Source: a virus
Virus record (IMG/VR): IMGVR_UViG_3300030339_000091
DNA length: 42,785 bases
Reading direction: 5' to 3' (one strand)
Positions 1 through 42,785 of the stretch are shown piece by piece. Numbering within the stretch: the stretch's first letter is position 1; each line of letters begins with the position of its first letter. The translations under genes were made by a program, and so were the position numbers. The notes below the pieces were generated by a model that saw only the letters and a list, made by a program, of their open reading frames with translations, was not told where the DNA came from and did no database searches.

Positions 1-127
1 TAAAAATATTTTTTATTTGAAAATGCGTTTTTTAGTGTTATTTCTTTGTATTTCAATGTATTATGATTAAGAAAGTTTAACTTTGAAGATGTTTTGTTTT
101 TTATTTGTGCTCTATAAATTCAGTGTA
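1..127. repeat. Terminal direct repeat copy 1, identical to 42659..42785. It is an assembly overlap, so the genome is circularly closed.
   Basis: Read directly: bases 1..127 (taaaaatatttttt...ctataaattcagtgta) recur exactly at the 3' end. 127 nt is a typical de Bruijn k-mer overlap. Confidence 0.95.
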
Positions 128-367
128 TTTCATTGTTTTTTGATTTTTGACCTTTGAAATCAAAAAGTTTTTTTCGTGAAAATTGGAGAATATAATCAGC
201 ATTATTTAAGATGTTTACTTACTACCTCACTATTTGTCAACTTAAAACACTGATATACAATAATATAAACTTGTGTATGTCGCTAAATTGTAGTAATTTA
301 GCAGTGCGAAAGGGAGAAAGGACAATTTCAACCTTGCATATTATTAACAATTAATTTTTAAAGCAAA

Positions 368-886
368 ATGAAAAATCAAGCAGCTGCACAGAAAGTGCAA
401 GAAGTCATCCCAACGATGACAATCGTAGAAAAAACAGCGACAGAAAAACCCGCTAAAGTGATTAATTTTAAAGCCTCTGCCGAAGATGTAAAGAGTGAAG
501 CAATTACGGATGAAGTGATAACTCCCGAAGTGATCACCCAGAACACAACATCCGAAGTGATTACACAAGAAGTAAAACCCGAAGTACTACTCACACCCAT
601 TATTGAAGCTAAACTAGTACAAAGTATTGAGGACATTAAAAGGAAAAGTGAAGTTTTAAGCCGTTTAACGGTCAAATGGGATGCTTTGAACGAAAAGCGT
701 AAACGAGTGGAAAACTTTGCAATTTCGCATGATGGAGATACGGCAGCCGTTAGAGTTTTTGATGCAAGCGGTGAAGTTTTTGAGAGTAACAGCCCCAAAA
801 CAATTGGTAAGTTAATCGAATTTTGGAAAGAAGAATTTTCTGATACTTTGGAAAAGGTAGAAAAGGAAATGCGGGAAATCGCCTAA
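368..886 (+). CDS. Hypothetical protein with short (D/P/S)EVIT tandem repeats and a charged C-terminal half
   Basis: 172-aa ATG ORF. It is preceded by the conserved 25-nt box at 346..370. The repeat reads ITDEVITPEVITQNTTSEVITQEVKPEV. Confidence 0.6.
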   Translation: MKNQAAAQKVQEVIPTMTIVEKTATEKPAKVINFKASAEDVKSEAITDEVITPEVITQNTTSEVITQEVKPEVLLTPIIEAKLVQSIEDIKRKSEVLSRLTVKWDALNEKRKRVENFAISHDGDTAAVRVFDASGEVFESNSPKTIGKLIEFWKEEFSDTLEKVEKEMREIA

Positions 887-977
887 AAATAAAACTCCCT
901 CGATGGGGACAACCACCGAGGGAGTAAAAACAAATTGAGTCTGTAAGTCAATTAATTTTTTAAAGCAATACAAAAGT

Positions 978-1310
978 ATGAATAATACATCGAATATCCA
1001 AGCAAAGCGCACGGAATTAAAACTAATTTCCAAACCGTTAGCCGAATTAAAAACCAACGGCAACATCAAAACCATAAACGAGGGATTAAAAGCTATTTAT
1101 GGGAAACAAGGACATCAGGAGTTTAAAACCTTTGACCAATGGGAACGCTTAGGAATGCGAGTTAAACGAGGTGAAAAAGCACTTTATTTGTGGGGAAGTC
1201 AAACCACGAAAACCATCAACGAGGAAGGTCACGAAAAAGAAATAAAATTCTTTCCTTTAGTTGCTCTATTTTCTGATTTACAAGTTTATAACTCCAATAA
1301 AAATAAATAG
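978..1310 (+). CDS. ArdC N-terminal-like (ssDNA-binding, antirestriction-type) domain protein
   Basis: The motif FKTFDQWERLGMRVKRGEKALYLWG resembles the ArdC-N/DUF1738 signature W.tF.Q...lG..V.KGEK. At 110 aa it is shorter than full ArdC. Confidence 0.5.
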   Translation: MNNTSNIQAKRTELKLISKPLAELKTNGNIKTINEGLKAIYGKQGHQEFKTFDQWERLGMRVKRGEKALYLWGSQTTKTINEEGHEKEIKFFPLVALFSDLQVYNSNKNK

Positions 1311-1312
1311 CC

Positions 1313-2188
1313 ATGAATACAACAAAATTTGATTTTCAAAATAACAGCATTGAAGTTTTAGACCTTGAAACATTGCGTAAAACGCACAAAGAGAACGATA
1401 TTTACGGAAATCCTTTAAGGGGTATATATCACTATCAAGTCATTAATAAAATTGTTGATATTTGCCGAAACAGCGGTTTAGATTATACCGTTGAGGAAAT
1501 TTTTGCAGCCAAAAACAACAGCCGGCAAAACCCGGGCGTTGTAGTTCTGCCACAGGTGGAAGCCATTCACGGCACAAATTCAGTTGAAGCGCACATCTTG
1601 AGACGTGTTTATACTACTATCAGGATAAACGACCGAGACACGCCCGAAATGACATCTAACATCGTCATAGCCTATCATCAAGACGGCATTCAAATTGCTT
1701 TTGGTCCGTGTGTGAAGATTTGCCATAACCAATGTATTTTGAATAAGGAGCGCATCGCATCGAACTACGGAGCTGACAAGGTTACGGATGACCAGCTTTT
1801 TGAAAGTGTGGGAAATTGGATGTCTAACTTTTTTGAATACAGGGAAAACGATTTGAGAGTACTTCAGAAAATGAAAGAAATCAATTGTACACAAAACGAC
1901 GTTTACCAACTTATTGGATTACTGACATCGTTACGAGTGGCGCACGACTGCGATAATTCAACGTTGAGAAACGAGGTTAAAACCTACCCATTGACACAAA
2001 GCCAAATTTCACAGTTTACACAAGATTATTTGGAAAAAGCCCAGGAAACATCTATTTTCAGTTTATGGGATATTTACAACATTGCGACCGAATTATATAA
2101 GCCAGGGAAAACCGACATCCCGAACCTTATTCCGCAAAACTTCGCTCTAATGGAGGTTCTAACCGACCGATATAGTTTGCAGAATTAG
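1313..2188 (+). CDS. DUF932-like phage/plasmid-associated protein
   Basis: 291 aa. IAYHQDGIQIAFGPCVKICHNQCIL resembles the DUF932 core (NSHDGS.A...G..R.VC.NG). It starts 3 nt after the ArdC-like gene. Confidence 0.45.
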   Translation: MNTTKFDFQNNSIEVLDLETLRKTHKENDIYGNPLRGIYHYQVINKIVDICRNSGLDYTVEEIFAAKNNSRQNPGVVVLPQVEAIHGTNSVEAHILRRVYTTIRINDRDTPEMTSNIVIAYHQDGIQIAFGPCVKICHNQCILNKERIASNYGADKVTDDQLFESVGNWMSNFFEYRENDLRVLQKMKEINCTQNDVYQLIGLLTSLRVAHDCDNSTLRNEVKTYPLTQSQISQFTQDYLEKAQETSIFSLWDIYNIATELYKPGKTDIPNLIPQNFALMEVLTDRYSLQN

Positions 2189-2219
2189 CAAAGAAAGTAC
2201 CTTAAAACGGCTTAAAAGT

Positions 2220-2260
2220 GGCTTCATTGCTCTAATTTAGAGGGGTGAAGCCTTGTTTTT
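2220..2260 (+). terminator. Intrinsic terminator after the ArdC/DUF932 pair
   Basis: Stem ggcttca...tgaagcc followed by ttgttttt. A second perfect 9-bp hairpin (ctacttttg/caaaagtag) lies at 2263..2288. Confidence 0.55.
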
Positions 2261-2408
2261 GAACTACTTTTGTCGCGCCAAAAGTAGCAAAAGGCGCACG
2301 AAACGCCCGAATAGGGCAGAGTTGAAAAAATATTTTTGTAGTTGTGTTAAATCTTTGTTCGTGTTGAAAAATAATTGTTCTTTTATTGTGTAATAGTAGA
2401 AAATTTTC

Positions 2409-2416
2409 TACCTTTG
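2409..2416 (+). promoter_or_regulatory. Bacteroidota-type -7 promoter box (TAccTTTG) upstream of hicA
   Basis: Matches the TAnnTTTG consensus, about 30 nt upstream of the hicA ATG. A strong AAGGAGG Shine-Dalgarno follows. Confidence 0.45.
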
Positions 2417-2445
2417 CAGAGTAATTAATTAAAGAAAGGAGGTTA

Positions 2446-2628
2446 ATGAAATCAAGTGAATTAAACAGGCTTATCCTTCGAAATGGTTGGAAAGTGTACA
2501 GACAGAACGGAACAAGCCACGTAATTTATGAAAAAGATGGCAGACATTACCCGGTACCATTTCACGGAAGCAAAGAAGTCGGAACAGGATTAGCACAAAA
2601 AATCAAAAAGGAGATGGGGCTTAAATAG
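2446..2628 (+). CDS. hicA: HicA-family mRNA interferase toxin
   Basis: 60 aa. MKSSELNRLILRNGWKVYRQNGTSHVIYEKDGRHYPVPFHGSKEVGTGLAQKIKKEMGL is a textbook HicA/YcfA pattern (G.....GSH.....P.H). Confidence 0.9.
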   Translation: MKSSELNRLILRNGWKVYRQNGTSHVIYEKDGRHYPVPFHGSKEVGTGLAQKIKKEMGLK

Positions 2629-2671
2629 CCCCACTCTTACAACTATAATCGTATAATCGTAATAAGTTTTT

Positions 2672-3076
2672 ATGAAAACAATCGAAGCTACAATTGAAAG
2701 ATCGCATGACGGCACATTTAGCGTATATTGTACAACTGAAATGTTCTCCGGTATGGGAGACACTGCTGAAAAAGCAAAACAAAACATGATAGAACAAATG
2801 GAATTCTTTAAACAAACTGCTATCGCTGATGGCGTTGAATATCCTGAGTTCTTAAACGGAAATCCCGAAATTGTTTATAAATTTGACACGCAAAGTTTAC
2901 TAGAGTACTATTCAGGAATACTATCTTTATCCGGACTGGAAAGGATAACTGGAATACATCAAAAACAGTTATGGAAGTATCTTCACACAGAAACAAAACC
3001 AAGAAAGACTCAAATTGAAAAAATTGAAACTGGATTGCACCAGTTTGGAAACGAATTACTATCACTTTCGCTTTAA
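2672..3076 (+). CDS. hicB: HicB-family antitoxin with C-terminal HTH
   Basis: N-terminus MKTIEATIERSHDGTFSVYCTTEMFSGMGDTAEKAKQNMIEQMEFF is a HicB/UPF0150-like fold pattern. An HTH-like C-terminus follows. The gene lies directly downstream of hicA. Confidence 0.8.
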   Translation: MKTIEATIERSHDGTFSVYCTTEMFSGMGDTAEKAKQNMIEQMEFFKQTAIADGVEYPEFLNGNPEIVYKFDTQSLLEYYSGILSLSGLERITGIHQKQLWKYLHTETKPRKTQIEKIETGLHQFGNELLSLSL

Positions 3077-3106
3077 TAAGGTTTAATTACCATGTTTTTT
3101 TCAATA

Positions 3107-3137
3107 AGCCCCGACAATCATTGCCGGGGCTTTTTTG
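3107..3137 (+). terminator. Intrinsic terminator after hicB
   Basis: agccccgacaatcattgccggggct followed by tttttt. Confidence 0.8.
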
Positions 3138-3164
3138 TGTTAAGTATTTTACTATCTTTGTGTC

Positions 3165-3272
3165 ATGTTAACAGAAAACCAGAAACAACGATTTATTTAC
3201 AAACCATTGGCTGGTATAATTATACTGGCAATAGCTGCTTTAATATACTTTATTATCAACCTTTTTAAATAA
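3165..3272 (+). CDS. Small hydrophobic ORF of 35 aa (MLTENQKQRFIYKPLAGIIILAIAALIYFIINLFK), below the ORF-track cutoff
   Basis: Hand-translated. It has one predicted TM helix. A TAtcTTTG -7 box lies at 3153..3160, immediately upstream. Confidence 0.3.
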   Translation: MLTENQKQRFIYKPLAGIIILAIAALIYFIINLFK

Positions 3273-3278
3273 AATCCT

Positions 3279-3683
3279 ATGAGTTACGAAATTGAATATC
3301 AAGGAGGACACCCATTATTAAGTAAACCCGAAAAATTAATATTATCTACAAATAAGGTTTTTAAATCTATTTATTTTAGACCTAAAAGTACATGGTCGAC
3401 TACAAAGTCAATAACTATAGAAATTAAAGATATTGTTTCTATAGATTTTGAAAAAAGTGCATCCCGTTCGGCGGGAAAAACTGTTGCCGGTGCATTGATT
3501 GGAGGTGTTCTTACAGGTGGTATTGGGCTTTTGGTTGGCGGAGTTTTAGGCGCAAAAAAGAAAAACCAGTCTGAATTATACATAACTGTCAATTATAATA
3601 ATAGAGAATTTGTCATTTCATTAAAGACAGGAAAAGATACAGATAAAATTTATTCTGAAATAAATAGTCTATTTGCAGAATAA
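3279..3683 (+). CDS. Membrane protein with a central glycine-zipper segment
   Basis: 134 aa. AGALIGGVLTGGIGLLVGGVLGAKKK is embedded between two beta-rich soluble halves. Confidence 0.6.
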   Translation: MSYEIEYQGGHPLLSKPEKLILSTNKVFKSIYFRPKSTWSTTKSITIEIKDIVSIDFEKSASRSAGKTVAGALIGGVLTGGIGLLVGGVLGAKKKNQSELYITVNYNNREFVISLKTGKDTDKIYSEINSLFAE

Positions 3684-3932
3684 TTCAATTTTTGCATTGC
3701 TATTCCAAATATACTTCCGATATTTGCAATGCGAAAAAACAATAACAACAGAGCGGCTGAAAGTGTCGCCCAAATTTATCAGGGCTTTTTTTATGCCCAA
3801 TCGTCAAAAATATTAGACGGCTGTACTATTCCTTTTCAATTTTCGAGCTTGCTCTGGATTGTTGTTTTTTCGCGAAAACGGGATGTGTACAGCCGTTTTT
3901 CTGTGCATATAAGCGAAAAAACAACAATCAAA

Positions 3933-4181
3933 ATGAAAAATCAAATCCAACCTGTCGCAGATATCATGCGACAAATTTTCAAAAAAAGAACTAAAGTTGA
4001 ATCTGTTACGCAAACGGTGTGTAATGTGATAGCTGAACTTGCTTCGGGCAGTAAAAAAATAAATTTAGCTGTACATGAAAGCCCTGGTGAAATGATCTAT
4101 GTGATGGTTAATAAAGGAGCTATTATTACAATGCACATTCAGGAACTTGAACCTTCAAAGAGAGGAGGTCAATCATGCTAA
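3933..4181 (+). CDS. Hypothetical protein (82 aa), start trimmed from the 3729 ORF
   Basis: The upstream 200 nt are full of hairpins and T-runs and translate to low-complexity sequence. The ATG at 3933 follows an A-rich leader. Confidence 0.5.
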   Translation: MKNQIQPVADIMRQIFKKRTKVESVTQTVCNVIAELASGSKKINLAVHESPGEMIYVMVNKGAIITMHIQELEPSKRGGQSC

Positions 4182-4447
4182 ACGAACAACAACCATGCGA
4201 AGAACTGGACTTCAAAATCGTAATCCTCTCCCGGTATTGTGGAGAATTTCAACCGGCAACGAAAGAAAATGTAACGATCCGCAAAACGAGTGAAGAAATA
4301 CTGATGGATATCCGACCAATGGCTGAACTAACGACTAACGAAATAGCTGCATACTTAACGAATATGGGTTACACTATAGACTTTGACGATGCCACTCCGG
4401 TGTGGCTCATGCGAAAAGATGGCGCAATGGAACTTCGCGAACACTAA
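4175..4447 (+). CDS. Hypothetical protein (90 aa)
   Basis: ATG preceded by GAGGAGG. It overlaps the upstream stop by 7 nt, suggesting translational coupling. Confidence 0.6.
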   Translation: MLNEQQPCEELDFKIVILSRYCGEFQPATKENVTIRKTSEEILMDIRPMAELTTNEIAAYLTNMGYTIDFDDATPVWLMRKDGAMELREH

Positions 4448-4477
4448 CCCCTAACCCCTAAAGGGGAATAAGAAAAG

Positions 4478-4508
4478 AACCCCGGTCGAACTCGATCGGG
4501 GTTTTTTT
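4478..4508 (+). terminator. Intrinsic terminator closing the accessory island
   Basis: aaccccggtcgaactcgatcggggtt followed by tttttt. Confidence 0.85.
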
Positions 4509-4573
4509 GTGTCTTTTTTTCACCTGAGCGATTGAATTTAATTTGTATCAACAAATTATTCAATCGCTTTTTT

Positions 4574-5995
4574 ATGAATGTAACGTCAAGTTTATCCGGT
4601 AATTATCATGTGTGCGACGTGCCAGCATTGGTTATTGAGAAAAATAACGAGCTTACAACACTAACGCTGACTTTATCGCAAGGTGAGGACCAATGGACAT
4701 CGGAAGTTTTGACATATGTAAGTGGATTAATCACTTATACCGATTTGTGTGCCAATATAATATTTAATTTGAATTGGAGGGATAAACCAAAAGGAGCTAA
4801 TTACAATTTCAACGTGAAATTGACAGAGGGTGAAGTAATTGTGAATCTACCATTTGTGGCCTACTTTCCAGAAACATTTATTCAAGCTCCTGAAAATAAC
4901 GGACTTTATTTTCAAAAATCGGTACCTGATATCATTATGGAACGTAATGATATATACACTTCAGCTATTTTTGAATTGAAAAAAGGTACTGAGGTAATTT
5001 TGACAGAAAGTTATTTATATGGCGCGGATCACAAACTTCGGATTAGAAACATTTATGAAATCATTGAAAAGTATTTCAACTCTGATTCTGAAATTTCAGA
5101 ACCGGGTACCACAAATATTTCAACCGGACTGTCTTTAGATTTCACGATCAACATTATTACACCTGGCTCGCACATAATTGCTTTCAAAGTGCTTAAATGC
5201 GATGCTGATATAACCGCCGATGCTGCCGAATGGACGGCTGCCAATTTTTTGACCCGTTGCTATCGCGAGAAGCGCACGGCCAAAAGTCGAAACGAATATC
5301 TATCATTCCTAATGAAAAATAGTTACTCAACGGTAACTATCAACTACAAAGTTATATACATACTTGATGGCGTACGTACTGAAATAATCGGCACGCTCGG
5401 AACTATTGCACAACAGGTGGGAGATAACAATGTGGCGACTTTCAATGCTTCCATTCACCGCATTATGGTTGCTGCCGGACTGGTAAATTTCACCGAAGTG
5501 ATTCAATATGACATTTGGCTAACCGGTACAGGATTACTCACCAATGTGTACACATTCCTTGTCGATAACACTCCTTATAGAAATTCAAAATCCTTTGTTT
5601 TTGTGAATTGCTTTGGCGTGTTGGAAACTTGGACAGCGACAGGCCTTGCCGAAACAAAAAAGGCAATGGAGTATAACCTTGGGAATATCGAAAACCACTA
5701 CCGAAAAATTACACAGGACTTTTACGCCGAAAAGCAGTGTAATAGTGGCTATTTGAGCGAAGCGGAAATGGATTGGATTGACGATTTTATAAAAAGCTTC
5801 AGTGTAATCAATTACTCACAGGACATTACGCAAAATGAAGAAATAACCCTGATTTCGGTAGACAAAACCGATACAGAAGCCAATGTTTTACAGGCATTTT
5901 TATTCAATTACCGAAAAGCAAAGAATTTGCACCTGGCGTTTATGAATGCTGCTAAAAACATATCAGATTATACACTAGACCAAACATTTGATTGA
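4574..5995 (+). CDS. Hypothetical protein (473 aa), possibly virion-associated
   Basis: Long ORF at the head of the morphogenesis block. The ATG at 4574 is preferred over the TTG at 4532. No recognisable motif. Confidence 0.5.
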   Translation: MNVTSSLSGNYHVCDVPALVIEKNNELTTLTLTLSQGEDQWTSEVLTYVSGLITYTDLCANIIFNLNWRDKPKGANYNFNVKLTEGEVIVNLPFVAYFPETFIQAPENNGLYFQKSVPDIIMERNDIYTSAIFELKKGTEVILTESYLYGADHKLRIRNIYEIIEKYFNSDSEISEPGTTNISTGLSLDFTINIITPGSHIIAFKVLKCDADITADAAEWTAANFLTRCYREKRTAKSRNEYLSFLMKNSYSTVTINYKVIYILDGVRTEIIGTLGTIAQQVGDNNVATFNASIHRIMVAAGLVNFTEVIQYDIWLTGTGLLTNVYTFLVDNTPYRNSKSFVFVNCFGVLETWTATGLAETKKAMEYNLGNIENHYRKITQDFYAEKQCNSGYLSEAEMDWIDDFIKSFSVINYSQDITQNEEITLISVDKTDTEANVLQAFLFNYRKAKNLHLAFMNAAKNISDYTLDQTFD

Positions 5996-5997
5996 CA

Positions 5998-6225
5998 ATG
6001 ATACATACAAGCCTACTCAGGAAGATTTTGAGGGATGGAAAACCCTTTAATTGTAAATGTTGGAAAATTGGCACGGCTGAAATATTGACTTACAACAATG
6101 TAGTTTGTACTTCTAGTTTTTTTGAAAACAACACAGCAAACTTACTATTTGTTGAGAGTCGCGAAGTGCGCAAAGTGAGAATTATATGCATTTTTGAAAT
6201 TAATGACGAAGAAATTTATATTTGA
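5998..6225 (+). CDS. Hypothetical small protein
   Basis: The ATG at 5998 lies 3 nt after the upstream stop. The gene is tightly packed with its neighbours. Confidence 0.4.
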   Translation: MIHTSLLRKILRDGKPFNCKCWKIGTAEILTYNNVVCTSSFFENNTANLLFVESREVRKVRIICIFEINDEEIYI

Positions 6226-6227
6226 TT

Positions 6228-7592
6228 ATGAGTGAGATAAATGTATTTGAAATCCCTATCGGGAAACAAGCTCGCGAGGCTATGGATAAAATGAACGTGG
6301 GTACAACGGTTTTCGACACCGATGATATTGTACCAATAAAGATGCCTGACTCGGGTGCGCTTCGCGGTTACGTGCCGTGGGGAGATGATAATCTTCGCCC
6401 GAATGAGGTTTTGAAGCTGATAAGAAAAGACGAGGTGATGAGTCCGAATATGTTGTTCAACATACAGGCGGCATATGCCAATGGCTTAGTTTATACTACA
6501 AAAGATAAATCGGAGGTTACTGATCAGGAAATTCTTGATTTCTTTAAATTCAACAGACCAACTAAATATCTATTTGAGCAACAAACAGATATGAAGCACT
6601 TTTATTGGACTGTTTCGGTTCTGATATTGAGCGGTGACGGCAATAAAATTGTAAAACTTCGCCATAAAGATGCACTTTATTGCCGGTTGGAAACTTGTAA
6701 TCCCAAAACGGGCGCACTGGAACATATATTTTATGGAAATTGGGAGAAAGGTGCGCCAAAACCTGAAAATAGAGAAGATATAGAGCTATTGGACGTCGAC
6801 GACCCGCTAGGTGACTTGATGGTACGCATGGGAAAACTGGAGGATGAAACAGGAAAAAAAAGAACCATGACTAAGACTCGCAAGTTTGCCATGATAAACC
6901 GAATTCCTATACCAGGGAACAAGTATTATCCATTTCCGTATTATTGGTCGCTCTTCAACAGTGGTTGGTACGATGTGAAGCAATTAATCCCTGCAGGAAA
7001 AAAAGCAAAGTTTACAAATGGAATGGTTATGAAATTTCAGGTTGAAATTAATGACAAGTATTGGGATGTTCTTTTTGATCGTGAAAGCATTACTGATCCA
7101 GTAAAGAAAAATGAGCGCATGACGCTCGAAAAGGAAAATATAAAATCGTTTTTGACAGGAATTGTCAATGCAGGTAAAGTTTGGTTCTCTGGATTTTATG
7201 TTGATCCAGTTGGAAAAGAGCAATCGATGGTACGCATTAATGTAATCAACAACGAGAAAGAGGGTGGAGACTGGATTGAAGATACAGAGGAAGGTGCATC
7301 AATGGCTTGTTATGCTACAGGTAATAACCCGGGCATGATAGGCGTAACACCAGGCAAAAGTGCCGGACAAATGAACGGTAGCAATATCCGCGAACTCTTC
7401 ACTATGAAACAAGGGCTCGAAAAATCGGTAAAAGACATTATACTAGAGCCTTATTTTGTAATAAAAAATTACAACGAATGGGATTTGGAAGTAGACATTC
7501 CATTTATGATGCTGACGACGCTCGACAAAAAAACCGATGCTGAAGAAATGAGCGAGAAAGAAATTACCAACCCAAAACCAGTAAAAAAATAA
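6228..7592 (+). CDS. Putative portal protein
   Basis: About 455 aa with an acidic C-terminus. It sits at the start of the structural module. The call rests on size and position only, with no motif-level proof. Confidence 0.4.
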   Translation: MSEINVFEIPIGKQAREAMDKMNVGTTVFDTDDIVPIKMPDSGALRGYVPWGDDNLRPNEVLKLIRKDEVMSPNMLFNIQAAYANGLVYTTKDKSEVTDQEILDFFKFNRPTKYLFEQQTDMKHFYWTVSVLILSGDGNKIVKLRHKDALYCRLETCNPKTGALEHIFYGNWEKGAPKPENREDIELLDVDDPLGDLMVRMGKLEDETGKKRTMTKTRKFAMINRIPIPGNKYYPFPYYWSLFNSGWYDVKQLIPAGKKAKFTNGMVMKFQVEINDKYWDVLFDRESITDPVKKNERMTLEKENIKSFLTGIVNAGKVWFSGFYVDPVGKEQSMVRINVINNEKEGGDWIEDTEEGASMACYATGNNPGMIGVTPGKSAGQMNGSNIRELFTMKQGLEKSVKDIILEPYFVIKNYNEWDLEVDIPFMMLTTLDKKTDAEEMSEKEITNPKPVKK

Positions 7593-7598
7593 ATAGTC

Positions 7599-8432
7599 AT
7601 GATAATAACAACCATTGCGGATTTTATAAAATCCATACCAACAGCCACCGGAACCAAGTGGGATGCAATAGAATCATTTGTTACATCGGCAGATTTTGAA
7701 ATCAAAACCATGTTGATTGGTTCTGATCTCTACAATTACATTGCAGCTCTGACTGGCACAACGGCATTGAAAACTACACTGCAAAATCTGATCGCTTTTA
7801 CAGCGTATTCAAAAGCAATTCCGTTTGTTGACTTGATACAGACACCAACCGGTTTTGCGGTAGTGAATAATGCTAATCATGCTCCGGCAAGCAAAGAACG
7901 TGTGGAACGCTTGTTGAAGTGGTGTGATAAAGAAATTGATAAAAATACCGACTTGCTAATTATGCAAGTAGTTGACACGGCACAGGCATTGACAGAATGG
8001 AAGAAATTTAAACGCTTCAATAATTTTACAAATTGTCTATTCCTTACCGGAATTGATTTTGCCGGTTATGCAAAAACGGAAAACGGCAGCCGTGCCGATT
8101 TTCTGAAAGTAAAAGGAACTTTACTTGCCATTCAGAAAAATGATTTATCGGAAGCATTGAGCGCAAACTATGTGGCTGAACTGGTAACGCAAAATAGAAA
8201 TAACACGCTCACAGAAAAGAACTTATTTGTGGTTGAGAGTTGCAAATTAGTTATGGCAAAATATGTAGAAAAAGAGGAGCATGAGGCTGAGGAACTACTC
8301 ACTCAAATAGTGGTGATGATGGAAAAAACGCTTACCGATTATCCAGCCTATTCCGCCAGTGCTGAGTATGCACTTAAAAATATGCCAACATATCAGAACA
8401 AAGCAACTGATTCAACTTTCTTTTTTAATTGA
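7599..8432 (+). CDS. Hypothetical virion-module protein (277 aa)
   Basis: Tightly packed ORF between the putative portal and the tail genes. Confidence 0.5.
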   Translation: MIITTIADFIKSIPTATGTKWDAIESFVTSADFEIKTMLIGSDLYNYIAALTGTTALKTTLQNLIAFTAYSKAIPFVDLIQTPTGFAVVNNANHAPASKERVERLLKWCDKEIDKNTDLLIMQVVDTAQALTEWKKFKRFNNFTNCLFLTGIDFAGYAKTENGSRADFLKVKGTLLAIQKNDLSEALSANYVAELVTQNRNNTLTEKNLFVVESCKLVMAKYVEKEEHEAEELLTQIVVMMEKTLTDYPAYSASAEYALKNMPTYQNKATDSTFFFN

Positions 8433-8433
8433 T

Positions 8434-9195
8434 ATGAGCACAATCGACTTAACAGCACCGCGTAATTACGCAGAAATGACAGAAAAGCAAGTGCGCTATG
8501 TGGCTCACTTGCAAGTAAAAGGTAATAAAGAGGAATGGATATGGACAAAGTGCCTAATCCGATTCACCGGAATTAAACCCATTGGTGGAACTTCCGAAGT
8601 CTATTATTTTGCAAAAAAGCACCTGAAGGGATTTTTTTCGTTGACAATAGAAGAAACGTTTGATTTTTCCAAAAAGCTTGATTTTGTGACAAAGAGATAC
8701 GTGGGCATTCGCCCAATGGCTAAGATTGGAAAGTACAGACCTTGTGACGAACAAATGAGTGACACTACTTTTCTTCAGTATGTGGATGCTGAGAACTTTT
8801 ACCAAGAGTTTATTTTTACGAAAAATGTAGATGCGCTGCATAATTTAATGGCAACACTTTTTCAGTTGCCTGGCGAAAAATACAGCAACGATTTGAGTAA
8901 AAAACACATTAAGCGCATGAAAAGATGTCCTGAAGTGGAAAAACTAATGGTTGTAATGTGGTTTATCGGCATTAAGGAGTATTTCTCCGATAAATACAAG
9001 TTCCTTTTCCAGCGTGTAGATGCTGATGAAGATGAACCAACAACGGCACCTGATATGCTAGGCATTGTTCACAATCAACTAAGAATGCTAACCGCTGGAG
9101 ATATTACCAAAGAAGAAAAAGTGTTGGCTTCGCCTACATGGAGCGCACTTGCGGAATTGGATGATCAGTGCCTAGAAGCAAAGGAAATGGAATAA
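8434..9195 (+). CDS. Hypothetical virion-module protein (253 aa)
   Basis: The ATG at 8434 lies 2 nt after the upstream stop. The track ORF start at 8359 would overlap the upstream gene. Confidence 0.5.
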   Translation: MSTIDLTAPRNYAEMTEKQVRYVAHLQVKGNKEEWIWTKCLIRFTGIKPIGGTSEVYYFAKKHLKGFFSLTIEETFDFSKKLDFVTKRYVGIRPMAKIGKYRPCDEQMSDTTFLQYVDAENFYQEFIFTKNVDALHNLMATLFQLPGEKYSNDLSKKHIKRMKRCPEVEKLMVVMWFIGIKEYFSDKYKFLFQRVDADEDEPTTAPDMLGIVHNQLRMLTAGDITKEEKVLASPTWSALAELDDQCLEAKEME

Positions 9196-9250
9196 GCAAC
9201 TAGTCGGCAGTAGGTAGTAAATAGTAAATGAATAAATAGTAAATGAATAT

Positions 9251-9727
9251 ATGTGGAACGCAGTAACATACTTCGAAAATCTAAATAATACCTTGAAACT
9301 GACAAAAGGGAAATATACTTTTTGTCGAGTTACCGGGATAAATTATTTAGAAGATGTCCTTTCAAATTTAGCAAGCTCGGATGCTTTCCTTGCTGTTGAT
9401 GATACCGACGATGGAGTGACCATTGAGAAGGGAGGTGGTTACTTTGACCGCCGATCTATAGTTGTGTATGTTTTGAAGAAATACGATTTCAATAATCAGA
9501 TCGATCGGGAAACGAAAACAAACGAAACCCGCCTGATTCGCAAAAAACTGTTGGCAAAACTGATTAAAGATTCCAGTTCTGTGGACGGCTTGATGTTCCT
9601 GGACAAAACCCGATTTCCTTATCACGAAGTTCCCGGCATGTTTGCCGCCGGAACGTGCGGGATTTACTTTATTGCGACCCTGAATGAGCCTGTAGAATTG
9701 ATCCACGATGACAACGACTACGAATAA
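9251..9727 (+). CDS. Hypothetical virion-module protein (158 aa)
   Basis: ORF in the structural block. Confidence 0.5.
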   Translation: MWNAVTYFENLNNTLKLTKGKYTFCRVTGINYLEDVLSNLASSDAFLAVDDTDDGVTIEKGGGYFDRRSIVVYVLKKYDFNNQIDRETKTNETRLIRKKLLAKLIKDSSSVDGLMFLDKTRFPYHEVPGMFAAGTCGIYFIATLNEPVELIHDDNDYE

Positions 9728-10073
9728 AAATGAGTACTACCGTGCCTGGGCTAAGATGATGGTCACCATTTGGCAGGATAAAATTGCAGCCCTGAAGGTG
9801 CGCGACACCGGTGAGTTATTCAGCTCATTTATGACGGAAGTAGTAGCTCAGAGCGGTGGAGATATTGATAAGATTACCTTTTCATATCTGTATTACGGTA
9901 GGATGGTAGATATGGGCGTAAGGAGAGGGGTAAAGATGGAGGATTCAGGTAAAAAGGGAAAGCCCTGGTATAATAAGGCCTGGTATCATTCAATAAAAGT
10001 AATGACGGAAAAGCGAGCCGAGCTGTACGGCGAAGAATTCCAACTGATAATTATGGAGGCACTCAATTTCTGA
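9708..10073 (+). CDS. Possible head-tail joining (HK97 gp10-like) protein
   Basis: 121 aa, located before the tail fibre. Only a weak resemblance by size and position. Confidence 0.3.
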   Translation: MTTTTNKNEYYRAWAKMMVTIWQDKIAALKVRDTGELFSSFMTEVVAQSGGDIDKITFSYLYYGRMVDMGVRRGVKMEDSGKKGKPWYNKAWYHSIKVMTEKRAELYGEEFQLIIMEALNF

Positions 10074-10128
10074 GTGTCTTTTTTTTTGCCTTCTCATTCC
10101 GGTTTATTTGTATCAAAAATAAGGAAGT

Positions 10129-12591
10129 ATGACACTTTTAGAACAATTAGCAGTTGCACGAACTATAAAAAACGCTACCGGACCCGAAGAAAATACACGC
10201 GTTCGGCTTGGTGGATTATTCGAAGAAATAATCAACTATATGTCATCAATGCTGATAAGCACTGTATCACCTTATCAAGTGTACCTCGACACTACCGAAG
10301 ATGATCCGGTGATGACTGTAGAGGAGTGGTTGGCTTCGCTGGAAGGAACTGATGGTCGTGGAATTGTTTCAATTATTCTTACAAACACTGTAGGGTTAAT
10401 CAAAACCTACACTATAACCTACACTGATGAAACCACATCGACCTTTGATGTTACCAATGGATCAAATGGACAGCCGGGTGCTAATGGACGTGGAATTACT
10501 TCAATTACACTGACAAATACTGTCGATTTGGTTGACACTTATACAATTACGTTTACGGACAATTCAACAACTACTTTTGATATTGTAAACGGTGCAAATG
10601 GTACTGATGGAGACTCTCTTTGGGAACAATCACCAGATTTACCAAAAGTAAGCAATGGAAGGCTATATAACTGGCATGCTGTAAATGACAGTCGTAAATT
10701 AGCTCCTGAAGGTTGGCATGTGCTAACTGCAAATGAGTGGACAGCTCTTGTAAATTATTTAGTAGGCAGTATACCATTTCCAGAAGCAAATGGTGTAGTA
10801 GCTATAAAATTGAGAGAAGAGGGTTATTTCAATTGGATAAAAGATGTCCCTGAAACAAGAGCAACTAACGAAAGTGGTTTTTCAATCCTACCTAGTGGTA
10901 TCAAGGATAGTAATGGCCTCCGACTTATGGGTGAGTATAGCTATTTATGGGCATCTGATTTAGATGAGAGTAGTCATTGTTCGGCTCTAATTACTTGCTA
11001 TAATAATTTTTCTAATGGTTTAACCAATTTAGGAGATGGTAAGGATTTAGGTTTATCTGTCAGGTGTATTATAGATGAGGATAACCAAATCTATTCGCCA
11101 GGGGACGATGTGTTAGATGTTGATGGCAATGTATACACTGTTATTAAAATTGGAAATCAGCTTTTACTTGGACAGAATCTTGCAGTAACTCACTATAACA
11201 ATGGAGACGCAATACTTCAGGACTTCTCTGGAACTATTGGAGCTTACGCTAATTATTATACAGATAGCGAGGTAGGCGTATTTGAAGAAATTATTGAACC
11301 GACTGATAAAAAAAGACTTCAACAAAAGTCAATTGTTGGGTTAGAAAGTTTGGCAAATTCGATTTCTAGAGTAAAATCGGATATGTCATCTAAAATAGAT
11401 AAAGTACCACGATTAGGATTAACCGATATGCCTTATTTTTCTATAGGGTTTGCAACACCTGAATTTATTTCTGAAGGAATACCTATGCCAACTAACGTAG
11501 ATGAGTGGAATGCTTTTTTTGGTACTACAGAGATAGTAGAAGTGATAGGTTCAACAGATGGGTTGTTTTTCGACATCATGGCATATTACCAATTTAGTGT
11601 AAACAGCCTGTCTGGTAATATAAATTTAGTATCTTTTGATTCAGGTACACTACTTACTCAGATTATTAATAACGCATTTAAAGATTGTGTAAATTTAATA
11701 TCTATTGAATTAGGCAATAAATTAAATCAAATTGCCGCGGGAGCTTTTTGGAATACCGGCTTAACATCAGTAGTTATACCAAAAGGTATAGACGTAAATG
11801 GGGGTTATACATTTAGAGGTTGTAATAGTCTAACAAATGTTATTATTGAAACTACTATATTAGGCCCTGAAAATGGTGGGTATGGAGGGATATTTTCAGA
11901 ATGCATTAATTTAGCGAATGTCACTGCTCCCAATTTTTTAAAAACCAGCAATAACGGAGACATTAATACAGAGTTAGCATACCTTATAAATACATATAAT
12001 ACTCAAATTACCTGGACAAAGGATATAAACTTTGATATTCAAGCAGAATTATCACAAATACCGCCTTTGAAATTAGAGGTAGAGAGTAAAATGAATAAAC
12101 TCAGCAACGGCGCCGCTGAAAACATTAACCAGGTTACCATTGAGACCTTGTGTTCTTTAGGCTTTGATTTTGAAAATGCCATTTTTGCTTCTGCTAATTT
12201 CGTAAACGCACCTTTTAACGGTGCGCAATTTAGAAAAGTGAATTTTGAGGGTGCAATGCTGACCGGCTGTACGTTCACGCATGCCGATTTATCTTTTTGT
12301 ATGTTTTGGTCAGTCATAGCATCACAATGCGATATGGGGTTTGCAAATTTCACAGGGTCAGACCTTTCTTATGCTGTATTTGATGGGTGCTATTTATCAG
12401 ATGTAAATTTCACAGATGCAATACTTACAGCAGCTGATTGGGATAACTCAAATTTCACAACGGCAATCGGACTAAATCCAGACATCACGGCAGCATTAGC
12501 AGATTCACTTTTATATGATGGTTTATCTGTAACTTGGGTAGATGGTCTAGTGTATTCATATACTGACTTAGATGGCTGGCAATTGGTGTAA
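10129..12591 (+). CDS. Mosaic tail fibre / receptor-binding protein
   Basis: The N-terminus carries a fibre motif (YQVYLDTTEDDPVMTVEEWLASLEGTDG). Two 44-aa tandem repeats follow. Next come FISUMP-like segments (GRLYNWHAV...PEGWHVLTANEW...SVRCI, then VDGNVYTVIKIGNQLLLGQNL). BspA-type LRRs (AFKDCVNLISIEL...FRGCNSLTNVII) follow. The C-terminus is a run of pentapeptide repeats. Confidence 0.8.
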   Translation: MTLLEQLAVARTIKNATGPEENTRVRLGGLFEEIINYMSSMLISTVSPYQVYLDTTEDDPVMTVEEWLASLEGTDGRGIVSIILTNTVGLIKTYTITYTDETTSTFDVTNGSNGQPGANGRGITSITLTNTVDLVDTYTITFTDNSTTTFDIVNGANGTDGDSLWEQSPDLPKVSNGRLYNWHAVNDSRKLAPEGWHVLTANEWTALVNYLVGSIPFPEANGVVAIKLREEGYFNWIKDVPETRATNESGFSILPSGIKDSNGLRLMGEYSYLWASDLDESSHCSALITCYNNFSNGLTNLGDGKDLGLSVRCIIDEDNQIYSPGDDVLDVDGNVYTVIKIGNQLLLGQNLAVTHYNNGDAILQDFSGTIGAYANYYTDSEVGVFEEIIEPTDKKRLQQKSIVGLESLANSISRVKSDMSSKIDKVPRLGLTDMPYFSIGFATPEFISEGIPMPTNVDEWNAFFGTTEIVEVIGSTDGLFFDIMAYYQFSVNSLSGNINLVSFDSGTLLTQIINNAFKDCVNLISIELGNKLNQIAAGAFWNTGLTSVVIPKGIDVNGGYTFRGCNSLTNVIIETTILGPENGGYGGIFSECINLANVTAPNFLKTSNNGDINTELAYLINTYNTQITWTKDINFDIQAELSQIPPLKLEVESKMNKLSNGAAENINQVTIETLCSLGFDFENAIFASANFVNAPFNGAQFRKVNFEGAMLTGCTFTHADLSFCMFWSVIASQCDMGFANFTGSDLSYAVFDGCYLSDVNFTDAILTAADWDNSNFTTAIGLNPDITAALADSLLYDGLSVTWVDGLVYSYTDLDGWQLV

Positions 12592-12609
12592 ATTTCTAAT
12601 ATAAATTAT

Positions 12610-12990
12610 ATGGGATTAAAAATAAAACAATTCAAAAAAGGCGGTCAAACCTTTACAGATGCCTACGCAAAAGTAGGTGGAGTTAGATATGACAACGAGA
12701 CAAAAATCGCTTCGTTTGGAATAAAAATCTTTATGAGCAAAGAAGATAAGAATCTTATCTCTGAGATTCCGAACCTTTGGGTTCGAGTTACTCCAGGAAC
12801 TGATATGCTGGCTCAGTGCTATGCACGCATCTCTACAATCATTACTCAAACAAACGCTCAAATAACCAACCAACAGGCGGTGATTGATGCGATTGTTGAT
12901 AATGATAATTTGAAGCTGATGAAAGAAAGTCAACTGGCACGGATGAAAGAGAATGAGGTGTTGCAGCTTGAGGGTTCGGAAGAATTATAA
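12610..12990 (+). CDS. Hypothetical protein (126 aa)
   Basis: ORF between the fibre and the lysis genes. Confidence 0.5.
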   Translation: MGLKIKQFKKGGQTFTDAYAKVGGVRYDNETKIASFGIKIFMSKEDKNLISEIPNLWVRVTPGTDMLAQCYARISTIITQTNAQITNQQAVIDAIVDNDNLKLMKESQLARMKENEVLQLEGSEEL

Positions 12991-13009
12991 ATCAAATAAA
13001 AAATAAACT

Positions 13010-13516
13010 ATGGATTTCAAATTTGACTATTTACAAGCACTATCAATCACAATTGTAGCTGCAATAGCAGCCTATTTCGATAGTACAATTACTTTTTTAG
13101 CAGCGTTGTTGGTTGCTTTTGCATTCAATATATTAGCCGGATTTCGAGCCGATGAGGTTCATATCAAAATTCAGCGGTTTTTCCCGCCAATTTTCTTTAA
13201 AAATTTTCAGGGAAATAAATTCAAAGATAGTTTGATGGAGCTGTTTTTGATTATGTCAATAACTTATTTGCTGAAAGTGATTGCTGATTTGATGAAATAC
13301 CGTGATCAAAGCCCTTATGTTGTACAACTTCTTATAGCCATTGCCATTTATTATTATTTCAGGAATGGATTAAAAAATTTACAAAAAGTTTATCCAAAAA
13401 ATAGATTTATAGCCGTTGTGTATCATTTAATTTCTTTTAAATTCAGACAATTAGTTGGTAGCGATGTGGCAGATATTATTGACCAAAACGAAATAAGTAA
13501 GGAGGAAGTAAAATGA
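13010..13516 (+). CDS. Putative holin (multi-TM membrane protein)
   Basis: Several hydrophobic helices. It overlaps the endolysin start by 4 nt. Confidence 0.5.
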   Translation: MDFKFDYLQALSITIVAAIAAYFDSTITFLAALLVAFAFNILAGFRADEVHIKIQRFFPPIFFKNFQGNKFKDSLMELFLIMSITYLLKVIADLMKYRDQSPYVVQLLIAIAIYYYFRNGLKNLQKVYPKNRFIAVVYHLISFKFRQLVGSDVADIIDQNEISKEEVK

Positions 13517-13968
13517 GTAAAATAGACACCCTTCACCCGCTAATTCGCGAAGAAGTACGCCAATTGGTTGATAAAATCAATACCTCAATTTTGACAAGTA
13601 ATGTCAAAATGGTAGTTACACAAGGTTTGAGAACATTCGACGAACAAAACGCCTTGTACGCACAAAAACCCAAAGTAACCAACGCCAAAGGCGGACAAAG
13701 CTTGCATAATTACGGTTTTGCTTTCGATTTCTGTTTGGCAGTTGGCGGCAAAACTATATGGGATGTGGCCAAAGATTTCGATGGTGATAAAGTTCCGGAC
13801 TGGATGGAAGTTGCAAAAGTTTTCAAAGATGCCGGTTATACCTGGGGTGGTGATTTCCGAAGCATTACCGACCGTCCTCATTTTGAGAAAACATTTGGTC
13901 ATACATGGCAGCAACTCTTAGTAATCAAAAAATCAGGCAAAACCGAAAACGGTTATGTCGTAATCTGA
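13513..13968 (+). CDS. Peptidase M15 (VanY/M15C-type) endolysin
   Basis: Zn-ligand pattern SLHNYGFAFDF ... WGGDFRSITDRPHFE. Preceded by AAGGAGG. Confidence 0.85.
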   Translation: MSKIDTLHPLIREEVRQLVDKINTSILTSNVKMVVTQGLRTFDEQNALYAQKPKVTNAKGGQSLHNYGFAFDFCLAVGGKTIWDVAKDFDGDKVPDWMEVAKVFKDAGYTWGGDFRSITDRPHFEKTFGHTWQQLLVIKKSGKTENGYVVI

Positions 13969-13975
13969 AAAAAAA

Positions 13976-14575
13976 ATGAAAACTCCAACATCAAAATTAT
14001 TAGCAATTTTAGTACTATTTATCTTCGTGGCTTGTGCCGGAACAAAAAAAGTTACTCAGTCGAAAGAAAGTATTCAAGTTAAAACGAATACTGAAGTATC
14101 GAAAGTTTCAGAAGAAAAAGCGGATTTGACAACTTTTGTCAATACCGAAAAAAAAGCGGATGAATCGGTAAAGAAAAACATTACTTCAGCCGAAAACGAG
14201 AACGAAGAAACTGTTATTCATACTGTTTTGTACGATCCAAAATCGAAAGTTATGGTTTCGGAAACTACACAAAAAACAACCAAAGGTAAAAACAAAAAGG
14301 CTGTAGAATCTACCGAAACGCTATATTCTGCTACTGAAGTAACGGCTTTGTTTTCAAAATACTTGCATTCATACACCAATAAAATTGATAGCTTGAGTAA
14401 AGTAAACGTTTCGCTAGAAAGCGAACTTACGACTAAAACTACTCCAGTAAATAATTGGTGGAAATGGTTGCTCATAGGTATCATTATCCCAATTGTTATT
14501 TGGTTCATTATCAAAAAGAATTGGCATACTAAAGCATTCGTGTGGTTGCTCAACTTATTTAGGTTCAAAAAATAA
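13976..14575 (+). CDS. Lipoprotein with a C-terminal TM anchor: unimolecular (u-)spanin candidate
   Basis: N-terminal signal plus lipobox (LVLFIFVAC). C-terminal TM (WWKWLLIGIIIPIVIWFII). It lies directly after the endolysin. Confidence 0.5.
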   Translation: MKTPTSKLLAILVLFIFVACAGTKKVTQSKESIQVKTNTEVSKVSEEKADLTTFVNTEKKADESVKKNITSAENENEETVIHTVLYDPKSKVMVSETTQKTTKGKNKKAVESTETLYSATEVTALFSKYLHSYTNKIDSLSKVNVSLESELTTKTTPVNNWWKWLLIGIIIPIVIWFIIKKNWHTKAFVWLLNLFRFKK

Positions 14576-14625
14576 TCGTACTTTTTTGTTTTCATACTTG
14601 TATTAGATTTTAAAGTTAAGTTGAT

Positions 14626-14666
14626 AAACCGTTCCGGATCGTGAGATTAGGGCGGTTTTTTTTTTG
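14626..14666 (+). terminator. Probable terminator after the lysis cassette
   Basis: aaaccg...cggttt closing stem followed by an 11-T run. The stem is weak. Confidence 0.45.
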
Positions 14667-14721
14667 TCTTTTTTCTCACTCTCCCTATTGATTTTATTTG
14701 CATAACTAATTTATCAAAGTT

Positions 14722-17700
14722 ATGCAACCAAACGAATCTACAACCAGTACCGTCCTCCTGAATGGCGAGCAGCCAAAACAAATGCTGACCGCTTTGGCTC
14801 AGAAAGCCGAAAACCTTCGTTGGCGATTGAAAGAAGTCAACGAAGCCGGTGACGGCAAGGCTTTCGAAAAACTGACCAAGGAACTTAATCAAACTAATAA
14901 ACAGATGAAGCAACTTGCGAAAGAAGCTTTTGACGTGAAAAAAGTATTGGATAACCTTTCGGGTGCTTCAATGCCTGATTTAACCAAGGCGAAAAAAGAA
15001 CTTGATAAACAGTTGAATAGCCCTTCCGTTGTGCGAAACTCCAAAGAATGGAAAGAACTACAGGCGCAATTACGAGCCGTAAAAACGGAGATGTCGAGCA
15101 TTAGCAACGAATCGAAAGTTACTGAAAGCGCTTTCTCCAGACTAGCCAATTTTACCAATAAAACATGGCAAATGTTTGCCGCCGGAGCAGCTGCTTTAGT
15201 TGGCGTGGTTTTGGGTTTGAAATCGGCTGCCATGGAAGCGGCCAGAATGAGCGATGTTTATGGGATGGTGCGCAAATACACGGGCGAAAGTGCCGAAGGC
15301 GTTGCCGGGCTAAATGAGGAACTGAAGAAAATGGACAGCCGCACCGCTCGGGACGAGCTGAATCGGTTATTGGGTGAAGCCGGTAAGTTAGGAGTAAAAG
15401 GTAAGGAAGATTTATTGCAGTTTGCCAAAGCCGCCGATATTATACAAGTATCGTTGGGCGAAGATTTGGGAGCGGATGCCGTCAAGAATATTGGTAAGCT
15501 TACTTACATGTTCGGAGTTCAGGACAAAATGGGCATGGAGAAATCTTTGTTGGCCGTAGGGTCTGCCATCAACCAGGTGGGACAAAATAGTACAGCTTCC
15601 GAAGCGTATTTACTCGAATTTACGAATCGTCTTTCGGGCATGGGCGTTGCCGCCAACATGACAATCCCTCAAATTATCGGGTTTGCTTCCGTTCTCGATC
15701 AGAATGCTCAGCAAGTAGAAATGAGTTCTACGGCTATGAATAAGTTCATAGCAACATTGGCCACTAAATCTGAAAGTGTAGCTAAGGCAATCGGTTTACC
15801 GGCTGCAAAATTGAAGAAAGCAGTGGGCGAAGACATGAATGAAGCCTTGATGATGGTGTTCAAACAATTGAATAAAAAAGGCGGATTAGTTGATCTAGCT
15901 CCATTGTTTGCCGACCTTGGTGCTGAAGGTGCCAGGGCTGCCAGTGTTATCACTATTTTGGCGAGTAAATACAAAGATTTAGGCACTGAACAGTCATTAG
16001 CACTTAAATCGTTCAACGAAGGCACATCGGTTGTAAAGGAATTCAACATCCAAAATAATACGATGCAAGCCAAAGTGGATAAGTCTAAAAAGGCTTTTTT
16101 GGATGCAAGCGAAACATTGGGAAAATCACTTTCTCCGGCTTTCCTACATTCGACCAATGCGGCTGTATATATGGTGAAGGCTTTGTCGCAATTTCCTGAA
16201 TGGTTCAAGGAAAATAAGGGTTTATTGACGACTTTAGTTGTTGCCATTGGAACGTATGCCGCAATTCTTGGCGTATGCAAATTAGAAAGTCTGGCATTAA
16301 TTGCAGTTGAAAAAACAAAGATACTCGTTCAAAGAATTTCAACAGCTGCTACCCTTGCTCAAGTTGCTATAACCGGCTACTTAACTGGAGCAACCCGTGC
16401 CGCAAATTTAGCAACCAAAGAATTTTTTGTAACCTTAGGATTAAACCCATTTGTTGCTCTAGGAGCTGCAATAGTGCTTGTTACAGTTGGATTATATAAA
16501 CTTGGAACTGCAAAAACGGCAGCCGAAAAAGCATATAAAGATTATAATGCTCAGGTTGAAATGGAAATAACCAAATCTGATCAGTTATTTAATGCACTCA
16601 AAAAAACAACGAAAGGAAGTGATGAAAGAAAGCAATTAATTGACAAAATAAATACAGTTTATGGGGATTATTTAGGGAATCAATTGTCCGAAAAATCAAA
16701 TTTAGATGACATAAATACCGCTCAGGAAAAGGTGAATAGGTCATTACGCGAAAAAATCGGGTTGCAAGTAAAAGATTCTTCCAAAGCCGATATTATTACA
16801 AAAGCGATGCCCGAACAGGTTGACACGCTTGAAAAACTTACAAACTCAATATCTGCAACCGAAGGGGATGCCGTGGCTGAAATAATTACTCGCCGAATAC
16901 AGGATATTTTACAAAAAGGAGGGTATACCGATAAATCTATTACCACGGCTCAAAATTACCTGAAAAACAAATTAGGAAAGAATTTTACTGCAGGAATGGA
17001 ATTTTATCCGGCTATGTTGGCAAAATCTATCAAGTCGATGAATGATGATCTATCGGATGTAGATAAGAAATTTGATAGAATAATAGGTAAGACAACTGCT
17101 CCTGCAGGCGGAGGGAATAAAGGACCAAAAGAAGGTGATATAAGTGCCGACGGACTGCAAGTATTTAAAAATGGGAAATGGGTAAACATTAATCACGGTG
17201 GTGGAGGTGGAGATTTAAAGACAATACAACAAACTAAACTGGATGCCGTAGACAAATGGCTTGCTAAAGAACAAATCAAGCTCAAAAAACGTCACGAATC
17301 CAATCTTGACAGCGAGGAAGTGTATGCCAAGGGAATTATTGATTTGACCGAAAATGCCCTGGTGAAAAAACGCGATATTTATAAAAAATCTGATAAGGAA
17401 TATCTTGATTATCAGAATCAGATTGAAGATATTAAACTGAAACGTCAGGATAGTGCCGAAAAGCTAAGTTTTGAAGCGATGAAAGCGTTGAACGATAAAC
17501 GCCTGAATGCAATAGTACTTTATGACAATGCGCAGCGCGAAGAAATTGAGAACGATTTCGAAACCGGAGTAATCGATCAGGATGAACATGACAATAAAAT
17601 CCTGGCACTTGATAAGGTTCTTGCGGAATCTCGGTTGTATGTTGCTCAGGAACATTCCCGTGATATTGCAGCATTCCAGTTCAAATCTGACGAAGAAAGA

Positions 17701-18825
17701 TTGGCGGCAGTTACAGCAGTCAATAAAGAAATTGAAGCCGCTGACAAGGATTTGACTGAAGCGCAAAAGAAAATTCTTCGTAAAAGTGCCGCTGATAAAA
17801 AGAAAATTGAAGATGAAATAAGGGATATTGAGAAAAAGTACGGTATTGGCACATATAAAGATAAACGCAAGGAATATGAAAAAGACTTAGCCGATTTAAA
17901 AGCGGCTCACTTAAAGGAACTTGCTGAAATTATCAAGCATGGCGGTAGTACCAAGGCAGCAATTGCACGATATGAATCCGATGTATCTAAAATCAAACTA
18001 TCAAAAGCAGCGCATACGGCTGAAGGGATAGCGCAGATTGCAAATCAGTTGGGTGATTTAACCAACAAATTGCAAGAAACAGCCGAATTAAAAGTTGACA
18101 ATAAATATGCAGCCGAACTAAAAGCCGCTCAGGGCAATGCCGATGCCACTACTGCAATTGAGGCAAAAAAAGAAGAGGAAAAAAAACAGATAAAGAAAAA
18201 ATATGCTGATATCGACTTTGCCATTACGGTTGCAAAAATAATAACTACCACGGCTTCGGCAATAATGAAAGACCTTGAAGAGTTCCCCGGTCCGGTTGGG
18301 GCTGCTTTAGCAATTGCCACTGGAGCAACCGGACTTGTTGAGCTTGGAGTGGCCAATGAACAACGTAACGCAGTACAGCAGCTTTGGACAGGTGGATTTA
18401 CTGAGCCAGGAGATAAATTTAAGCCGGTAGGAATTGTTCATGCCGGTGAATTTGTCGGGAATCAGGATTCAGTACGTCACACTCCAGTGAAGAAAGTTTA
18501 TGATTTGGTGAATTATGCTCAGAAAACTAACACAGTTGCGCGGATCACCAATGAAGATATTGCCAGGGTGGTTGGATTTCGCAAAGGTTTTTCAGATGGT
18601 GGATATACTTCAGCCATGCAAGTTGCCGGAAGCGTTGGTGGTTCTGGTATCAGTAAGGAAGAATTAGCCTGGGCAATTCAAATGGCCATGGAGGGGAATA
18701 ATGCTGTAAATTCAGCATTATTGGCTGAGTTGCAAAAAGGAATCGTGGCTAAATATAAGATTTCAGGCAGCGACGGTGTGGTAGAGGGGATTAAAAAGTA
18801 TACTAAAATGATTGAAAATTCATAA
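14722..18825 (+). CDS. Tail tape measure protein
   Basis: 1367 aa. It has coiled-coil and Ala-rich regions and internal TM segments. The C-terminal motif WTGGFTEPGDKFKPVGIVHAGEFVGNQ is typical of TMPs. Confidence 0.9.
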   Translation: MQPNESTTSTVLLNGEQPKQMLTALAQKAENLRWRLKEVNEAGDGKAFEKLTKELNQTNKQMKQLAKEAFDVKKVLDNLSGASMPDLTKAKKELDKQLNSPSVVRNSKEWKELQAQLRAVKTEMSSISNESKVTESAFSRLANFTNKTWQMFAAGAAALVGVVLGLKSAAMEAARMSDVYGMVRKYTGESAEGVAGLNEELKKMDSRTARDELNRLLGEAGKLGVKGKEDLLQFAKAADIIQVSLGEDLGADAVKNIGKLTYMFGVQDKMGMEKSLLAVGSAINQVGQNSTASEAYLLEFTNRLSGMGVAANMTIPQIIGFASVLDQNAQQVEMSSTAMNKFIATLATKSESVAKAIGLPAAKLKKAVGEDMNEALMMVFKQLNKKGGLVDLAPLFADLGAEGARAASVITILASKYKDLGTEQSLALKSFNEGTSVVKEFNIQNNTMQAKVDKSKKAFLDASETLGKSLSPAFLHSTNAAVYMVKALSQFPEWFKENKGLLTTLVVAIGTYAAILGVCKLESLALIAVEKTKILVQRISTAATLAQVAITGYLTGATRAANLATKEFFVTLGLNPFVALGAAIVLVTVGLYKLGTAKTAAEKAYKDYNAQVEMEITKSDQLFNALKKTTKGSDERKQLIDKINTVYGDYLGNQLSEKSNLDDINTAQEKVNRSLREKIGLQVKDSSKADIITKAMPEQVDTLEKLTNSISATEGDAVAEIITRRIQDILQKGGYTDKSITTAQNYLKNKLGKNFTAGMEFYPAMLAKSIKSMNDDLSDVDKKFDRIIGKTTAPAGGGNKGPKEGDISADGLQVFKNGKWVNINHGGGGGDLKTIQQTKLDAVDKWLAKEQIKLKKRHESNLDSEEVYAKGIIDLTENALVKKRDIYKKSDKEYLDYQNQIEDIKLKRQDSAEKLSFEAMKALNDKRLNAIVLYDNAQREEIENDFETGVIDQDEHDNKILALDKVLAESRLYVAQEHSRDIAAFQFKSDEERLAAVTAVNKEIEAADKDLTEAQKKILRKSAADKKKIEDEIRDIEKKYGIGTYKDKRKEYEKDLADLKAAHLKELAEIIKHGGSTKAAIARYESDVSKIKLSKAAHTAEGIAQIANQLGDLTNKLQETAELKVDNKYAAELKAAQGNADATTAIEAKKEEEKKQIKKKYADIDFAITVAKIITTTASAIMKDLEEFPGPVGAALAIATGATGLVELGVANEQRNAVQQLWTGGFTEPGDKFKPVGIVHAGEFVGNQDSVRHTPVKKVYDLVNYAQKTNTVARITNEDIARVVGFRKGFSDGGYTSAMQVAGSVGGSGISKEELAWAIQMAMEGNNAVNSALLAELQKGIVAKYKISGSDGVVEGIKKYTKMIENS

Positions 18826-18827
18826 TT

Positions 18828-20624
18828 ATGATAGAGTTCTACGTAAATAACAAGGAAGTACTTCTTCCTGAAGATTTTTCATTTGAGTTGAATGATGAAA
18901 ATCCGGAGATAACAAGCAAGGGTGAATTTTCGTTAGATATGACCGTTTCATTGCTAGAGCCTCAGAATGTAATTGTTTTTGAATTTTTAAACCGACTAAA
19001 TAAATCAACGACTTTAAAAACAGCCGATGCCTTATTGCGTAGAAATGGAGTATCACATTTAGGCACAATAATCGACATTGTAAATACGGATGTAGATGTT
19101 ACATTTCAATATGTTGCCGGAAATTCAGAACTTAAATATAATGTGAAAGCAGACAACCGGAAGATTTGGGAACTGACCGGATGGGGAACTGAATCAACAG
19201 TCAATTACGCCAGGGTTTTAGACAGCATTACAAATCCTAGTTGGACAAAGAATTTTGTTGCTGCACCTTTAATTATTGGCGGTCAGGTTTACAATAATTA
19301 TACTCTCAATGAGGGTGCATTAAATGTGCCTTCGACCATTACAGGTATTTCCAATTTTATAATGCAACCGTATTTATTGTATTATATCAATAAATTTCCT
19401 GAACTGCTAGGTTACAGACTTGTAAGTAATGTTTTGAATACAAATTTGCGTGCCCAAAAAATGTGGATGCTGAATTCTGCAGATTCGTTGAATTATGCCG
19501 ATGCGCTCCCAGATTGGACAATTGCCGAATTTGTTGATAATATAGAAGGCTTTTTTAATGTGTCATTTTTGGTTGATCCACTAAATAAAACGATCTCGAT
19601 TGAAAGTTTGGCATCCAGCATGGCCAAAAAGAAAACAGTAACGATCTCTAAAGTTTTAGATGCTTACGAAAGAAACTTACCGAATACGTCGAGACCGTTA
19701 CGGTTTGATTTTACCCGGGTAATTTATAAGGTTGGAGATTCAACTTACTTCAGGTACCAGCAGTTGAGCGATTCTGTATTGGAAAAGTGCACAATTATTG
19801 AATATGCTAATTTAACCGCAATGCAGAACGCATTGTGGGATACAGGTAATCTAAATGCGCTTATTATTCACAGAGATTTGGCAACCGGGAATGATTATTT
19901 TTACGGCGCTCCGAACATCAACTTGTACCGTGTAAATTGTGGTAGTTTTAATTATTTGAATTTGATAAATAAATTCAGTACAAACGGAACAAAAGAGAAG
20001 ATTTTGGAATTAAGCATCGTGCCGGCAGAGATGAATATTAAAACTCGAGACGTTGTTTGGTACAACGTCTCTGGACAGGAGATACATTTCCCTTGGCTTC
20101 ATTACCAACTTCCAAAATGCAGTAATTCTTATTATATAGGAAGCGAGCAGGGTTTTGTTGATACGGTGGAAAAATCGATTAAAACGGTACAGAGACAGAG
20201 TATTATGGAAGTTGCATTATTTACCGGTAAATTGCTATTGTACACGCAAACAGATGTAATTCAGAATGTACCTCAAATAATGTATCCATTCTCGCACCTT
20301 GATTATTATCCCGAATTTGGCGAACCGCTAGATTTGGGCGATCGGTATGCAATTTTTGAAGCATGGAAAAATACGCACTTCTCTCCGCTTGCGACTACCA
20401 CATTGCGGTTAATTGGTCCCGGTGGAGTTGTTACCGAATATCATCAGGAGTCGATACTTGATACCGATAACGAATATGTGTTTAAGGCTATTGATAACCC
20501 TGATATAAAGGCTAATAACTTATTTATTTACAACAACAAAAAGTACATGCCTATATCGTTTAATCGACAGGTATCGAATAAGCAAACAACGGTACTGGGA
20601 AAATTTTATCGGATGTTGGATTAA
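18828..20624 (+). CDS. Distal tail / baseplate-type protein (598 aa)
   Basis: Starts 3 nt after the TMP stop. Called by position only. Confidence 0.45.
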   Translation: MIEFYVNNKEVLLPEDFSFELNDENPEITSKGEFSLDMTVSLLEPQNVIVFEFLNRLNKSTTLKTADALLRRNGVSHLGTIIDIVNTDVDVTFQYVAGNSELKYNVKADNRKIWELTGWGTESTVNYARVLDSITNPSWTKNFVAAPLIIGGQVYNNYTLNEGALNVPSTITGISNFIMQPYLLYYINKFPELLGYRLVSNVLNTNLRAQKMWMLNSADSLNYADALPDWTIAEFVDNIEGFFNVSFLVDPLNKTISIESLASSMAKKKTVTISKVLDAYERNLPNTSRPLRFDFTRVIYKVGDSTYFRYQQLSDSVLEKCTIIEYANLTAMQNALWDTGNLNALIIHRDLATGNDYFYGAPNINLYRVNCGSFNYLNLINKFSTNGTKEKILELSIVPAEMNIKTRDVVWYNVSGQEIHFPWLHYQLPKCSNSYYIGSEQGFVDTVEKSIKTVQRQSIMEVALFTGKLLLYTQTDVIQNVPQIMYPFSHLDYYPEFGEPLDLGDRYAIFEAWKNTHFSPLATTTLRLIGPGGVVTEYHQESILDTDNEYVFKAIDNPDIKANNLFIYNNKKYMPISFNRQVSNKQTTVLGKFYRMLD

Positions 20625-21781
20625 TCTGTAATTTGTTTTACCACAGTATTTATAAGTTCCTGCGATGGCTTTCGAACATACCTTCTCAGCATTCTATCAG
20701 ATTTGTGATCGGTAAGTTTCCGAATTACAGATTCCGGAATCGATTTATTTTCTAAGGCAGTTATACCAGTATCGCGATACGAGTATAGCTGCTGATTTTT
20801 TTCTAACTCCATTTTGTCGCGAAGTTTATCCCAAATCTTATCAAGTTTTCGAGTATTCCACTTAAATAACCCGGGTTCCAAAACGGTAGATATAAGGTAA
20901 TATTTCATCGGGTATCTGTCGAATTCGTATAAAGTCGCCATTTTTACACAAAGCCATTCCGGAAGATAAGCAAATCGGAAATTATCGGTTTTCGATTTCC
21001 CTGCAGGGATTTTTATCACCTGGTTGAATAAATCAATATCGCAAATTTGAATTCGGCAAATTTCTGCCGGCCGAATGAAAGCAGCTCTCACCAAATCCAC
21101 TACTATCTCAAATCGTGGATTATTTTCCCTACACCAAAGAACCACTTTATCGTGGGTATTTAATTCAACCACCTGCCGGAACTTTTCCTCTTCCTTTTTC
21201 TTATCAAAATTCAAAAATACATTTTCTTTGCAATATTTCTTCTTAATTAGCCAGTACCAAAGGCTTCGATAAAAAACAAAATGATTATTATACGACCGAG
21301 AACCGCACTTCGGGTCAAGTTCAATCATGTCCATAAATTCATCGGCCAAGTCCTCATTAAATTGAATGGCAAAAATATTTTCAAGTTTCTTTTGAGTTAG
21401 CCAGTCAACCAGTTTTTTGCAGTAAGACTTGTAAGATCGGAATCCGTCTTCACTCATTTCCTTTTCCTTGATTATTTTAAATGTTTCAATAGCAGCTGTC
21501 AATTTTTCGTAGGCTTTTGTCACGTCAGCCCCGATGAATGGATTCTTTCCGGCAGCAAGATTGATATTGATGTCATTCGCTAATTTTCGAGTATAACGAT
21601 CGAGCGCAGTTTTACTCATCTTCTTTCGAAGATGATTCAACCGCATTTTTTTAGGCTTCAACGCATTGTATGCCGGGTGAAAAGCGTAGTAGATAATATA
21701 TAGTTCAGTTTCGTTGACAATTCTAGCCGGAATGTATTGAACTTGAAAATCGCTGTCGATTAATGTAGGTAAGTTGGTCAT
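20621..21781 (-). CDS. int: Tyrosine recombinase (phage integrase, Bacteroidota type with N-terminal arm-binding domain)
   Basis: Catalytic signature IRPAEICRIQ...DID, then LTDHKSDRMLRRYV (R...H..R...Y). The ATG at 21781 (MTNLPTLID) is preferred over 21844. Confidence 0.9.
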   Translation of the reverse strand: MTNLPTLIDSDFQVQYIPARIVNETELYIIYYAFHPAYNALKPKKMRLNHLRKKMSKTALDRYTRKLANDININLAAGKNPFIGADVTKAYEKLTAAIETFKIIKEKEMSEDGFRSYKSYCKKLVDWLTQKKLENIFAIQFNEDLADEFMDMIELDPKCGSRSYNNHFVFYRSLWYWLIKKKYCKENVFLNFDKKKEEEKFRQVVELNTHDKVVLWCRENNPRFEIVVDLVRAAFIRPAEICRIQICDIDLFNQVIKIPAGKSKTDNFRFAYLPEWLCVKMATLYEFDRYPMKYYLISTVLEPGLFKWNTRKLDKIWDKLRDKMELEKNQQLYSYRDTGITALENKSIPESVIRKLTDHKSDRMLRRYVRKPSQELINTVVKQITD

Positions 21782-21870
21782 ATTTTTAATTTTAATTAAC
21801 GTGTTGTTATTCAGCGTTTTATTAAAAATACGACCACTTTTCAAAGTGGTGGAGCGCTTTTGGCGCAGTA

Positions 21871-21912
21871 CTAAAACAAAAAACGCTGTATATTTTTGAT
21901 ATACAACGTTTT
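21871..21912 (-). terminator. Hairpin plus T-run read on the minus strand, between the repressor and int
   Basis: aaaacgttgtatat / atatacagcgtttt (13 of 14 bp) followed by ttgtttt on the minus strand. Confidence 0.45.
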
Positions 21913-21923
21913 AAATACTATTT

Positions 21924-21939
21924 TGCGGAGAGAGAGGGA
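21924..21939. other. Candidate attP core resembling the 3' end of a tRNA (minus strand TCCCTCTCTCTCCGCA)
   Basis: The minus strand reads CCCTC-TCTCTCC-G-CA. That fits a T-stem 3' half, then an acceptor 3' half, then a discriminator. It lies in the only intergenic space adjacent to int. Confidence 0.3.
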
Positions 21940-22132
21940 CAATCCGCCCAATTCTTCATACGTCATATATCCTTTAATTTATTGATACTCAAATCCTATC
22001 GAATATCTATTTTAGTTGCAATAACTAATCAGTGGCGCAATGTTAGCGCAATTTTCTAAGCTGACATTGCACTTATAAATCCTAATACAAAAAGGTTTAG
22101 CGAACATTTTTTACTGAATACAATTCTCATTA

Positions 22133-22582
22133 CTATCCGGCGAGTGCATCCTTCGCGGGTGCATTGGCGTTTTTTACACGTTCAAGCTCGATCTCAAGCG
22201 AGTGTGCTTTTTCCATCCATTCAACTTTTTCTTTCAGCAGTCCGGCTATCTCTACTTGCTGCTCATACATTATCTTTTTTAGCTCCTCTTTTTCTTCAGG
22301 GGGAGCATAAATAGTTAGTGGAGTAGCTACCACATTCGAATGCTTTGTCGGTTCGCTGTTTCCCTTTTTAGGGTATATAAACAACTCATTCGGTTCAATG
22401 CCGAAGAATATGCAAATCTTCATCAAGTTCTCTGCTGTGGGGTTAACCCCATACAAAGTACTCCTCGAAACGCCAATCTTGGCAGCAACGCTGTCTTGTG
22501 TTTCGCCTTTGTTTAATTTCACATACTGTGAAACTAAATGATTGACTTTGTTTCTGTTATACTCAATATTATTTACATTCAT
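22133..22582 (-). CDS. cI-like repressor (XRE-family HTH with coiled-coil C-terminus)
   Basis: HTH QDSVAAKIGVSRSTLYGVNPTAENLMKICIFFGIEPNELF. It is divergent from the cro-like gene. The ATG at 22582 was verified by hand. Confidence 0.8.
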   Translation of the reverse strand: MNVNNIEYNRNKVNHLVSQYVKLNKGETQDSVAAKIGVSRSTLYGVNPTAENLMKICIFFGIEPNELFIYPKKGNSEPTKHSNVVATPLTIYAPPEEKEELKKIMYEQQVEIAGLLKEKVEWMEKAHSLEIELERVKNANAPAKDALAG

Positions 22583-22611
22583 TATAAATTGTGTGTTTTG
22601 ACATAAAAATA

Positions 22612-22631
22612 TTGTGTTATATAATACACAA
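22612..22631. promoter_or_regulatory. Palindromic operator candidate TTGTGT-N8-ACACAA
   Basis: The arms are perfect 6-bp inverted repeats. Related half-sites TTGTGTG (22589..22595) and ATGTGTT (22632..22638) flank it. Confidence 0.45.
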
Positions 22632-22646
22632 ATGTGTTTTTTATCA

Positions 22647-22654
22647 TACTTTTG
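22647..22654 (+). promoter_or_regulatory. Rightward -7 promoter box TActTTTG
   Basis: Matches TAnnTTTG, about 40 nt upstream of the cro-like ATG. Confidence 0.4.
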
Positions 22655-22662
22655 CACAACTA

Positions 22663-22683
22663 AATTAGTTATAATAACTAATT
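22663..22683. promoter_or_regulatory. Perfect 21-bp palindrome AATTAGTTAT-A-ATAACTAATT (operator candidate)
   Basis: Read directly. It lies between the rightward -7 box and the cro-like start codon. Confidence 0.5.
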
Positions 22684-22694
22684 ATAAAAAGCAA

Positions 22695-22922
22695 ATGACT
22701 AAAAAAAAGCGAATAATAAGGTTTATTACTTACTACAGGATGCTAAGGGTTAAACCTCGTGGCGAACTTAGGAAGCTTATATCTGATACCTGTGAATATA
22801 AAGGAGGTACATTCGATTATAAGATGAATAACCAGAATTATTCTGAGTTGGAAATTAACGCCATTGAAAAAGTAATAGAAGACTACAAAAACAAAGAAGA
22901 TGGAAAAATTAAAGTGCTTTGA
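22695..22922 (+). CDS. Cro-like small basic protein (75 aa)
   Basis: First rightward gene, opposite the repressor. The ATG at 22695 is preferred over the track start at 22614. Confidence 0.45.
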   Translation: MTKKKRIIRFITYYRMLRVKPRGELRKLISDTCEYKGGTFDYKMNNQNYSELEINAIEKVIEDYKNKEDGKIKVL

Positions 22923-23457
22923 ATTTAATGTTCGCCCTGGTGTTCAAATTGAAGTTAGACATTACGATGAGCCAATTTATATACTTACCGAAAGTCACAG
23001 AGATTTAATTTCACCTCTTTACTGCGAAATCAGGGAGCGTTATCCCGAGGCTTACTCGGAATTATGCCCACGATATAAAGATTCTCTACAAAATACCTGG
23101 TTCTTTGAATTTCGTGTAGTATGTGGATTTATAAAGTGTAACTGGGCTACTTTCGATGGACATTGGGATATTGATGAAAATGGTGATTGGCATTTCGAAT
23201 TTCATATTTGCCCAATTTCCGGAGAATGTCGATCGGAAAATAAAATTTGTAATCCAAAAGAAAAACTACCACTTAGCGAAGCGGAACTGAAGGTTATAAA
23301 ATTAATAGCAATTGGCAAAAAAGTAATTGAAATTGGCGATCGGCTTTTTATTTCGCCAAAAACGGTTGAAACCCATGTTTACAATATAAATAAAAAACTG
23401 GGTACCGACAGTAATGCACAGCTGAGCGATTACGCTCACCGGAAAAAACTAATATAA
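22900..23457 (+). CDS. LuxR/GerE-type HTH regulator with a Cys/His-rich N-terminal domain
   Basis: C-terminus LSEAELKVIKLIAIGKKVIEIGDRLFISPKTVETHVYNINKKLG. The N-terminal domain contains several Cys and His residues. Confidence 0.8.
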   Translation: MEKLKCFEFNVRPGVQIEVRHYDEPIYILTESHRDLISPLYCEIRERYPEAYSELCPRYKDSLQNTWFFEFRVVCGFIKCNWATFDGHWDIDENGDWHFEFHICPISGECRSENKICNPKEKLPLSEAELKVIKLIAIGKKVIEIGDRLFISPKTVETHVYNINKKLGTDSNAQLSDYAHRKKLI

Positions 23458-23674
23458 TAAGGCTTCCCGAAGCGTCAGGAAGTATCGAATACAACATTTT
23501 AAATACAATCTCTCCAAAAAACTCACAAAAAGGAGTGAAATAAGACAATAAACGCCAATTATATTTTTTGATAGTGAAACTTTTAGTGATGGTAGCCGGA
23601 AGTCTTACGGCGGGTAAAATCCCACTCCTTTTTTAAATTATCAACTTAACAATTAATTTTTAAAGCAAAATTTT

Positions 23675-23899
23675 ATGGCAAAGCAAAAAAAACCCTCTCA
23701 AAGAGAGTTAGAAGATCAGGTAAACTACTTTAATGGTAGATACCCAGTAGGTTCAAAATTGAAACTGAAAAAGGACTTTGGAGGAATAATCGACGTTACA
23801 GTTAGTAATGTGGCGACTATACTCAGTGGACACAGTGCCGTTGGTTGGTTCGAGGAAATTTCTGGTTGTTATTCATTAGATTCAATTATAGAAGAATAA
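23675..23899 (+). CDS. Hypothetical early protein (74 aa)
   Basis: ATG ORF preceded by the conserved 25-nt box at 23648..23670. Confidence 0.55.
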   Translation: MAKQKKPSQRELEDQVNYFNGRYPVGSKLKLKKDFGGIIDVTVSNVATILSGHSAVGWFEEISGCYSLDSIIEE

Positions 23900-23901
23900 T
23901 C

Positions 23902-24117
23902 ATGGCAAAATTTAGGATTACGACAAACCAGGAGGTTGCCTCTAAAATTGAAATGTTTTTCAATTCATCACTTTCTGAAGGAAGAAGTATTGTTTTGGAT
24001 CACATCAATAATCAAGAAAAATATTGTGATGTAATTATCGCTTCTGTAAAAGAAGATGAAAAGATTAATCCGGTAGATATATTTTGGATGGGATATTATT
24101 CAAATTGCCTTAAATGA
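23902..24117 (+). CDS. Hypothetical early protein (71 aa)
   Basis: The ATG at 23902 lies 3 nt after the upstream stop. Confidence 0.5.
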   Translation: MAKFRITTNQEVASKIEMFFNSSLSEGRSIVLDHINNQEKYCDVIIASVKEDEKINPVDIFWMGYYSNCLK

Positions 24118-24125
24118 AATAAGCC

Positions 24126-24380
24126 ATGGCAGAAAATGAAACCCCACAGCCAATTACCCGTGAAGAATTTGAAGCTGGAGTAAAATTCTATATTGATGAA
24201 GATAGAGATAATTTTAGAGCTACAATACGAGCTAATGATCGTATTATTTTAAATCAACATGGCTCATACTATTGCCTATTAAATAGTGTAGATGAATATG
24301 GATTTACAGTGTCAATAAATATTTTTGGCACTATGCAACAAATGATTATCCTATTTAGAAACTGTAAAAAACTAAAATAA
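24126..24380 (+). CDS. Hypothetical early protein (84 aa)
   Basis: Tightly packed ATG ORF. Confidence 0.5.
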   Translation: MAENETPQPITREEFEAGVKFYIDEDRDNFRATIRANDRIILNQHGSYYCLLNSVDEYGFTVSINIFGTMQQMIILFRNCKKLK

Positions 24381-24382
24381 CC

Positions 24383-24604
24383 ATGTCAAAATACACAACT
24401 AATCAATTTGAAACCGCTCTACTTGCTAAAAAAGTACAAATAGAGGAATTTAAAACCCCTGATCGATTCGTGCGGGAAGCCATAGGCTATATAGGCCGCA
24501 AACGAATGATATGGAACGAAAAAGGCGAATGCTTCCACAATCAAAAAAGAATTCCTGAAAATGATTTAAAACTAACTAATACAGAGTCAAATGAAAAGAA
24601 TTAA
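24383..24604 (+). CDS. Hypothetical early protein (73 aa)
   Basis: Tightly packed ATG ORF. Confidence 0.5.
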   Translation: MSKYTTNQFETALLAKKVQIEEFKTPDRFVREAIGYIGRKRMIWNEKGECFHNQKRIPENDLKLTNTESNEKN

Positions 24605-25103
24605 ACGATTTACCGGATTTTCCCCAAAATTCGAAGAAAACAAAACCGATCTTATTTTCAACAAAGTAGGATTAACCCAAGTAAACAAGTTCCCTGATGC
24701 GTGGGAACTCAATCAATCAGGTACCCGATTGATCAATAAAAAGGATGCCAATCAGCAAATAATACTTGCAAGCATTCAAAATCATAAAGTGGGCGAAACC
24801 GCCAACTGGGGCGATAAATGCGATGTGCTAATTTCCGAAGTAAAACTGATCCGATTAGCCGACATTACCGACGAACTGGCCGTAAGAACCGGAATTGAAC
24901 AACAAAGCCCTGGCGTGTGGAAACATTATTCGCCCGAAAAGTTCTTTCCTAAAAAAGTACTGAAGACACAAGACCCGGGCTTTCCAAATTTCAACACGGC
25001 AACCGGTAGCTTTCACTCACTATGGTGCAAAGAGTATGAGATACTTGAAATTTACGCCAACCCTTGGATTTGGCAATTTACGTGTAAAGCTATAAAGCCA
25101 TGA
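24591..25103 (+). CDS. Hypothetical early protein (170 aa)
   Basis: ATG ORF overlapping both neighbours. Confidence 0.55.
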   Translation: MKRIKRFTGFSPKFEENKTDLIFNKVGLTQVNKFPDAWELNQSGTRLINKKDANQQIILASIQNHKVGETANWGDKCDVLISEVKLIRLADITDELAVRTGIEQQSPGVWKHYSPEKFFPKKVLKTQDPGFPNFNTATGSFHSLWCKEYEILEIYANPWIWQFTCKAIKP

Positions 25104-25327
25104 TAGCGTATAGGATTGAACAGGAAAGTACAAAAACGAAGCTTATTACTTCCGATATTCTGGACGTATTTAACGCAATAGAAAAAGTGACAGACGGCAC
25201 ACCGGTACTTATAACCACTAAAGAGCTTTCAGTTACTGAATATGAAAATGAGGTGAAATTATTGGCAGTATTGAATATCTCAATGAAAACAATTCCAAAT
25301 GGACCCAAAGAACCTAGTAAAAGGTAA
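25100..25327 (+). CDS. Hypothetical early protein (75 aa)
   Basis: ATGA overlap with the upstream gene. Confidence 0.5.
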   Translation: MIAYRIEQESTKTKLITSDILDVFNAIEKVTDGTPVLITTKELSVTEYENEVKLLAVLNISMKTIPNGPKEPSKR

Positions 25328-25484
25328 AACGTATCTTTTCAAGAATAATCAAATAACCATGGAAGTGATCTATCTGTATGAAACCTTGAATTGTAGAGCT
25401 TTTAGCAGTGAAAATCAACCCGTGATGAATATTCCTGAAGCGGCAGCAACTGTATATATAACTGAATTAGTTGAACCTAATTAA
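25299..25484 (+). CDS. Hypothetical early protein (61 aa)
   Basis: ATG ORF overlapping the upstream gene by 29 nt. Confidence 0.4.
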   Translation: MDPKNLVKGKTYLFKNNQITMEVIYLYETLNCRAFSSENQPVMNIPEAAATVYITELVEPN

Positions 25485-25497
25485 TAAATTCTAAAGT

Positions 25498-25596
25498 ATG
25501 AAAACAATCAAATATATTTTCGTTGAAAATCCGATGGTCGGCATTTTACTTCTGACACTTTTATTTTGGTCATTAATCTCAATTTTTTTATTATGA
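25498..25596 (+). CDS. Small TM ORF of 32 aa (MKTIKYIFVENPMVGILLLTLLFWSLISIFLL), not in the ORF track
   Basis: Hand-translated. Its stop overlaps the next ATG (tTATGA), suggesting translational coupling. Confidence 0.3.
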   Translation: MKTIKYIFVENPMVGILLLTLLFWSLISIFLL

Positions 25597-26063
25597 TAAA
25601 AGTAGCATGGGACAAAGTATGGAAGCATCTCGACAAAACAGAAGCTGCCCTGAATGACTTCCTTGCCAATGGCGGATTATCAAGCATTGCACTCACAAAA
25701 TCGAAAGCATTCATTAAAGAATGGAATGCTTATAAAAAGCAAGTAGATGAGTTCGATAATTTCATTACACCTGTAGAACCTATCGACGTGAAATCACCAT
25801 TTAAAACTGAAGCGGTGGTGGAAATGTGGAAACGGTGGAAAAACTACGTTGCCGAGCAGCATGGACAAATTATTGGCTCAAATTCGGAACAATCGGCACT
25901 GGAACTATTGCACGACTACGCCAAGGGCGACGAAGAAAAAGCAGTGAAAATACTGCGATACGCCATGAGCTGCCGTTACAAAAATTTCTTTGCCATTGAG
26001 GAAAAGGACATGAAACAACCGGCTAAAGGTGAATTGGGAGTAGGAGTTGGTACCGACTTTTAA
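25593..26063 (+). CDS. Hypothetical protein (156 aa)
   Basis: The ATG at 25593 (MIKVAWDKVW) is preferred over the TTG at 25566. Confidence 0.55.
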   Translation: MIKVAWDKVWKHLDKTEAALNDFLANGGLSSIALTKSKAFIKEWNAYKKQVDEFDNFITPVEPIDVKSPFKTEAVVEMWKRWKNYVAEQHGQIIGSNSEQSALELLHDYAKGDEEKAVKILRYAMSCRYKNFFAIEEKDMKQPAKGELGVGVGTDF

Positions 26064-26089
26064 ATGTATAACCTAATTATTTCAATAAT

Positions 26090-26227
26090 ATGAAATCAGA
26101 ACAACGCATTTTCAAAAATGAGCAACAAAAAGCAAAAGATCACAAAGATGAAGTATTTGTCGATTGGCTTGTAGTTAAGATTCTAATCTTATTAATTCTC
26201 TGTATTCTTTACTCTATTTTCAATTAA
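26090..26227 (+). CDS. Small tail-anchored TM ORF of 45 aa, not in the ORF track
   Basis: Hand-translated: MKSEQRIFKNEQQKAKDHKDEVFVDWLVVKILILLILCILYSIFN. Confidence 0.3.
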   Translation: MKSEQRIFKNEQQKAKDHKDEVFVDWLVVKILILLILCILYSIFN

Positions 26228-26238
26228 AATCTGATACC

Positions 26239-26922
26239 ATGGCACAACAAACAGTTACAGAAATGATAGCCACGGCAAGGCTAGAACACCAAAAGGAACT
26301 CAATAGACTTGCTCAGGTTCGGAAAATGATATCAATGGAAGATTTTAAAGAATTATTTATTGCCAGAGCGCAGCTCGCCATGGCCGATCGAAAGAAATTC
26401 ACTCCATTCATTATTGACGAGGACAACCGCAAAGTAATTAATATGATGTACATGTATGTCACACGTCAGAAGTGCGAACTAAATCCATTTATTGGAATCA
26501 TATTGAACGGTACCTGGGGTTGTGGAAAATCGGTATTAATTGAAACGCTTTGCATGGTTCTGAACGATTTGACTTGGAGCGATAAAAACAAGATCGAATC
26601 CGTTCATGCCATAGAACTTGCAGAGCAAATTAAAAAGGTAGGCGTAATTCCATACGCACACAAACCGCTATTGATTCAGGATTTAGGCAAAGAAAAAAAA
26701 GAAATCAACAACTTTGGTACAATTGTAAATCCTATCACAGAATTGCTGGCCATACGTGCCGAATATGGCGCAATGACTTACGGCTCCACGAATATGAGTT
26801 TGCCTTCATTTAAAGAAGCATACAAAGAATTTATATCGAAAAGAATTACAGAACACGTTAACCTGGTGTTTTTGCCTGGTAATGACAGACGACCTAACTA
26901 CTCAATTAATCAACCTAAATAA
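26239..26922 (+). CDS. DnaC/IstB-like AAA+ ATPase (replicative helicase loader candidate)
   Basis: Walker A GTWGCGKS. Walker B-like LLIQDLGKE. Confidence 0.6.
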   Translation: MAQQTVTEMIATARLEHQKELNRLAQVRKMISMEDFKELFIARAQLAMADRKKFTPFIIDEDNRKVINMMYMYVTRQKCELNPFIGIILNGTWGCGKSVLIETLCMVLNDLTWSDKNKIESVHAIELAEQIKKVGVIPYAHKPLLIQDLGKEKKEINNFGTIVNPITELLAIRAEYGAMTYGSTNMSLPSFKEAYKEFISKRITEHVNLVFLPGNDRRPNYSINQPK

Positions 26923-26923
26923 T

Positions 26924-27376
26924 ATGATACTAGGATATAAAAAATACACGCCATGGAAAGCATTTACTTGCTTTGCCGCCAAAATTATCGCAGGACAAAA
27001 AAAACACACCCTGCGGATTGACAAAAATAACCGGTGGATTCCCGGACGGAAAATTCAACACGCTCACGGAGTAAGAACCAAGCAATATGAGCAATTTGCA
27101 AGTGGAGAATGCAAATCAACTCAAAGAATAATTATTGAAGCAGCTGAGGAAGGTAACCATTTTGCATTTGGAGCTAACTATACTTATTACTATAAAAAAG
27201 GTAAAACTTTCAAGTTCAAGAATTTTAGAGTTAGAGTAGATGAAAAAATATTGGAATGGAAAGAAATCGTAACATTGGCGCACAACGATGGTTTCGAAAC
27301 AGCTGATGATTTCTTTCGATGGTTTTTCAAAGGTTTTAAGGGTAAAATTATTCACTTTACTGATTTAAGATACTAA
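26924..27376 (+). CDS. Hypothetical protein, possibly ASCH/PUA-like
   Basis: IIAGQKKHTLRIDKNNRW resembles the ASCH N-terminal strand motif. The resemblance is weak. Confidence 0.35.
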   Translation: MILGYKKYTPWKAFTCFAAKIIAGQKKHTLRIDKNNRWIPGRKIQHAHGVRTKQYEQFASGECKSTQRIIIEAAEEGNHFAFGANYTYYYKKGKTFKFKNFRVRVDEKILEWKEIVTLAHNDGFETADDFFRWFFKGFKGKIIHFTDLRY

Positions 27377-27426
27377 ACCAATTTTGATTTTTCTGAACTG
27401 ATCCTTAATTCTACATTTCCCCATTC

Positions 27427-28665
27427 ATGGCTAAGCATAATAAATTTACCGAAACCAAAGTTCCCGCCAGTTCCGGCGACAGAGTGAAAATTGTCGAAGA
27501 TTTTCTGACGGCACATTATGAAATTAAAATCAATATTTTCGACCCTAGCAAAACCATTATTGTTGCCAAAAATCCAGAATTATACGACAAAGAGCCTAGT
27601 GAGATGCTTATCTCGCTACACATGGAGCGCGAAAACATACGTGGGTGCGATACCATTCTCCGGAAGATTCTCAAGTCCGGCTATCATATCACTACTTTCA
27701 ATCCCGTAACTGAATATCTCAACTTACTTGAGGGAGCTTGGAAAGGCAAAAGCCACATAGAAAAGTTTTGCAGCTGCATTGTAGCGCGCGACTTTGGCGA
27801 CAAACCCGAAGGATATTACCAGGAACGTTTTGTGCGCATTCTCAAAAAATGGATGGTTGCCACCATTGCCAACGGACTAGGGATTAATGCCAACGATGCG
27901 CTTATCGGCTTTATCAACGCAAAAGAAGGAATCGGAAAAACCCGCATGATGCGATTTCTGGTACCACCGGCACTGAAAGCTTATTACGTGCAATCAAGCA
28001 AAGACGATCGGAAGTTTGACATGACAACGGCCTTTACGCAAAACTTCATTGTGGGGTTTGATGAACTTTACGGAATCACCAAAAATAATTCGGAAGAATT
28101 AAAACAGGTTCTTTCCGCACTTGAATACAGGCTATCTAAACGTGATACCAACGAAGTTCCCAGAATTGGCAGTGGAGCATTCACCACCAATAAAAACAAG
28201 GAGCTAGGCGGCTTTATTCACCCCTCAATGGGTTACCGCCGATGGGCATGCGTGGAAACTGAAGCAATAGACTGGAAAAAATACAATGCCGAGGTAGATA
28301 TTTTTCAAATGTGGGCTGAAGCAATGGTACTTTTCAAAAATTCCGATTTCGATTATGTGTGGAACGAGGACGATTTCAATGAATTCAAAGAGTACAATAC
28401 CCGCTATATCGTTGAAACAAACGCCAACAAGCTTGTAAAAGAATACTACAGAGTTCCGGAAGAAGACGAAGAATCAACACACATGCAGCCGCTTGAAATA
28501 CTTCAGGAACTTCGCAGAGCTCGCAAACTCAACAACTCCAACGGTGTGAATGTATCGGAGGTAACAATCGGGATGGCACTCTCAGCAATGGGCTTTGAGC
28601 ATAAAATGAAAAACGTTGGCGGAAATCGACGCTATGGATATCAGGTTATACAACTATTTGAATAA
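27427..28665 (+). CDS. VirE/VapE-like P-loop NTPase (primase-helicase-associated replication protein)
   Basis: Walker A AKEGIGKTRMMRFL. Walker B IVGFDEL. The 412-aa size and replication-module context fit. Confidence 0.6.
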   Translation: MAKHNKFTETKVPASSGDRVKIVEDFLTAHYEIKINIFDPSKTIIVAKNPELYDKEPSEMLISLHMERENIRGCDTILRKILKSGYHITTFNPVTEYLNLLEGAWKGKSHIEKFCSCIVARDFGDKPEGYYQERFVRILKKWMVATIANGLGINANDALIGFINAKEGIGKTRMMRFLVPPALKAYYVQSSKDDRKFDMTTAFTQNFIVGFDELYGITKNNSEELKQVLSALEYRLSKRDTNEVPRIGSGAFTTNKNKELGGFIHPSMGYRRWACVETEAIDWKKYNAEVDIFQMWAEAMVLFKNSDFDYVWNEDDFNEFKEYNTRYIVETNANKLVKEYYRVPEEDEESTHMQPLEILQELRRARKLNNSNGVNVSEVTIGMALSAMGFEHKMKNVGGNRRYGYQVIQLFE

Positions 28666-28688
28666 AAACAACTTAACAATTTAGCATT

Positions 28689-28988
28689 ATGAAATACAAT
28701 GAAATTGAATACAACGAAAAAGGATTAGTAAAATGCGAAGTTTGCGGACTGTATTTTCAACGGGTATCATGCCACGTAAACAAAGCACATGGAATGTCAG
28801 CCAGCGAGTACAAGGCAAAATTCGGGTTTAAGCAAGGAGAAGGTTTGTGTAGCGAGAAAAGTCGCCAAAAAACAAGCAAACAATCAAGTAGCCGATATAG
28901 AATGAATAAAGCTAGCTTGTTTATTGAAATGAGCAAAAAAACTAGATTTCCTAAAGGAATTTGTGGAAGAGTTTTTAAATGCGCCTAA
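28689..28988 (+). CDS. Ros/MucR-family zinc-finger transcriptional regulator
   Basis: CEVCGLYFQRVSCHVNKAHGMSASEYKAKFGF matches the MucR pattern C..C...........H....HG.s..eY..k.G. Confidence 0.6.
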   Translation: MKYNEIEYNEKGLVKCEVCGLYFQRVSCHVNKAHGMSASEYKAKFGFKQGEGLCSEKSRQKTSKQSSSRYRMNKASLFIEMSKKTRFPKGICGRVFKCA

Positions 28989-29072
28989 CGATAGATGTAT
29001 GTGTATTGCCCGTGTTTTCGGGCTGCACAACACTGTCAAATTATAATAAGGGCTACACATACATTAGTGTTA
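28986..29072 (+). repeat. attC-like imperfect palindrome E1 (87 nt)
   Basis: The 5' end is GCC-TAAC-GATAG-ATGTATGTGTA-TT-GCCC. The 3' end is GGGC-TACACATACAT-TAGT-GTTA. GCCTAAC equals the canonical integron inverse core RYYYAAC. The TAA is the stop codon of the MucR-like gene. Confidence 0.6.
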
Positions 29073-29110
29073 TGTTTAGTTTATTCTTTCTTTAATCAAA
29101 ATTCAAAAAT

Positions 29111-29347
29111 ATGGCAACAATAGCAATGATTCCAGCCGATAAACAAGGCAACAAAATTTTTATTAAAGATTTACGAGTTGACGAAAAACAACGAACATTC
29201 GTAAAATATAAATCAACTTACAATGATATGCCATTTATGGAAGTCGAATTGTACGGAGTAGATAATGGTCAAAACTGCGCTATTTGCGGAGACGATGGCA
29301 CAATCTTATATCGTTTCTCAACCGCATGGCTTTCTTCTTTAAATTAA
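29111..29347 (+). CDS. Cassette 1 ORF, hypothetical (78 aa)
   Basis: ATG ORF bounded by E1 and E2. Confidence 0.55.
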   Translation: MATIAMIPADKQGNKIFIKDLRVDEKQRTFVKYKSTYNDMPFMEVELYGVDNGQNCAICGDDGTILYRFSTAWLSSLN

Positions 29348-29350
29348 ACA

Positions 29351-29437
29351 TAACGACCGAGGCTATCGGCTTCATGGGCGTTCACAATCGCACACACTTT
29401 CGCAATGCTAATTAATGATGCCGATAGGCGTATGTTA
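29351..29437 (+). repeat. attC-like imperfect palindrome E2 (87 nt)
   Basis: TAAC-GACCGAGG-CTATCGGC ... GCCGATAG-GCGTAT-GTTA. Confidence 0.6.
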
Positions 29438-29490
29438 CCTGCAGGTGTATCTTATATTATTAAAAATCAATCAACTAATAAAATACTAAT

Positions 29491-29991
29491 ATGAAAACAA
29501 TTGAAGTATCAGACGAAATGTATTCCGCATTAATGGAAATTTCAAATGAATTAAACACGCAAAGCCATAGAGGAACGGCAATGCCTTACTTTTTTCAAGT
29601 TCAAACAGAACATGAAATTGCAGTACCCGAAGGAAATGGAACTGAAGCATGGTATCAGGACGGTGGAACTATTGAAACTGAAAAAGAAATAGTTGATACC
29701 ATATTTGATTATAAGTGCGGAAAAATGACAAAGAAAAAGATTAAAGAATTAGATTCTTATGACAAAGAAGAAATACTCGAAGACGCTGGGTGGAGAAAGG
29801 TTTATTATGATTATGAGAAAAGACTTGAAAACGCATTCTTCACTGAAAAAGCATGTGAAGATCATATAAAAATGAACAAACACAACCTTAATAAGCCACA
29901 TAGTTATTTAAACCACGCTTTTCGTAATCCTGAAATGGAATTAGTGTTAACTTTCCTATGTGAACTAAGTGGTGGAAAAATGCACAGATAA
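29491..29991 (+). CDS. Cassette 2 ORF, hypothetical (166 aa)
   Basis: ATG ORF bounded by E2 and E3. Confidence 0.6.
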   Translation: MKTIEVSDEMYSALMEISNELNTQSHRGTAMPYFFQVQTEHEIAVPEGNGTEAWYQDGGTIETEKEIVDTIFDYKCGKMTKKKIKELDSYDKEEILEDAGWRKVYYDYEKRLENAFFTEKACEDHIKMNKHNLNKPHSYLNHAFRNPEMELVLTFLCELSGGKMHR

Positions 29992-30023
29992 TCGAACCTG
30001 CACGGACTTTTTACACTTGCAGG

Positions 30024-30107
30024 TAACGTGTGGCTATGCCTGCACGGCTTGCACACATTGTCGGAGCGTAAATTACTTGTCAGCCGTGTATGGCATAGGT
30101 GATGTTA
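30024..30107 (+). repeat. attC-like imperfect palindrome E3 (84 nt)
   Basis: TAAC-GTGTGG-CTATGCC-TG-CACGGCT ... AGCCGTG-TAT-GGCATAG-GTGAT-GTTA. Confidence 0.6.
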
Positions 30108-30166
30108 GCAGCATGGCGGTTCTTAATTAAAAATTTCTCAAATATTAATATATAAAAATTACAAAA

Positions 30167-30514
30167 ATGAAAAACTTAGAAATCAACATTCAAGACGAAT
30201 GTGCAAAAATTCATCACCAATATGGTATGAGCGAAATGGCAAACTATCGAATCGAACAGCTTTTCGATAAAAAATTAAAAGAAAAAATGCGATGGATTCT
30301 AGTTGACGAAGAAGAGCCTATATGTGTATTGGAAGACGAAGGAATTAATTATTCAAAATACTTGGAAATAAAAGTAAAAGGCTACGAGCATCCGTTCATC
30401 GGTTATTATGTAAAAGCTAATGACGACCAATTCTTTGATTTTATTCATAAATCAGTTGACGAAGGAATAAAACAAGAAGACGTTACTCACTTTCGTTTTG
30501 TTGTAGAAGCCTAA
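30167..30514 (+). CDS. Cassette 3 ORF, hypothetical (115 aa)
   Basis: ATG ORF bounded by E3 and E4. Confidence 0.6.
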   Translation: MKNLEINIQDECAKIHHQYGMSEMANYRIEQLFDKKLKEKMRWILVDEEEPICVLEDEGINYSKYLEIKVKGYEHPFIGYYVKANDDQFFDFIHKSVDEGIKQEDVTHFRFVVEA

Positions 30515-30551
30515 TAGTACGCAGGCGGTTGATTTTTCTTCCGCTTGCTGC

Positions 30552-30681
30552 TAACGTATCGACAGTATGCTTTAGTAGCACATCTGCGGGCTACATACTG
30601 CCGAAAAACAAATTCCGCTAATGCGGGCAATTAACTTTCAATTAACCACAAAAGCGGGCTATTAAGCATACTGTAGTGTTA
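30552..30681 (+). repeat. attC-like imperfect palindrome E4 (130 nt)
   Basis: TAAC-GTATCGA-CAGTATGCTT ... AAGCATACTG-TAGT-GTTA, with a long variable centre. Confidence 0.6.
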
Positions 30682-30702
30682 GTAGCCGTTTATTCTTTCT
30701 TT

Positions 30703-31344
30703 ATGAATCCACAAGACATTGACATAATCGTAGGCTGTGAAGAATCACAAGCAATCACAATCGAATTTAGAAAACTCGGCTTTAATGCTTTTAGCTGCGA
30801 CTTACAAGAATGTTCGGGCGGACACCCCGAATGGCATTTACAAATGGACGTTTTAGAAGCTATTAAACTAAAGGAATGGAAACTTGGTATATTTCATCCC
30901 ACGTGTACGTTTTTAAGCCGTGCCGGAGCTCGTTGGCTTTATCAAAAAGGCGAAATAAACAAAGAACGGTACGAAAAGGGATTAAAAGCAAAACAGTTTT
31001 TTATGGAGCTTTATAATAGCGATATTGATTATTTGCTACTTGAAAACCCAACGCCTTTAAAAATTTACGATTTGCCAAAACCATCGCAATGGGTTGAACC
31101 GTGGCAGTTCGGACATCCTTTTTCAAAGAAAACATTATTTTGGCTCAAAGGATTACCGCCTTTAATGTCAACAAAAATAATGAGTGAATACAAACCTTTT
31201 CTGCCTTCAAATACTGGCGGTGCAAAAAGAGGTCAAAAAGCAACGTTTAGAAACATTAGTCAGAAGGATTCGAGTAAAACATTTTCGGGTATTGCACAAG
31301 CTATCGCAACGCAATACGGCTCTTTTCTTTTAAATGGCTACTAA
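30703..31344 (+). CDS. Cassette 4 ORF: C5-cytosine-methyltransferase-like protein
   Basis: IIVGCEESQA...FSCDL...IFHPTCTFLSRAG...LLLENP resembles MTase motifs I, IV (P-C) and VI (ENV). The ATG at 30703 is preferred over the GTG at 30676. The stop codon lies inside the next TAAC. Confidence 0.5.
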   Translation: MNPQDIDIIVGCEESQAITIEFRKLGFNAFSCDLQECSGGHPEWHLQMDVLEAIKLKEWKLGIFHPTCTFLSRAGARWLYQKGEINKERYEKGLKAKQFFMELYNSDIDYLLLENPTPLKIYDLPKPSQWVEPWQFGHPFSKKTLFWLKGLPPLMSTKIMSEYKPFLPSNTGGAKRGQKATFRNISQKDSSKTFSGIAQAIATQYGSFLLNGY

Positions 31345-31425
31345 CGTATTGCAGCTATGGTTTAGTGCCGGACTTAACGCACAAAAGGTCGGACGAGAGC
31401 AAATAGAGTATTTTTTTGTGCGTGG
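31342..31425 (+). repeat. Degenerate attC-like element E5
   Basis: Starts TAACG at 31342. A second TAACG lies at 31375. A 10-bp stem ACGCACAAAA/TTTTGTGCGT is present. The 3' GTTA is replaced by GTGG. Confidence 0.35.
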
Positions 31426-31443
31426 ATTTCTTAATTTTAAAAT

Positions 31444-32184
31444 ATGGATAAACAAACAATCGCAGTATGGTTTTCTTGTGGGGCTGCCAGTGCAGTAGCT
31501 GCAATGAAAACACTTGAAAAGTATGGACAAACCCACAATATACTTATCGTGAATAATCCAGTTATCGAAGAACATGAGGATAATAGACGTTTTTTAAAGG
31601 ACGTTGAAGAATGGTTACAGCATCCAATTATTGAAGCTAAAAACAAAGATTTTCCTAACTGCTCGATAGTTGAAGTTTTCGACAAACGAAAATACATGAG
31701 TGGCAATTTAGGCGCGCCCTGTACAATGCTTTTGAAAAAAGAAGCCCGTTATCAATTTGAACTAACGCATAAAATTGATTTTCATGTACTCGGATTTACA
31801 ATCGACGAATGGGAAAGGCAAAAGAACTTCAATGAGAGTGAAAGAGGTAACACAATTCCAGTACTTATAAGCGAACTCATAACTAAAGAAGATTGCTTTA
31901 AAATTCTTCGGAAAGCTAAAATAAAACTACCAGCTATTTACAGCATGGAATTTCCAAACGCTAATTGTATTGGCTGCGTAAAATCACAAAGCCCAACTTA
32001 TTGGAATTTAGTGAGGCGTGAGTTTCCTGATATTTTTGAGAAGCGAGCAGAACAAAGCAGACGTATAGGCTGCACACTGGTAAAGAGAAAAGGTAAACGA
32101 ATCTTTTTGGACCAACTAAAACCAACTGATAAAGGCGGTAAAATTAAAAGCTGGGAGTGTGGGATTTTTTGCGACACTAAATAA
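31444..32184 (+). CDS. PP-loop / PAPS-reductase-superfamily protein
   Basis: The N-terminal IAVWFSCGAASAVAA is a variant of the SGG.DS PP-loop. The C-terminal Cys pair (NCIGC) is typical of PAPS-reductase-like proteins. Confidence 0.5.
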   Translation: MDKQTIAVWFSCGAASAVAAMKTLEKYGQTHNILIVNNPVIEEHEDNRRFLKDVEEWLQHPIIEAKNKDFPNCSIVEVFDKRKYMSGNLGAPCTMLLKKEARYQFELTHKIDFHVLGFTIDEWERQKNFNESERGNTIPVLISELITKEDCFKILRKAKIKLPAIYSMEFPNANCIGCVKSQSPTYWNLVRREFPDIFEKRAEQSRRIGCTLVKRKGKRIFLDQLKPTDKGGKIKSWECGIFCDTK

Positions 32185-32286
32185 TAACGGCTTGAAAAGC
32201 CGAGAGCGTGGATAAAAAATACGGACACAATGAGCAACACTTTAATACGAGCGCAAAAACAAGGCATTAACCATAGGTGTGTGTTA
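32185..32286 (+). repeat. Degenerate attC-like element E6
   Basis: Starts TAACG immediately after the stop codon and ends GTGTGTGTTA. Its internal pairing is poor. Confidence 0.3.
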
Positions 32287-32339
32287 GCAGCATACCGCTT
32301 GTCTTTCGTATCAAAAAACTTTTTGCGGTTGCTGCTAAC
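32283..32339. repeat. ORF-less hairpin with cassette-type ends (GTTAGCAGCATACCGC - 26 nt - GCGGTTGCTGCTAAC)
   Basis: Arms of 15-16 nt read directly. The ends are near-identical to those flanking the cassette 3 ORF. Confidence 0.7.
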
Positions 32340-32391
32340 AATATTATATGTTTAATTCATATTTTGCAAACATTCGCAAAACTCTAAAATT

Positions 32392-32601
32392 ATGTCACTT
32401 ACACACAAACAAAAGATAAATCTACGCAAACTAGATAGAACTACTAAAATTGAAATTATGCAAGAGTTCGCAGATGAAATTATGACTATCGAACAATATA
32501 GTGAAGTGACAAAAATTCCACCACGAACAATTTACGCTAAATTTCACACGCCACAAATAGGTGGATTTGAATTGTGCGGGCATAAATTTACTTTTATATA
32601 A
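32392..32601 (+). CDS. Excisionase-like (HTH_17/AlpA-type) small DNA-binding protein
   Basis: TIEQYSEVTKIPPRTIYAKFHTPQIGGFELCGHKF resembles the Xis pattern ...s.rTiy......ip..kiGg...f. Confidence 0.45.
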   Translation: MSLTHKQKINLRKLDRTTKIEIMQEFADEIMTIEQYSEVTKIPPRTIYAKFHTPQIGGFELCGHKFTFI

Positions 32602-32625
32602 ATATCAACTTAACAACAAATTATC

Positions 32626-32952
32626 ATGAATGAAATTAAAACAAAAGAACAGCTTTGCAAAGAGCAACTTACTCAGCAACCTAGTTTTATAGATTCATTA
32701 AGCTTTACCGAAGGTTTTATGTCTGCTTTAGAATTTGGTAATCCGTGGATAGATTTAGATACATCGCTCCCTGAAGAAAATGAATGCCTTCTAGATAATT
32801 CAATAGAAGATTTAAAACGAACAGTAAAAGTTCTTGCAATGACCGAAACAGGATCAGTTATTGATTCTACCAGAGTTTATTGCATTGATGGAAAATGGGA
32901 TTGGTGTCCAACAATTTCCGATGAGGAATTTATAAAATGGAGGTTATTATGA
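32626..32952 (+). CDS. Hypothetical protein (108 aa)
   Basis: ATG ORF. Confidence 0.55.
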   Translation: MNEIKTKEQLCKEQLTQQPSFIDSLSFTEGFMSALEFGNPWIDLDTSLPEENECLLDNSIEDLKRTVKVLAMTETGSVIDSTRVYCIDGKWDWCPTISDEEFIKWRLL

Positions 32953-33191
32953 AAGCAACAATCTACAGTACCAAAAAAATTGTAATGATCAAACCCTCTC
33001 CATTATCCGACGGAGTACCGGCACGGGTATGGGAAGGAGAAACCGAAAGCGGAATTAAAATTCATTGCTACATAACACGGGTAGCCATTGATATCGACGA
33101 ACCCAGAGCCGATGAGTTTTCTGCCGAATTAGAAGAATGTAGAGCGCCATCGGTTGAAGTTAGTAATTTGCCTTTAAGCTTGATATTATGA
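32949..33191 (+). CDS. Hypothetical protein (80 aa)
   Basis: The ATG at 32949 follows GGAGG and overlaps the upstream stop as ATGA. Confidence 0.5.
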   Translation: MKATIYSTKKIVMIKPSPLSDGVPARVWEGETESGIKIHCYITRVAIDIDEPRADEFSAELEECRAPSVEVSNLPLSLIL

Positions 33192-33424
33192 TAACCGGAC
33201 TTAACGGGTGCAGTTGTCACCCTTTCACAAGTTGGGAAGAATGCGAAAAAGCCCACCGACAAAAATTTAAAGTCGATGATCCTGTAAAAAATCGATGTAC
33301 CGAACGTGAAGGAACAATCGATAAAATTGAGAAACAATCCGGATATGTTTCGGTAAAATATGGACCAATACCGCACGATATTGAAGGCGAACATGTAGCA
33401 CAATTAATTAGAATAGAAAAATGA
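33188..33424 (+). CDS. Hypothetical protein (78 aa)
   Basis: ATGA overlap with the upstream gene. Confidence 0.5.
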   Translation: MITGLNGCSCHPFTSWEECEKAHRQKFKVDDPVKNRCTEREGTIDKIEKQSGYVSVKYGPIPHDIEGEHVAQLIRIEK

Positions 33425-33930
33425 AAAACTCCATTTTAGAATTATTCAAAGCATACGAGCGCGAAACCGAATGGGACGGCAATGCTATTCCCGAATCAAT
33501 GTGTAAAGCTTTAGCAAATGATATCGTAAAGTTGTTTCAGAATTACAAACCTAAACGGGTAGGAATCATTGGCGGTGGATTTCAAGGTTTCATTTGTGGA
33601 ATAGATGAGGCCGCAAGTATAGTAGGTTATCATATTGCACGCGAAAATTTAATTTCGGGACCTAGACTTCCTAATCAAGATGAATGGCCTGAACGAGAAG
33701 GAACAGCATTCGAAGATCAACTAAAAAAATTAGATTCGGAAGCGTTTCGCAGAGAATACCTTTTTGATTTCAATAACGAGCAAATTGTAAATAAATTTGA
33801 AGCATTAAATAAAGAAGCCAAAGAAGCCGCTTTAGCTTTTGAAAGTCTCGGAGAAAAAATGATTGATCATAGTTATCAAGAAAATAAAAAGCATAAAGGT
33901 CACGAACGACCCTATAAATATCACCGATAA
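33421..33930 (+). CDS. Hypothetical protein (169 aa)
   Basis: ATGA overlap with the upstream gene. Confidence 0.55.
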   Translation: MKNSILELFKAYERETEWDGNAIPESMCKALANDIVKLFQNYKPKRVGIIGGGFQGFICGIDEAASIVGYHIARENLISGPRLPNQDEWPEREGTAFEDQLKKLDSEAFRREYLFDFNNEQIVNKFEALNKEAKEAALAFESLGEKMIDHSYQENKKHKGHERPYKYHR

Positions 33931-33980
33931 TCCCATTGAATTTTTAATCAACTAACTAACCCACTAATATTGCAATTAAT

Positions 33981-34439
33981 ATGAGCGATTACAACGTTTA
34001 TCTGACAGTTCCCGAATACTTAGAGCAATGGATAACCCACACATTCGGAAATCCGGTACAACTCATTAAAGATTCTCCCGAAATGAGAACCCTAAATGAA
34101 TTGACCGTGAAACTGCCGTGTGATAAAATGCCTGATACCGGAGAAGGTTCCAATATCACAATACCAATTCCATATTTCAAGGGGAAAGACCCTGCCGTTT
34201 ACAACCACCTTTACGACAGTGGTAAAAATGCTATGGTTGAAAGTTTTTCTACTCTTTTCGATAAAAATCTATTTACCGAGATCACCGATTTGAAAAACGT
34301 TAATCTGAAACGCGCAACCTTAATTTATGCTTACATGGAAAAACACGGCATTGATGAAAAACATTGGGACACTGTGGCGCAACGTTGGCATCGACTCAAC
34401 CAAAAGTACGGCAAGAAAAAAAACATAAAAATCGCTTAA
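33981..34439 (+). CDS. Hypothetical protein (152 aa)
   Basis: ATG ORF. Confidence 0.55.
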   Translation: MSDYNVYLTVPEYLEQWITHTFGNPVQLIKDSPEMRTLNELTVKLPCDKMPDTGEGSNITIPIPYFKGKDPAVYNHLYDSGKNAMVESFSTLFDKNLFTEITDLKNVNLKRATLIYAYMEKHGIDEKHWDTVAQRWHRLNQKYGKKKNIKIA

Positions 34440-34544
34440 AATCACACTGACATTGAGCCCTGTTTTGTCGTAAATAAATACTTTCAATATTTTACTCATT
34501 ATTCGCACATTCAGCACTTTACGCACTTTTTTAAATGCAATATT

Positions 34545-34988
34545 ATGAATTCAAAAACACTTCCAACTATATTATTTGTCGAATATCTTCCGGTCGAAGA
34601 AATGACACTTTACCCAAAGAAATTTCTTTCACCTGGCGACACAACTTCCGCCATTGGCAACTGGACGAAACTAAAGTTAACCGACCCCGCTGGGTGTAAT
34701 ACAAGTCCGGAGCAAACTCCCAACGGATTAGTTTATACAACCAAAATCACCGGTGTAATTTCCGACGATCGCGAATCAAAACTTCAACACAAATTGCAAA
34801 CCCAATTCCATGCCTACCGGCTTACTGACGTGTACAAAAATAAATACCTGGTGGGAATTAACAAAAAGCCATTTCCAGAAATCATTTTTTCACCGGTGAA
34901 CGATGCTTCACCTTCCGGCATTCGAGCCATAAACTTTGAAATAACATGGGTTTCAACCCTTCCACCCATTGATATTGTTGAATTATAG
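34545..34988 (+). CDS. Hypothetical protein (147 aa), first gene of the head block
   Basis: ATG ORF upstream of the protease. Confidence 0.5.
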   Translation: MNSKTLPTILFVEYLPVEEMTLYPKKFLSPGDTTSAIGNWTKLKLTDPAGCNTSPEQTPNGLVYTTKITGVISDDRESKLQHKLQTQFHAYRLTDVYKNKYLVGINKKPFPEIIFSPVNDASPSGIRAINFEITWVSTLPPIDIVEL

Positions 34989-35054
34989 TCTTTTTTTCCT
35001 TCCCGTTATAGCCGTAAAGTTGCAGTGTATTTAAACCACATTGCAACTTTTTTT

Positions 35055-36098
35055 ATGTCTACACCTAACTACAACATTGATATTGACGGCTATATCGGCG
35101 ATGGTTCATATTCCAAGGAATATGTAAAATCTGTTTTGGATCAAAACAAAGGTAAAGCCGTAACCATGCGCATGAGTTCCGAAGGCGGTTCGCTAAAGCA
35201 CGGACTTGGTATTGCCGACCGAACAGGTGAACATGGCAACGTAAGTGCTTATCTGTACGGATTCAACGCTTCATCGGGAACTGTAGCAACATTGAAGTGC
35301 AAAATAGTCAAAGCAGCCAGCAATTCATTCTACCTAATTCATAAAGTGTCGAATCCGGTAATGGTTTTCAGCATGATGAATGCCGACGAAATGCGAGCAC
35401 TCATCACTGAGCTTGAAACCAATATCGAGGAAAACGATAAAGTAGATCGGGTAATTGCACAAATGTATTGCGACAAAACCGGTAAATCGGAAACAGAAAT
35501 ACTTGACTTAATGAAAAAAGGCGGTTGGCTAACGGCACAAGAAGCCAAAGACTGGGGATTCGTTGACGAAGTATTCCAATCGGTTGACAAAGTAAATATG
35601 AAAAACATGGAAAGCAAGCTGCTTGCATTTGGCTTACCCGTGAACGGCATAGATAAAGAAAATTTATTCACCAATCAAATTAATAATCAAATGAAAAAAC
35701 AATTTGAAAAAGTAAACACCGCGATTGGTGTTGACAAATTGGAATCGAGTAACGACGGAGTGTATCTGAACGAAACACAAATCGCATTACTTGACACCAA
35801 CATTGATACATTGGAAAAGTCAGTAGAAACTGAAAAAGCCAATGTAGTGACCGAAAAAGCACTGGTAACAGCTGCCGAAACTCGCGCTAATACCGCCGAA
35901 GGAACTGTGGCAACACAAGCAACTAAAATCACAGACCTTGAAACTCAAATCCTGAACCTAAACAAAGGAGCTGGGGCATCTGACAAAAAAGTCAACAAAG
36001 AAACCGACGACGATGGCGGTGATGGTGGCGAAGGTAATGACGAATTTATGAACACCGTTGCAAGTGCTCGTAAATTGTGGGATCAACTTCCTGAATAA
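35055..36098 (+). CDS. ClpP-like prohead protease fused to a coiled-coil scaffold domain
   Basis: GFNASSGTVA (Ser) and YLIHKVSNP (His) match a ClpP/S14-like pattern. The C-terminal half is coiled-coil with an acidic tail. The ATG at 35055 is preferred over the GTG at 35025. Confidence 0.7.
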   Translation: MSTPNYNIDIDGYIGDGSYSKEYVKSVLDQNKGKAVTMRMSSEGGSLKHGLGIADRTGEHGNVSAYLYGFNASSGTVATLKCKIVKAASNSFYLIHKVSNPVMVFSMMNADEMRALITELETNIEENDKVDRVIAQMYCDKTGKSETEILDLMKKGGWLTAQEAKDWGFVDEVFQSVDKVNMKNMESKLLAFGLPVNGIDKENLFTNQINNQMKKQFEKVNTAIGVDKLESSNDGVYLNETQIALLDTNIDTLEKSVETEKANVVTEKALVTAAETRANTAEGTVATQATKITDLETQILNLNKGAGASDKKVNKETDDDGGDGGEGNDEFMNTVASARKLWDQLPE

Positions 36099-36134
36099 AA
36101 AGAAATTATTCACTTTTAAAATAAATTTACTGCA

Positions 36135-37088
36135 ATGGTAGAAATAACCCCCGAAGCCTTAGCGCTTAGTGCCGCGAAATTTCGCAAAGATTTATTGATG
36201 ATGCCAGTGATTGCCTTGCAAAGCTCATTGGTTCACATGTCGCTCCGTATTGGCATACGTGGCAAAGAAACGGTAGGTCAATTAGATGGAGACATTGAAA
36301 TTGGGCCTTACGATCCTAGAAGAGTTGACCAAACTGGTGTTGGCATCAAAGGTCGCAGTCTTGAAACTTTCTTTGGTTCGGTAATCAAAGAGTTTGAACC
36401 AAACTCAGTGGCTAAATCCATTTATGGTGATGCTGTACTTTCAGGTCAAGGCTTGGCAACTACAGCCATTACACAATTGGTATTAGCGTTTTTGGCTAAG
36501 AAAATCTCTCAAGGGATTAATAAAGTGCTTTGGTCAGCTGTTCGTAACGATGCCGGTACCACTACTGCAACATTGTTCAACGGATTTGACACAATCACAG
36601 CTGCTGACATTGTTGCCGGTAATATCTCAGTTGCCAAAGGTAACTTGTATGAATTTACAGATGCAATTTCGGTAAACAATGCTGTCGATCGATTGAAAGC
36701 AATTGATGAAGCATGTTCTGACGAGTTACAGGATGAACCTCGCAAAATGTTCATTTCAAAAACTGTCAAAAAAATGTATGAAAAATGTTATCAGGCAGAA
36801 AACAGCGCACTTCCTTATAACAAAGAATTCAAAAAGACATTTTTGGAAGGTTCAGACGATTTGTGCGAGTTGGTAGCATTACCAAACAAGAAGACCTCAC
36901 CTTACATTCATGTAACTACCAAAGGCAATATGCTTGTTGGTGTAGATCAGCAAGGTGACACTGAAAAAATCACTGTTGAAAAACATGCTGCTTTTGTTCT
37001 TCAGTTCATTATGGCCATGTTCTTTGGTGTTCAATTTGAAACTGTAAGCCCTGAAAGGTTGATGGTTGCGAAACTATTTGTAGGTTAA
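36135..37088 (+). CDS. Major capsid protein (HK97-fold inferred)
   Basis: 317 aa, immediately after the protease-scaffold. Called from size and position. Confidence 0.6.
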   Translation: MVEITPEALALSAAKFRKDLLMMPVIALQSSLVHMSLRIGIRGKETVGQLDGDIEIGPYDPRRVDQTGVGIKGRSLETFFGSVIKEFEPNSVAKSIYGDAVLSGQGLATTAITQLVLAFLAKKISQGINKVLWSAVRNDAGTTTATLFNGFDTITAADIVAGNISVAKGNLYEFTDAISVNNAVDRLKAIDEACSDELQDEPRKMFISKTVKKMYEKCYQAENSALPYNKEFKKTFLEGSDDLCELVALPNKKTSPYIHVTTKGNMLVGVDQQGDTEKITVEKHAAFVLQFIMAMFFGVQFETVSPERLMVAKLFVG

Positions 37089-37121
37089 TTATTCACCTTA
37101 AAAACATAGGAGAAATACATT

Positions 37122-37679
37122 ATGAGTATCAAATATAAAGCCCTCGATTGGGCAGTGGGAACCACAAATCTTCCCGGTATCAAAGAAGATGTTTACGCTA
37201 TCGCCAAACGCGATATCGTAGCATGGCCTACGCTTCCGGCAGCATTTGTAACGAATATGGGTGAGCTGGTCATTTATGTTGGCAATTTCACGTTAGCTGC
37301 GTTGGCTAAATGGCAACGTGTTGGTATTATCGTTGACAAATCACCGGTTGACGGAAAGAGCCAAGGCGTTCGCCCAAGCAAAACGTTCTTGAATCAGGTT
37401 GTTTTACAACACCCCGGAGTGGAGGAAGATGCATCAGGTTTCTGTATGCAAGCCAATAACGATGATTTAGTTTATTTGGTGCAAACCAAAAAAGGTAAAT
37501 GGCGTGTTATCGGTAATGACATGTATCAGACCGATACAGTTATCGACCAGAAACTCGGCGGAGCTGCTACCGACGAAATGGGAACTACCCTGACCGTTAC
37601 CGTTACCGACCTTGCACCTGGTCTGTTTTACACAGGCGAGATTGTAACCGAAGATGGTATTATCAATCCAGGCGTGTAA
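37122..37679 (+). CDS. Abundant structural protein candidate (185 aa)
   Basis: Preceded by AGGAGA. It follows the MCP and is followed by a strong terminator. Confidence 0.35.
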   Translation: MSIKYKALDWAVGTTNLPGIKEDVYAIAKRDIVAWPTLPAAFVTNMGELVIYVGNFTLAALAKWQRVGIIVDKSPVDGKSQGVRPSKTFLNQVVLQHPGVEEDASGFCMQANNDDLVYLVQTKKGKWRVIGNDMYQTDTVIDQKLGGAATDEMGTTLTVTVTDLAPGLFYTGEIVTEDGIINPGV

Positions 37680-37702
37680 CCGATAACCACAGACAATTCC
37701 TC

Positions 37703-37740
37703 ACACCCTCGTAATTCAGTTTACGAGGGTGTTTTGTTTC
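37703..37740 (+). terminator. Strong intrinsic terminator after the capsid genes
   Basis: acaccctcgtaa / ttacgagggtgt (12 bp) followed by tttgtttc. Confidence 0.85.
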
Positions 37741-37848
37741 GGGATGTTGGAGTTCCGACTCCGACAAAATATCTGTCTTTTTCTAGGTAATTACCCATAA
37801 TTACTTTCGTAATGCTTAAAATAAATAACCCCATAAACATTCTAAAAA

Positions 37849-38883
37849 ATGAGTAATGAAAAGACTTATGTAGACAAAGTGAACGATTGGCTAAATGCTG
37901 ATCCTACCACCCGCACCATCGAAGAAGGTGCAACATTGATGCTTCAAGGTAATCGAAACAGAACCTTACACCAAAATGTAATTCACCGTAAAAACTTTGA
38001 CAAAGTTGTTTACGAGCTCGAAAAAATCATTGACGGTCAAAGAGTATTCCCTGAACCCGTAAATGAGGCAGTTCAACAACTGGAGGTAAATCTTCCGATC
38101 ACAATGGCCGGAATCGAAAGCATTTTATCCGGAGAAAGTAAAGGTAAACGTGCCGATCATGACACATTACCAACCGATATCCAAGCTATCTATGACAAGA
38201 ACCGCGAAATCTATCCACAATTACGTGGTATTCACGAACGATTGAAAGTTTTGAATGAAGTAGGAACTGCAGAACAAAGACTTCCTTTCCTTACCGAATT
38301 ATTATCGCTCGATGAACTACTTCGTACTAATTGGCAGGCATACGACACTTTCGATGCAAATGCACCGGTGATAGCAAAAGTTGAGAATGTACCAGGTAAC
38401 TTGAGTGGAAAACAAGTTTCTGCAGCTCGCAAATATCTGAGCGATAACAAAGCTAAATTGACCACTTTAATTGCCGACGGTAAGGCTGAAAAAGCTGCTG
38501 AGCTATTGGATAAAATGCAGGTTCGTTTTAATGAATTAGTATTGAATGGTGACACTTTTGCACCTGATCAGTTGGCAGAACTAAAAGCTCTGGGCATTAT
38601 TGCAGCTACTACCGAAGAAACCAAAACCGAACCGGTTACCGATACTCCAGTAATTACTGAAGGCGAAGAAGTGATTCCACCTGCAGGTGAAAATACCGAA
38701 GAAACTCCGGAAGAAAATCTGATTAGCCAAATCAAAACGCTGTTGAAAAACAACATTGAAGAAAAGGAAATAATCAAAACTATTTATTCCCTTGGTAATT
38801 TCAGAGGACTAGAACTTACACCCGATGTTGTGATAAGCCTAATCAACAAAGCAGTTGATCAAGAAATCAATTCAGTTGAGTAA
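37849..38883 (+). CDS. Hypothetical protein (344 aa) with an acidic Thr/Glu/Pro-rich linker
   Basis: ATG ORF. Confidence 0.55.
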   Translation: MSNEKTYVDKVNDWLNADPTTRTIEEGATLMLQGNRNRTLHQNVIHRKNFDKVVYELEKIIDGQRVFPEPVNEAVQQLEVNLPITMAGIESILSGESKGKRADHDTLPTDIQAIYDKNREIYPQLRGIHERLKVLNEVGTAEQRLPFLTELLSLDELLRTNWQAYDTFDANAPVIAKVENVPGNLSGKQVSAARKYLSDNKAKLTTLIADGKAEKAAELLDKMQVRFNELVLNGDTFAPDQLAELKALGIIAATTEETKTEPVTDTPVITEGEEVIPPAGENTEETPEENLISQIKTLLKNNIEEKEIIKTIYSLGNFRGLELTPDVVISLINKAVDQEINSVE

Positions 38884-39352
38884 AGTTGATCAAATATTGA
38901 AACCTATAGGCCCCGATTATGTCGGGGCTTATTTAAATACCGGCATACAACTCTACGATTTGATTGAATGGACTTTGCAGCAAATTGGAAAATCCGATAT
39001 CACTATCATGACATTCAGTATTTCCGAAGAATTTATCCGAAAAATATGGATGCTCAGGGAGATGGGATTAATCGGTAAAGTCACCCTGATACTCGATTTT
39101 AAAGCGATCCAAAAAACACAGCAGCTGATCCGATTTGCGCAAAATGTATTCAGCGATATCCATTTTTCAAAAACTCATGCAAAGGTAGTTTTGATTCAAT
39201 CTTCCAAGTACCAGGTATCAATCACCGGTAGTCAAAATTGTACCCGTGGGAATCGCGAAGAAAGCGGAATAGTTACAACGGATCCACAAATCAATAAAAA
39301 ATTACAGACTGAAATACAACGTATTATCGAAAATGGAATACACAGGGGATGA
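38855..39352 (+). CDS. Phospholipase D-like (Nuc-type) single-HKD-domain protein
   Basis: THAKVVLIQSSKYQVSITGSQNCTRGN resembles H.K....D......GS.N, with Q in place of D. The start is uncertain. Confidence 0.5.
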   Translation: MIKKSIQLSKVDQILKPIGPDYVGAYLNTGIQLYDLIEWTLQQIGKSDITIMTFSISEEFIRKIWMLREMGLIGKVTLILDFKAIQKTQQLIRFAQNVFSDIHFSKTHAKVVLIQSSKYQVSITGSQNCTRGNREESGIVTTDPQINKKLQTEIQRIIENGIHRG

Positions 39353-39614
39353 ACTGCAAAAAATAAGTGAATATGCCGGGCTATTGATGACAATAACCGA
39401 TATCGCTGTACTCATGGATATTGACGAAGATGAATTGCGTAGCGATATAGCTTGTAAATCAACTGAAGTTTCAAAGGTTTATCGGTTGAGTAAAGCCAAT
39501 ACTATTCTTGATATTCGCCGGCAGGAAATGGCACTTGCAAAACTAGGATCACCCGTAAGCATTGAGTTAACTCAACAATACATTATCGAACAAAAACTCA
39601 ACGAAAATGAGTAA
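39333..39614 (+). CDS. Small HTH protein, possible terminase small subunit
   Basis: 93 aa with an HTH-like segment (ITDIAVLMDIDEDELRSDI), two genes upstream of TerL. Confidence 0.3.
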   Translation: MEYTGDELQKISEYAGLLMTITDIAVLMDIDEDELRSDIACKSTEVSKVYRLSKANTILDIRRQEMALAKLGSPVSIELTQQYIIEQKLNENE

Positions 39615-40197
39615 AAAACAGACATACGATATTTGTGTACAGCATCTTTATGATGATGTAGACAAATTGGTTCACCTGGCACCTCAGGTTCGTGACCGGT
39701 TGCTTCGCATCAGATCAGCTTATACACTCATGCAGGAATATCCCAGCAAGGCCGATCGGGAAATAATTCAGCACATTCAAAATATAAGCGGAGTTGAACG
39801 GTCAGCAGCTTACGAGGATTTACGCATTATCAAAGATTTGCTCGGTTCTATCAATCGGCAATCAAAAGACTGGCACCGGTTCAAGTTTAATAATCAAATT
39901 CAAAAAGCATACGATAGAGCTGACCTAAAGAATGACCCGGACTCCATGGTTAAGGCAATGAACGTATATGCAAAATATAACCAGTTGGACAAAGAAGATG
40001 CTGAGCGCATTCCGTGGGAAGATTTAATTCCTCAAAATTTCGAGCCTACAGAAGACCCAACGATTTTAGGTATTAAGCCGATCGCAAATATCCGTGAGAA
40101 AATTGCAGCCATGAAAAAGAAATACATGAACGAAATTGAGGATGTGACCTACGACGAAATTGATATTGCCAAACTGGAAGAATATGCCGATAAATAA
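39607..40197 (+). CDS. Hypothetical protein (196 aa) upstream of TerL
   Basis: ATG ORF overlapping both neighbours. Confidence 0.55.
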   Translation: MSKKQTYDICVQHLYDDVDKLVHLAPQVRDRLLRIRSAYTLMQEYPSKADREIIQHIQNISGVERSAAYEDLRIIKDLLGSINRQSKDWHRFKFNNQIQKAYDRADLKNDPDSMVKAMNVYAKYNQLDKEDAERIPWEDLIPQNFEPTEDPTILGIKPIANIREKIAAMKKKYMNEIEDVTYDEIDIAKLEEYADK

Positions 40198-41851
40198 AGA
40201 GCCTCAAAAAGTATATTTTAATGCCGCTCAGCAACAAGTTATGTTTCGGGGGTGCAATACCGTCGTTGTAGTAGGTGGTCGTCGCTTAGGCAAGTCACAC
40301 GGCATTGTAGCACCCTTTCTTTTACGCAATATTCAACGAATGCCCGGCGGTAAGCATGGGATCGTTGCAAGTACATTCCAACAAGCACTTACCAGAACAT
40401 TGCCAGGAACATTAGAAGCATTCGACAGCTGGGGGTTCAAACGCAATGTTCACTACGTTATCGGCCGAAAACCTGAGAAGTCGCTACATTTTGCAAAGCC
40501 AATTACTGAACCTGCAAGTTACGATAATACGATTAGCGTTTATAATGGTTCAATTTGTCCAATAATTTCGCAAGATGTCGTTGGTTCGTCCAACTCACAG
40601 ACTTTTGACTCCGTAACTTGTGACGAAGCTAAATTTCTGAACTTTGAAAAGCTGAATAACGAAACCTTTCCAGCTAATGGAGGAACAACCGCACATTTCG
40701 GGCATTTGCCGTACCACCATTCAATGCTAATCGTGTCCGACATGCCAACGACCAAAAAAGGCAGTTGGTTCCTGAATTACGAAGGAAAATGCGATCCGGA
40801 ACTTATCGAACAAATTGATGGAATTATCTATGAAAAGTGGAGAATCCTCAATAAACTCAAAGAATTCCAGGCCAAAGGCATTCAGCCAAAAGCGTACTTA
40901 TTTGACTATTACCGTACATTATGCCGCGATTTAGCTCAGTTTCAGAAACTTGCAGTTGATTACAACGTATTTAGTTCTATTGAAAACCTTCAGGTACTGG
41001 GCGAAAACTACATCAAGCAAATGAAACGCGACTTACCGCCATTGGTATTCCAGACTTCAATACTTTGCAAGCGTGTAGGATTGCTTAAAGATGGCTTCTA
41101 CAACTGCCTGAAAGAAGTGGATCATTACTACACGGCATTTGATAACTCATACCTTCAGAACCTGGACTATGACTTTGATAAGGCTAAGAACATGACGTGT
41201 CTTCAGGATGGGGATGTGGATAAGAACGCCCCAATATGTATAGCGTTCGATTATAATGCAAATATCAATTGGATAGTTGCCGGACAACGCCAAGGCATAC
41301 GTATGAAGACAATCAAATCATTCTTTGTGAAGTACAATCGTAAGCTAGTAGAGTTAGTCAATGACTTTTGCAAATATTATGAGCCACACAAATGTCATGA
41401 GGTTGTGTATTATTACGATTCAACAGCACTCAACAGTAACTATGCAGTTAATGACAAAGACTTTGCAACAGTAATCATTGACACGTTCAAGAAAAACAAG
41501 TGGATAGTAAAACCTATGTACACTGGTAAGCCAATGAGTCATATGGAAAAACACAATCTAATCAACATGTCATTCAAAGGTCAGAGCTTCGAGGGTAAGC
41601 AACTACTATTCCCTATGATCAATAAGAACAACAACGAAGCGTTGGTAATAGCCATGGAGCAAACAGGAATCTATCAGGGACCGGAAGGATTCAAGAAAGA
41701 TAAGAGAGGTGAAAAGCTGGCAGAGAGTGACGAAGATTTGAGTGAACACCGTACCGATGGCACCGATGCTTGGGATAATCTATGGATTGGAATGAACTAT
41801 TTCCCTCACGAAAACTCATTCAGTGGTGGGCTTATCAGTTCATTTGTGTAA
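40184..41851 (+). CDS. Terminase large subunit
   Basis: Walker A VVVGGRRLGKSHG. Walker B VTCDEAKF. A C-terminal nuclease-like Asp lies in AFDYNANINW. The ATG at 40184 is preferred over the TTG at 40160. Confidence 0.8.
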   Translation: MPINKEPQKVYFNAAQQQVMFRGCNTVVVVGGRRLGKSHGIVAPFLLRNIQRMPGGKHGIVASTFQQALTRTLPGTLEAFDSWGFKRNVHYVIGRKPEKSLHFAKPITEPASYDNTISVYNGSICPIISQDVVGSSNSQTFDSVTCDEAKFLNFEKLNNETFPANGGTTAHFGHLPYHHSMLIVSDMPTTKKGSWFLNYEGKCDPELIEQIDGIIYEKWRILNKLKEFQAKGIQPKAYLFDYYRTLCRDLAQFQKLAVDYNVFSSIENLQVLGENYIKQMKRDLPPLVFQTSILCKRVGLLKDGFYNCLKEVDHYYTAFDNSYLQNLDYDFDKAKNMTCLQDGDVDKNAPICIAFDYNANINWIVAGQRQGIRMKTIKSFFVKYNRKLVELVNDFCKYYEPHKCHEVVYYYDSTALNSNYAVNDKDFATVIIDTFKKNKWIVKPMYTGKPMSHMEKHNLINMSFKGQSFEGKQLLFPMINKNNNEALVIAMEQTGIYQGPEGFKKDKRGEKLAESDEDLSEHRTDGTDAWDNLWIGMNYFPHENSFSGGLISSFV

Positions 41852-41870
41852 TTACTTATTCTCATTCATG

Positions 41871-41901
41871 AAACCACTGGCGTAATGTCAGTGGTTTTTT
41901 T
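41871..41901 (+). terminator. Intrinsic terminator after TerL
   Basis: aaaccactg / cagtggttt followed by ttttt. Confidence 0.8.
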
Positions 41902-42120
41902 ATGCAATGTAATCTAATACCAAAATCAATCGCTTTGCTCAATCATTTTGTAGGTATTTGAGAGGTCATTACCGATATAATTTTGGGAATACCAAAATTT
42001 TAACCGTAATGTGCGTATTACCACCCGTTTTTGTTAATAATACCCCATTTTCGAGACGTTTATTAACATTGCGAGCATATAACGCCATTTTTCGGGGTTG
42101 GTAATTACAAACGAGCGAGA

Positions 42121-42133
42121 GGGCGGGGCGGGG
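42121..42133. other. Isolated GC-rich island GGGCGGGGCGGGG in an AT-rich non-coding region (cos-site candidate)
   Basis: Read directly. It is a striking compositional outlier downstream of the terminase genes. Confidence 0.25.
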
Positions 42134-42460
42134 TCAGTTGACATAAACAAACCTTAAAAAAAGGTTCTCGAAGTCCGTTTTTGTTGATTTATAGTGATAT
42201 AGGTATCTAAAAGGCGGAAAACACCCACAAAACGCCAACAAAACAACCCGAAAATGATTGGTAATTCTATGCGGATAAAGCATTTATCTATGATTCCGAT
42301 TTTTGAAATTTGAATAGTGCCAAAATCATATTTCCAAAATTTGAAAAATGTATTTTATAAATTACTTTTTCTTTTATATTCTTCTTATATTACACATTAT
42401 CATTATGTTATATGTAATATTAAGAAAAAGATATAATAAGGGCAAAAAATATGTTTTTCG

Positions 42461-42660
42461 CTTACTACCTTACTACCTTACTATTTTTGTTTGTATTCAT
42501 TTGAAATACAATAGTTTAAAAGGTAGTAACCATTTAGAAAAAATGCTTTGAAATGGTTACTACTTGTTACTATTTAAAAATGCTTACTACCTTGTTTTGT
42601 TATATAAATGTATGATATATAGACTTATATGTTTATATAGTAGGTAGTAAGTAAAAAGTA
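42461..42660. repeat. Iteron array, TTACTACC and its reverse complement
   Basis: Direct copies at 42462, 42470 and 42584. Inverted copies (GGTAGTAA) at 42522 and 42643. Variants at 42557, 42567 and 42478. One more copy lies at 219..226 across the circular junction. A 13-bp perfect inverted repeat gtagtaaccattt/aaatggttactac spans 42523..42563. Confidence 0.75.
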
Positions 42661-42785
42661 AAAATATTTTTTATTTGAAAATGCGTTTTTTAGTGTTATT
42701 TCTTTGTATTTCAATGTATTATGATTAAGAAAGTTTAACTTTGAAGATGTTTTGTTTTTTATTTGTGCTCTATAAATTCAGTGTA
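42659..42785. repeat. Terminal direct repeat copy 2 (identical to 1..127)
   Basis: Exact identity read directly. Confidence 0.95.

Follow-up and report, generated by a model that had tools for sequence, protein, structure and literature searches.

A probable integron-type cassette array without its own recombinase in a phage genome

Results

A Six-Unit Array between attC-Like Palindromes

Positions 28986-32391 (+ strand) of phage IMGVR_UViG_3300030339_000091 very probably constitute a six-cassette integron-type array, five units with an ORF and one empty, that either lost its own recombinase or never had one. The imperfect palindromes TAACG...TGTTA previously noticed between its ORFs (E1 to E4) were confirmed. 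The window, meaning the whole 42,785-nt stretch analyzed, represents a complete genome, the 127 nt at its start recurring at its end; hence, the absence of a second recombinase is real.

20621-21844 (-): tyrosine recombinase, the only one in the genome
28689-28988 (+): c0, ROS/MucR-like ORF, left border of the array; its stop codon TAA lies within the first TAACG
28986-29072 (+): E1, attC-like imperfect palindrome, 87 nt, 11-bp perfect stem; cassette 1
29069-29354 (+): cassette 1 body, GTTA-X, ORF c1 (29111-29347, 78 aa), X'-TAAC
29351-29437 (+): E2, attC-like palindrome, 87 nt; cassette 2
29434-30027 (+): cassette 2 body, GTTA-X, ORF c2 (29491-29991, 166 aa, phrog_3205 by PHROGs), X'-TAAC
30024-30107 (+): E3, attC-like palindrome, 84 nt; cassette 3
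30104-30555 (+): cassette 3 body, GTTA-X, ORF c3 (30167-30514, 115 aa), X'-TAAC
30552-30681 (+): E4, attC-like palindrome, 130 nt, main 125-130 nt class; cassette 4
30678-31345 (+): cassette 4 body, GTTA-X, ORF c4 (DNA methyltransferase; start GTG 30676 or ATG 30703, end 31344, stop being the TAA of TAAC), X'-TAAC
31342-31443 (+): E5, degenerate palindrome to about 31432, truncated; TAACG and left arm CAGCTATGG kept, right arm and GTTA lost
31444-32188 (+): cassette 5, ORF c5, PAPS reductase-like, 246 aa, ending X'-TAAC with T at -7; 5' site damaged
32185-32286 (+): E6, chimeric or decayed; TAACG and GTGTTA present, arms noncomplementary (no stem), z -0.3
32283-32339 (+): terminal "empty" unit, GTTAGCAGCAtaCCGC...GCGGtTGCTGCTAAC, 57 nt, without ORF
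32340-32391 (+): attI-like sequence directly 3' of the last TAAC, AATATTATATGTTTAATTC...

All array ORFs lie on the + strand and each element is preceded by a stop codon and followed by the leader and ATG of the next ORF, in agreement with the preliminary description. The four well-formed palindromes it recognized were borne out by sequence, folding, and an independent model, with positions that were correct for E1, E2, and E4 and one base off for E3 (true 30024-30107, 84 nt). The conserved termini were present throughout, all four elements starting with TAACG and finishing with (G/A)TGTTA, and so was the internal layout, a few unpaired bases after TAACG being followed by a stem of 8 to 19 bp and a variable center. 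The GCCTAAC reported for E1 precedes it, at 28983-28989. Folding z-scores for E1 to E4 on the + strand ranged from -2.0 to -2.7 (E1, -14.1 kcal/mol, z -2.7; E3, -17.2 kcal/mol).

Covariance model R1 was built solely from recombinase-linked arrays elsewhere and is independent of the window. Across both strands of the 42.8 kb, its top four matches were E4 (44.4 bits, E 5e-6), E1 (19.6 bits), E3 (19.3 bits), and E2 (16.9 bits), followed by a next best of 15.1 bits; that E1 to E3 scored just 17 to 20 bits (E 0.16 to 0.49) reflects R1 being a model of the 125-nt class. E5 and E6, rightly described as degenerate, gave no match with R1, and no Rfam family matches the elements. E5 holds an unrelated 10-bp hairpin (ACGCACAAAA/TTTTGTGCGT), and a 41-aa remnant ORF begins at an ATG in the loop of E6. 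With E5 truncated, E6 chimeric, and the last unit empty, the downstream end of the array is decaying.

The proposal that the ORFs are cassettes held for c1 to c5 and failed for the first ORF (28689-28988). This ORF, c0 (Pfam ROS_MUCR, E 2.4e-6), has the leader typical of the lineage in front of it (AACAACTTAACAA at 28667) and no T at -7, a base that never varies in cassettes, and no GTTA-X partner was found upstream of it; c0 forms the left boundary of the array rather than a cassette. A shared cassette pool is apparent from homologs of c2, c4, and c5 inside recombinase-linked arrays: a c2 homolog (63%) occurs in that of L008/L075, homologs of c4 (phrog_757 DNA methyltransferase, E 2e-40) are cassettes in many arrays, and a homolog of c5 (phrog_424, E 1.6e-38) lies upstream of the recombinase in L136. 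No homologs of c3 were found. The ends of the empty unit resemble those of cassette 3, the pair 30104/32339 having GTTAGCAGCA in common. Next to the attI-like sequence is a 69-aa ORF (32392-32601), where other arrays have the recombinase gene. In L076 and L125, the attI-like site has the 10-mer TATTATATGT directly after TAAC; in the window, this 10-mer is displaced by two bases. The window's attI-like sequence is also similar to those of L129 (TAAC|AATAATATGTAAAC) and L151 (TAAC|AATTATATATAAAA). Relatives in the phage lineage (primase identity 59-86%) carry other genes at the array position and no such array, and no junction-precise comparison for the window's own cassettes was found among them.

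Complementary Flanks and the Fold of the Site

In the window, the 10 to 16 nt that follow each GTTA are complementary, read in reverse, to the sequence preceding the next TAAC. This complementarity, over 12 to 16 nt, recurs for four ORF segments in a row and coincides exactly with the borders of the elements. The terminal inverted repeat of cassette 1 (GTTATGTTTAgTTTA / TAAAtTAAACATAAC) extends over 15 nt with a single mismatch, a G:T at +7, and that of cassette 2 (GTTACCTGCAgGTGTA / TACACtTGCAGGTAAC) over 16 nt, again with its single mismatch at +7; cassette 3 (GTTAGCAGCAtGGCGG / CCGCtTGCTGCTAAC) has T:T rather than G:T at this position, and cassette 4 carries GTTAGTAGCCgTTTA / TAAAtGGCTACTAAC. 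Among 108 nonredundant pairs from other arrays, the mean match was 7.3/10 and 68 pairs reached at least 8, compared with a mean of 3.1 and none at 8 or more in two controls. The +7/-7 pair was G:T in 79/79 cassettes, to which window units c1, c2, and c4 conform, while positions 1-6 and 8-10 were Watson-Crick paired and variable in sequence. Compensatory changes in 14/15 stem pairs indicate that structure is conserved and sequence variable; across element copies, only about 5 nt per end are conserved.

Such flank complementarity would be the trace expected from excised circular cassettes. Reconstituted circular sites folded at -22 to -30 kcal/mol versus -14 to -23 kcal/mol for the array form (cassette 1, -22.4 versus -14.1 kcal/mol). 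Folding of the single strands, which the preliminary description had proposed as a check, revealed that both strands fold, the + strand always more stably.

Linkage to a Small Recombinase and Mobility in Other Genomes

The window's tyrosine recombinase is an ordinary large integrase beside the repressor (Pfam Phage_integrase) and, as first described, not an IntI, scoring 18.5 bits against the integron-integrase model TIGR02249 (cut-off 265). It is 23% identical to the array-linked recombinase, in the catalytic domain only, and is outside the cassette system. Elsewhere, the element family adjoins a 267-aa Xer-like tyrosine recombinase without the IntI-specific domain. An element was found within 3 kb upstream of the recombinase gene in 48 of 53 loci and downstream in 1 of 77, and by copy number, 187 were upstream, 4 downstream, and 0 on the opposite strand. 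Every array examined closed with X'-TAAC|, after which came a conserved attI-like sequence of the TAYTATATGTAAA type; the start codon of the recombinase lay about 40 to 55 nt past the last TAAC. The natural partner of the element family is this small Xer-like tyrosine recombinase, not IntI. Two points weigh against the integron-type reading: P12002L_attC1, the one published family member tried with IntI1, gave no recombination, and the linkage to the recombinase could be due in part to synteny conserved across a single broad group of phages.

The same elements form arrays in many unrelated phage contigs, and sites of this kind adjoin a small Xer-like recombinase in dozens of other Bacteroidota phages. 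The elements also occur beside homologous recombinases in Bacteroidota chromosomes, with model scores of up to 102.8 bits; the recombinase gene there is about 100 nt away from an attI-like site. Comparison of related genomes, likewise proposed beforehand, revealed gain, loss, and sharing of units precisely at TAAC/AAC. In the otherwise unrelated contigs L021, L022, L023, and L025, the sole common part is one methyltransferase cassette homologous to cassette 4 (90-96% identity), and homology stops exactly at TAACG. Among cultured Polaribacter phages, Freya_1, 5, 9, and 10 show whole-unit differences beside the recombinase gene: a 4.9-kb block in Freya_10 is absent from Freya_1, a single 304-bp unit in Freya_10 is absent from Freya_9, and Freya_5 adds yet another junction, the third, at this site. 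All three lie exactly at AAC|ACCCCTATAAC. Cassette units are therefore mobile with junction precision in related genomes.

Discussion

Proposed Mechanism and Alternatives

The mobile unit runs from TAAC to the next TAAC and comprises G, hairpin element E, GTTA, X, the ORF, X', and TAAC. In a circularized cassette, X' would meet X, adding 10 to 11 bp to the TAAC/GTTA stem and completing one long hairpin site. Units are gained and lost at the conserved attI-like site, with crossover inside AAC, and we propose that the small Xer-like tyrosine recombinase beside the arrays of other phages and Bacteroidota chromosomes would be the family's enzyme and catalyze these steps. It most probably acts on a folded single strand, here the ORF sense strand; the invariant G:T wobbles are possible on that strand only, which favors it as the substrate. 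The case for a single-strand mechanism comprises the IntI/attC analogy and these strand-asymmetric wobbles. Neither a cognate small Xer-like recombinase nor a remnant of one is present in the complete 42,785-nt genome, so any current activity of the array is unproven, and it would be movable only with a recombinase in trans, from the host or a co-infecting phage.

We regard it as unlikely that the small recombinase serves chiefly for phage integration, with the attI-like site as its attP and the window's cassettes captured from a host before the recombinase gene was lost. Here, a phage would integrate into an attC-type site of a host array, excise via a different attC, and take the neighboring cassettes with it. 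Homologous arrays and recombinases do exist in host chromosomes, the variable block is always immediately next to the attI-like site, a Vibrio prophage with an attC site on each side has been described (PMC9892861), and Bartlau et al. read the small recombinase genes as lysogeny integrases. However, besides a small recombinase after the primase, Cellulophaga phage Ingeline encodes a distinct large integrase beside its repressor, and the single-unit difference between Freya_9 and Freya_10 is equally explained by cassette insertion or excision. Bulk capture also sits poorly with phage-array ORFs being nearly all co-oriented, whereas those of L233, the only chromosomal array with its ORFs examined, run both ways. 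Host capture would involve no other recombination chemistry and is one version of the integron-type explanation, not a competitor to it.

RNA hairpins and PeSL-like modules, both raised in the preliminary description, misfit the flank-complement signature and the rule of element orientation. That the hairpins serve inter-cistronic processing, stability, termination, or translation control, and recur through selection on expression, is very improbable, even though phage elements are all on the sense strand between ORFs and their stems covary. In some loops, the next ORF also has its A-rich leader and an in-frame ATG, which makes a secondary role in expression plausible. Such a function leaves unexplained the complementarity across each ORF, 300 to 700 nt apart, the homology breakpoints exactly at TAAC, and the conserved attI-like terminus. 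Furthermore, bacterial elements run nearly all one way relative to the recombinase gene, yet the L233 ORFs run both ways; no T-runs follow E1 to E4, terminator-like sites are no commoner than in shuffled sequence, and Rfam offered no family. There is only a slight chance that an HUH transposase moves the elements as MITE-like, IS200/IS605-type, or REP elements, or that they are PeSL-like linkers for homologous recombination, despite the mosaic genomes and a resemblance to IS608 and REP elements, which likewise have subterminal hairpins beside a conserved tetranucleotide. The copies differ, and about 5 conserved nt per end is too little for homologous recombination; the only recombination enzyme consistently found next to the arrays is the tyrosine recombinase, the flanking ORFs having had no systematic HUH/RAYT screen; and units include an ORF and a circular-permutation signature, which transposon ends do not yield.

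Comparison with Integrons

The integron interpretation of the preliminary description stands as regards attC-type sites and a CALIN-like array without cognate integrase, both of which are supported, but not as regards orientation, an IntI partner, or the first ORF as a cassette. Unlike in a classical integron, the array-linked recombinase has no IntI-specific domain, and the orientation relative to the ORF, thought to be that of integron attC, is actually opposite to that of classical cassettes, with the ORF sense strand corresponding to the attC bottom strand. We take the sense strand TAAC-G...T-GTTA to be the bottom strand on the basis of the aadA1/aadA7 top strand. Hence, the hairpin here travels with the downstream ORF, not with the upstream one. 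For attCaadA7, both strands are printed in Table S3 of PMC9892861, where the strand marking is unreadable in the text. Given a complete genome without a cognate recombinase, the window's array is orphaned and resembles a CALIN, which is likewise a cluster of attC-type sites without a nearby integrase. The arrays of phages and Bacteroidota chromosomes that are linked to the small recombinase look like an unrecognized variant of the integron.

An orphan cassette array in a complete phage genome

Positions 1-127 of the window are identical to 42659-42785, hence it represents a complete, circularly permuted or assembled, phage genome of ~42,658 bp. The four palindromes initially described within it (E1 to E4) proved real, each carrying TAACG at the 5' end and (G/A)TGTTA at the 3' end, and each showing the reported layout, in which a short unpaired run next to TAACG is succeeded by a stem with a variable centre. 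As also reported, the ORFs are co-oriented, all on the + strand, with the elements occupying the gaps between them. The attC-like size and architecture likewise held up, E1 to E4 being 84 to 130 nt long (attC range, 57 to 141 nt), bounded by TAACG...TGTTA, folding, and sharing the stem covariation of a wider element family; the full RYYYAAC consensus was found in E1 only (GCCTAAC). The array (28986-32391) contains the following:

28986-29072, + strand: E1, well-formed palindrome
29351-29437, + strand: E2, well-formed palindrome
30024-30107, + strand: E3, well-formed palindrome
30552-30681, + strand: E4, well-formed palindrome
from 31342, + strand: E5, left end alone kept
32185-32286, + strand: E6, both termini present, stem absent
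32336-32339, + strand: last TAAC of the array, followed by an attI-like sequence and a 69-aa ORF

This region is an orphan array of six units, in which cassettes 1 to 4 are intact, the site of cassette 5 is damaged, and the final unit is empty. The four well-formed sites, judged by fold and termini rather than by the standard attC model, span 1.7 kb, and intI is absent from the window. In agreement with the preliminary description, its integrase (20621-21844, - strand) is an ordinary phage enzyme, large and matching Pfam Phage_integrase, that scored 18.5 bits against the integron integrase model TIGR02249 (cut-off 265) and is thus no integron integrase. No second recombinase was found elsewhere in the complete genome, and no intI with the extra domain lies beside the array. 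Any continued movement of the array would depend on a recombinase supplied in trans, and its own activity is doubtful given the missing recombinase and partial decay. The identified cargo comprises a DNA methyltransferase and a PAPS reductase-like gene; the small cassette ORFs mostly had no match in Pfam and NCBIfam.

Several units resemble one another at their edges. The ends of cassette 3 and of the terminal empty unit are near-identical (30104-30119 and 32283-32298, GTTAGCAGCA...; 30541-30555 and 32325-32339, ...TGCTGCTAAC), so deletion within a duplicate of cassette 3, or inter-site recombination, may have given rise to the empty unit. The leaders 3' of E1 and E4 contain an identical 16-mer, GTTTATTCTTTCTTTA (29079-29094 and 30688-30703), and those 3' of E3 and E5 have TTCTTAATT(A/T)AAAAT in common, hence leaders may be related even where hairpins differ. 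No inverted-repeat partner for the end of the left-border ORF, c0, was found in the window.

We also scrutinized the lineage of the phage. A blastn search with window positions 27-34 kb returned no relatives among 50,697 phage records. Relatives retrieved through the primase from viral and metagenome collections (primases 59 to 86% identical to that of the window) have this gene in common with the window and match it again from 33981 on, with unrelated genes or nothing in between, and none of them has an array. A leader motif, ATCAACTTAACAA, occurs at window 23640-23652, 28667-28679, and 32604-32616 and in four further loci (L001, L003, L004, and L241), sits shortly 5' of the ATG of several early or accessory ORFs, and separates variable genes in relatives of this lineage; two window copies bracket the block from c0 to the 69-aa ORF. 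Allowing up to two mismatches, 10 matches were found against 3.1 expected, and the motif may be a lineage-specific promoter or translation leader. A second intergenic repeat, (TA)ACGCCTTGGAnGGGCTTnGTAAAATCCA, sometimes starting TAACG, lies 5' of ORFs in the relatives (L001 7120-7160 and 7520-7560; L003 6820-6860; L004 4795-4835). Two relatives carry an identical 43-nt TAACG...TGTTA hairpin after different ORFs (L001 8832-8874, L004 5197-5239), with stem CTGGCAAT/ATTGCCAG, that falls in the smallest class of the element family.

Cassette flanks are complementary and extend the hairpin

In four consecutive ORF segments of the window, the bases after each GTTA (X) are the reverse complement of those before the next TAAC (X'), the pairs being GTTATGTTTAgTTTA/TAAAtTAAACATAAC, GTTACCTGCAgGTGTA/TACACtTGCAGGTAAC, GTTAGCAGCAtGGCGG/CCGCtTGCTGCTAAC, and GTTAGTAGCCgTTTA/TAAAtGGCTACTAAC. 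These repeats sit exactly at the element borders. Such complementarity is expected if each unit was once a circle joining both flanks, and is a classical hallmark of integron cassettes. Circular sites rebuilt from each element and its own flanks folded at -22.4, -27.5, -29.6, and -29.2 kcal/mol, compared with -14.1, -15.2, -19.3, and -22.9 kcal/mol for the corresponding elements as they stand in the array, and in every case the + strand folded more stably than the - strand.

The same relationship was found in other arrays. Across 108 non-redundant, consecutive pairs, the 10 nt after one GTTA matched the flank before the next TAAC at a mean of 7.3 of 10 positions, 68 pairs matching at 8 or more, while two controls gave a mean of 3.1 and none reaching 8. 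In the 79 cassettes, from L075-L154, with at least 8 matches among the first 10 flank positions, position +7 was G and position -7 was T without exception; positions 1-6 and 8-10 were Watson-Crick paired with variable sequence, and pairing ended at approximately position 11. The family signature is therefore T-N6-TAACG ... TGTTA-N6-G, with the stem lengthened by 10 to 11 bp. In the window, this G:T pair occurs in cassettes c1, c2, and c4 (+7 at 29079, 29444, and 30688), while c3 and the empty unit have T:T. With G:T both at +7 and beside TAAC, only the sense strand can make the fully paired hairpin, from which we infer a folded single-strand substrate with strand choice.

A family of recombinase-linked elements

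Unrelated phage contigs in IMG/VR hold homologues of c2 and c4 with elements of this type on their flanks, a simple scan giving 75 copies in the orientation of the genes and 5 on the opposite strand. Element lengths form a main cluster at ~125 nt and smaller classes at ~85, ~75, and ~45 nt, into which the 130-nt and 84- to 87-nt elements of the window fit, and compensatory changes occur in 14 of 15 stem pairs. A covariance model (R1) was trained on 60 elements from arrays with a linked recombinase, leaving the window out, and run unfiltered over both strands of the whole window. Its top four matches, all full-length and on the + strand, were E4 (44.4 bits, E = 5e-6), E1 (19.6), E3 (19.3), and E2 (16.9), the next-best match in the window scoring 15.1 bits. 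On these scores, the window elements belong to the recombinase-linked family; homologues of c2, c4, and c5 were themselves found inside recombinase-linked arrays.

Many element loops carry an A-rich leader and an ATG that is in frame with the downstream ORF through NTG-TTA, for example MIVESTKAQIKHESPNIANAVLGAGF... (loops at L022 5859-5985, L023 2828-2954, L055 1144-1266, and L155 3790-4100). The cassette protein thus seems to owe its translation start, and an extension at its N terminus, to the recombination site. One loop in the Polaribacter phage Freya_10 contains most of a small ORF. Inspection of element loops by eye gave no convincing match to the Bacteroidetes-type promoter (TTTG / TAnnTTTG).

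The recombinase in question emerged from a tblastn search with an approximate IntI1 query that gave a single match, in L008, where an ORF of 267 aa immediately follows the final element of the array. This small recombinase has 248 relatives in the viral collection. Of the best 80 of these loci, 53 extended more than 1.5 kb upstream of the recombinase gene, and 48 of these 53 had an element within 3 kb on that side; one downstream was found at 1 of 77. In total, 187 elements were upstream, 4 downstream, and 0 on the opposite strand. Every array examined terminates in X'-TAAC followed at the junction by a conserved sequence of the TAYTATATGTAAA type, with the recombinase start codon ~40 to 55 nt past the terminal TAAC. 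This conserved sequence is the counterpart of attI. The window reads TAAC then AATATTATATGT at the end of its array, resembling the attI-like consensus, and the sequence after its last TAAC, AATATTATATGTTT, includes the 10-mer TATTATATGT of the L076 and L125 attI-like sites, shifted by two bases; there, a 69-aa ORF and not a recombinase follows.

Against NCBIfam, the small recombinase scored 188 bits with XerA_Arch, ~155 with XerC/XerD, and 140 with the integron integrase model (TIGR02249), the last as two stretches and under the cut-off. Aligned with IntI1 it shows a gap of ~49 aa, taken here to be the probable location of the IntI-specific insertion. Cellulophaga phage Ingeline_1 (L156) encodes two integrases (11729-12925 and 21703-22494 of the record), the large one beside a repressor and the small Xer-like one beyond the primase and a series of small ORFs, with ...TTGTTGCTAAC and, across the junction, ACCCACATAAC ahead of it. 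Its gene order resembles that of the window, which is without the small integrase.

Cassettes move at exact junctions

The sharing, gain, and loss of ORFs precisely at element junctions, proposed as a test when the array was first described, were seen in contigs L021-L026 and in the Freya phages. Four contig groups (L021, L022/L024, L023, and L025/L026) are unrelated apart from one stretch of 700 to 780 bp, 90 to 96% identical, that encodes a c4-like methyltransferase. On the right, ...TTGCACCTAACG is the exact limit of homology in all four. L022 and L025 share the upstream element, with homology starting exactly at TAACG, while that of L023 is different. These boundaries make the mobile unit a TAAC-to-TAAC segment in which the hairpin comes first and its own ORF second. 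The classical order of an ORF and a downstream hairpin is ruled out: what L022 and L025 have in common is the ORF plus the hairpin that precedes it, similarity between the downstream hairpins is lost right after TAACG, and a single unit that distinguishes two Freya isolates consists of a hairpin and then an ORF.

That unit, of 304 bp, is present in Freya_10 and missing from Freya_9, the junctions being ...ACCAAC^G...GCTAAC^ACCCC in the former and ...ACCAAC^ACCCC in the latter (carets mark the junctions). Relative to Freya_1, Freya_10 holds an extra 4.9-kb block of small ORFs, on either side of which the two phages match at 100% and 99.9% identity. The block is bounded precisely by ...TTGTTTACAAC and by ACCCCTATAACAACAATAAG, the latter being the attI-like site that precedes the small integrase gene; at this site a third junction is seen in Freya_5. 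When a 4.7-kb stretch of Freya_10 (most of the extra block and the start of the integrase gene) was queried, Danklef_1-5, phages of another species on another Polaribacter host, matched 38% of it at 97.5% identity in four pieces (~38.0-42.2 kb of their records). This sharing suggests recent exchange of cassettes between phage species. In the paper describing the Freya isolates, the small integrase gene is taken only as a sign of temperate lifestyle.

Related arrays on Bacteroidota chromosomes

A further 556 relatives of the small recombinase were found in the genome collection, nearly all in Bacteroidota, with genera including Flavobacterium, Winogradskyella, Aquimarina, Maribacter, and Chitinophaga. 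On chromosomes, elements are located 3' of the recombinase gene, on the opposite strand (46 copies versus 4). In F. saccharophilum DSM 1811, R1 scores reached 102.8 bits, an attI-like TAAC followed by TTGTATATAGTA lies ~100 nt from the recombinase stop codon, and the array ORFs are found in both orientations; the recombinase scored 222 bits with XerA_Arch (cut-off 220) and 206 with the integron integrase model, in two stretches. Element orientation thus tracks the recombinase and the attI-like site and not the ORFs. Chromosomal arrays, e.g., that of L233, have near-uniform elements and flanks (GTTACCACTAACG), resembling sedentary chromosomal integrons. Many recombinase homologues in the Bacteroidota genome contigs L160-L239 lie within ~1 kb of a contig end, as if an adjoining repeat array breaks assemblies.

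Alternative explanations

Stem-loops between co-oriented ORFs could act at the RNA level, as intrinsic terminators or processing hairpins. No terminator-like site was found on the + strand at E1 to E4, the count equalling that of shuffled sequence, and the elements matched no Rfam family at gathering thresholds or in permissive mode. That orientation follows the recombinase and attI-like site also argues against a role at the RNA level. The PeSL elements of T4-type phages, near-identical repeats thought to work via homologous recombination, are a parallel, in that stem-loops likewise separate small accessory ORFs in a phage early region of variable gene content. Unlike PeSL, the elements here are unconserved in sequence, have junctions that fall precisely at AAC, and are linked to a site-specific recombinase; with a mean column identity among elements of 43 to 49% and only the 5-nt termini invariant, repeated linkers of the PeSL type were rejected.

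Integron-type recombination at these sites remains the preferred reading, and follow-up of the array exposed what looks like an undescribed integron variant. The preliminary description had picked out a real feature and interpreted it largely correctly, while its orientation and the identity of its partner enzyme were wrong. We give roughly even chances to the fuller proposal that the window array belongs to a previously unrecognised class of integron, present on Bacteroidota chromosomes and in many phages, that employs a small Xer-like enzyme without the IntI domain and attC-type sites with a longer R-box and an invariant G:T, whose phage cassettes are inverted, the site carrying the translation start of its own gene, and which is active today in cultured Polaribacter phages, whose near-identical isolates differ by whole cassettes at the attI-like site.

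Significance

Integrons are defined by IntI with its extra domain. If the proposal is true, integron logic, i.e., hairpin sites defined by their structure, cassettes in circular form, and an insertion site of its own by the recombinase gene, would operate with a plain Xer-like recombinase, and would do so in a phylum and its viruses where it was unexpected, surveys having found integrons nearly absent from Bacteroidota. This bears on the origin of integrons from Xer recombinases and on the real need for the IntI domain. Phages would own a dedicated device for shuffling accessory genes, DNA methyltransferases among them, which would offer a concrete explanation for the hypervariable accessory regions well known from their genomes. 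They could also swap cassettes with host arrays, suggesting a phage-host route for cargo that here includes a DNA methyltransferase and PAPS reductase. As the Freya isolates are cultured and already differ by single cassettes, the system is directly testable.

Comparison with known systems

Xer-dependent mobile elements offer one point of reference. The attP of CTX-phi is a folded single-stranded hairpin that serves as substrate for Xer recombination, while in the pdif modules of Acinetobacter plasmids, sites of alternating orientation bracket the genes; both depend on XerC/XerD of the host and on a conserved dif-like sequence of 28 bp. The arrays described here have in common with them a Xer-family recombinase and, with CTX-phi, a probable folded hairpin substrate. 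In contrast, the arm sequences are free here, structure alone being kept, and the recombinase is element-encoded with its own attI-like site.

Phages are known to carry clusters of attC-type sites with no integron integrase. Qi, Rajabal, Ghaly, Tetu and Gillings (2023) reported 17 such CALINs, with 2 to 4 sites, and 3 complete integrons among 10,705 phage genomes (PMC9892861), one CALIN being that of Polaribacter phage P12002L; phages Freya, Ingeline, and Leef are absent from their reports (PMC9892861). IntI1 recombined 5 of 6 phage attC sites, the sole failure being P12002L_attC1, which had been called by HattCI and not by the Infernal step (PMC9892861). In its termini, layout, and loop (TCGTTTTAATG), P12002L_attC1 (TAACGGCTACGGCTAAACGG...CCGTTTTAGCCATTGTTA) corresponds to the short class of the family and is a short member of it. 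The published CALIN, in the methyltransferase region, gave no match to R1 at E-values up to 1. The sole R1 match in this phage (L240) is a full-length element of the 125-nt class at 14502-14625 (40.8 bits), located between tail genes gp23 and gp24 and distant from the reported CALIN. Unlike here, no link was drawn to a Xer-like recombinase or an attI-like site (PMC9892861). Beyond Qi et al. 2023, no publication on an integron-like system with a Xer-like recombinase in phages or Bacteroidota was found in the openly accessible literature searched.

The closest likeness is to classical integrons. As in these, the sites are imperfect palindromes (43 to 135 nt) conserved only at the AAC/GTT cores and built of an R-box, an unpaired spacer, an L-stem, and a variable centre; the opening bases of a cassette are complementary to its own end site, both in the window and in the family flanks; crossover falls inside AAC/GTT, with AAC junctions in Freya and L021-L025; a tyrosine recombinase gene adjoins a dedicated attI-like site; the cassettes closest to that site vary most; and cassettes are compact, the stop codon often lying within TAAC. 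Unlike classical integrons, the family recombinase is 267 to 290 aa long without the IntI-specific insertion, and the R-box stem runs 10 to 11 bp past GTTA, with G:T invariant at +7. The host range also differs, the family residing in Bacteroidota and their phages, for which few or no integrons are reported in IntegronFinder surveys (IntegronFinder 2 reported very few in Bacteroidetes).

Phage cassettes also differ in orientation, in that the ORF sense strand is taken to correspond to the attC bottom strand and the hairpin precedes its own ORF. The classical orientation relative to the ORF that was originally claimed is thus inverted, since the sense strand reads TAAC-G...T-GTTA with the ORFs directed towards the attI-like end. 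We take the top strand of aadA1/aadA7, i.e., the classical ORF sense strand, to read TAAC-A...C-GTTA, which would make the TAACG-type strand of attCaadA7 the bottom strand. On this assumption, phage cassettes are inverted relative to classical ones. Both strands of attCaadA7 are printed in Table S3 of PMC9892861, where the strand marking is lost in the text; one reads TAACG CTTGA ATTAAGCC...GGCTTGAAT GAAT TGTTA, the layout of the window + strand. As the ORFs are read towards attI, phage arrays have no Pc-type arrangement. Outward from the attI-like site, the order is still that of classical integrons, cassette content and then attC, with crossover in GTT/AAC.

Follow-up and report, generated by a model that had tools for sequence, protein, structure and literature searches.

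Four hairpins, E1 to E4, and a fifth, split one, E5, are probably folded single-strand recombination sites of an integron-like cassette array carried by a temperate peat phage of Bacteroidota type. They lie in a viral stretch of 42,785 nt (IMG/VR record IMGVR_UViG_3300030339_000091), the whole of which we call the window (Table 1). We put the probability of this reading at about two in three. The system is integron-like but it is not a classical integron, because its associated enzyme lacks the IntI insert, its bulge lies beside AAC on the presumably cleaved arm, and the coding strand is apparently the one that reacts.

Table 1. Hairpin sites, cassettes and bordering features of the array in the window, in order of position.
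Feature	Position	Strand	Description
MucR/Ros-like gene	28689..28988	+	left border of the array; its stop codon is the TAA of the E1 core
E1 hairpin site	28986..29072	+	TAAC GATAG ATGTATGTGTA ... TACACATACAT TAGT GTTA; spacers 5/4, 11-bp stem, loop
Cassette cargo 1	29073..29350	+	78-aa ORF (29111-29347); inverted ends 29073-29083 / 29340-29350 (15 nt, 93%)
E2 hairpin site	29351..29437	+	TAAC GACCGAGG CTATCGGC ... GCCGATAG GCGTAT GTTA; spacers 8/6, 8-bp stem
Cassette cargo 2	29438..30023	+	166-aa ORF (29491-29991, phrog_3205); inverted ends CCTGCAGGTGTA / TACACTTGCAGG (26 nt, 81%)
E3 hairpin site	30024..30107 (true coordinates)	+	TAAC GTGTGG CTATGCC ... GGCATAG GTGAT GTTA; spacers 6/5, 7-bp stem, TG/TAT internal loop, second 7-bp stem
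Cassette cargo 3	30108..30551	+	115-aa ORF (30167-30514); bounded by GCAGCATGGCGG / CCGCTTGCTGC
E4 hairpin site	30552..30681	+	TAAC GTATCG(A) (A)CAGTATGCTT ... AAGCATACTG(T) (T)AGT GTTA; 11-bp stem, 1-nt 5' bulge, second stem with G:T wobble
Cassette cargo 4	30682..31340	+	DNA methyltransferase-like ORF (30704-31344); bounded by GTAGCCGTTT / AAATGGCTAC
Split element E5, 5' half	31341..31361	+	TAAC GTATTGCAG CTATGGTT; pairs with 32269-32286
PAPS-reductase-like ORF	31444..32184	+	within the loop of split element E5
Split element E5, 3' half	32269..32286	+	AACCATAG GTGTGT GTTA; covariance-model match 32179-32292
ORF-less module	32283..32339	+	GTTA-GCAGCATACCGC-26 nt-GCGGTTGCTGC-TAAC
Array end	32336..32351	+	TAAC then AATATTATATGT; resembles the attI-like motif of the Xer loci

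E1 to E4 all lie on the coding strand, just 3' of stop codons, and all read TAAC-G...T-GTTA. A preliminary description of these elements had claimed that the unpaired spacer beside the core is longer on the 5' arm, and that G always follows TAAC and T always precedes GTTA. Sequence reading and a mechanical scan agree on the longer 5' spacer in four of four elements, and the G and T are likewise present in all four. The asymmetry also survives alternative alignments of the arms: the inner stems are perfect helices of 7-11 bp, so the net length difference beside the core cannot be aligned away. In E4 the spacers measure 7/4 as written and 6/3 once an extra A-T pair is counted, while in E3 the difference of +1 is offset by the TG/TAT internal loop deeper in the stem. 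A TT bulge reported on the same arm of E1 fared less well, as it requires GCCC to pair with the distal GGGC, and the minimum-energy fold prefers a local hairpin. E5, running from the TAAC at 31341 to the GTTA at 32286, follows the design of E1 to E4 with spacers of 9/6, and the PAPS-reductase-like ORF sits between its two halves. The scan found five TAAC...GTTA hairpins in the window against about 1.4 per shuffled window, and four of the five occupy consecutive intergenic gaps. The fifth of these, at 22444-22559 inside a repressor gene, is probably a chance occurrence.

The same design recurs beside the gene of a 267-aa Xer-like recombinase. In an unbiased scan of 80 viral loci encoding this protein, the 349 kb upstream of the gene contained 110 hairpins in which G and T recurred and the 5' arm was the longer one, against four GT hairpins with the opposite asymmetry. 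Downstream of the gene (510 kb) there were three GT hairpins in each direction, and the surroundings of host-type Xer genes in Bacteroidota genomes, about 813 kb, contained a single hairpin. Tie-breaking in the scan is biased to the opposite direction (47 negative versus 23 positive in controls), so the ratio of 110 to 4 is conservative. Of 106 distinct elements, 103 have arm lengths differing by +2, +3 or +4, with spacers mostly of 5 nt on the 5' arm and 1-2 nt on the 3' arm; the +1 or +2 of E1 to E3 is below this family norm. One relative has a CAAC/GTTG core instead of TAAC/GTTA. That the loop supplies the start codon of the next ORF is true for few relatives only, and we discarded it as a general rule. 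A covariance model (R1) was built from 60 recombinase-linked sites, none of them from the window. It matched E4 with 40.4 bits (E 9e-6), and the next full-length matches, all on the + strand, were E1 (16.2 bits), E2 (14.6), E3 (14.1) and 32179-32292 (12.1), those to E1 to E3 being individually weak (E 0.25-0.6).

Further information about the fold was obtained from the 60 aligned elements. The five outer pairs, including the G:U, are invariant in 60/60, as are the G after TAAC and the T before GTTA. Compensatory double changes occur in all ten inner pairs (in 17-34 of the 60 sequences for nine pairs, in 2 for the tenth), and between the outer and the inner helix five alignment columns stand opposite one. 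Among relatives the stem sequences have turned over completely and the side of the bulge has been kept. Isolated stem mismatches on the + strand are G:T or T:G in 63 cases and of the A:C type in 2, which identifies the coding strand as the folding strand. These wobbles have the polarity 5'G:3'T in 61 cases versus 2, and the G/T-rich 5' spacer, the asymmetry and the G:T wobbles all favour the same strand. Comparison of the predicted folds of the top and bottom single strands, which the preliminary description had proposed, favoured the + strand in 91 of 106 elements, with a mean advantage in stability of 1.8 kcal/mol. For the window elements this was so in 4/4 with flanks and in 3/4 at exact coordinates. 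The asymmetry is thus systematic and makes the two strands unequal; we think that the one-sided extra bases may themselves select the strand.

A different role for the bulge has to be considered here. The hairpins could be recombination sites in which the extra bases provide a spacing, kink or overlap region between two enzyme-binding helices, all pointing in one direction through common ancestry. This would agree with a bulge that adjoins the AAC core, the place of a tyrosine recombinase's central region, and with an enzyme devoid of the IntI helix that reads extrahelical bases; the strong polarity of the wobbles would suggest that their positions are fixed by descent and not freely selected for pairing. 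Yet the bulge has stayed on its side through complete replacement of the stem sequences, and asymmetry, wobbles and spacer composition coincide in favouring one strand. We regard spacing without strand marking as unlikely.

The reading as folded recombination sites gains support from the enzyme encoded beside the related arrays. This recombinase has 267 aa. Its sequence shows the catalytic signature motifs, and it can be aligned over its full length with structures of XerA and XerC-like proteins. Against the integron integrase model TIGR02249 it scores 139.6 bits (cut-off 265) with a match in two pieces, and compared with VchIntIA (2a3v) it has 37 residues in place of IntI's 85, that is, no IntI insert. 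The arrays of the relatives end at a conserved TAAC-TAYTATATGTA, 56 nt upstream of the recombinase gene; 50 of 70 loci have a TAAC at position -56 or -55 relative to the recombinase ATG. The DNA to the right of this attI-like site is conserved, while that to its left is unrelated between loci. The array end in the window is the only TAAC-N2-6-TATATRT there, and the distance from its TAAC to the next ATG (32392) is 56 nt. The ORF that follows has 69 aa and is unrelated to the recombinase, with no relatives among viral contigs and no Pfam family. A tblastn search of the window with the recombinase of locus L027 matched only a 407-aa phage integrase at 23% identity. The array, having no Xer-like recombinase in the window, is therefore an orphan and would need to be served in trans.

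Among 50,697 phage records, a distant BLAST search with 27400-32200 returned only a 115-bp methyltransferase match. Close relatives by helicase (L001-L005, 59-78% identity) have neither an array nor any of the genes between 28689 and 32184, so they offer no comparison of a filled with an empty locus. One of them, L004, has a short TAACG...TGTTA hairpin with equal 4/4 spacers. The 166-aa ORF has a 63% homologue that is likewise a cassette, in locus L008. Most homologues of the 166-aa and 115-aa ORFs lie in ordinary tight phage gene rows without hairpins, hence these two ORFs are not diagnostic of the array.

Footprints of recombination are found at the cores. In the window, the ends of each cassette pair with each other across the ORF (29073-83/29340-50, 29438-49/30012-23, 30108-19/30541-51 and 30682-91/31331-40), and the ends of the ORF-less module are nearly identical to those bounding the cassette of the 115-aa ORF. 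In the relatives, the sequence following GTTA is complementary to that preceding the next TAAC at a mean of 7.0 of 12 bases (mode 9-10), while the two flanks of one hairpin pair with each other at 3.6 of 12, the random level. Loci L029 and L069 share a 97% identical hairpin with unrelated DNA outside both TAAC and GTTA, and whole cassettes have been replaced between phages whose recombinases are >90% identical. A 1027-bp cassette, 93% identical between L061 and L032, adjoins the attI-like site in the former but lies inside the array in the latter. The homology runs from the TAAC 5' of the hairpin to the next TAAC, so in this one clean example the hairpin was inherited with the ORF downstream of it. 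In a second pair, L050 and L063, homology likewise breaks after AAC, and the hairpin is far more diverged than the ORF behind it. All-against-all BLAST of the arrays turned up no other clean case of a cassette shared between two contexts, and two cases are not enough to locate the crossover point. Since homology breaks at both TAAC and GTTA, the breakpoints settle neither that point nor the reacting strand. Contigs from the peat metagenome, each a single low-depth one, share single modules with the window and diverge from it at 28986, at 30556 (two runs) and at 32339, the last running into attI-like sequence. No contig joins across a cassette in this metagenome, which at 2-6x and in its fragmented state is uninformative on excision.

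It could also be argued that the hairpins act only as RNA, as signals for processing, stability or termination between small genes, in which case the asymmetry and the G:U pairs would be properties of an RNA. Every site is on the coding strand and closely follows a stop codon. The excess of G:T over A:C mismatches is the classical signature of structure in a transcribed strand, a G:U-rich hairpin is RNA-like, and E4 as RNA folds far better than shuffled sequences (z -5.4). Sites of RNase III in phage T7 have asymmetric internal loops. The earlier statement that RNA structures have no reason for one-sidedness was too strong. An RNA function, however, does not explain why homology breaks exactly at TAAC and GTTA, why ends pair across ORFs, why the array holds a strict place upstream of the recombinase gene with a conserved TAAC border, or why whole cassettes turn over among phages with nearly the same recombinase. 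In addition, no terminator-like site, with a short GC-rich stem and a T run, coincides with E1 to E4, and there is no Rfam match. We consider the RNA-only explanation improbable; the hairpins may nevertheless have an RNA role secondary to recombination.

Integrons are the classic example of recombination guided by the shape of DNA and not by its sequence, an ability attributed to the insert specific to IntI. The phage arrays resemble integrons in several respects. Both have single-ORF cassettes between imperfect hairpins with AAC/GTT cores, and sites conserved in structure but not in sequence, in which unpaired bases on one side set the two strands apart. Beyond the core, the sequence is part of the neighbouring cassette and pairs with the far end of that cassette. 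In the relatives the insertion site adjoins a tyrosine recombinase gene, and the putative reacting strand reads array, AAC, att site and recombinase gene. A cassette can lie beside the insertion site in one genome and be internal in another. There are also differences. IntI carries its specific insert (the I2 helix region) in the catalytic domain and the 267-aa Xer-like protein does not. In attC the bottom strand, antisense to the cassette ORFs, is the one that folds, and its extrahelical bases lie by the L box on the other arm; here it is the coding strand, and a spacer bulge of 2-4 nt lies beside AAC on the arm that is presumably cut. An invariant G:T closes the core helix and a G:T wobble of the stem takes the place of bulged bases, unlike in attC. 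Moreover, the ORFs face the recombinase gene, no Pc-type arrangement was seen, and the arrays are phage-borne. The central spacer of attC has about 5-6 nt on both arms, with 2-3 extrahelical bases by the L'' box at a 6-bp spacing (Nivina 2016, PMC5027507).

The proposal that these elements are strand-marked in the manner of attC thus stands in part. Structure-defined sites and a systematic asymmetry are there, and the coding strand carries its extra bases on the 5' arm, also the side on which a top-strand reading of attC places the L'' extra bases. The position of the bulge inside the spacer beside the core instead of by the L box, the folding strand and the enzyme are all unlike attC and IntI. 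For the same reasons we think it very unlikely that the window holds a classical integron fragment (CALIN), in which clustered true attC sites lack an integrase and are recombined by a bacterial IntI. CALINs have been reported in some phages (Qi 2023, PMC9892861), and the AAC/GTT cores, the imperfect hairpins of 84-130 nt and the arrangement of ORF plus site would suit one. Against this, more than 100 sites of the same design lie beside an insert-less Xer-like enzyme rather than IntI, the spacers are asymmetric instead of about 5-6 nt per arm, the coding and not the bottom strand folds, and the unit shared by L032 and L061, the one clean example, is a hairpin with its downstream ORF.

Duplex Xer modules are another known system to compare. 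In Acinetobacter plasmids, inverted Xer-type sites (pdif) bound gene modules that are apparently exchangeable there (PMC7399989). An explanation by such double-stranded sites, recombined without folding, would account for modules alternating between inverted cores, for the involvement of a Xer-family enzyme and for homology breaks at both cores. It is hardly credible here, as pdif sites are conserved 28-bp duplexes, whereas in the phage arrays only 5 nt per core are conserved. Conserved 11-bp XerC/XerD arms around a 6-8 bp centre are not seen; the arms adjoining the core differ completely between sites and covary as helices, with compensatory changes and G:T wobbles. Conservation of the arms in complementarity only points to recognition of the fold and not of a duplex sequence.

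Two further phage systems invite comparison. The attP(+) of CTX-phi is reportedly integrated by XerCD through a folded single-stranded hairpin, the exchange being finished by replication (Val 2005; see PMC3442271). As is proposed here, an insert-less Xer recombinase acts on a hairpin whose central region is unpaired and asymmetric. However, CTX-phi uses the host XerCD and a dif-like sequence and integrates its whole genome once, whereas a phage-encoded enzyme is here associated with many sequence-variable sites in a cassette array. The PeSLs of T4-type phages are said to combine early promoters with stem-loops and are thought to recombine by homology. They share with the present arrays small novel ORFs, hyperplastic phage regions, flanking stem-loops and module shuffling. 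Unlike them, our arrays have no promoter enrichment (Bacteroidetes-type promoter boxes, sought by eye in the loops, gave none that was convincing), and they show invariant cores, precise breakpoints and an associated dedicated recombinase.

Taken as folded recombination sites, the elements suggest the following mechanism. The outer helix, TAAC:GTTA, is closed by the invariant G:T wobble and followed on the 5' arm, directly after TAAC-G, by the bulge of extra bases (1-3 nt in the window, 2-4 in relatives); then come the covarying inner stem, in which another 5'G:3'T wobble is frequent, and a variable loop. Excision of a cassette as a circle would extend the outer helix by some 10-12 bp, since the sequence to the right of GTTA is complementary to that on the left of the next TAAC. 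The coding (+) strand forms the better hairpin, while in the other strand the wobbles turn into A:C mismatches and the bulge passes to the other arm. The 267-aa Xer-like tyrosine recombinase, the probable catalyst, would bind the + strand hairpin and cleave its 5' arm within AAC, much as IntI cuts attC between AA and C, and replication would complete the exchange. The layout on the reactive strand (array, insertion site, recombinase gene) would be that of the integron, with the cassette ORFs facing the recombinase gene.

More than 100 sites with a design of their own beside a plain Xer-type recombinase make this an integron look-alike with a different enzyme and a different site. We found no published description of Xer-linked integron-like arrays in Bacteroidota phages. 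It is tempting to propose that they represent a second form of integron, independent or ancestral, that uses an insert-less Xer enzyme and coding-strand hairpins to capture and shuffle cassettes. The bulge beside AAC and the 5'G:3'T wobbles would mark the strand, a task that falls to extrahelical bases and the I2 helix of IntI in classical integrons; to this wider proposal we give even odds.

In summary, our results describe the cassette logic of integrons with a plain Xer-type enzyme, a differently built site and simple strand marks. If this is true, single-strand site recognition would be possible without the IntI insert, which bears on the evolution of integrons from Xer: the arrays would be a living example of single-strand recombination arising from Xer/dif chemistry without a domain thought to be essential. 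They would also offer a second structure-specific recombination system for engineering. Enzyme-driven cassette exchange would explain a hypervariable region of phage genomes and link phages in a gene-exchange network, in which orphan arrays like that of the window would be served in trans. The DNA methyltransferase-like and PAPS-reductase-like cargo suggests that such arrays may carry counter-defence functions.

The window is a temperate phage genome of the Bacteroidota type, which besides its integrase encodes a repressor and a LuxR-type regulator, with a ClpP-like protease and structural genes elsewhere. The VapE-type helicase gene is followed on its 3' side by a MucR/Ros-like gene and then by a run of small plus-strand ORFs, each succeeded by an imperfect hairpin with TAAC at its start and GTTA at its end. 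The preliminary description of four such hairpins, E1-E4, proved right in a mechanical scan of the window (TAAC...GTTA with a mismatch-free stem of 7 bp or more and 0-10 nt of spacer on each side): the spacer is longer on the 5' arm, and G follows TAAC and T precedes GTTA without exception. The one-sided asymmetry and the fixed G and T are confirmed. In E3 the longer 5' spacer holds when counted from the core, but a deeper TG/TAT internal loop cancels the +1, and the TT bulge described in E1 is present or not according to which GGGC pairs with GCCC.

Features of the window and of compared viral loci
Feature	Position	Spacers 5'/3' (nt)	Remarks
E1	28986-29072	5/4	mechanical scan
E2	29351-29437	8/6	mechanical scan
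E3	30024-30107	6/5	mechanical scan
E4	30552-30681	6/3	mechanical scan; 7/4 in the preliminary description
E5, split element	31341 to 32286	9/6	TAAC GTATTGCAG CTATGGTT at 31341 pairs with AACCATAG GTGTGT GTTA ending at 32286
Integrase	20621-21844		window
VapE-type helicase	27427-28665		window
ATCAACTTAACAA start-codon motif	28665-28691, 32600-32628 (window); 4525-4550, 5255-5280 (L004)		
A-rich loop motifs	5575-5699, 6879-7003 (L029); L031, L044, L069		alignment A1

A PAPS-reductase-like ORF is situated between the two halves of E5, after which come a 57-nt module without an ORF and the end of the array, at TAAC 32336-32339. This ORF is within the loop of the split hairpin (31341-32286) and not between cassette ends. 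TAACG is repeated at 31376 and 32185, with a similar ...CGAGAGC stretch after each, and the position of the ORF could reflect an insertion that used a secondary site within the loop. The ends of the 57-nt module (32283-32339) are near-identical to those of the ORF115 cassette (30104-30555) and the arms of E5 are similar to those of E3, so the two units look like paralogues, one empty and one filled. No recombinase gene is found near the window's array.

Such a gene accompanies hairpins of this kind in other viruses. A homologue of the 166-aa ORF (63%) is encoded in another viral contig (L008/L029) within a series of seven hairpins built like those of the window (spacers 5/1, 5/1, 5/2, 5/1, 5/2, 6/4 and 10/6), which stops 56 nt 5' of a gene for a 267-aa Xer-like tyrosine recombinase. 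An SSB gene comes immediately after it in this best-studied relative (L027 1037-1441, minus strand; L029 downstream of 8801), which is notable because SSB affects attC folding in integrons. From the 247 relatives of the recombinase in IMG/VR, 80 loci were scanned, demanding neither the G, the T nor a direction of asymmetry. Upstream of the recombinase gene, 110 hairpins combined G and T with a longer 5' arm, against four GT hairpins with a longer 3' arm; the other base combinations numbered 1-4 each. The preliminary description held that a random placing of the extra bases in relatives would speak against its reading, and this is not what relatives contain. Downstream of the gene (510 kb) the two directions were equal, 3 vs 3, and in Bacteroidota genomes the surroundings of host-type Xer genes (40-46% identity) gave one hairpin in 813 kb. 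As tie-breaking in the scan leans the opposite way (controls 47 negative, 23 positive), the direction bias is real. The 5' excess was +2 in 19, +3 in 50 and +4 in 34 of 106 distinct elements, with usual spacers of 5 nt (5') and 1-2 nt (3').

An alignment of 60 recombinase-linked elements revealed a conserved fold. All five outer pairs (U-A, A-U, A-U, C-G, G:U) are invariant; the inner stem has compensatory double changes in 10/10 pairs (17-34 of the 60 sequences for nine pairs, two for the tenth), and between the two helices five 5'-side columns stand opposite one 3'-side column. The covariance model built from these sites found E4 in the window (40.4 bits, E 9e-6); the full-length matches that ranked next were E1, E2, E3 and 32179-32292, all on the plus strand at 12-16 bits and each weak by itself. 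Some recombinase-linked sites form a class with 9-10/5-6 spacers and ...TGCAG / GTGCT, which matches E5 and resembles E3. One cassette carries CAAC/GTTG in place of TAAC/GTTA (L050 ~7940-7950; L063 ~5970-5980), and the part of the core that never varies may therefore be AAC/GTT, as in integrons. The loops of recombinase-linked hairpins have A-rich motifs in common (AAGTACAAA, ATTAAATTAAAC), and some of these loops contain an ATG whose reading frame passes through GTTA into the downstream ORF, so that the hairpin would encode the first ~20 residues of the protein.

The conserved G:T is one among several features that all favour folding of the coding strand. In recombinase-linked elements a G:T also commonly comes right after the first stem, and isolated in-stem mismatches are 5'G:3'T in 61 cases, T:G in two and of A:C type in two; on the opposite strand the G:T positions would become A:C mismatches. 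Calculated with DNA energy parameters, the fold of the plus strand is the more stable one for 91 of 106 elements (by 1.8 kcal/mol on average), and in the window for 4/4 folded with flanks or 3/4 at exact coordinates. The 5' spacer is G/T-rich.

Several observations point to recombination at the cores. The two flanks of a single hairpin show no mutual complementarity (3.6/12 bases, the random level), but the flank after GTTA pairs with that before the next TAAC, across the ORF, four times in the window and with a mean of 7.0/12 in relatives (bimodal, mode 9-10). In a circular cassette these complementary flanks would extend the core helix. L029 and L069 share a hairpin at 97% identity, and the DNA beyond its TAAC on the left and beyond its GTTA on the right is unrelated. 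L032 and L061 share a 1027-bp unit (93% identical), which is internal in L032 and adjoins the insertion site in L061; homology runs from the TAAC 5' of its hairpin up to the next TAAC, to the right of which stands the conserved site in L061 and another hairpin in L032. A second pair, L050/L063, has the same kind of break after AAC, and its hairpin is more diverged than its ORF. Among loci with recombinases 66-95% identical, homology starts with a TAAC placed 56 or 55 nt 5' of the ATG in 50 of 70, with TAYTATATGTA... kept to its right and all DNA to its left unrelated. The window's array ends at its only TAAC-N2-6-TATATRT, likewise 56 nt before an ATG, there of an unrelated 69-aa ORF. Peat contigs match single modules of the window; they part from it at 28986, 30556 (two runs), 31353, 32271-2 and 32339 (one low-depth contig each), the last continuing into attI-like sequence.

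Action of the hairpins in RNA only would agree with the strand bias, but it leaves the breakpoints, the cross-ORF pairing and the recombinase link unaccounted for, and neither a terminator nor an Rfam family matches the hairpins. The arms covary rather than being conserved, which makes a pdif-like mechanism acting on duplex DNA unlikely.

On the plus strand the order is array, b'-TAAC (b and b' being the complementary cassette ends), conserved site and recombinase gene, as on the reactive (bottom) strand of integrons (array, core, site, recombinase gene). In the most likely mode of action the folded plus strand would be cut in the AAC of the 5' arm, and a unit C-hairpin-GTTA-b-ORF-b'-TAA would be integrated into the site next to the recombinase gene. 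Cutting there fits the array borders (full hairpin left, bare b'-TAAC right, in the window and L008), the L032/L061 unit, and the paralogy of E3+b and E5+b inside the window. GTTA is also a homology breakpoint, and therefore occasional use of the other strand, or hairpin replacement, must also occur. The bulge is positioned where the central region of a tyrosine recombinase would lie, and we infer that it selects the strand.

Canonical attC sites have RYYYAAC/GTTRRRY cores, spacers of 5-6 nt per arm, 2-3 extrahelical bases by L'' and a reactive bottom strand (PMC5027507), and the IntI-specific insert is essential for function (PMC8138268). The array-linked recombinase is nearest to XerA and XerC-like proteins, scores under every curated cut-off, and has 37 residues where VchIntIA has 85. 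The attC-like reading proposed earlier is partly supported: cores and cassette logic agree with IntI/attC, but spacer design, strand and enzyme differ from it, which also makes a classical CALIN unlikely. The phage-borne integrons and CALINs on record come from phages of Vibrio, Escherichia coli and Shewanella and belong to the IntI/attC type (PMC9892861); full-text literature searches found no description of a Xer-type cassette array in Bacteroidota phages.

The entire array block is absent from close relatives by helicase (L001-L005) and therefore sits in a hypervariable region. The hypervariable stretch in comparison with these relatives is 28665-33980, between the helicase gene and the gene at 33981-34439; those genes are direct neighbours in L005, ~1 kb apart in L004, and separated by ~3.3 kb of other genes in L001 and L003. 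L004, which lacks the array, has one short hairpin at 5196-5242 (TAAC GAAC CTGGCAAT ... ATTGCCAG TTTT GTTA); G follows its TAAC and T precedes its GTTA, but its spacers are equal, 4/4. Phages of this group repeatedly carry a motif, ATCAACTTAACAA(C)AAA..AT(C/T)ATG, immediately 5' of start codons; it has no relation to the hairpins and may act as a promoter or leader signal. Window DNA is present in 24 peat metagenome runs (X1-X24, 2019-2020), where 63-100% of sampled words from 28600-32700 were found, so the phage is widespread in that habitat or sampling campaign. The cargo in 30704-32184 comprises a DNA methyltransferase-like protein (phrog_757) and then the PAPS-reductase-like protein (phrog_424). 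Methyltransferase-like cassettes also occur in the arrays of L029, L031, L044 and L069, and the two proteins of the window may be a DNA-modification or counter-defence pair.

Follow-up and report, generated by a model that had tools for sequence, protein, structure and literature searches.

A phage array of probable gene cassettes with attC-like hairpins and a candidate integron-like system linked to XerA/XerC-like recombinases in Bacteroidota and their phages

Integrons are regarded as defined by the IntI integrase with its I2-containing domain (PMC7790495) and as rare in the Bacteroidota (PMC9024848). In attC sites, the bottom strand is cleaved within the AAC on the 5' arm and carries an excess of G:T pairs (PMC5027507), and the bottom strand of attCaadA7 takes the form TAACG...TGTTA (supplementary Table S3, PMC9892861). 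Phage-borne CALINs are already known from the work of Qi et al. 2023 (PMC9892861), where the sites, identified with HattCI or IntegronFinder, were handled as conventional attC sites and where P12002L_attC1, predicted by HattCI alone, was the sole site not recombined by IntI1. No description of an integron-like system with a Xer-type recombinase in Bacteroidota or phages was found in the open-access literature.

The window analysed here is the whole of IMG/VR record IMGVR_UViG_3300030339_000091 (42,785 nt), the complete, circularly assembled genome of a temperate tailed phage whose host probably belongs to the Bacteroidota. Within its accessory region, positions 28986 to 31420 probably represent an array of four integron-type gene cassettes and one truncated terminal site, with an attC-like imperfect hairpin (TAACG...TGTTA, 84-130 nt) that would precede a single ORF in each cassette. 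The relevant features are as follows.

20621..21844, - strand: tyrosine recombinase, an ordinary phage integrase, the sole one in the genome and unrelated to the array-linked Xer-like recombinase of relatives
28975..28985, + strand: at the MucR-like ORF's 3' end, orphan outer arm TTAAATGCGCC, immediately before the first TAAC; array boundary distal to attI
28986..29072, + strand: attC-like site H0, TAACG...stem-loop...TGTTA, 87 nt, provisionally assigned to cassette 1
28989..29353, + strand: cassette 1 (presumed limits, for a crossover at TAA/C), with H0, arm GTTA-TGTTTAGTTTA (29069-29083), 78-aa ORF (29111-29347) and arm' TAAATTAAACA-TAAC (29340-29354)
29351..29437, + strand: attC-like site H1, TAACG...TGTTA, 87 nt
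29354..30026, + strand: cassette 2, with H1, arm GTTA-CCTGCAGGTGTA (29434-29449), 166-aa ORF (29491-29991, phrog_3205) and arm' TACACTTGCAGG-TAAC (30012-30027)
30024..30107, + strand: attC-like site H2, 84 nt
30027..30554, + strand: cassette 3, with H2, arm GTTA-GCAGCA-T-GGCGG (30104-30119, bulged T and G·T), 115-aa ORF (30167-30514) and arm' CCGCTTGCTGC-TAAC (30541-30555)
30552..30681, + strand: attC-like site H3, 130 nt, with a long variable loop
30555..31344, + strand: cassette 4, with H3, arm GTTA-GTAGCCGTTTA (30678-30692), DNA methyltransferase (MTase) ORF (30703-31344, phrog_757) and arm' TAAATGGCTAC-TAAC (31331-31345)
31342..31420, + strand: truncated site H4, whose 5' half TAACGTATTGCAGCTATGGTTTAGTGCC is similar to the 5' half of H3; the 3' half and GTTA are missing

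The window hairpins have little sequence in common apart from TAACG/TGTTA. Their ends read ACATAAC, AGGTAAC, TGCTAAC and TACTAAC on one side and GTTATGT, GTTACCT, GTTAGCA and GTTAGTA on the other, and thus do not follow the RYYY/RRRY part of the attC consensus. The 78-aa ORF of cassette 1 has no match in Pfam or PHROG, while the stop codon of the MTase ORF in cassette 4 is the TAA of TAAC itself. A homologue of the 166-aa gene of cassette 2, with 84% nucleotide identity, is located outside any cassette, the homology being confined to 29478-29991, and this gene, seen within a cassette and also free of one, opens the unsolved problem of how cassettes arise to direct study. Both edges of the array are irregular, H4 being truncated and the arm on the MucR side having no partner, which was counted against the cassette interpretation. 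No sequence complementary to the orphan arm was found in the window, where the other matches carry three mismatches and are at chance level. The H4 end is that at which relatives carry attI and the recombinase gene; here it is followed by a PAPS-reductase gene (31444-32184).

Four consecutive ORF units between 29069 and 31345 are each bracketed by GTTA plus 11 nt on the left and by the reverse complement plus TAAC on the right. This pairing across the ORFs had been reported in a preliminary description of the DNA and was recovered at every position given there, with 14 of 15 bases matching for 29069-29083 against the reverse complement of 29340-29354, 15 of 16 for 29434-29449 against 30012-30027 and 14 of 15 for 30678-30692 against 31331-31345. 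For the remaining unit (30104-30119 against 30541-30555) the first ten bases are the same, and a 1-nt T bulge allows the last four (GCGG) to pair as well. The accompanying observation that the flanks of a single hairpin are not complementary past TAAC/GTTA was likewise borne out. The sole mismatch, on which the description was silent, occupies the same place in all four units, position 11 counted from the G of GTTA, where the left arm has G and the right arm T, which on the + (coding) strand amounts to a G·T wobble and on the - strand to a C·A mismatch. The window contains three pairs of arms that consist of GTTA and at least 10 of 11 further matches to a TAAC partner at a spacing of 150-1200 nt, which is far above chance, as 300 dinucleotide-preserving shuffles gave a mean of 0.017 (maximum 2; at least one pair in 4 of the 300). 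Generic 15-nt inverted repeats with at most one mismatch are not rare (5 observed, 3.9 expected). The significance lies in the GTTA/TAAC core, the head-to-tail tiling of the ORFs and the fixed position of the mismatch, and not in repeat length alone.

Inverted repeats of 15 nt around 270-650 bp constitute a classical inverton signature and a tyrosine recombinase is encoded in the phage genome, as might suit an invertase flipping each ORF via its flanking repeats by the logic of invertons and shufflons. A flipped unit would, however, read A on the left and G on the right, and a single polarity is kept by 154 of the 155 units in the 80 recombinase-encoding phage loci discussed below. With the repeat specific to each unit and the core common to all, with a conserved mismatch that would block a simple double-stranded crossover within the arms, and with units that also stand singly beside attI-like sites, inversion is extremely unlikely; no reads or contigs were found in which a unit occupied its place in both orientations. 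The palindromic, repeated and intergenic character of the hairpins and their conserved TAAC...GTTA termini could also recall miniature inverted-repeat elements (MITEs) inserted between genes, or small transposons with the ORF unit between terminal inverted repeats. The likelihood of such an origin is just as slight, as the flanks of an inserted MITE would be direct duplications or unrelated sequences rather than complements of the far side of the neighbouring ORF, the attC-like sites in the window are found in the array alone and not as dispersed copies, and neither a target-site duplication nor a transposase is present. The terminal repeats of the ORF units moreover differ from one unit to the next, so that a transposase could not recognise them by sequence.

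In the cassette interpretation, the inverted repeats of about 15 nt around each ORF would be the two halves of the outer stem of the unit's own recombination site. In a free circle these halves would form a stem of GTTR + 6 bp + G·T + 3-4 bp, lengthening the R box. Once a tyrosine recombinase had inserted the circle by crossing over in the conserved TAAC, one half would stand at each end of the cassette, and every integrated junction would thereby combine an arm of one cassette with an arm of its neighbour. Computational circularisation of the units, one of the checks suggested, gave the predicted result, with a continuous basal stem of 16-17 bp and a gain of about 6-12 kcal/mol over the integrated junctions. 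The original proposal, that each unit was once a circle carrying one complete hairpin site that was split within the GTT/AAC core as in integron cassettes, is supported by this fully paired outer stem, by 196 units elsewhere, by MTase cassette breakpoints at the core, by an attI-like sequence and a tyrosine recombinase gene adjoining the arrays of relatives and by a single AT-rich cassette in Hymenobacter lapidiphilus. The unit order of leader, ORF and downstream hairpin with a crossover at GTTA was, on the other hand, in the wrong register: comparative breakpoints and attI junctions show that the hairpin moves with its downstream ORF, which puts the crossover at TAAC, the hairpin's 5' side on the coding strand, with TAA/C as the probable point of cleavage. 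Both registers yield the same circle, and the pairing argument is therefore unaffected.

Across IMG/VR viral contigs and Bacteroidota genomes the signature recurs in 196 non-redundant units, which form a large family of arrays in Bacteroidota phages and chromosomes for which no earlier description was found. Pairing of the arms over these units is near 100% at offsets 0-13 and about 67% at offset 14, and from offset 15 onward is at background (~15-29%). A G·T pair stands at offset 10 without exception and T·G at offset -1 in 78% of the units, the latter being a feature not used in their selection. YAAC and GTTR are invariant across the family, and TAACG/TGTTA occurs in 88 of 89 hairpins, whose length is 48-197 nt (median 124, n=89). 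The coding strand is the more stable one in 77 of the 89 hairpins (p = 5e-18) and contains 2.16 G·T pairs per hairpin, as opposed to 1.26 on the other strand. The conserved G·T wobbles, the better folding and the AAC on the 5' arm, which is the geometry of the attC bottom strand, suggest that the ORF-coding strand is most likely the one that would fold and recombine, as a single-stranded substrate. The AAC arm has more unpaired bases than the other (4.5 versus 2.3), the reverse of the classical placement of extrahelical bases on the arm opposite AAC, in the 22 hairpins with a minimum-energy fold closing with TAAC/GTTA, a small sample that depends on fold prediction. A crude covariance model trained on the bottom strands of five IntI1-validated attC sites, too few and with loops too short to be decisive, gave no significant match to the window hairpins (best E = 0.15, elsewhere) and E = 0.16 for P12002L_attC1. 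No DNA relatives of the array were found in INPHARED, and nothing relevant emerged from an Rfam scan of the array region.

All ORFs of the array lie on the G·T-tolerant strand and the hairpins sit exactly between them, which fits an RNA-level role. Within one polycistronic early transcript the hairpins could serve as intercistronic terminators, as processing sites or as stability elements, and the arms as long-range RNA stems, with G·U pairing explaining the wobble. As the primary explanation this is very unlikely and largely refuted. Five chromosomal arrays have ORFs opposite the G·T strand, and polarity in them tracks the recombinase gene and attI rather than transcription. Homology between contexts also breaks at the core, a single cassette adjoins a recombinase gene in a foreign GC-rich chromosome, Rfam matches number zero and the folding z-scores of the integrated hairpins reach only -1.3 to -2.3. 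An added RNA role, such as the weak termination proposed for attC sites, is possible.

A 267-aa recombinase is encoded in 80 phage loci, 52 of which contain arrays, and 151 of the 155 units in these loci are situated immediately upstream of its gene. The nearest TAAC lies 46-95 nt ahead of the recombinase ATG in 35 loci and 52-54 nt ahead in 29 of them, as against none in shuffles. At this distance of 52-54 nt the TAAC belongs to a conserved attI-like sequence, in which it is followed by TACTATATGTAAA, and is preceded by differing arm' sequences among near-identical platforms. The six chromosomal ssb-recombinase loci (five from Hymenobacter) all carry AT-rich cassettes directly downstream of the gene, in the order recombinase stop codon, repeats, AAT/GTTR and differing AT-rich cassettes, with one polarity relative to the gene. 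The ssb-recombinase synteny is kept in the Hymenobacter loci with upstream sequence to hand; linkage to SSB as a general phage feature was considered and discarded, SSB following the recombinase gene in contig L008 alone. The recombinase aligns continuously, end to end, with XerA and XerC-like structures and in only two blocks with IntI4, about 48-55 residues of the IntI insertion being missing, and the array-associated recombinases of relatives score 181 bits on TIGR02249 (NCBIfam integron integrase), the cut-off of which is 265. IMG/VR yielded 248 relatives of the recombinase, while INPHARED returned only matches below 38% identity, annotated as integrases of Cellulophaga and Polaribacter phages. 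Judging from gene linkage and alignment, the sites are most likely served by a recombinase of XerA/XerC-like type that lacks the IntI-specific insertion.

No member of this recombinase family is encoded in the complete phage genome, which makes the array CALIN-like, and an attI next to an integrase gene, as in a complete integron, is not present in the window. The phage's own integrase was considered as the cassette recombinase and rejected, as it shows no similarity to the array-linked enzyme or IntI and scores 18.5 bits on TIGR02249 against the cut-off of 265. The window cassettes would move only if the host or a co-resident element supplied the recombinase; alternatively, the array may be a recent fossil. 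Cassette order was the same in all 24 near-identical contigs examined, and polymorphism of the window array was not seen. The predicted empty site, with the MucR end joined to H4 (GCGCCTAACGTATTGCAGC), has one exact match in IMG/VR (L075). This match falls within a structural gene of a high-GC phage unrelated to the present one and is due to chance. The array is missing in all of the closest relatives by the VapE-like gene (L001-L007), in which the region from VapE to a conserved 152-aa ORF is hypervariable (0 to 5.3 kb) and so provides no informative empty or alternative array. The one match to the MucR homologue in metagenome contigs was distant and without cassette context.

Informative breakpoints come from essentially one cassette family, that of the MTase. 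Its unit, 92-96% identical, stands beside different neighbours in contigs L021, L022, L023 and L025, with homology ending on the right at +0 to +21 of the right-hand TAAC and starting on the left at -1, at -88 or at -124, which is where the upstream hairpin has its TAAC. This MTase cassette, at 32-43% GC, also occurs alone in the Hymenobacter lapidiphilus chromosome of 55-70% GC, with the recombinase gene 95 nt away. The breakpoints at -88 fall within the loop, and conserved stretches are common to the hairpin loops of related arrays, as would be expected if the intergenic hairpins were conserved blocks promoting homologous or illegitimate module exchange, as proposed for the PeSL of T4-type phages, without a dedicated site-specific recombinase. 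Such exchange would leave unexplained the unit-specific complementary arms of fixed length and their wobble position, the sharp junctions between variable arm' and conserved attI-like sequence at TAAC and the tight linkage to the tyrosine recombinase gene, and the window hairpins have little sequence in common outside TAACG/TGTTA. Such exchange is improbable as the main process, and may operate as a secondary one.

Taken as a whole, the reading as a so far unrecognised integron-like system of Bacteroidota and their phages stands at about an even chance. In such a system, a XerA/XerC-like recombinase without the I2 insertion would take up cassettes with hairpin sites at an attI-like site, and phages, with platforms of their own or with recombinase-less arrays, would shuffle accessory and anti-restriction genes in cassettes whose ORFs are inverted relative to classical ones. 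The family, which is common in environmental Bacteroidota phages, couples integron logic (cassettes, attC-like hairpins, an attI-like site and strand asymmetry) to a Xer-like enzyme without an I2-containing domain. If functional, it would widen the known routes of gene capture and give phages modular exchange of methyltransferases and other accessory genes. If this reading is true, recombination of cassettes through folded hairpins would either be older than the IntI-specific domain or have an independent origin. The I2 insertion is believed to have made recombination of single-stranded attC possible for IntI. The family also provides a natural test of the need for the I2 helix in recombination at hairpin sites. 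Standard integron finders would at best call such arrays as CALINs and would miss the recombinase.

The arrays resemble integrons and CALINs in their head-to-tail arrangement with one ORF per cassette, in an imperfect hairpin site with an invariant AAC...GTT core (48-197 nt here, 57-141 bp for classical attC) whose sequence varies while its structure is conserved, and in a crossover within the core, as a result of which the outermost bases of an integrated site are those of the neighbouring cassette. This boundary signature is stronger here, extending 11 bases past GTTR as compared to four in classical cassettes. Further likenesses are the one better-folded strand with excess G·T pairs and AAC on the 5' arm, the breakpoints at TAAC, the attI-like site with repeats adjoining a tyrosine recombinase gene in relatives, the AT-rich cassettes foreign to the chromosome and the variation of the platform-proximal cassette among near-identical platforms. 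Unlike in integrons, the recombinase is XerA/XerC-like without the IntI-specific insertion (I2 helix region), an outer stem of about 15 bp, whose position 11 is invariantly G·T, takes the place of the 7-bp R box, and RRRY/RYYY is not conserved. In phage arrays the strand that carries the ORFs is also the putative recombining one, contrary to classical cassettes, and the ORFs run in the same direction as the recombinase gene. The chromosomal attI is at the 3' end of the recombinase gene, and the window has no integrase of the array-linked kind.

Polaribacter phage P12002L carries hairpins between methyltransferase genes with the same TAACG...TGTTA termini, cross-ORF arms and a mismatch or bulge at the same position, and P12002L_attC1 of PMC9892861 is one of these family hairpins. 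Methyltransferases are recurrent cargo both here and in the phage CALINs of Qi 2023, while the extended arms, dedicated recombinase, attI-like platform and spread of the family are not described in PMC9892861.

A further resemblance is to the small accessory ORFs separated by stem-loops in a hypervariable phage region. Arbiol et al. in 2010 reportedly described these as PeSL (promoter-early stem-loop) cassettes of the hyperplastic regions of T4-type phages, for which shuffling via circular intermediates is said to have been proposed, with recombination through homology between conserved promoter and stem-loop sequences. PeSL cassettes reportedly have no unit-specific complementary arms, invariant AAC/GTT core or linked tyrosine recombinase, all of which are found in the present family. 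Xer-dependent IMEX such as CTXphi (folded single-stranded attP, XerCD, dif) and the pdif modules of Acinetobacter plasmids share with it a Xer-type enzyme, a plausible folded hairpin substrate with unpaired or mismatched positions and inversely oriented half-sites that bracket gene modules. Their sites are, however, sequence-specific 28-bp dif-like cores (two 11-bp arms and a 6-bp spacer), whereas the arms here are specific to each unit, with only YAAC(G)/(T)GTTR conserved, and the arrays are ordered, of one polarity and located at a dedicated attI-like site by the recombinase gene, apparently instead of at a chromosomal dif.

The window starts and ends with the same 127 nt (1-127 and 42659-42785), which indicates the circular assembly of a complete genome, about 42.66 kb in size. 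The record corresponds to JGI metagenome contig Ga0302286_10000281 (JGI 3300030047), and its gene content is as follows:

Structural and packaging genes: tape-measure protein, head protease and terminase
20621-21844: tyrosine integrase
Other genes: CI-like repressor, VapE-type primase/helicase, MucR-like protein and PAPS reductase
Cassette ORFs: proteins of 78 aa, 166 aa (phrog_3205) and 115 aa, and a DNA methyltransferase (MTase; phrog_757)

The interval between the VapE gene and a conserved 152-aa ORF differs greatly in gene content among relatives found via VapE, and its length varies from 0 to 5.3 kb, placing the cassette array in a hypervariable accessory region. Cassette order is identical in the 24 near-identical contigs compared with the window. 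A long non-coding stretch at 42455-42660 carries an iteron-like cluster (GCTTACTACCTT in three direct copies and AAGGTAGTAA(C) in three inverted copies), which could represent an origin or operator region; the TAAC it contains is a chance occurrence, unrelated to the cassette sites.

The array is made up of four ORF units, bracketed by a left arm starting with GTTA and a right arm ending with TAAC, and of attC-like hairpins (H0-H4). Left arms are compared here with the reverse complement of the right arms:

28986-29072: hairpin H0, starts TAACG, ends TGTTA
29069-29083 (GTTATGTTTAGTTTA) and 29340-29354: arms of unit 1, 14 of 15 bases match
29351-29437: hairpin H1, starts TAACG, ends TGTTA
29434-29449 and 30012-30027: arms of unit 2, 15 of 16 bases match
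30024-30107: hairpin H2, starts TAACG, ends TGTTA
30104-30119 and 30541-30555: arms of unit 3, first 10 bases identical
30552-30681: hairpin H3, starts TAACG, ends TGTTA
30678-30692 and 31331-31345: arms of unit 4, 14 of 15 bases match
31342 to about 31420: H4, 5' half only

The pairing of arms across each ORF, claimed in the preliminary description, was recomputed from the sequence and confirmed in all four units; in unit 3 the last four bases (GCGG) pair as well, given one bulged T. The sole mismatch, overlooked previously, falls in every unit at position 11 from the G of GTTA, where G in the left arm faces T in the right arm, so that the + strand can form a G·T wobble and the - strand a C·A mismatch. 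Generic 15-nt inverted repeats are nothing unusual in the window (five observed versus 3.9 expected), while GTTA...TAAC pairs with at least 10 of 11 bases matching and a spacing of 150-1200 nt occur three times in the whole window, all within the array, against an expected mean of 0.017 (300 dinucleotide-preserving shuffles). The signal comes from the core that the units have in common, their tiling and the constant position of the wobble, not from repeat length. One 15-nt inverted repeat (TAATATTGCAATTAA at 33965-33979 and TTAAATGCAATATTA at 34531-34545) surrounds the 152-aa ORF (33981-34439); it lacks a GTTA/TAAC core, and such repeats occur at chance frequency in the window.

In computed folds, the integrated junctions reach -14 to -23 kcal/mol with a closing stem of just 5-6 bp, whereas junctions reconstituted by in silico circularisation, with either hairpin, reach -22 to -32 kcal/mol with an unbroken basal stem of 16-17 bp, the improvement anticipated for circularised units. 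Every junction folded was more stable on the + strand. The crossover position can be read from an MTase unit (92-96% identical) located beside different neighbours in five comparison loci (L021, L022, L023, L025 and L076). Its homology always ends on the right at the right-hand TAAC (+0 to +21). On the left it starts at one of three points: -1 (TGTTA), -88 (in the loop of the hairpin) or -124, where the upstream hairpin has its TAAC. At the array end, the right arm and TAAC of the last unit are fused directly to conserved non-hairpin sequence, while the segment inserted in Hymenobacter lapidiphilus reads TAAC, hairpin, GTTA, left arm, MTase gene, right arm and TAAC. These homology limits, fusions and inserted segment indicate that a cassette consists of a hairpin and its downstream ORF, with the crossover in TAAC. 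The integron-like interpretation is therefore supported, but the register proposed with it, in which the hairpin lay downstream of the ORF, was off by one hairpin; the circle is unchanged. Homologous exchange via conserved loop sequences may occur and would account for the -88 breakpoints, although it leaves the arms, the attI junctions and the recombinase linkage unexplained. Were the hairpins or units MITEs or transposons, the unit-specific arms pairing across ORFs would likewise be left unexplained.

Loci retrieved via homologues of the 166-aa protein and the MTase were scanned for GTTA-N6-G-N4...N4-T-N6-TAAC, which yielded dozens of units, with arrays of at least seven cassettes in three loci (L025, L026 and L065). 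Among the 196 non-redundant units from all fetched loci, arm pairing is virtually complete between the G of GTTR and offset 13, falls to about 67% at offset 14 and, beginning with offset 15, lies at the background level of about 15-29%. Offset 10 is G·T in every unit, many different base pairs are used at offsets 4-9 and 11-13, and in 78% of units T faces G at the base just inside the core, which was not a scan criterion. The 89 non-redundant hairpins lying between adjacent units are 48-197 nt long (median 124), and 88 start with TAACG and end with TGTTA. The ORF-coding strand gives the better fold in 77 of the 89 (paired t-test, p = 5e-18), with 2.16 G·T pairs versus 1.26 on the other strand. 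Loops in L008:4440-7650 and related arrays (L022, L025) share the motif AGTACAAA-N6-9-TTAAATTAAA-N-CAAATG, and those of the window a looser motif, CACA...AATTA; the conserved motif could act as a protein-binding site or as a promoter for the ORF that follows. The hosts recovered in a GTDB scan are nearly all Bacteroidota, including Hymenobacter, Lutibacter, Dysgonomonas, Chitinophaga and Saprospiraceae.

The surroundings of the H. lapidiphilus cassette, which is AT-rich and encodes an MTase, are GC-rich and non-phage, with pta and a DUF808 gene upstream. The cassette is separated by 95 nt from the 3' end of a gene, itself located after ssb, for a 361-aa tyrosine recombinase. Many named Hymenobacter species encode homologues of this recombinase (69-85% identity). 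The six chromosomal loci that were examined (L076:9860-11805, L089, L090, L092, L093 and L094; five from Hymenobacter) all share one layout: after the recombinase stop codon come about 100 nt with a 12-nt motif in two direct copies and one inverted copy, then AAT|GTTR and finally the AT-rich cassette(s), with ssb preceding the recombinase gene wherever upstream sequence exists. The cassettes are about 30-45% GC in host genomes of about 50-70% GC and, first cassettes included, vary among species (e.g. FokI-like and DinB-like proteins and several unknowns). In L076 and L094 the recombinases are 96% identical and the attI-like regions, the putative insertion sites, are identical, with divergence exactly after GTTA. 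These loci resemble a sedentary integron-like platform. All chromosomal cassettes share one arm polarity with respect to the recombinase gene, and five of these arrays have their ORFs encoded opposite the G·T strand. Polarity thus tracks the recombinase gene and attI, not transcription, and an RNA-level role of the hairpins and arms fails as the main explanation.

In the L008 phage, the array is followed by a gene for a 267-aa homologue (37% identity). In 80 IMG/VR loci carrying this gene, taken from the 248 relatives found, 154 units are oriented one way and one the other; inversion of the units as invertible segments predicts opposite polarities and does not fit 154 of these 155. Upstream of the recombinase gene lie 151 units. 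In 35 loci, 46-95 nt separate the recombinase ATG from the closest TAAC upstream of it (52-54 nt in 29 of them), an arrangement not seen in shuffled sequences. The spacer that follows is conserved (TAAC|TACTATATGTAAA..ATCTGTAAACA..), while the right arm immediately ahead of TAAC varies even where recombinases are 91-95% identical, indicating turnover at the platform site.

Both recombinase versions score best in NCBIfam against a XerA/'integron integrase' model, under its cut-off; TIGR02249 gives 181 bits versus a cut-off of 265 for both, in a two-piece match. Among solved structures, XerA and XerC-like proteins align end to end, while the integron integrase (IntI) VchIntIA (IntI4, PDB 2a3v) matches in two blocks, query residues 175-213 corresponding to IntI4 residues 177-263, so that about 48 residues are absent at the IntI-specific insertion. 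The array-linked enzyme is Xer-like, not IntI, and the enzyme of the family is probably such a Xer-like recombinase without the IntI insertion. Neither this recombinase nor the attI-like sequence of relatives is present in the window, which carries a recombinase-less array (CALIN) of four cassettes and a truncated terminal site.

The 166-aa gene has a counterpart in another phage (L177:1076-1588 and L178-L180; 84% nucleotide identity), an ordinary gene without arms or hairpins, and homology (29478-29991 in the window) is confined to the region from 13 nt before the ATG through the stop codon. This pair bears on cassette creation. Two genes upstream of the non-cassette copy is a 277-aa tyrosine recombinase (Phage_int_SAM_4 and Phage_integrase; L178:57-890, L180:56-889).

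IntegronFinder surveys reported few integrons in Bacteroidetes (PMC9024848). In a weak test, the window sites went undetected by a small covariance model based on five attC sites validated with IntI1. CALINs have been described in 17 phages, among them Polaribacter phage P12002L, with methyltransferase cargo (Qi et al. 2023, PMC9892861). In the P12002L genome (L091, KR136259), the hairpins between MTase genes have the same termini as the window sites and belong to the same family, and the cross-ORF arms carry their bulge or mismatch at the corresponding position. The two MTase-cassette arrays of this phage (29150-32300 and 37180-38960, minus strand) have arms of up to 20-25 nt, in which the conserved position is occupied by a TCTG/CAA bulge, and both end in a common sequence of about 70 nt (TAACAACGGATAAAAC...), P12002L_attC2 of Qi et al. 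2023. In the open-access literature, no description was found of the extended arms, of the Xer-like recombinase with its attI-like platform, or of the inverted ORF orientation and spread of the family. P12002L_attC1 is one of the P12002L hairpins and hence of the same family as the window sites; it was predicted by HattCI alone and was the only site that IntI1 did not recombine (PMC9892861). The window array belongs to a distinct attC-like family. Classical attC sites are cleaved in the AAC triplet, which sits on the 5' arm of the bottom strand, the one that recombines and is richer in G:T pairs (PMC5027507), and the attCaadA7 bottom strand reads TAACG...TGTTA; the crossover geometry of the present sites, with AAC on the 5' arm of the G:T-rich strand, matches.
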